A DNA stretch of 24,629 nucleotides, from NCBI GenBank assembly GCA_019057635.1, contig DXJL01000034.1:1-24629 (forward strand). Reading direction: 5' to 3'. Made by a program: the position numbers and the translations under genes. The notes under the pieces were generated by a model, which worked only from the letters and a program-made list of their open reading frames with translations, did not search any database and was not told the DNA's origin. This document shows, one piece after another, positions 1 through 24,629 of this stretch. Position 1 is the stretch's first letter. Every line of letters begins with the position of its first letter. Source of the stretch: Candidatus Heimdallarchaeota archaeon. GTDB taxonomy: Archaea; Asgardarchaeota; Heimdallarchaeia; Hodarchaeales; Hodarchaeaceae.

Positions 1-486
1 TAATGCTCGTGCGATTCCAATACGCTGTTGTTCACCCCCTGAAAGTTCATCAGGATAATTATCGACTTTATCCCATAATCCAACTTGCTTTAGCAGGGAG
101 ATTGCTCTTGTTCGGATTTCTTTACTTTTGATCTTTAAAGGATACAGGGGACTTTCAATATTTTCTAAAGCTGTCAATGTCCGTATCAATTCCCAATTTT
201 GAAATATAAAACCTATATTTTCTTGTCGGAATTTCGAGAGCCTTTCTTCTTCCCACCCTGAAATATCCTCATCGTTAAAGATGATTTTTCCTCCGGTAGG
301 TTTATCTAAACCTGATAATACGTTCAATAATGTAGATTTTCCAGATCCAGAGGGTCCAGTAACCATGATTAATTTTCCGATAGGTATCTCAAGATCGACA
401 TCGTTAACCGCGACTACAACCTCTTTTCTTCCTCTAATATATTCCTTTGTTAGATTTTTGGCTTCGATTAATGTGTTGGAACTCAT
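1..486 (-). CDS. ABC transporter ATP-binding protein, LolD/MacB-like (3' end runs off the window)
   Basis: Not in the ORF track. Manual translation from ATG 486 gives MSSNTLIEAKNLTKEY...GPSGSGKST (Walker A)...IGFIFQ (Q-loop)...LSGGEQQRIGIARAL (ABC signature). GAGGT lies upstream, and the start is 12 bp after the permease stop. Confidence 0.93.
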   Translation of the reverse strand, partial: MSSNTLIEAKNLTKEYIRGRKEVVVAVNDVDLEIPIGKLIMVTGPSGSGKSTLLNVLSGLDKPTGGKIIFNDEDISGWEEERLSKFRQENIGFIFQNWELIRTLTALENIESPLYPLKIKSKEIRTRAISLLKQVGLWDKVDNYPDELSGGEQQRIGIARAL

Positions 487-498
487 TTTACTACCTCA

Positions 499-1719
499 TT
501 ACTTCTGTCGGAAAATTTCAATTGGACGTACTCCTAAGATACGGGTGGTTATAATGATAAATCCTGGTATACTTGAGAGAACTACAGCAAGAAACGATAG
601 CAGAGCTGTTGAACTGAAAACAATATTGAAAACATAAGCACTTGATCTTGTAAGATAAATAAAAGCTTGAATACCTAATAATCCAAAAGTAAAACCAGTT
701 ACCGCAACAACAAGAATTTCACTTAGTACCACGGTCCGCACACTCCATTTTGAATAACCCATTGCCTTCAGTACTGCGACTTCTCTTCTACGGAAGCGAG
801 TAATTAAATATGCATACAAAGTACTCACCACAAACGTTCCAAAGAGACCAAATACCAATGATAAGAACATCATGTTGCGTAGTTCATCTTTCTCAGATTT
901 TGGTGTATAATCGGGTTCGTAGAAATTGGCACCTGCTCCTTGGCTCAATGGTCTTAATACTGAAGCAAGTTGATCGACATTTGAATAAGTTTGGCCACTA
1001 AAAACGTCTCCTCCAGCAATAACCGTAATTGAATGGATATAAACCTCATTCTTGGCTAAATCAAGGTGTGATCCATCAATGAGCGTTGCAAAAGCTTTTT
1101 CAGTCAGGAATATCCATTCTCGAGTAACGTCCTCCTCTGCAGCTGCGGGTTTCTTGAATATACCCGAGATAGATAATTTGAAAGGGTCATCAGCACTACT
1201 TCCAAGTGTGAAGGAGGTTCCCAGACCTGGTTTCGTATAGATTTGATTTCCTCCCTCTGCATCTGCTAAAGTCATCAATATATCTTCAGAGACCAAAACT
1301 TGATGTGTACTATAAGGAAAATGTCCTTTTGCAAGATTATTTGGTTTTAAATCCGAAAATGCCCATGGGTAGCTTGGGTTCATGCTGAAAATTCGTAAAG
1401 TGGATCCAAAGTCGACATATTTGTAGAATATTACTTTTGAGGCTCCAGCTAAAGTCTGGCCATCATCAATTCCAATTCCAACTGGGCTATTGCTTTCAGC
1501 CTCAAGTAATGACAATGGGGAAGCTGTACCGAACGCAGGTGCCTTTAATACAATCCCTCTTTGATCCAATAATTCTTGACGTGAAAAACCATCAAAATAG
1601 TTGATAAGTATTATCGTTGCTCCACTAAGTATTGCAAATACTGCTACAAATGTAAAGAATCGTCTGCGGGAGCGTGTACTAAAGACAATGGATTTTGTTA
1701 GTAGTTTTAATTGACCCAT
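499..1719 (-). CDS. ABC transporter permease, FtsX/LolE-like
   Basis: One N-terminal TM, a large extracytoplasmic domain, then C-terminal TMs with the FtsX-type motif RRREVAVLKAMG. AGGAG upstream; co-oriented with the ATPase. Confidence 0.88.
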   Translation of the reverse strand: MGQLKLLTKSIVFSTRSRRRFFTFVAVFAILSGATIILINYFDGFSRQELLDQRGIVLKAPAFGTASPLSLLEAESNSPVGIGIDDGQTLAGASKVIFYKYVDFGSTLRIFSMNPSYPWAFSDLKPNNLAKGHFPYSTHQVLVSEDILMTLADAEGGNQIYTKPGLGTSFTLGSSADDPFKLSISGIFKKPAAAEEDVTREWIFLTEKAFATLIDGSHLDLAKNEVYIHSITVIAGGDVFSGQTYSNVDQLASVLRPLSQGAGANFYEPDYTPKSEKDELRNMMFLSLVFGLFGTFVVSTLYAYLITRFRRREVAVLKAMGYSKWSVRTVVLSEILVVAVTGFTFGLLGIQAFIYLTRSSAYVFNIVFSSTALLSFLAVVLSSIPGFIIITTRILGVRPIEIFRQK

Positions 1720-1995
1720 GTTATATCTCTCCTAAGTTATTTAGTTTTCAGATTTACTTGTTGTGCGTCCCTTTTCACAATATTCTTGATGTTTCATGCA
1801 TGAACTCTCACTGTTTATTCAATAAAACGCAATAATCAGAATGATATAAGCTAATCCATTACATAAACAATGCTAAATGGATACTCAAATTCGAAGGTCT
1901 AAAACGATTTTTCCCTATGATTACTCCACTTTGCAGAATCCCTCGGTTAATGATAATTCCTAAATATTGGTTTGAACTTTCGAAGATTTCGTTGA

Positions 1996-3357
1996 ATGAT
2001 GGGGTTCGAAATAAACATTTGGATAGATACGTTCAAAGCGAAAGAACAGGAGTTCAAAAATTGGATTAGAGAGCATTCTTTTCTGACTACAATGATTTTA
2101 TTCATTTGTATTAAATTTGCTATGCTTTTTATATTTATAGAACTTTTTAACCTCCTTGGAGAAACAGTTTGGGACAATAATTACCCAAGATTTCATTCTG
2201 GGATAGAATTCTTTGATTTACTCGGAACTCGCTGGGATAGTAATATCTATATTCCCATGGCGAAAAATGGTTATGCCCCTATAAATTCTTCCACCGATTA
2301 CCGTGCTTGGGTATTTCCTCCACTATATCCTTTCTTAATTAATATACTTGTACAAATATCTCCTATTGAGCTTCATTATACTGTCTCAGCTGTCATTATC
2401 ACAAATATTTTCTCGGTAACTTCAGTAATGGCCTTTTATTTGATGGCTAGACATTATTTAGATGAGGTAAAATCTATTTATGCAACTCTGTTCTTTGCTT
2501 TTTTTCCACCTGTTTTCGTATTTTCTACAGTAGCCTATTCTGAACCTATTTACTTAACTTTTGTCATTTTATCTTGGTATTTCTTTGAAAAACAACGCTA
2601 TCCACTTGCAGGTCTCTTTTTAGCAATTTCTACATTTGCTAGATACGAGGGAGCACTTTTCTTCTTCCTTTATGCAGCAATTTATTTCGGACGATGCATT
2701 AGAGAAAGGAATGAAAGACTATTTGCTGGTTCTTTGCTCGCTATTCCATTTTTCCCAATCATAATCTTGATTAAAACTACGACTATTATCCGAAAACGAG
2801 TATTTTCATTTAGAGAACAACTTTCCATTACTCATGAAGAAAAAATTAAAAGTCCTGAGGAACCACATCAAATTCTTGATTTTTTGAATACAGAACTGAG
2901 TTGGGTTTTAATTTGGGGAATCTTCCCATTGTTATGGTTACTTCATGTAGATGCAACTGCTCCTCTTCCTCTGGGAGATTTACGAAAGATGTTTTGGGGA
3001 GCAGATTTTGATGGATTTTTTTCAGGGTTTTTCGAGATGCTTGACATGGGAGATATTCGATGGTTATTAGAAAAATACTCGTTTGTATTTTTAATAGCAA
3101 TCATTGGTTTCTTTCCTCTTAGAAAGTGGCCCAGCTTTTCATTAGCAATAATTGGTCAAGTAATTCTATATGCAAGTTATTCAGCAGCAGGTTGGTCAAT
3201 TGTCAGGTATATCGGATCGATTTTTCATCCTCACGTTGTCTTAACAGATGAATTATCCAATTCTCCTAAAATCTTTTTGCTTATCCTCAGCTTCTTCCTT
3301 CTTTATAGCTTTAAGGTGTTATGGTCATTCACCCATTGGTCTTTGTGGCTCATTTGA
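1996..3357 (+). CDS. GT-C fold glycosyltransferase, PIG-V/mannosyltransferase-2-like
   Basis: Polytopic membrane protein with RWDSNIY..MA..GY, AWVFPPLYP and YSEPIY, which resemble the WD/FxPxYP/YSE motifs of the PIG-V family. Confidence 0.75.
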   Translation: MMGFEINIWIDTFKAKEQEFKNWIREHSFLTTMILFICIKFAMLFIFIELFNLLGETVWDNNYPRFHSGIEFFDLLGTRWDSNIYIPMAKNGYAPINSSTDYRAWVFPPLYPFLINILVQISPIELHYTVSAVIITNIFSVTSVMAFYLMARHYLDEVKSIYATLFFAFFPPVFVFSTVAYSEPIYLTFVILSWYFFEKQRYPLAGLFLAISTFARYEGALFFFLYAAIYFGRCIRERNERLFAGSLLAIPFFPIIILIKTTTIIRKRVFSFREQLSITHEEKIKSPEEPHQILDFLNTELSWVLIWGIFPLLWLLHVDATAPLPLGDLRKMFWGADFDGFFSGFFEMLDMGDIRWLLEKYSFVFLIAIIGFFPLRKWPSFSLAIIGQVILYASYSAAGWSIVRYIGSIFHPHVVLTDELSNSPKIFLLILSFFLLYSFKVLWSFTHWSLWLI

Positions 3358-3433
3358 AGATAGACATTATCATCAAATCCTCCAAATGAATTGGATTGGA
3401 TTCGGTAATCTACTTTCTATGAGATCCGATTTT

Positions 3434-4180
3434 TCAGTTTGATTTACTTTTTTTGGCCCATTTTCTTATCCCCCAAAAACGAAAGACTACTACCTTCACT
3501 AAAAGTTCAAATGCTGTAATCCAACTTGTATTTGATCTTCCATGTGTCCTTTCATTAAATTTTACAGAAATTGAAGACATTTTTCTTTTACTCACTAATT
3601 TGAGAGCTTTTAGAAATGCCTCCCCATCAAGAAACCAACCTTCGTTCTGTAAATTAAGTTTCGGTAGGAGGTCAACATGGAAGAATTTTGGAGATCCATT
3701 TATGTCCTTTATCCTTTTAAGAAATAGGAGTGATACTATAGCGTTGAATCCGAAAGATTGAATTCTACGCCACATGGAATAATTTCTCTCATATCTTTCA
3801 ACTTTGATGAAGTCCAATGAACTTGAAATGAGTGTGTTAATTGTTTTATTCACATCTTTTCCACTGATTTGGTTATCAGATGGAGCCCAACCAATATAAT
3901 CGGGAACAAAATCAGTAGGGATCTTAAGAGCTTCTAATATGGATTTTCCATATTCGAAAGTATTTTCACGATGAATAGGAGTGATCGATGAATATTTCTG
4001 AGCTAAAGAAGAAATTATTGCTCCAGTATTGTCTTTGGATCCATTATCAATCAGTAATATTGCGAGTTCAACTTCAGTTGATATGTTTTCCATCAATTCA
4101 TGTATGAATTCCTGAACATTCCCTTCTTCATTTAAACAGGTGACAATCAACTTTACAGCAAGCTTCTTTTTGTGTGTCAT
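3434..4180 (-). CDS. GT2 glycosyltransferase, polyprenol-phosphate glycosyltransferase (DPM1/GtrB-like)
   Basis: TCLNEEGNV, IDNGSKDNT, YGKSI, PSDNQ (DxD-like), KDINGSPK, FNERTHGRS. Confidence 0.85.
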   Translation of the reverse strand: MTHKKKLAVKLIVTCLNEEGNVQEFIHELMENISTEVELAILLIDNGSKDNTGAIISSLAQKYSSITPIHRENTFEYGKSILEALKIPTDFVPDYIGWAPSDNQISGKDVNKTINTLISSSLDFIKVERYERNYSMWRRIQSFGFNAIVSLLFLKRIKDINGSPKFFHVDLLPKLNLQNEGWFLDGEAFLKALKLVSKRKMSSISVKFNERTHGRSNTSWITAFELLVKVVVFRFWGIRKWAKKSKSN

Positions 4181-4346
4181 CTTGGTTTACACCACCCAGG
4201 ATTGTATTTAATTTCCTAACAATATTAAAAGGATAAAGTTGCATCGTTACAGCTAAGATTGCTAGAAGGAATCGTTTAGACTGATTAGAACAGCCAATGA
4301 GTATCTTATAAAGCATTTTCCCTTAATGCGTTGACAATTTAATTAC

Positions 4347-5327
4347 TCATCTCTTTCCGTAATACTGTGATTTAAACCACTCAATAGTGCTATTTAGGCC
4401 TTTTTCCAAGCTTATTCGTGGTTCCCATCCTAATAATCGTTTAGCTTTGCTATTATCACAGTACATGTCCCAGATTTCATTTGGTCTATAGGATATGGCA
4501 CCAAATTTAAGTTTATCTATTGATTCAAGCTTTCCGCCTATATTGAGAGCAATATCACGAACTTTTACTGATTCCCCATATCCAATATTGATAATTTCCC
4601 CATGAATTTCAGAATTAGCTAGTGAAAGCAAAATAGCATCAATTAAGTTGTCGATATAATTAAATTCTCGCTTTTGCTCTCCTTCAGTCAACTTAACCTC
4701 TCTACCATTTAACAGTTCAGTTATTATATACGGGATGACTCTATTTGGTTGTTGATATTTTCCAAATACATTAAATCCTCTAAGAACGACAACGGGAAGA
4801 TCATAGACTTTACTAAACATAAGAGAATATAATTCAGATGCAACTTTTGACACAGAATACGGTGATGCTGGAATAACATTCTGAGTCTCTTGGAAAGGAG
4901 GAGCTACACCACCATAAACATCACTGGAGCTTAAGAAAATAAATTTATCGATTTTCTGTGAATTTGCAGCCTCCAAGAGATTCAATGTACCCCTAATATT
5001 AATGTCAACAGATTGATGAGCATGGTAAAAATCTCTTGTTAGGTTAGTCATTGATGCTAAATGGATAATATAGTCAGGATTCACCTGCTCAACTGTATGA
5101 AGAATTTCTTCACGATTTCTAATATCCTTATTATAAAATTCAACCTCATCCTTTTTGAATGGAATAAAATTCTGATCAAACTCGTTCCCATTAGATAGAA
5201 AATCTAGTATCGTGGGTTTAATTCTGTTTGAAAGTAATTTAATTACCAGATTCGTCCCGACAAATCCAATTCCTCCAGTAATCAAGATTTTTTTCTTTGA
5301 AATTGCTTCTAAATCGATCTTTTTCAT
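4347..5327 (-). CDS. NAD-dependent epimerase/dehydratase/4-reductase (extended SDR)
   Basis: TGGIGFVG Rossmann motif, SSSDVYG, YSVSK catalytic YxxxK, LGWEP. Confidence 0.9.
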   Translation of the reverse strand: MKKIDLEAISKKKILITGGIGFVGTNLVIKLLSNRIKPTILDFLSNGNEFDQNFIPFKKDEVEFYNKDIRNREEILHTVEQVNPDYIIHLASMTNLTRDFYHAHQSVDINIRGTLNLLEAANSQKIDKFIFLSSSDVYGGVAPPFQETQNVIPASPYSVSKVASELYSLMFSKVYDLPVVVLRGFNVFGKYQQPNRVIPYIITELLNGREVKLTEGEQKREFNYIDNLIDAILLSLANSEIHGEIINIGYGESVKVRDIALNIGGKLESIDKLKFGAISYRPNEIWDMYCDNSKAKRLLGWEPRISLEKGLNSTIEWFKSQYYGKR

Positions 5328-5594
5328 TTAACCAACCTTATTTCTGTTTTGTGAGAAAAATTTCAATTATTTCATTTCTCTATCAAAAATCTACTTGTGA
5401 TTAACTTACTAGAAGTAAACTTCGTTTTGTAAAGAATTATATTCCAATTCTTCAAGTTTACTAAAGAATTATCGTGCTTAATGAAGACTGGTTTTTGAAA
5501 GGAGATATTAAAAATTCTATCTTTAACTTGTAAAAATGAAATAAACTTAGTTATCAACGTATAAGGTAAAATTTCACGATAGAATGTGTTATTT

Positions 5595-6407
5595 ATGAAG
5601 ACAGTTATTTTCTGTGGCGGTAGAGGAACAAGAATTCGTGAAGTAACTGACAATGCGATTCCCAAACCACTGGTACAAATTGGTAAATTCCCTATATTAT
5701 GGCATATCATGAATCACTATGCTTACTACAATTACAAGGAATTTATATTGTGTTTAGGATATCTGGGATGGCAGATTAAGAGTTATTTTCTAAATTTCAA
5801 AGCAATGGCAAACAATTTTACAATCCAAATCGATAAACCTGATAATATCAAGTATTATAATGACAGTAATCATGAAATCGACTGGCAAACGACATTAGTA
5901 GAAACTGGAGAAAATGCACAAACAGGTGCAAGAGTACGGAAAGTCAGGAAATTCGTTGAAAATGATGATATTTTCATGTTAACCTATGGAGATGGTCTGT
6001 CTGATGTCAATATCGACGATTTAGTCAGCTTTCACAGGATTCACAAAAAAATTGGGACTGTGACAGGCGTTAGACCAAGTGGTCGGTTTGGTGAAATCGA
6101 AGTTACCGATAATAATCAAATATCGGAGTTTAATGAAAAACCGCAAACAACAGGTGGAAGAATTAATGGTGGGTTCTTTGTATTTGATTCGAAAAGAATA
6201 TGGGATTATCTACCTGAAGGTGAAGATTTAAATTTCGAAATGGGACCATTACGTGAATTAGCGAAAGATGGAGAACTTATGATGTTTCCCCATGATGGAT
6301 TTTGGCAACCCATGGATACTTATAGAGAATATCAGTTATTAAACCATATCTGGGAAGATGGTAAAATAACAGGTAATATTCCTTGGCCTGGTGAAAAGTT
6401 TCGATAA
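5595..6407 (+). CDS. rfbF: Glucose-1-phosphate cytidylyltransferase
   Basis: MKTVIFCGGRGTR, PKPLVQIG..PILWHIM, LTYGDG, GRFG, INGGFFV, GFWQPMDT. ATG 5595 preferred over GTG 5586. Confidence 0.93.
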   Translation: MKTVIFCGGRGTRIREVTDNAIPKPLVQIGKFPILWHIMNHYAYYNYKEFILCLGYLGWQIKSYFLNFKAMANNFTIQIDKPDNIKYYNDSNHEIDWQTTLVETGENAQTGARVRKVRKFVENDDIFMLTYGDGLSDVNIDDLVSFHRIHKKIGTVTGVRPSGRFGEIEVTDNNQISEFNEKPQTTGGRINGGFFVFDSKRIWDYLPEGEDLNFEMGPLRELAKDGELMMFPHDGFWQPMDTYREYQLLNHIWEDGKITGNIPWPGEKFR

Positions 6408-7596
6408 CCTGACAAAAGAACCGGTTAGACCCCTAAAAAGAAGTGATTACTTGTCAACAGTAGACAGAAAAAACTTAGATTATCAAGGAAAAAATGTTCT
6501 TGTAACTGGACATACGGGTTTCAAAGGATCCTGGTTAGTCATGTGGCTCAAAGCACTTGGAGCAGATGTTACAGGTTATTCCTTAGAACCCAATACAACA
6601 CCAAGTATTTTTGAGACTGCTAAGCTAAGCAATAAAGTGAACCACGTCATTGGGGATATTCGTGATGAGGAACATCTAGCAGAAGTTTTCAAAAAATTGA
6701 ATCCTGAATACGTTTTTCATCTCGCTTCTCAACCGATTGTGCGAGAATCATACAAAGATCCTAAGTACACATACGAAACTAATATCATGGGTTTGGTTAA
6801 CCTGTTTGAGGTTGTACGCCGAACTCCCTCAGTAAAAACGGTGCTTAACATTACAAGTGATAAATGTTATGAGAATAAAGAATGGATTTGGGGATATCGG
6901 GAAAATGATCCTTTAGGTGGGAACGATCCTTACAGTTCTAGTAAAGCCTGTTCTGAAATTGTTACAAACGCCTACAGAAAATCATTTTTTTCGCAACAGG
7001 CCCTCTCAAAGAATAAAGTAGCAATAGCTTCAGCAAGAGCAGGAAATGTTGTCGGAGGAGGTGACTGGGCAAAAGATCGAATTATTCCAGACTGTATTAG
7101 GGCATTAATTGAACATTTGCCGGTAGAAATTCGCAATCCTCATGCTATACGCCCTTGGCAGCATGTTCTTGAACCAATCGCTGGATATTTATGGTTAGGA
7201 CTTTTATTACGGAAAAATACTGAAAAATATACCTCTGCATGGAATTTTTGTCCAAATAAAGGCCAAGATATTGCTGTTAACGATTTGGTAGACTTATTAA
7301 TCCAGAATTGGGGCGAAGGATCTTGGAAACCAGCTAAAGATGCAGATTTACAGCCAGAGGAAGCACATTATTTGAAACTTGACTGTATGAAAGCTCACCA
7401 CCAACTCCATTGGCATGGACTCTTAAATATAGAAGAAACCATTAAAATGACCATAAGCTGGTATCGGTGTCATTATGATCAATCAGTGTGCATTTATGGG
7501 TTTAGTTTAAAACAAATCGAACAATACATATCCATTGCCCAAGAAAGAAATATGAAGTGGTTATCTTCTTTAGAAATCACAAATCAATTCCGTTAG
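6391..7596 (+). CDS. rfbG: CDP-glucose 4,6-dehydratase
   Basis: VTGHTGFKGSWL, HLASQPIVR.SY, TSDKCY, DPYSSSK, RAGNVVGGGDW, RPWQHVLEP. Overlaps the rfbF stop; exact start uncertain. Confidence 0.93.
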   Translation: MKSFDNLTKEPVRPLKRSDYLSTVDRKNLDYQGKNVLVTGHTGFKGSWLVMWLKALGADVTGYSLEPNTTPSIFETAKLSNKVNHVIGDIRDEEHLAEVFKKLNPEYVFHLASQPIVRESYKDPKYTYETNIMGLVNLFEVVRRTPSVKTVLNITSDKCYENKEWIWGYRENDPLGGNDPYSSSKACSEIVTNAYRKSFFSQQALSKNKVAIASARAGNVVGGGDWAKDRIIPDCIRALIEHLPVEIRNPHAIRPWQHVLEPIAGYLWLGLLLRKNTEKYTSAWNFCPNKGQDIAVNDLVDLLIQNWGEGSWKPAKDADLQPEEAHYLKLDCMKAHHQLHWHGLLNIEETIKMTISWYRCHYDQSVCIYGFSLKQIEQYISIAQERNMKWLSSLEITNQFR

Positions 7597-7612
7597 AATT
7601 CATACATCTTGA

Positions 7613-8050
7613 ATGGAAGGGTGTCTACAATTGAATGCACTGAAAAGCGAAGAATTTCAAACTCTAACCCAATTTTTTAAATTTGCAATCGTGGGCGCTA
7701 CTGGTACTGTTCTATCGCTTACTATTTTGTATTGTCTTACTGAAATTGGGCATTTTCCATATTGGATGGCACTACCGATTGGCTACTTCTTGGGGATTAC
7801 AAATAATTTTCTTTTGAACCGAAAGTTTACGTTTAAATCCACAGATAAACCATTTCTAGCTCAATATTCAGAATACGTTGTTTCCATGATATTTGGAGCC
7901 TTAGGTTATACAATATCTACGATCCTCTTAACTGAAATCTTCAAAATTTGGTACTTCCTTTCTGCTGTGCTTTCTGTGGGTGTTAGTACAATCATTGACT
8001 TTACACTTAGTAAAATCTGGGTATTTAGAAAAAACGGAAATTCGACATAA
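7613..8050 (+). CDS. GtrA family lipid-linked sugar flippase-like protein
   Basis: Four TMs; QFFKFAIVGATGT, NNFLLNRKFTF, SKIWVF. Confidence 0.88.
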   Translation: MEGCLQLNALKSEEFQTLTQFFKFAIVGATGTVLSLTILYCLTEIGHFPYWMALPIGYFLGITNNFLLNRKFTFKSTDKPFLAQYSEYVVSMIFGALGYTISTILLTEIFKIWYFLSAVLSVGVSTIIDFTLSKIWVFRKNGNST

Positions 8051-8202
8051 TTTCACTGTATTTCTGGCAGATTAAGTTAATTTTTTATTTAGTAATTCTA
8101 TCATCGTTAAACCAGTTCCCCCTCCATAAAGATACAGACTTTAAGCCTTTTCAAGGAATTCACATAATTTTAGTCTCAATAAGTCAAAATCAAAATATTA
8201 AA

Positions 8203-10047
8203 ATGAGTAAAATGACTTTTCAATCATTTAAATCGTATATTACTTGGAAAAAATTCACAAAAGTATTTTCTCTACGAGGGAAATTACTCTTATTTGTCTT
8301 CATTGTTTATATGATCACTATTCCTCTTACACTCCAAGGGCCCAATGCTACCTCTCGCTTCTTAGTAACCAAGTCAATTGTTGAAGAAGGAAGATTCTGG
8401 TTTCCTGTAGAATACATTGAGGAAGGTAGCCAATATTGGCTTTCTCCCGACTATGCACTGATCGATGATAAATTATATAGTGATAAAGCACCAGGTGTTG
8501 CTTTCATTTCGATTCCATTCTTCATCCTTGGTAAAAATCTTGGAAATTTTTTGATGGATTTGTGGCCAACTTTAGATTCAATTGTTTCTTCTTATATTGG
8601 CTATTTACCAGATAATGATATTTTGGCAGTTGTAGGTATTCAAATAGGCCTATGTTTATTAGCTGCTTTCGGTATACTTCGCTTGTACGATGTTAGTAGG
8701 ATGATGGGAGTTTCGGAACGTAGTAGTGCCTTAGGTGCATTACTTACAGCCTTTACAACACCATATTGGGTATATGCAAGAACTATGTTTGGCCACGTCC
8801 CTGCAGCAGTTTTCTTAATTAGTAGTGTTTATCATGTTTTGAAATATAGGGAAAGTAAAAACAATTATCATTTGATTGCTGCAGGATTTTTTAGTGGATT
8901 TGGTTTTGTCATTGAATTTCCCTCTCTTTTTGCAATCCCTTGGTTAACCATGTTGATTCTATTGCCTATTAGCCGGAATAATTTTTCTTGGAAAGAGAGC
9001 TTCAAATCTGTTTTTATTTATGGAACAGCAACGACTTTATCTGCTTTTCCTCTCTTTTACTACAATTATACAAACTTTGGTAGCATTCTAGCGAACGTCT
9101 TATCGTTTTCACATATTTGGGCCTCTACATTACATCTTTTAGAACCGGTTCATGAAGGAATTGTAGTATTGCTACTAAATGACAGTCGAGGATTAATATA
9201 TTTCAGTCCAATTGTGTTATTTGGATTTGCCGGTTTATTTATTGCTTATAGACGTTATCCTGTTGAGATAATGATCATATTCTCACTTATATTATCCTTC
9301 ATTATTTTCTACGGGAAAAAATATGAAGCTCATGGAGGTGCTGCATTCGGTCCTCGCTATATTGTTCCAATTCTGCTATTAATCGGTATAGGATTTGGGA
9401 TAATACTTGATTCTATGAGAAATTCCTCTTTGACTCAGGGAGGTATGATAGTAACAGGTATATGGTCTTTTTTCAGTACAACCCTTGGAGCATTATATGC
9501 AGTTTTAATATTTGATTTCAATAAAAATCCTCTTTTTGAAGAAGCTTTGGGGAAATTTAATGATGGAGCGTTAAATACTCCAATCCTAAGGTACTTAATT
9601 GAAAGATTTCCAGAAGTAGGAGGATCACTCATTGGGTTAATTATTGCAATCATTACTATGGTTGTTGTATTTAGGATTCTTCTTTTCCTTGGAGAATTTT
9701 CCTATGAGGTTATATTTAAATTAAGCAAACAGCAGGTAATACCAAGAGAAATAAATGATTATGAATTTGTCCAAGCATATTCAGTTTTCGCCCTTGGAAA
9801 CTTCTTATTTGTTTTTGTATATTTTACTGAATTAGCATATATTTTATCTGCAACCTATATTCAACTGTGGGAGGAAAATAATCAAACAATTTTTGAGAAA
9901 ATTCTCCCAGCAAGTGAGTTATGGTTCATAATCGCTTTGGGCATATTGACTCTTCATAGCTTATGGAATTTATTGTGGTATTACCACCCCCAACTTTCAG
10001 ATTTATTCCAGAATCTAATCACTCGGAGAAAAAAGGACTCTGAATAA
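8203..10047 (+). CDS. GT-C fold (PMT/ArnT-like) membrane glycosyltransferase
   Basis: More than 10 hydrophobic segments; luminal loop YSDKAPG, PYWVYA, RGLIYFSP, FGPRYIVP; lies directly after gtrA. Confidence 0.7.
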   Translation: MSKMTFQSFKSYITWKKFTKVFSLRGKLLLFVFIVYMITIPLTLQGPNATSRFLVTKSIVEEGRFWFPVEYIEEGSQYWLSPDYALIDDKLYSDKAPGVAFISIPFFILGKNLGNFLMDLWPTLDSIVSSYIGYLPDNDILAVVGIQIGLCLLAAFGILRLYDVSRMMGVSERSSALGALLTAFTTPYWVYARTMFGHVPAAVFLISSVYHVLKYRESKNNYHLIAAGFFSGFGFVIEFPSLFAIPWLTMLILLPISRNNFSWKESFKSVFIYGTATTLSAFPLFYYNYTNFGSILANVLSFSHIWASTLHLLEPVHEGIVVLLLNDSRGLIYFSPIVLFGFAGLFIAYRRYPVEIMIIFSLILSFIIFYGKKYEAHGGAAFGPRYIVPILLLIGIGFGIILDSMRNSSLTQGGMIVTGIWSFFSTTLGALYAVLIFDFNKNPLFEEALGKFNDGALNTPILRYLIERFPEVGGSLIGLIIAIITMVVVFRILLFLGEFSYEVIFKLSKQQVIPREINDYEFVQAYSVFALGNFLFVFVYFTELAYILSATYIQLWEENNQTIFEKILPASELWFIIALGILTLHSLWNLLWYYHPQLSDLFQNLITRRKKDSE

Positions 10048-10059
10048 CTGATGTATTCT

Positions 10060-11316
10060 TTATATTTTTAAAGCAAACCGTGGAACCATTCTTGCAACAA
10101 TTTCACCTAAGCCTAGCTCTACCGTATGAATAACTACACTACGCCCACGATATGCGAATTGCAGTTCCCTAGGGGATTCAAACATCAAAGATCCAATACC
10201 AGTTCCAAGATCCACGGAAAAATACCTCCTTTTCTCAACTGTTTCAAAGATTTCTGGTATGGCGACGATATGTGGAAAAACATACCCCCCGCCGTGCGGT
10301 AGGATATCAGCGTTTTTAATTCGATCCTTCAATCCAAACCTTTCCATTCTTTCTTTGAAATTTAAACTACTAACTGCTTCATCTGAAAAATTTGGAATTC
10401 CTTTCATAAGGTAACAGGGAAGATCAGCCCTTAATGTTACAGGGTATAATTGCTCTTGCGAAGATTTAGCAAATGTATACGCACCCAATACTACCTCATT
10501 TAAGCTTTTCATGCCTTGGTGAGTAGTATCTGAAATAACATCAAAATCTTTACCAAAGATCATTTCAGCGGCTAAAATACGTCTTTTAGCACCAATCGTG
10601 TCAGCCCACTTAAAAAATTCATAATATCTACGCGCATTATTGTCAACTAAATAATGAATATCACCGAAGGGGGTCTCAAGAGTTTCAGAGAAATGTTTAA
10701 CAGTATCACTCATATGATGGTACAATCCCATTCCTTTTGGATTATCATCTGTTTTCAGTTCAGAGGGGGAAGAATGAGTAATAAATGTATACTCGGGTAG
10801 GTCGGATGATTCACTGACTGCTGGATTAGGATGTACTTCAAACACGTTAACGAAATGATTTCCACTCCCAAAATTCCAATGGATTGGAACACCTTCAATT
10901 TCTATTTCTCCGCTGCTATCATTGAGTTCATGAACTTTCTGAATCAATTCGATTGGATCAGGAATTTCATTCAATGAACCTACCAACATTCCACAGGCAT
11001 TTGGCATTGTATCAACAAACACAATGGGATCTGTGTTATCTCCCCAAGTGATTTTACCACCATAGCCAATACCATTCCTCCAACGTTCAATATTTCGAGT
11101 AATCGTACAATCTGGAGCTGCAATAAAAGTAGCTGTCGGATCCATTCCAAGATACGATTGTACTAGATGCATCTTTGCTAGTCCATATTGAAAATTGATC
11201 CGAGATAATTTAGAGGCACTATCCTCAATTGCAGTAGAGAAAATGAACTGTTTGGATCGGGAGAGTAACTTTCCTCGACCCATACTCATAGTAACTTCCA
11301 TAGAAGAAACCTGCAA
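10060..11316 (-). CDS. Divergent RtcB-like protein (GTP-dependent RNA 3'-phosphate ligase fold)
   Basis: RtcB-like motifs in order: APD, NACG, GSGNHF, HSS, THQ, PHGGG. The true start may be one of the downstream ATGs (11301/11289/11283). Confidence 0.7.
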   Translation of the reverse strand: MQVSSMEVTMSMGRGKLLSRSKQFIFSTAIEDSASKLSRINFQYGLAKMHLVQSYLGMDPTATFIAAPDCTITRNIERWRNGIGYGGKITWGDNTDPIVFVDTMPNACGMLVGSLNEIPDPIELIQKVHELNDSSGEIEIEGVPIHWNFGSGNHFVNVFEVHPNPAVSESSDLPEYTFITHSSPSELKTDDNPKGMGLYHHMSDTVKHFSETLETPFGDIHYLVDNNARRYYEFFKWADTIGAKRRILAAEMIFGKDFDVISDTTHQGMKSLNEVVLGAYTFAKSSQEQLYPVTLRADLPCYLMKGIPNFSDEAVSSLNFKERMERFGLKDRIKNADILPHGGGYVFPHIVAIPEIFETVEKRRYFSVDLGTGIGSLMFESPRELQFAYRGRSVVIHTVELGLGEIVARMVPRFALKI

Positions 11317-11557
11317 TCAGCTTATGTAGATTAAATATTTTTATAATGATATTACCTTATATCAACTTATCAAATTTCTTGTCAATAACAGATCGCCATT
11401 GTATTTATTGTTATTCTTTTTTCAATGTTTATCGTCATTATAGTTATTATGGTCTTCTAAAAGAGTTCATTAAGGTTCGAATTCTAAATAATTAGCATTT
11501 AGGGATCGAAAATGTCTGCAAAATCATTTTCTCATAAGCTTTTCACAAAAGAAGAAA

Positions 11558-12208
11558 GTGAAATCATTTGAGATGTATGGAGTATTCGAGATGATCAAGA
11601 GCATAAAGATATCTAACACTCTGAAGCTGGTATTAGCTGGCCTTGGATTAACATTACTATTCTTACTTGTTGCTATGGCTCTATATCCAAACTATAATCA
11701 ATTTGAGCAAACTATCTCAAAATTAGGGAACATTTGGCCTTCCTCATTCTTCTTTTCACTAGCAATTCTGATTGAGGCGGTAATCCTAAGCTATCTTTTA
11801 TCCAAGATTAAAAATGATGTCATTAGATTGTTTAAGGAACAAATAAAAGAGTTTACTATAATTTACTTACTGTACAATGTAATGATTTTTTGTTTGATAG
11901 GAGTAGTAATTTTTCCGAGTAAAGGAGCAACATCTGATATTCATGATGTCATTGCGGTTATGTTGTTTATCTTGATGGCAATAACCACTTTCTGGGTTTC
12001 TTCCATTACCAAGTCCACATTAAAAAACTGGAATAGGGTTATCAGTCATCTGGGATATGTATGTGCTCTTTCAGTTATTATCCTCGGATTATTACTAACG
12101 TTTGGAGAATTTGGCCCTGTTGTACAGAAAATTACTGTGGTTTTGTTCAATATTTGGATTATATTGACTGTCTATGAACTCCAGAAGCATTCACAATCAA
12201 AAATGTAA
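11558..12208 (+). CDS. DUF998 / Frag1-like membrane protein
   Basis: About six TMs, Y....TISKLG after TM1, conserved-looking H..IA...F and QK near the C-terminus. Start may be ATG 11591. Confidence 0.65.
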   Translation: MKSFEMYGVFEMIKSIKISNTLKLVLAGLGLTLLFLLVAMALYPNYNQFEQTISKLGNIWPSSFFFSLAILIEAVILSYLLSKIKNDVIRLFKEQIKEFTIIYLLYNVMIFCLIGVVIFPSKGATSDIHDVIAVMLFILMAITTFWVSSITKSTLKNWNRVISHLGYVCALSVIILGLLLTFGEFGPVVQKITVVLFNIWIILTVYELQKHSQSKM

Positions 12209-12354
12209 AGGATGGGCGTTTCCTGGTCAACAATAAGAAATTTCTCCACAAATCTGAACAGAAGATCGACGGAGAATGGGGTATCTTTTCCAGGAAGAAA
12301 ATTCTACCAATTGAAAGGTATGATCCATTCTCTACTTTTGTTGATAACAAAGGA

Positions 12355-13428
12355 ATGAAAGTTGGCCATAAGACATTTTTCAGTCCGATTCGTGGGAGAA
12401 GACGAATCGAATTTGGATCCACACTTATTCATACTCAACCGCCTGAAAAAATACATTCCTCTCCCAATGATAGTTTCTGCAAGTTAATAAAGGGGGAGAT
12501 TCCATCAATTGTTATTACTAAAGACCTAAGTTTGAATAAAGACCCATTTTCAACCACACCAACCAATGAAAGTCTTCATTCAACCACTGCATTTAGTACC
12601 ATCAATCTTTATCCGCCAATTTCCCGAGTGGTAGAAAAGGAAGCGTCTGAATATCAAAATTCACGTCATCCGCTGGGATTATCTTTGGTTCACATTTTCA
12701 CTCAACATTATTCATTTCCTGAAGAAGTTTCAGTAGAAGAATGGGATATTTTTTTGCAAAACTATCATTTAACCATGAAATCCTGTATTAGCCATCCTAC
12801 CATACGTCGATTGGAAAATGTCACGATTCATACATTTTTTAATATTGGTCTTCGTGCAGGAGCAAGTATTCCCCACTTACATGGACAGTCGTTGATATTC
12901 AATCCTTCAGGATCGGGAAGTAAGAATGCATCCTATACACTCGCATCCCAAGGTCACAATAATTGTTTAAAGTGCCAATATTGGGAAAAAGGTGAAATAA
13001 ATTTCTTTTCAGAGTCAATTTCAATTAAAAACAGGATTATAGCAAGTAACAAATACTGGATGGCCTTTTTAGCCTATGCCCCCGAAAAAGATTCGCATAT
13101 AAGATTATTACCCCGCCAACATGTGTCAGCTTTCTGGTTACTTGACAAAAAAGAACTATCTACACTGGCACCAATCATTATTCAAAGTAACAAAATGCTC
13201 TCAAATTTTATTAAGCGTGAAGGAAAGAACTATCACCTTGTGAAAGACCGGAATATCATTGTACGTCAGACTCCACCTACACCTGATAATAATTTCCATA
13301 TGTTTATAGATATCCTACCAGTTCAGCAGTTAGGGGGAGCAGAAATCCTTGATAATCAAAAATTCTCAAGTGAGCTTCCTGAAACTATTGCCTCCAAAAT
13401 GCTCTCTCTCACATTAAAGGATTGTTGA
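12355..13428 (+). CDS. GalT-like (HIT superfamily) sugar-1-phosphate nucleotidyltransferase; true N-terminus probably upstream
   Basis: NIGLRAGASIPHLHGQ (HxHxQ), CLKC, YAP..DSHIRLLP, FHMFIDILP, GGAE, PETIA. Confidence 0.8.
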   Translation: MKVGHKTFFSPIRGRRRIEFGSTLIHTQPPEKIHSSPNDSFCKLIKGEIPSIVITKDLSLNKDPFSTTPTNESLHSTTAFSTINLYPPISRVVEKEASEYQNSRHPLGLSLVHIFTQHYSFPEEVSVEEWDIFLQNYHLTMKSCISHPTIRRLENVTIHTFFNIGLRAGASIPHLHGQSLIFNPSGSGSKNASYTLASQGHNNCLKCQYWEKGEINFFSESISIKNRIIASNKYWMAFLAYAPEKDSHIRLLPRQHVSAFWLLDKKELSTLAPIIIQSNKMLSNFIKREGKNYHLVKDRNIIVRQTPPTPDNNFHMFIDILPVQQLGGAEILDNQKFSSELPETIASKMLSLTLKDC

Positions 13429-13571
13429 AATTAGTTGTATTTTTTCGCATTTTTCTAGGGACTTTTCCTTCAAAATTCTTATTGATTTATTGAGTTTTTT
13501 GACCTGTATCCTTCATAGGGGTCTTTAAGAAGGATGATGCTATACTGTCTTTTATAATCAACAAAGACTAA

Positions 13572-13898
13572 ATGTCTATAAATTGGGTGAAAAAGATGGT
13601 TGAACTTAACGAAGATCAAGTAAAGATCCTTACCTCCCTGAAAAAAAAGTCTGCCTATATTTCTGACGCTGATAACGGCTTCAAAGGCCTTCCCTACAAA
13701 GAAATCATGAAAACAACAGATTTAACTGTTGAAAAAACGCTTCTTTCGCTCGGAGCTTTAGAAGCTCAACAGCTCGTTAAACACACCTGTGCAATCCAAA
13801 GACAAATCGTTGATTATTTAGGACATTCTACAGTTGAAATTGCCGGCCAAAAGGTAATTCGAATGTTTTCATTAACCTCCAAAGGTTTAAAAGCTTAA
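13572..13898 (+). CDS. Small winged-helix protein, paralog 1
   Basis: LNEDQVKIL...YKEI...LTVEKTLLSLGALEAQQLV...FSLTSKG, a MarR/ArsR-like wHTH pattern. Start may be ATG 13596. Confidence 0.65.
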   Translation: MSINWVKKMVELNEDQVKILTSLKKKSAYISDADNGFKGLPYKEIMKTTDLTVEKTLLSLGALEAQQLVKHTCAIQRQIVDYLGHSTVEIAGQKVIRMFSLTSKGLKA

Positions 13899-14095
13899 TA
13901 GCTTTATCACCGTTCTGAAAGACTTACCCAAAGAGGACAGCTAGGAATAATTGGGAAAAATTATTCGTAACAATCCTTGGAGCTGTTCTTCCTGATTCAG
14001 CGACGCGAGCCAGCATTAATGCAGGTCTTACCGCCTCTCCACAGGCGTTTAACGTCTCCGTAGAACTCTCGGCAATAGGAAATACACATGACGAT
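13890..14095 (-). ncRNA. Predicted TnpB omega-RNA (scaffold ~14080-13910 plus flank-derived guide 13909-~13890)
   Basis: Stems on the minus strand: CCGAGA-GT-TCTACGG, CGTT-A-AACG, CCTG/CAGG, GCATT/AATGC, ACAGCT/AGCTGT and GAATAATT/AATTATTC. GTTCT in the 5' hairpin is complementary to AGAAC at the 3' end (pseudoknot-like). Confidence 0.7.
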
Positions 14096-14119
14096 CCTGA
14101 TTGATTAGTAGCTTTTCTT

Positions 14120-14133
14120 CTTATAAACCTACT
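14120..14133 (-). promoter_or_regulatory. Putative TATA-box promoter retained in the mini-element
   Basis: TAGTAGGTTTATAAG is identical in both elements (14120-14134 minus and 24236-24250 plus). It lies ~40 bp upstream of the omega-RNA scaffold here and ~35 bp upstream of tnpB in the other copy. Confidence 0.55.
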
Positions 14134-14320
14134 AAGTCCTGGAATCTAAAACAAATTTGCTTGTTTCCCGTTATTCTAATATCAAGAAGTTACCTAGCGT
14201 GTCATTTTGGTATAATCCCATGAAATCGGTTGAACACTCTGTTAATCATGTATTGTAATCTCTACACCCTTCTCCTAAGATATCCTGCTTCCTATTTCTC
14301 TTCTTTCCTCAATGTTATCT

Positions 14321-14360
14321 TGTCATATTTGTCTATAAATGTCCATAGCTGTCAAGCTAT
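14321..14360 (-). repeat. Left-end ~10-bp direct repeats (...GACA) of the mini-element
   Basis: Minus strand TAGCTTGACA GCTATGGACA TTTATAGACA AATATGACA. Confidence 0.7.
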
Positions 14361-14647
14361 CCGACAACAGGATTGACCCCTTCTGAAAACCTCTTTACAC
14401 CATTTTTACTGGGGCAATTTTATTCTTTAGTACTACAAACGGCTATAATTTGTTGTATAATCTAGAATTGGTGTTTTCTCAATTCCTTGCAATACTCTGG
14501 CCGTATTAGCAGATCTAGCTTAATTCTAAGTTAAAGTGGAAAGCTTGGTAATAAGTAATGTTCACCCATTTCGAGAATACATACGAAGCAGAGTTAAACA
14601 TAGGTTAATTCGCGTTATTCAACCCGTAATGAAAAAGGCGTTAACAA

Positions 14648-14995
14648 ATGGTAGAAATTAAGGAACTAAATCAAGATCAAATAAAAGTCATCCTTACATT
14701 AGGAGATCCTTCTGAATTTTTTAGAGGGTTTCACACTACTGCGGGAGTCCGTGGTGTTCCCTATAAAAAAATTAAGGAAAAGAGTGGCTTAACATTAGAA
14801 AAAGTTCTCCTATCCTTAGGTTGGTTAGAAGCAACAAGTTATATCGATCACGATGTTGCGATTGTTAGAAAAACCTTGGATTATCTTGGGCAGACCAATA
14901 TCGAGGTTGCTGGACAATCAGTTTTAAGAATGTTCTACTTAACTGAGAAAGGAAAAAAAATGTTGTCATCTCTTGAAAAAGCTGGGAGAGAATGA
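14648..14995 (+). CDS. Small winged-helix protein, paralog 2, likely co-transcribed with gap
   Basis: ELNQDQIKVI...GVPYKKI...LTLEKVLLSLGWLEA...DYLG...EVAGQ.VLRMFYLTEKG. The stop is 3 bp before the gap ATG. Confidence 0.7.
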   Translation: MVEIKELNQDQIKVILTLGDPSEFFRGFHTTAGVRGVPYKKIKEKSGLTLEKVLLSLGWLEATSYIDHDVAIVRKTLDYLGQTNIEVAGQSVLRMFYLTEKGKKMLSSLEKAGRE

Positions 14996-14998
14996 TAG

Positions 14999-16096
14999 AT
15001 GGCTAAATCCAAGGTAAAAATAGGTGTTGTTGGATACGGAGTGATAGGAAAACGAGTAGCAGATGCAGTAGCAGCCCAATCTGATATGAAACTCGTTGGG
15101 GTAGCTGATATCATTTCTGATGTTCGACTACGCATCGCAGTAGAAAGGAAATACCCTATCTACTGTAGTGTGGCTGATTTTGAACCCAAAATGCGTGAAG
15201 CGGGATATGAGATCGTTGGATATCTAGATGATATGGTCAAACAATGTGATTTGGTCATTGATTGTACTCCTTCAGGTGTTCCCCAGCAGAATTTTCCTCT
15301 TTATAAAGCTGAAAATGTAAGAAGTATCGTTCAAGGAGGAGAAAAACACGGTTTAGTCAATCGCAGCTTCAGTACTTTCGGAAATTATTATTCCCATCTT
15401 GGTGTTGATAAAACACGTGTTGTTTCCTGCAATACAACTGCTTTAACTCGTATTATATCTACATTAGCCCATACATATGGTGTTTCAGACGCATTTGTTG
15501 CACTTGCACGGAGAGCAGGTGATCCAGCACGTACGAACAGAGGGCCAATTAATGCTATTACACCTGTTTTGGGCGTTTCACATCATGGACCAGATTTAGT
15601 TACAGTAATGCCCCGTTTTCAGGATAAAATCCATTCTCTAGCTATCGCAGGTTCATGGACTCTTTCTCACGTTCATATGCTGAGAGTAACTCTTGAGAGT
15701 AGTCCTAGCAAAGACGATGTCGTAGCATTGTTTAAACGAACACCACGTATCTTGATTGAACCAGGAAAACAAGGATTATTTGACTCAGCTCAACTGGTCG
15801 AATATTTCCGTGATTTAGGGAGACCTAGATACGATCGTCCTGAAGTATTCATCTGGCAAGAAACTTTGAGTACAGATGCAAACAACAATCTGTATTTAAT
15901 CTATGACGTCCATATGGAATCCATTCCGATTCCAGAGAACGTAGACGCTATTCGGGCAATGCTAGAGATGGAGTCAAGCGCTATTAAATCAGTTGAGAAA
16001 ACTGATAAAGCCTTAAACATTGATCAAAAAGGAGCTTATTCCCAATCACTTTACGGAGAGACTGAACCTCAAGTATCTCAAGATACTAAGGAATAA
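14999..16096 (+). CDS. gap: Archaeal type II phosphorylating glyceraldehyde-3-phosphate dehydrogenase
   Basis: GYGVIGKRVADAV, DCTP, QGGEK, RVVSCNTT (catalytic Cys), SHHGPD, IPENVDAIRAM. Confidence 0.93.
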   Translation: MAKSKVKIGVVGYGVIGKRVADAVAAQSDMKLVGVADIISDVRLRIAVERKYPIYCSVADFEPKMREAGYEIVGYLDDMVKQCDLVIDCTPSGVPQQNFPLYKAENVRSIVQGGEKHGLVNRSFSTFGNYYSHLGVDKTRVVSCNTTALTRIISTLAHTYGVSDAFVALARRAGDPARTNRGPINAITPVLGVSHHGPDLVTVMPRFQDKIHSLAIAGSWTLSHVHMLRVTLESSPSKDDVVALFKRTPRILIEPGKQGLFDSAQLVEYFRDLGRPRYDRPEVFIWQETLSTDANNNLYLIYDVHMESIPIPENVDAIRAMLEMESSAIKSVEKTDKALNIDQKGAYSQSLYGETEPQVSQDTKE

Positions 16097-16116
16097 CTCC
16101 CCCTTTTCTTATTTAT
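16097..16116 (+). terminator. Possible archaeal pyrimidine/T-rich terminator of gap
   Basis: CTCCCCCTTTTCTTATTT immediately follows the stop codon. Confidence 0.35.
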
Positions 16117-16332
16117 ATTGAAATATCTTGAATTATTCACATAGAAGGGATGCATACCCTTCATAAATTTTTTAACCTTAAGAGGATAGTTTAAACCTCC
16201 ATCTTTCAATTCTACACTTGGAAACAGATTATTATTTTGACATTTTACCTCCCCTAATTTTCTGTGAAAAGTTATCTTTTTAAATTTCGTTAATCTAAGA
16301 CTAGCAAGTAAATTTTCTTAACAGTCGTTTTC

Positions 16333-17079
16333 ATGAGGTATTCAAAGTTGAAAGATATTCCTGAAATCAAAGCAATTGCTGACAAATTATTTGAAGATCG
16401 TAACATTAACCAAGTTTTAGTTGCCACCAGTGATGGATCTCCTATCTATGGTACTGAACGAGGGAAAGAAGGTCTAGGGGAAGAATTATTTATCATTCCT
16501 GCCGCTATTTCGAGTGCTTTAGCAATTTCGCATGGTTTCATGCAGAATACTCTAGATGACAAAGTTCTCGAGTATGTAGTATTTCAAGAAGATTCGATTA
16601 TCCTCGCTTCTCGTGAAGGCGATACTGTACTCATCATTACGATCCGCCTGCCTAAAACATCATTTGAAAAGCGGCCTCCTATTGATGATTTGATAAGCCA
16701 ATCGAGAGATGCTGTTGCAAAGATTGATGCTATTGTCAAAACTCTTGATATTGAGGATAGTCTTATAGAGAAATTGCAAAGAGCTATTCCTGAAGCAAGC
16801 GCTATTTTATTACTTTCATCTGCAGGTATTCCCCTTTCTGATCTATTATCCAGTCTAGACGTTGATTCAGCTCAACTTGCGGCAGTTTCGTCAGCTTTAA
16901 GCCTGCCAACAAGAATTCTTGGAAAAGAATGCCATAGTGTAGCTGTCACGGGAAAAAATAATCTCATTCTCCTCTATGCATTAGATGCAGATAGAATATT
17001 AATGGTTTCATTGAAACCGAAGCAAAGTGTAGAATCATATTTAACGCTCATTTCTCAAATTGTATCTCATCGTGAGTAA
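16333..17079 (+). CDS. Tandem roadblock/LC7 (MglB/LAMTOR-like) domain protein
   Basis: Two ~115-aa repeats with helix-VLVATSDG.PI / ILLLSSAG.PL, a long helix (AAISSAL / AAVSSAL), three strands and a final helix. Confidence 0.75.
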   Translation: MRYSKLKDIPEIKAIADKLFEDRNINQVLVATSDGSPIYGTERGKEGLGEELFIIPAAISSALAISHGFMQNTLDDKVLEYVVFQEDSIILASREGDTVLIITIRLPKTSFEKRPPIDDLISQSRDAVAKIDAIVKTLDIEDSLIEKLQRAIPEASAILLLSSAGIPLSDLLSSLDVDSAQLAAVSSALSLPTRILGKECHSVAVTGKNNLILLYALDADRILMVSLKPKQSVESYLTLISQIVSHRE

Positions 17080-17271
17080 TTTTCTCGTCTGAGAATTACT
17101 GTAGCTCCCAAGCATCATTAAAAGGCTTTTAAACCAAATTAGCTAGCCAGATACCGTTTGGGAAAGGAATGAAAGTCTTAGAGAGTTCACAAAAAGACTA
17201 TATAAATCAGAGTAAAATTGACTATAATCAATATACAATGAGAATGTTTCATTCTCGAAGTTCTGTGAGGT

Positions 17272-17973
17272 TTGGAAATGGATATCGAACATGCTATAAA
17301 AGAAGCAAAAACATTAATTGTTGAGAAAAAGGCCGAGCAAGCCACCGAGTTACTCACAAATGCTTTAACTTTTATTCAGTCTTCTGAGTACGAAACTGTC
17401 GAACAAGAAGTAAAATTAGTGCTCGAAGCAGCAATCCAAGAAAATCTTGGTGATGCCAAAATAATAGATCAAAAAGATCAAGAAGCATTAAGTCATTTAT
17501 TAATGGCATTAACTCAATTGCAGACTCTAGAATCTTCTTCTGAGCAATCAGCAATTGAACCATTATTTCGGGTCTATCGAAAAATGTCTGGTGCATTCAA
17601 CCGCTTGGGGCAGCAATTTGAAAGTGAGAAGTACTTACGTAAAGCAGGAGATATCAAAGCTTCAATTTTGAAAAAAGAATTATTCGCACGGCTGAAAGCA
17701 GCGAAATATAATTTCCAAGAAGATGTACGTGTAATAGAATCAGAGGCTAGTCCGGTCGATATTTTAGCAGAAAAAGGATCTCTATTTAGAAAAAATCGAA
17801 TTGCGATCTGGTTCGCTATGGATGATTCCGAAGTTGACACAATATCGTTTATCACCCGTGGCTATGCAAAATATGCAAAATCTCGCTATATTGTTTTATT
17901 AATGGGGCAAGCCACAATTCCCAATCTTGATGGAGTTCGTATCATCAGTTCTATTGATGATATCAAATTATAA
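17272..17973 (+). CDS. TPR-like helical protein with C-terminal alpha/beta (restriction-endonuclease-like?) domain
   Basis: TPR-like patterns (ENLGD...ALSHLLMAL; LGQQFESEKYLRKA); the C-terminal domain has VDILAEK...IAIWF. Start probably ATG 17278. Confidence 0.55.
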   Translation: MEMDIEHAIKEAKTLIVEKKAEQATELLTNALTFIQSSEYETVEQEVKLVLEAAIQENLGDAKIIDQKDQEALSHLLMALTQLQTLESSSEQSAIEPLFRVYRKMSGAFNRLGQQFESEKYLRKAGDIKASILKKELFARLKAAKYNFQEDVRVIESEASPVDILAEKGSLFRKNRIAIWFAMDDSEVDTISFITRGYAKYAKSRYIVLLMGQATIPNLDGVRIISSIDDIKL

Positions 17974-18088
17974 TTCACACAAAATCTGCACCTATTGTCA
18001 TCTTCTAGTGGGGAAACTGGAAATAGAAATCTCCCCTTTTTTCAGGCGAGCAATGTTTCGTAAAAGAGGGAGAAAAGGAGGACGTAGA

Positions 18089-18652
18089 TTATGAAGAGGT
18101 TTGGGTTTCAACATAATCGAGATAAACATTTCCGAGCGCGTCAAAAGCAGCTGATACGTTTAACCCCGATTTTGCAGATGTAGGCATATATTTTATTGAA
18201 AAACCCGACTTTTGTGTATCTTCAGATTTCTTTGCAGCAAACTCCTCGGCTTGGGCATCAGTTACGTGATTGGGGAATGATTCCCTGAGATCAACTTTGT
18301 TTCCTAAAAGAACCACGGGAATAGCACCCTTCCCATTGTGCTTGTAAATCTCATCAATCCACGAGTCGAGATTGGTAAAGGTATCTGGACGAGTAACATC
18401 AAAAACAAGTAGTGCCCCAAGACAGCCATAATAGTAAACGCTACGGACGGTACCAAATCGGGGTTGTCCTGCAAGATCCCAGATCTGAAATTTGATTGAT
18501 TTTTCTCTAATAGTTGCTTCTTTAAGCGCAAAATCGGCTCCAATGGTCATCATGTAGTTACTAGAGAAGCCCTTTCCTAGATATCGCTCTCGTAATGCTG
18601 TTTTTCCTACGGCTCCATCGCCTGCGAGGACTATTTTCATCAAAAAACTCAT
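18089..18652 (-). CDS. Rab-like small GTPase (Ras superfamily)
   Basis: G1 GDGAVGKT, G2 T, G3 WDLAGQ, G4 NKVD, G5 TSAK. RabF-like IGADF, KFQIW, RFGTV, YYYGC, LVFDVT. GAGGT upstream. Confidence 0.93.
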   Translation of the reverse strand: MSFLMKIVLAGDGAVGKTALRERYLGKGFSSNYMMTIGADFALKEATIREKSIKFQIWDLAGQPRFGTVRSVYYYGCLGALLVFDVTRPDTFTNLDSWIDEIYKHNGKGAIPVVLLGNKVDLRESFPNHVTDAQAEEFAAKKSEDTQKSGFSIKYMPTSAKSGLNVSAAFDALGNVYLDYVETQTSS

Positions 18653-18932
18653 TTAATTACCTCATTTTTAATTATCAATCGTTGGTGACACTCGATTATC
18701 CGTTAATACTGTGGATAATAAATATCTAATAAACTTTCCTTTAAGAATATCTTGAAAATATCACTGGACAGAACTAAATTTAAAGGTTTTCAATTGAATT
18801 GAATTGAGAAAATGTTTCTTTTAGGAATATAAATGTGATCAAGCATTATTCTTGTCTTAAATAATTACGAGCTACTATCTCCCATCATGAATCGAAATTT
18901 AATGAGGATAAAATCATAATTTTATTTGAACC

Positions 18933-19865
18933 TTAGATTTTTTTGTAACCAGCTATGGCATCTTCTTCCCAAGTTTCTAATTGAACTTGATGCCAGCGAG
19001 TGGCAATTCGGCCTTGATGAAGAGCAATTTGACTGGCCGTCCAGATCCACTTCTGAGTCAGTACTAGGATTCGCTCGACACCTAAAAATTCAAGTGGAGG
19101 GATACTCAAGATCTCATTCAGAATTGTACCAATAAGTTGCTCATCAATCAAATTTTCTTGAACAATAATCCACACTAGTCCTCCTGTATTCTCATCAATA
19201 CCAATCAAGTCGACAGTCCCAGCAATAGGAGGAGGAATAATTACACTCAAGTACGCACAGCCGAATTTTCGATAGTTTACTGCCGCACGTATGATTAAAT
19301 CCCCTTTTCGATTCTCAGATCGGGTGATTAATGAGTTATGGATCGATCTGATTATTTGGGGTTTACTGGCAAAAATCTCCCATAAAAGTGCTTTTTTGTC
19401 TCGAATCCAATCGGAAGGTTTAGGAGGGAGATCTGAGTGAAAGAGAAGATCAAGTAATTGAGGAGTGTCTAACAATTCATAATTGATTAAATCTTTTACA
19501 AAATCTTTCGAAATGACTTCTCTTTGGGTGGAATAAAACCAACTTCTCTTAATTTGATCTACTGGTTTAACACTTGGAGACAGTCGAGAGAAATGAAATC
19601 CAAAAGCTAACCCAAGTTGATGGGCTCGATCGACAGTAATTTCAGCCATTGTACTGTTGCATTTAGGACATAAATATTCAGAACTCTGTTTATCACGACC
19701 AAGGACGTCATTACAGAGATATTTCTCCTGACAATTGCGACAGTAGTAGATAATTTCTTCCGCTTGAGTTTTAACGTCTTTTTCCCTTGAATGTTTACAG
19801 ACATGGCATGGTCCATCGCAGACCACTTTTGATTCATACTCGCTTGTGACTTCCATCTCAACCAA
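18933..19865 (-). CDS. Hypothetical protein: N-terminal Cys-rich Zn-binding region plus C-terminal alpha/beta domain
   Basis: CDGPCHVC, CRNC....C, CPKC; C-terminal GTVDLIGID...LVWIIV. Confidence 0.6.
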   Translation of the reverse strand: MVEMEVTSEYESKVVCDGPCHVCKHSREKDVKTQAEEIIYYCRNCQEKYLCNDVLGRDKQSSEYLCPKCNSTMAEITVDRAHQLGLAFGFHFSRLSPSVKPVDQIKRSWFYSTQREVISKDFVKDLINYELLDTPQLLDLLFHSDLPPKPSDWIRDKKALLWEIFASKPQIIRSIHNSLITRSENRKGDLIIRAAVNYRKFGCAYLSVIIPPPIAGTVDLIGIDENTGGLVWIIVQENLIDEQLIGTILNEILSIPPLEFLGVERILVLTQKWIWTASQIALHQGRIATRWHQVQLETWEEDAIAGYKKI

Positions 19866-20035
19866 CTGTGGATGTGAGTGTGTTTTTTATTTTAATTGTG
19901 TATTTTCAAAGAATAGATAAATTTTTTTGCTATCAAAAGAAATTAGTTTTTTCTTGATTTTCTTCCTTCCTTTTTTATTTTCGTAGACCTCTCTCATTCT
20001 CTAGATTTCTGGGTGCTTATAAGGAGTCTGAGACA

Positions 20036-20662
20036 GTGAGAATACTGAAGATGAAAACGATGAATCATTTAAGCAAATTAGTTGAACCTCTTTCGATCCG
20101 TGATTATCTAAATTTAGACTTACACTCCTGGTTAGTGGAGTTCGATGTGAGTGATTTTGGGGCATCTTTATCCACTCTCTTCGAACTCCCACTTCCAGTT
20201 TACCTATCTCAAGCAAAAGATTTTTTCTGGACTTTCATATCCCACTTTTTTACAGACTGTTCTATCAGTTTCATTCTCAGAACTGACCAAGATACTGTTG
20301 ATTTAGCTTTTCTTGGCCGCTGGAAAAACCAAAATTTAGCGATTCCATTGTGGATCATGAATGACACGTTAATTGGCTTTGAAATTCTTCCTTCTGTTAA
20401 TTACAGTGTAATAGGTTCTTATCCCTTGACTTTTGAATCTCCTTTCAAAAAAATCTCTCAAGATACAAAAAATAAAAAAGTTATCGTCTTAGACAATGAA
20501 TTGTATCATGGAAATATGCTCTATTTAAGAATTATAATTAATTCAATTATACTATCAGATTACCAGCAAATAGATGAGTTAGCTTTCTTTGAAAGGATTG
20601 CTTCTACTGTAACACCTGAAATGGACGAAAATTTCCATAATGATGAGGCATCTGATAACTAA
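20036..20662 (+). CDS. Hypothetical protein
   Basis: 208-aa open frame filling the gap between genes; no certain family. Start uncertain (ATG 20051/20060 possible). Confidence 0.55.
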   Translation: MRILKMKTMNHLSKLVEPLSIRDYLNLDLHSWLVEFDVSDFGASLSTLFELPLPVYLSQAKDFFWTFISHFFTDCSISFILRTDQDTVDLAFLGRWKNQNLAIPLWIMNDTLIGFEILPSVNYSVIGSYPLTFESPFKKISQDTKNKKVIVLDNELYHGNMLYLRIIINSIILSDYQQIDELAFFERIASTVTPEMDENFHNDEASDN

Positions 20663-20686
20663 TTTAGTTGGTTTATTCTCCTCTCT

Positions 20687-20977
20687 TCAGGTAACCACTC
20701 CAATTTCGATTTTTTTAACCTTGCCACAAGTAAGCGAATTTAATTGTATTTCCATATCTTTGGACTTTATTTCGAGTTGGTGATAGACCTCCTCCAGATA
20801 TTCAACTTCTTGAAAAAAAACTTGAATTTCGAACTTATTTTTTCCATCTTTTTGCCGAATTTTTCTTATTTTTCTTGGTAGATGATCAAATGGGCAGATG
20901 CCCAACAAAGATTGTAGAAGAGTTCTTTTTCCGACCCGATATTCGAATTCAAGTGTGAAGGTGATGTAAGGCTTCAT
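20687..20977 (-). CDS. Small hypothetical protein, possibly ACT/ferredoxin-like fold
   Basis: 96 aa with a beta-alpha-beta-beta-alpha-beta-like hydrophobic pattern. Confidence 0.45.
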   Translation of the reverse strand: MKPYITFTLEFEYRVGKRTLLQSLLGICPFDHLPRKIRKIRQKDGKNKFEIQVFFQEVEYLEEVYHQLEIKSKDMEIQLNSLTCGKVKKIEIGVVT

Positions 20978-21171
20978 TCAAACGAGTTTCCAGTATTCCC
21001 AAAATTAAAAATGGACTTGTAGATAATGCTGGAATGATAAAGAAAAAAGGTTTCCGTATTGACTAAAGAGACAAATTATTCATTATTTCGCTAGAAAATT
21101 TCCGAAAACATTGTAACCACGGAGATTTAATTATTGATTTTGTTAAAGTACTCAAGGATTCGTCTAGATCT

Positions 21172-21453
21172 TCAATAAGTAATTTGAAAACCAGAATACT
21201 CACGGATTTTAATCTCATTCCACTTAACATCAGTTTTTGTGACTCTAGAACCTGGTGATCCCTTTTTTTGGGCCCAGTTCACAAATTTAGCCAATGATTC
21301 CTTTGACCCCTCAGCCAAAATTTCTACTCGCCCATCAGGAAGATTTCGTACAAAACCTGAAACATCAGATAATTCACGGGCAAATTTCTGGGTGTACACC
21401 CGAAAAAATACCATTTGTACTTTTCCTGAAACTAGTATTTGGACGCGTTGCAT
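21172..21453 (-). CDS. acyP: Acylphosphatase
   Basis: VSGKVQMVFFR (canonical GxVQGVxFR), GFVRNLPDGRVEILAEG, GSPGSRV. Confidence 0.92.
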   Translation of the reverse strand: MQRVQILVSGKVQMVFFRVYTQKFARELSDVSGFVRNLPDGRVEILAEGSKESLAKFVNWAQKKGSPGSRVTKTDVKWNEIKIREYSGFQITY

Positions 21454-21461
21454 TTTAGTGA

Positions 21462-22562
21462 TTAGTCAGCTCGATCTCCTGCAATGAATTCTTCAAAACG
21501 TTTCACTGCATCCTGTTCACCTACGTGAACTGGAGGATATTTAAAGCCATAAGCAGACACTGAGAGCAGTGGTCCATCTATTCCAAGGTTTAAAGCTATT
21601 TTGGTGGCTCTTATTATATTAACCAGTGTTCCTGCTGCATTAGGTCCATCTGTTGTCTTGATTGTGATGTCTATTTTAAAGGGTGTATCACACATATAAT
21701 TTCCGTAAATCCAGAAATAACCTGTTCTGGTATTGCCTAAGAAATCAAGATAATCCGTTGTTCCAGAAGCTATATCGTCGTCTTTCAAGTAAGGCAAGAT
21801 TCGTTTTATACTCTCGGTTTTTATTTTTCTTTTTTCAAATCTCCGATCTGTATATAGAGTATTCATTCCTTCACTACCCCCTGAGACATCTAATTGATAG
21901 GTGTTTTTCACTTTTGCTCCGAAAGCATCTAGCATCTCCAACAATCCTTTGTGGATTCTTGTTCCACCAAGTTGAGATTGAAGATCGTCACCAACTACTG
22001 GCAGATTAGCTTTTTTGAATTTTCTTACCCACTGATCGTCAGAACAAATTCTGGTCGGTGATGCTTCGATAAACGCCATTTCTGCAGCAATTGCAGCATT
22101 TGCATAGGCATATGTAGCTTCTTTTGCTCCAGAAGGAAGAAGAGAAACAACCATATCAGCTTTACTTTCTTTAAATTCTTTAACGAGATCTTGATTTGAC
22201 GGAGGTGAAATAACCTCAACAGTCTCTCCTAACATGGGAGAAATACCATCTAATACAGGCCCTCCTTTGACTATAATACCCAAAGGTGATGAAAATTCAA
22301 CAAACTTAGAAGCCACATTGGGTTCAGCAAATATTGCCTCACTTAAGTCTCTATTCACCTTACTTTTAACAACATCGTAAGCAGCAACTATTTCAATATC
22401 TTCTAACCTCATTCCCCCAATCGTTTCATATTTCAATACAGATGTATCGTGTTCTGAGTAATATTTCAGTGCCTGAACAAAGGCAGATGTTGCATTACCC
22501 ACACCAACTAGAATAACTCTTGCTTTCACCACATTGCTGACATCCCATTCATAAAAAAGCAT
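21462..22562 (-). CDS. ino1: Myo-inositol-1-phosphate (inositol-3-phosphate) synthase
   Basis: VGVGNATSAFVQ, DLSEAIFA, LPSG, GDDLQSQLGGT, TYQLDVSG, KIKTES, DGPNAAG, FKYPP. Confidence 0.88.
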   Translation of the reverse strand: MLFYEWDVSNVVKARVILVGVGNATSAFVQALKYYSEHDTSVLKYETIGGMRLEDIEIVAAYDVVKSKVNRDLSEAIFAEPNVASKFVEFSSPLGIIVKGGPVLDGISPMLGETVEVISPPSNQDLVKEFKESKADMVVSLLPSGAKEATYAYANAAIAAEMAFIEASPTRICSDDQWVRKFKKANLPVVGDDLQSQLGGTRIHKGLLEMLDAFGAKVKNTYQLDVSGGSEGMNTLYTDRRFEKRKIKTESIKRILPYLKDDDIASGTTDYLDFLGNTRTGYFWIYGNYMCDTPFKIDITIKTTDGPNAAGTLVNIIRATKIALNLGIDGPLLSVSAYGFKYPPVHVGEQDAVKRFEEFIAGDRAD

Positions 22563-22866
22563 TTAATTTGATATTTGATTTATTATTGAGTAATTAAGAA
22601 TTTTTTTAGTACCTCTAAGTATTTAACCTCACAAGGAGATAAGAATTCCTTTCCCTCTATTATATAACTTTGCTTAGTGAATTTCTCCTTATTCAGGCCT
22701 CTACTCATGATGTTGTTAATTAATACTTCTAACCCGCATAGATTTACAAATACAATAGAATCTATTCGGATTAATGGCCTAGCCTAACTATCCGCATTTA
22801 TATTAATTAGGTTTTTAAGTTGATAATCGGTTAATTAAACAAGTTACTTTAATTTGGGCGGCTCAA

Positions 22867-23640
22867 ATGGTCAAACTTTTTAAACGAAAAAAAGAGAAGA
22901 AAACAGCCAATTTCAGATTTAATGCTTCTATAAAACTAAAGGATCTCCCTCTCGAAGAATATTCGCATGTAACATTTGCATTTCAAACGGCAGTACTCAG
23001 ATTCGAACGTATGTTGAAAGAATCCCTTTTGGAAGGTTATATTACGTCCACCACATTGGAACGAATTTCTCAAGAATTTAATTTTATGAATATACGTGAT
23101 CTAACCATTCCCGAGATTGATACAGTACGTACGATGTTTGGCCAAGAATCAAAAGAGCCTTTTGCTAAGAAACATGTACCTGTGGTTGAAAGAGAAGTGG
23201 TTCCTGAAGCTGTGGCTTCAAGTGAGCCTGAACCGACCATATCCGTTCCTAGTGTCACACCCGAAGCTATTCCTACATTGTCTGAAGTACCTATAGAACC
23301 CACTCCCGCACCTGTTGAGAAACCTATACCAACAATCAGTTTTTCATTCCCCACTGCAGCCTCAGAACCTTTACCCGCAGCTAGTCCTAAACCAGAGACA
23401 ACTGTCAGTCAACCTGAGGTTAAAAAGCCAACGACACCCAGTCCATTAACACCACCATCCATTCCAAAAATTTCTTTCCCTTCAAGTGCTAAACCATCTG
23501 AAACAGCACCTACAAATCCATTGGCTCAAGTTCGTGGACGTCGTGAAGAGGATCGTGCTACAGGAATTGCGATTCTGCGAAAGCAAATGTTAACAGAATT
23601 GAAAAAGATTCGTTCGGTTGTTGCAGAGCAAGATCAATAA
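22867..23640 (+). CDS. Hypothetical protein with Pro/Ser/Thr/Glu-rich disordered middle and a C-terminal amphipathic helix
   Basis: Globular-looking N-terminal ~90 aa, ~120 aa rich in P/S/T/E, then EDRATGIAILRKQMLTELKKIR. Confidence 0.75.
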   Translation: MVKLFKRKKEKKTANFRFNASIKLKDLPLEEYSHVTFAFQTAVLRFERMLKESLLEGYITSTTLERISQEFNFMNIRDLTIPEIDTVRTMFGQESKEPFAKKHVPVVEREVVPEAVASSEPEPTISVPSVTPEAIPTLSEVPIEPTPAPVEKPIPTISFSFPTAASEPLPAASPKPETTVSQPEVKKPTTPSPLTPPSIPKISFPSSAKPSETAPTNPLAQVRGRREEDRATGIAILRKQMLTELKKIRSVVAEQDQ

Positions 23641-23867
23641 ATCTCTTAGGATAAATTATTTCGTAAGATTCATTTCTACCTGTCATTCTTGAAATGATCT
23701 ATTTATAGTTCGCATTTTGCTAGTAGGCGTATGATCCCTGATCCGTACAGTTTATCTAGTTTATTTGTCGCTCTTTTTAATCTAGGAAAAGGATAGAATT
23801 ACAGATACTAGTACGATGATCTGTATATTGTAGTAGAGGATTTTAATTTGATAGACCTTATTTCTGA

Positions 23868-23999
23868 ATCATTTTCGAAAAATTTGTGTTCATTCCAATC
23901 AAGAATTCTGTTATAGGGTCTGGGATTGGTCTTTACGTTTCACGTATGATCATCAAAGCTCATGGTGGAAGTTTAACTGCTGAGAGCAAGGGTTGTTAA
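23868..23999 (+). pseudogene. Remnant of a histidine kinase HATPase_c domain truncated at the IS junction
   Basis: Manual translation IIFEKFVFIPIKNSVIGSGIGLYVSRMIIKAHGGSLTAESKG(C*) shows the F box, G2 box and HGG motif. No start codon; in-frame stop at 23865; the terminal GxxF strand is missing. Confidence 0.8.
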
Positions 24000-24010
24000 C
24001 TATCTATTGA

Positions 24011-24040
24011 AATATAGACAAATATAGACATTTATGGACA
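24011..24040 (+). repeat. Left-end 10-bp tandem direct repeats
   Basis: AATATAGACA AATATAGACA TTTATGGACA. Confidence 0.8.
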
Positions 24041-24285
24041 AATAGGAAAAACAGCTTCAAGAGGAAGAGAGAAACAGAAAGCAGAATAACAAAGGAAAAA
24101 GAAGTAGAGATTAATCCACAGGATTAACAGAGCAATAAACCGATCTCATGGGATTATAATTCTAGTGACAAACTATTTAACCTCTTAAGAATAGAATAGC
24201 GGAAAATAAGCAACTTTGATTTAGATCACGTGGCCTAGTAGGTTTATAAGGAGAAAAGTGCGTAATCAATCAGTATTGCTATGTT

Positions 24286-24629
24286 ATGATAGCGGGTACT
24301 AGTAAGGATGGTCAGGGGTTGCTCCGTATACGAGGGTATAAGTACGAATTACGCGTAAATAACAAGGAACGGACGCTACTGGGTAAATGTACTGGTATAT
24401 CGCGATTTACTTGGAACTGGGGATTAGCCAATCGAAAAGAACGTTATCAAACGCAAACAGGTGATGCTCGTTATACCAATGCAATGAAACAACATAAAGA
24501 ATTAAATCACATGAAACTAACAGATTTTCCTTGGATGTATGAGGTTTCGAAATGCGTCCCGCAAGAGGCACTCCGTGACTTAGATCGTGCCTATCAGAAT
24601 TTCTTCATCAATCAACAAAAAAGAAAAAA
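24286..24629 (+). CDS. tnpB: TnpB RNA-guided endonuclease, N-terminal part (partial)
   Basis: Not in the ORF track. MIAGTSKDGQGLLRIRGYKYELRVNNKERTLLGKCTGISRFTWNWGLA...FPWMYEVSKCVPQEALRDLDRAYQNFF matches the TnpB N-terminal HTH/REC pattern. Alternative start TTG 24319. Confidence 0.9.
   Translation, partial: MIAGTSKDGQGLLRIRGYKYELRVNNKERTLLGKCTGISRFTWNWGLANRKERYQTQTGDARYTNAMKQHKELNHMKLTDFPWMYEVSKCVPQEALRDLDRAYQNFFINQQKRK

What the first reader, a model, noticed from the sequence alone, without database searches (positions are those of the whole stretch)
13890..14377. Protein-free mini-element that looks like a stand-alone omega-RNA (guide RNA) gene for TnpB acting in trans
Seen: this apparent intergenic gap is, on the minus strand, a ~280 bp left-end region homologous to the tnpB element at 23993+. 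It is joined directly to the last codons of a tnpB (IAESSTETLNACGE...) and a hairpin-rich tract ending CAGAACGG. Nearly all of tnpB is deleted, yet the TATA box and the scaffold stems and pseudoknot complement (GTTCT/AGAAC) are kept, which places the promoter ~40 bp from the scaffold. Established: TnpB omega-RNAs overlap the tnpB 3' end and right end, and take their guide from flanking DNA. Inference: this is a ~200-nt guide RNA cassette with guide 5'-UGAUAAAGCUAUUAAGC..., loading TnpB made elsewhere. A family of such elements would form a dispersed guide repertoire in an Asgard-like genome.
Basis: partly seen in the sequence, partly recalled or inferred. Interest (0 to 1): 0.85.

Follow-up and report, generated by a model that had tools for sequence, protein, structure and literature searches.

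The report
TnpB-less guide-RNA mini-transposon in Asgard archaeon
This gap holds one copy of a small protein-free mobile element that kept only the promoter and the guide-RNA part of a TnpB transposon, a kind of element already described elsewhere but here multiplied, and apparently arisen three separate times, in an Asgard archaeon.

Summary
Window 13910-14380 (minus strand) is a ~468-bp insertion with sharp ends. It consists of a ~290-bp left end, 74-78% identical to the tnpB element at 23993+, fused to the last 51 codons of tnpB and the right end.

It is not a one-off. The genome holds at least 14 copies (~90% identical, unique flanks), and a sister species holds more. Reciprocal empty sites show precise insertion after a G-run (AGGG/GGGG), with GG at both junctions.

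The retained 169 nt match a structured RNA found at the 3' end of distant tnpB genes: 53 of 71 loci hit, and 39 of 47 pairs covary. Within the protein-free copies this scaffold varies half as much as the left end.

Two further mini lineages with different deletion junctions also join TATA box to scaffold. Two intact cognate TnpB genes exist in the genome. There is no Y1 transposase, but two serine-recombinase elements are present.

Expression is not shown; there is only one unstranded metatranscriptome contig. Guides match only their own flanks, so a wider "guide repertoire" is not supported.

The idea that protein-free elements carry omega-RNAs used in trans is already in print (Meers 2023; Haloquadratum PATEs). 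Verdict: a new member of a known kind, with a neat convergent twist.

The parts
13910..14376 (-). Mini-element proper (TCAAT...CAGAACGG, ~467 bp; boundary ambiguous by the shared GG). One copy of family 'mini-1'.
   Evidence: Copy alignment with unique flanks. Loose ends of other copies at 13907-13909 and 14380-14382. Empty orthologous site in G002:C70. Reciprocal empty site.
14377..14380 (-). G-run of the target site (presumed TAM, AGGGG with the preceding A at 14381). Its last GG equals the GG at the right-end junction.
   Evidence: Of 13 left-end junctions in the genome, 12 have a run of three or more G before the element; the other (C176) reads GGTGG. The base before the G-run is A in 12 of 13. 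Empty versus occupied site: AGTGAGGG|CTTAAT versus AGTGAGGG|TCAAT...CAGAACGG|CTTAAT.
14091..14376 (-). Left end: the untranslated leader of the parent tnpB element, with GACA-type repeats near the terminus.
   Evidence: 74-78% identical to 24017-24284. 69-78% identical to the left ends of the full-length elements C104, C139, C152 and C58.
14121..14127 (-). TATA-like box TTTATAA, the tnpB promoter of the parent. A start about 14100 is expected (inferred).
   Evidence: Present in the copies aligned, with variants in C12 (GTGTATAA) and C106 (TTTATAC), and in the full element at 24243-24249. The expected start site rests on recalled archaeal promoter spacing.
14085..14089 (-). Deletion junction: the tnpB start codon ATG (14089-14087) joined to the 3' part of tnpB. 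About 1.15 kb of coding sequence is missing.
   Evidence: Alignments of mini and full copies. Full-length elements are about 1.63 kb.
13910..14078 (-). Omega-RNA scaffold, 169 nt with 47 modelled pairs. In this copy 3 pairs are broken.
   Evidence: Covariance model R1 scores it 188.6 bits. Structure counts. Broken pairs 3-25 A.C, 56-67 U.U and 107-157 U.U.
13924..14079 (-). Remnant of the last 51 codons of tnpB plus the stop codon, overlapping the scaffold. No start codon is in frame with it.
13894..13909 (-). Presumed guide (TGATAAAGCTATTAAG): the unique DNA 3' of the right end. It overlaps the stop codon of the convergent ORF 13572-13898.
   Evidence: Flanks diverge at this point in every copy. 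There is no other perfect match in the genome. Its use as a guide is inferred.
23993..24629 (+). Related full-length tnpB element: left end from 23993 after AAGGG, TATA at 24243-24249, tnpB from 24286. It is cut by the contig end after 114 codons.

Best explanation
SHOWN.
- The gap is one copy of a non-autonomous, protein-free mobile element ('mini-1', ~468 bp). It arose from a TnpB-only insertion sequence by deletion of nearly the whole tnpB gene.
- It inserted precisely after a G-run and has multiplied to at least 14 copies in this Asgard (Heimdall/Hodarchaeota-like) genome.
- It keeps the parent's left end with its TATA box.
- It also keeps, 45 nt downstream of the TATA box, the complete 169-nt RNA scaffold that overlaps the 3' end of tnpB in full-length copies.

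INFERRED.
- Transcription from the old tnpB promoter gives an RNA of about 200 nt: a short leader, the scaffold, then the flanking DNA as guide.
- TnpB made by full-length copies elsewhere in the genome binds this RNA and trims its 5' end.
- When the mini-element is excised, the rejoined site (G-run plus guide match) is cut, and repair from a sister copy restores the element.
- The element is therefore a selfish hitch-hiker on both a transposase and a TnpB supplied in trans.
- The GG at both junctions suggests that the transposase is a serine recombinase of IS607 type.
For: (1) Family and mobility.
- blastn and the covariance model find 24 scaffold copies in the genome. 14 are mini-1 with the same junction, 3 are mini-2, 1 is mini-3, 3 are attached to tnpB, 1 is cut by a contig end, and 2 are fragments (junction classes).
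- The window's site is empty in G002: flanks are 92-94% identical, with 6 nt where the window has 474.
- A G002 copy's site is empty in this genome, and flank matches overlap by 2 nt (GG).

(2) The retained part is the omega-RNA.
- It is homologous to the tnpB 3' end plus right end of full copies, at ~85%.
- Model R1 finds the same structure at the 3' end of tnpB in 53 of 71 more distant loci at E<=1, 45 of them at E<=0.01.
- On that alignment 89.4% of cells pair, against 69.1% in shuffles and 32-48% when slid. 39 of 47 pairs change on both sides, and 0 of 500 shuffles reach the observed score.

(3) Constraint without coding.
- Among 10 complete protein-free copies, 18 of 124 scaffold columns vary against 93 of 287 left-end columns (Fisher p=1.6e-4).
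- For scaffold positions 303-400 alone, more than 70 nt from the end, it is 16 of 98 (p=0.003).
- Mini copies have 0-3 broken pairs of 47, similar to full copies of the same genome.

(4) Convergence.
- Mini-2 (C51, C105, C125) and mini-3 (C174; also G005, and a Heimdall MAG locus) come from other subfamilies and have different junctions.
- Both again join TATA box to scaffold, with 22-24 nt between TATA and helix 1, and their deletions end 0-17 nt before helix 1.
- Truncated-scaffold pieces (C30, C194) are single fragments and did not amplify.

(5) Partner.
- Two intact TnpB genes of the family (426 and 435 aa) are homologous over their full length to ISDra2 TnpB structures (E 1e-50).
- Their LDKG, TEDL and DRDQNAA motifs are conserved; the shown alignment, to the best PDB hit, matches the first and third acidic residues and the D of EDL.

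(6) RNA-library evidence. A 156-nt metatranscriptome contig, 1 mismatch, spans 13852-14007, crossing from the scaffold into the unique flank.

(7) Precedent. Omega-RNA supplied in trans works experimentally for an IS607 TnpB (10.1101/2023.11.20.567912, legend passage).
Against: - No strand-specific or 5'-end evidence of a transcript. The single RNA-library contig is unstranded, at depth 2.8, could be DNA carry-over or the 3' end of the convergent ORF 13572-13898, and covers only the 3' 98 nt of the scaffold.
- The window copy is among the more decayed. It has 2 broken pairs in conserved helices, and 9 of 15 mini-1 copies carry a mismatch in the middle of helix 3, where full-length copies pair.
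- Copies differ by 6-11% from each other in a star-like pattern, which points to an old burst rather than current activity.
- No contig in three DNA runs joins across the element.
- The intact TnpB elements of this genome are only ~85% (right end) and 69-78% (left end) identical to mini-1. The direct parent is not in the assembly, and compatibility of protein and RNA is unproven.
- Lower variability of the scaffold could partly reflect DNA sites needed for transposition.
- The covariation alignment was fitted to the model, which favours the structure.
- No transposase with matching ends was identified.
Confidence: 0.6

Rival explanations
1. It is an inert decaying relic. The mini-elements are ordinary MITE/PATE-like deletion products that spread once using a transposase in trans. 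The scaffold is kept only because it lies in the right end, and no RNA from it is used by TnpB.
For: Copies are 6-11% diverged in a star-like pattern. 9 of 15 copies have a mismatch in helix 3, and the window copy has 3 broken pairs. There is no proof of transcription. No empty-site joint appears in the three DNA runs laid. Haloquadratum PATEs are described as degenerate core-deletion products (PMC3119063, passages).
Against: Scaffold columns vary half as often as left-end columns in copies that code for nothing, including the part more than 70 nt from the end. Three independent deletions all preserve TATA box plus the whole scaffold, with endpoints within 0-17 nt of helix 1. Published minimal ends are much shorter: 40 and 60 bp for an IS607 element, and 52-bp PATEs in Haloquadratum. 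Right-end length alone therefore does not explain 169 nt.
Confidence: 0.25
2. It is a regulator or decoy. The mini-element RNAs are made, but they act by soaking up TnpB or by antisense effects on neighbouring genes, rather than by guiding cleavage.
For: Scaffold copies without tnpB outnumber those with tnpB, 18 to 3, in this assembly. The window's guide region is antisense to the 3' end of ORF 13572-13898. TnpB binding of scaffold RNA alters RNA fate in IStrons (passage in 10.1101/2023.11.20.567912).
Against: Nothing in the data points to it specifically. The flanks are unrelated to each other. The architecture matches a guide RNA with its guide in the flank.
Confidence: 0.06
3. It is a host-level dispersed guide repertoire. 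On this reading the many mini-elements give TnpB a set of guides used against other targets, for defence or gene control.
For: There are many copies, each with a different 3' flank. TnpB relatives have been domesticated as RNA-guided regulators (abstract of 10.1101/2023.11.30.569447 in the listing).
Against: For 22 guides (first 16 nt) there is no second perfect match in the genome. 148 other sites have at most 2 mismatches, only 10 of them preceded by GG, which is about chance for this composition. Guides are simply whatever lay beside the insertion site. Copies are not shared at orthologous sites between the two species where this could be tested: 2 of 2 testable sites were empty in the other species.
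Confidence: 0.03

Closest known systems
PATE-like protein-free IS200/IS605 elements that encode omega-RNAs (Geobacillus stearothermophilus; Meers et al. 2023 preprint PMC10055086, passages read)
   Same: These are protein-free elements with the ends of TnpB transposons. [quoted passage not shown] The function proposed there is the same: cleavage of the empty donor joint and retention by recombination.
   Different: Those are bacterial, IS605-type, and mobilised by a Y1 TnpA with subterminal hairpins. Here the host is an Asgard archaeon and no Y1 TnpA is found. No clear subterminal hairpins are present. GG lies at both junctions with a G-run target. The tnpB promoter is fused to the scaffold.
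Haloquadratum walsbyi PATEs derived from IS1341-type (TnpB-only) elements (PMC3119063, passages read)
   Same: These are archaeal, protein-free, multi-copy core-deletion derivatives of TnpB elements with strain-specific insertions. [quoted passage not shown]
   Different: They were described before omega-RNAs were known. They are defined by near-terminal palindromes. Some are only 52 bp and so cannot carry a scaffold. No promoter-scaffold fusion or convergence was reported in the passages read.
IS607-family elements with serine recombinase TnpA and TnpB (Clostridium botulinum IStron; 10.1101/2023.11.20.567912, passages read)
   Same: They have a strict GG core dinucleotide at the target and at both junctions. 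The TAM is G-rich (TGGG there, AGGG/GGGG here). A mini-IS lacking both genes is excised by TnpA in trans. Omega-RNA expressed in trans supports cleavage.
   Different: No tnpA is in or next to these elements, and there is no intron. The two serine-recombinase elements of this genome have ends that blastn does not match to the mini-element. Membership is therefore inferred from the junctions only.
ISDra2 TnpB with its omega-RNA (PDB 8BF8, 8EX9, 8EXA, 8H1J)
   Same: The cognate protein is a full-length homologue: E 1e-50, residues 1-406 against 1-394. The RNA overlaps the 3' end of the gene and the right end.
   Different: The scaffold sequence has no Rfam match. Its helices could not be compared with the solved RNA using these tools.

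Membership tests
TnpB omega-RNA (guide RNA of OMEGA systems) | Encoded over the 3' end of tnpB and the transposon right end in full-length elements | tested here: met
   The mini scaffold aligns to the last ~170 nt of full-length elements, ending at the same CAGAACGG. The remnant frame matches TnpB residues 385-435. Model hits sit at the tnpB 3' ends of distant loci.
TnpB omega-RNA (guide RNA of OMEGA systems) | Conserved secondary structure supported by covariation | tested here: met
   In the close set (A3) 93.9% of cells pair, against 36-47% when slid. In A4, 39 of 47 pairs change on both sides and 0 of 500 shuffles reach the observed score. Caveat: A4 was fitted to the model, and no R-scape test was available.
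TnpB omega-RNA (guide RNA of OMEGA systems) | Guide taken from DNA immediately 3' of the right end, next to a TAM in the empty site | tested here: inconclusive
   Flanks diverge exactly after CAGAACGG. Empty sites place the G-run directly beside the would-be guide. Use of the flank as a guide is not testable here.
TnpB omega-RNA (guide RNA of OMEGA systems) | Transcribed | tested here: inconclusive
   One unstranded 156-nt contig from a metatranscriptome covers 13852-14007 at depth 2.8.
TnpB omega-RNA (guide RNA of OMEGA systems) | Bound by TnpB and directs TAM-dependent DNA cleavage | not testable with these tools
   Needs RIP-seq and interference assays.
TnpB omega-RNA (guide RNA of OMEGA systems) | Pseudoknot between a 5' segment and the 3' end of the scaffold (recalled from the ISDra2 structures) | tested here: inconclusive
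   GUUCU (A3 columns 13-17) could pair with AGAAC (columns 180-184), but also with a second AGAAC (columns 90-94). All are nearly invariant. The U/C change at column 17 is not compensated.
Non-autonomous protein-free derivative of an IS200/IS605/IS607-family element (PATE/MITE-like) | No transposase or TnpB coding capacity | tested here: met
   The longest ORF overlapping the element is 48 aa. Only a 51-codon tnpB tail without an in-frame start remains.
Non-autonomous protein-free derivative of an IS200/IS605/IS607-family element (PATE/MITE-like) | Both ends homologous to those of a protein-coding element | tested here: met
Non-autonomous protein-free derivative of an IS200/IS605/IS607-family element (PATE/MITE-like) | Multiple dispersed copies and presence/absence polymorphism with precise boundaries | tested here: met
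   At least 14 copies. Whole-length copies occur in 2 of the 31 genomes searched. Reciprocal empty sites.
Non-autonomous protein-free derivative of an IS200/IS605/IS607-family element (PATE/MITE-like) | Near-terminal palindromes (the feature that names PATEs) | tested here: inconclusive
   A 6-bp GTCAAT/ATTGAC stem lies at the left terminus, and no hairpin lies in the last 40 nt of the right end. DNA folds are no better than shuffles (z -0.6 to -1.2, +0.4). The element is therefore not filed as a PATE in the strict sense.
IS607 family (serine-recombinase transposition) | GG core dinucleotide in the target and at both junctions | tested here: met
   Empty ...GAGGG|CTTAAT... versus occupied ...GAGGG|TCAAT...CAGAACGG|CTTAAT..., with a 2-nt overlap of flank matches. 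13 of 13 left junctions have GG before the element.
IS607 family (serine-recombinase transposition) | Serine recombinase TnpA encoded by the element, or by a partner with matching ends | tested here: not met
   None lies in or beside these elements. Two Resolvase-domain genes sit next to other tnpB genes (C54, C56), but blastn finds no end similarity. Only short motif resemblances were seen by eye.
IS200/IS605 family (Y1 transposase, single-strand transposition) | Y1 TnpA available in the genome | tested here: not met
   PF01797 gives 0 matches in a genome estimated 91.6% complete. The same search rings in 6 of 14 control genomes. Absence from an incomplete assembly is not proof.

The most novel reading that the evidence does not exclude
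In this Asgard lineage, promoter-plus-omega-RNA mini-elements may be selected hyperparasites of TnpB. On this reading they arose at least three times and outnumber TnpB-coding copies about 6 to 1. They would persist or spread mainly through TnpB-guided cutting and recombination, in a genome where no matching transposase is found. RNA-guided homing would then be a main driver of a protein-free element's success, not just a safeguard.
Probability: 0.1. Interest if true: 0.8.

Novelty: new member of a known kind. Interest (0 to 1): 0.45.

Why it matters
The finding shows in an Asgard archaeon that the guide-RNA module of a TnpB transposon can live on without its protein, and can out-multiply the parent.

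Evolution reached the same minimal design (promoter joined to scaffold) three times. That is comparative evidence that the RNA, not just the DNA ends, is what selection keeps.

It gives a natural test bed of about 18 guide-only loci, 2 intact TnpB genes and defined empty sites. This could be used to ask whether TnpB serves elements in trans, which transposase moves TnpB-only elements in archaea, and how separable guide loci, a step on the road to CRISPR-like arrays, come about.

The G-rich TAM and compact scaffold may also interest genome-editing work.

The general idea is already published for bacteria, so this extends it rather than overturning anything.

Tried and rejected
Rfam. A search of 13700-14600 at E<=10 gave only four chance-level hits (snoRNA, miRNA, a viral pseudoknot, a CRISPR repeat), none on the scaffold. 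No curated family covers it.

Single-sequence fold. The fold of 13890-14110 was only mildly better than shuffles (z -2.1), so comparative data were used instead.

Small ORF. The 30-aa ORF starting at the old tnpB ATG (13997-14089) was rejected as the function. It is in a shifted frame, and mini-2 and mini-3 have no such ATG.

Trans targets. 22 guides were scanned against the whole genome at up to 2 mismatches. The result was chance-level.

Autonomous partner.
- No Y1 TnpA was found.
- The two serine-recombinase elements C54 and C56 have no blastn similarity to the mini-element ends.
- Resemblances of short motifs (ATAGACA-type repeats...CGAACGG end in C56) were seen by eye only and not tested statistically.
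- All left-end matches in relatives lie about 1.6 kb from a right end, which means they are TnpB-only.

Reads.
- No contig in DNA runs X1, X2 or X4 joins across the element. One 61-nt skip (13951-14013) occurs in a single low-depth contig.
- RNA run X17 has no cover over 13500-13851 or 14072-14800.
- These absences are not evidence.

Subterminal hairpins in single-stranded DNA were not significant.

Supplementary files of the papers were not opened. The PATE tables of PMC3119063 and the extended data of Meers et al. may list closer precedents that I could not see.

Papers.
- PMC10055086, 10.1101/2023.11.20.567912, PMC3119063, PMC12558985 and PMC13343696 were read as passages found by term search only.
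- All others were seen only as search listings or abstracts.
- I searched for Asgard plus TnpB plus MITE/insertion sequence, and for non-autonomous/trans-acting guide terms. I saw no report of such elements in Asgard archaea. Those two searches do not prove that none exists.

Items recalled, not from a call: the ISDra2 catalytic residue names, archaeal TATA-to-start spacing, TnpB 5' processing of its own transcript, and typical omega-RNA lengths.
Full report
WHAT IS THERE

On the minus strand the window reads as follows:
- unique DNA;
- a G-run (14380-14377);
- TCAATCC... at the start of a left end;
- a TATA-like TTTATAA (14127-14121);
- the ATG of a former tnpB (14089-14087);
- joined to this at about 14085, the last 51 codons of tnpB;
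- a tract ending CAGAACGG at 13910;
- unique DNA again (TGATAAAGCTATT...).

The left part pairs with the left end of the tnpB element at 23993+ of the same window, at 76% over 119 nt and 78% over 91 nt. The alignment and blastn extend this to about 270 nt at 74%. The right part translates to PIAESSTETLNACGEAVRPAL...VLFG*. This is 39/51 identical to residues 385-435 of an intact 435-aa TnpB of the same genome.

IT IS A FAMILY

The window is a whole contig (C210) of a 3.19-Mb, 214-contig assembly with 36% G+C.

blastn of the region against the genome finds seven further complete copies at 89-92% identity: C150, C111, C153, C137, C82 and C75 twice. It also finds six copies cut by contig ends that contain the same deletion junction: C12, C65, C88, C176, C192 and C207. 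In the alignment, similarity begins at the G-run and stops after CAGAACGG, and all flanks are unrelated.

A covariance model of the right part finds 24 copies in the genome. By junction sequence these are:
- 14 of 'mini-1';
- 3 of 'mini-2' (C51, C105, C125);
- 1 of 'mini-3' (C174);
- 3 attached to a tnpB gene (C104 and C139 intact; C152 with only a 173-aa open frame);
- 1 cut by a contig end (C138);
- 2 fragments (C30, C194).

Two more full-length left ends run off contigs (C58 and the window's own 23993+).

In 31 related genomes, whole-length mini-1 copies occur in this genome and one other species of the genus (G002). Ten of the 31 have some match, mostly to the right end only.

The closest TnpB loci in named records are from Heimdallarchaeota and Hodarchaeota MAGs at 77-89% protein identity. 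The 'Asgard-like' guess is therefore supported.

IT INSERTED PRECISELY

In G002 the orthologous locus is 94% and 92% identical on the two sides. It has 6 nt where the window has 474.

Conversely, a G002 copy sits in a site that is uninterrupted in this genome:
- empty: ...AGTGAGGG|CTTAAT...
- occupied: ...AGTGAGGG|TCAAT...CAGAACGG|CTTAAT...

The flank matches overlap by two bases. The element therefore adds about 468 bp, and GG stands at both junctions.

Of 13 left junctions in the genome, 12 have a run of three or more G directly before the element; the other (C176) has GGTGG. In 12 of 13 the base before the G-run is A.

A nested case in a Heimdall MAG locus (L042) shows a full-length element inserted after GTGGGG inside a mini-3 copy.

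A strict GG core at the target and at both junctions, with a G-rich TAM (TGGG), is what was reported for an IS607-family element moved by a serine recombinase (passages of 10.1101/2023.11.20.567912).

This genome has no Y1 transposase domain: 0 hits, completeness 91.6%. It has two Resolvase-domain genes, each next to a different tnpB (C54, C56). Their ends do not match the mini-element by blastn. Single-stranded DNA folds of the element's ends show no significant subterminal hairpins.

I therefore infer, but have not shown, serine-recombinase (IS607-type) mobilisation in trans. The partner is unidentified.

THE RETAINED RIGHT PART IS THE GUIDE-RNA SCAFFOLD

Thirty-two right ends were aligned: mini-1, mini-2, full-length copies, and close relatives. 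They support a structure of 47 pairs: helices 1-3 in the tnpB tail, a long-range helix 4/5 closing just before CAGAACGG, and a variable hairpin. 93.9% of cells pair, against 36-47% when partners are slid.

A model built on this (R1) was searched against 71 further loci: 69 encoding TnpBs only 43-54% identical in their best aligned segment, plus the two serine-recombinase loci. It hit 53 of them at E<=1 (45 at E<=0.01), always at the 3' end of tnpB. It did not hit the two serine-recombinase loci.

On that alignment 89.4% of cells pair (shuffles 69.1%, slid 32-48%). 39 of 47 pairs change on both sides, and no shuffle of 500 reaches the observed score. The alignment was fitted to the model, which favours it, but the margin is large.

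Rfam has no family for it.

The protein partner is a full-length homologue of ISDra2 TnpB (E 1e-50). Its LDKG, TEDL and DRDQNAA motifs are conserved; that these are the catalytic residues is recalled.

IS THE SCAFFOLD STILL UNDER SELECTION IN THE PROTEIN-FREE COPIES?

In full-length elements the scaffold is also coding, so conservation there proves little. In the 10 complete mini-1 copies nothing is coded, yet:
- 18 of 124 scaffold columns vary, against 93 of 287 left-end columns (Fisher p=1.6e-4);
- scaffold positions 303-400, which lie more than 70 nt from the end, give 16 of 98 (p=0.003);
- the variable hairpin varies most, 20 of 45.

Mini-1 copies have 0-3 broken pairs of 47.

Against this, the window copy has 3 broken pairs, 2 of them in conserved helices. 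Nine of 15 mini-1 copies share a mismatch in the middle of helix 3, which pairs in the full-length copies of this genome and most close relatives (1 of 15 other rows mismatched) and covaries in distant ones. Copies differ by 6-11% in a star-like pattern, so the burst is not recent.

CONVERGENCE

Mini-2 and mini-3 derive from other subfamilies. Their left ends are 71-82% identical to mini-1, or only partly alignable, and their hairpins are shorter or longer. Their junction sequences also differ.

Each nonetheless keeps the whole left end with its TATA box and the whole scaffold:
- TATA to helix 1 is 45 nt in mini-1, 24 nt in mini-2 and 22 nt in mini-3;
- the deletions end 0-17 nt before helix 1.

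With the usual archaeal spacing (recalled), mini-2 and mini-3 would start transcription at the scaffold's first helix.

Pieces with truncated scaffolds exist only as single fragments (C30, C194). Published minimal ends for mobility are far shorter: 40 and 60 bp for an IS607 element, and 52-bp PATEs in Haloquadratum. I take this as the best evidence that the RNA module is what persists.

EXPRESSION

One search found 23 runs holding part of the region, one of them a metatranscriptome.

In that run a 156-nt contig with one mismatch covers 13852-14007. It runs from mid-scaffold across the right-end boundary into this copy's unique flank. It is unstranded and at depth 2.8. It may be DNA carry-over or the 3' end of the convergent ORF 13572-13898. 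It is a hint, no more.

GUIDES

Each copy's would-be guide is simply its 3' flank. For 22 guides there is no second perfect 16-mer in the genome. 148 sites have at most 2 mismatches, 10 of them after GG, which is about chance. The natural target of each RNA is its own empty site. A broader 'repertoire' role has no support.

COMPARISON WITH WHAT IS KNOWN

Protein-free derivatives of TnpB-only elements were described in Haloquadratum in 2011. [quoted passage not shown] Omega-RNA in trans works for an IS607 TnpB (legend passage).

The finding is therefore a new member of a known kind. Four things are new here:
- the host (Asgard archaea);
- the GG/G-run junctions without an identified transposase;
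- the promoter-scaffold fusion reached three times;
- the 18:3 excess of guide-only over TnpB-linked scaffolds.

I saw no report of such elements in Asgard archaea in two literature searches. That does not prove there is none, and supplements were closed.

VERDICT

It is near certain that this is a mobile, protein-free deletion derivative carrying an intact-looking omega-RNA module. I put the probability that the RNA is made and used by TnpB in trans at about 0.6.

Noticed in passing
L042:937-3048 (named Heimdallarchaeota MAG record): A nested insertion. A full-length tnpB element sits inside a mini-3 element, right after GTGGGG and just upstream of mini-3's TATA box, so its would-be guide is mini-3's promoter region. 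Its tblastn match runs to 1478 nt, against about 1272 nt in sister loci.
   Followed up: partly
G000:C54:4500-9000 (L125) and G000:C56:26000-30700 (L126): Two IS607-type units, each a serine recombinase gene followed by tnpB on the same strand. The C56 unit shows GGG|TAGACC..., ATAGACAGATAGAACA-type repeats upstream, and ...CTCGAACGG downstream of tnpB. By eye this resembles the mini-element's GACA repeats and CAGAACGG end, so it may be the mobilising partner.
   Followed up: partly
window 14300-14376 (minus); L014:200-209 and 592-601: The left end carries three to four GACA-containing repeats about 10 bp apart (GACAGNTATGGACATTTATAGACAAATA). In the C111 copy, a perfect 10-nt inverted repeat CAAATAGGAC/GTCCTATTTG links the left end to a site 20-29 nt from the right end. 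These are possible recombinase sites. The repeat is degenerate in the window copy.
   Followed up: partly
window 14103-14135 (minus): In mini-1 copies an inverted repeat TTAGTAG...CTACTAA brackets the TATA box (I2). It is not kept in the full-length element at 24233-24265.
   Followed up: no
window 14025-14059: A second contig of the metatranscriptome run (227 nt) matches only these 35 nt, the most conserved scaffold/TnpB-tail motif, and then runs on unlike. A related element of another organism is therefore present in that RNA library.
   Followed up: no
G000:C75:1-186 and G000:C198:1-343: Two contig ends carry the same sequence (both match the flanks of the G002 copy). This is an assembly redundancy or a strain variant in this MAG.
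   Followed up: no
window 13572-13898 (+) and 14648-14995 (+): The two ORFs flanking the element (108 and 115 aa) have no Pfam match. The element lies 11 nt past the stop codon of the first, so the presumed guide is antisense to that gene's 3' end.
   Followed up: partly
window 14999-16096 (+) and 12355-13428 (+): Neighbouring genes look ordinary: a GAPDH-like dehydrogenase (Gp_dh_C, 6e-14) and a protein with a weak HIT-domain match.
   Followed up: no
G000:C30:9015-9185 and G000:C194:2602-2744: These are solitary right-end fragments with 5'-truncated scaffolds and unrelated upstream DNA. They are remnants of disrupted copies.
   Followed up: partly
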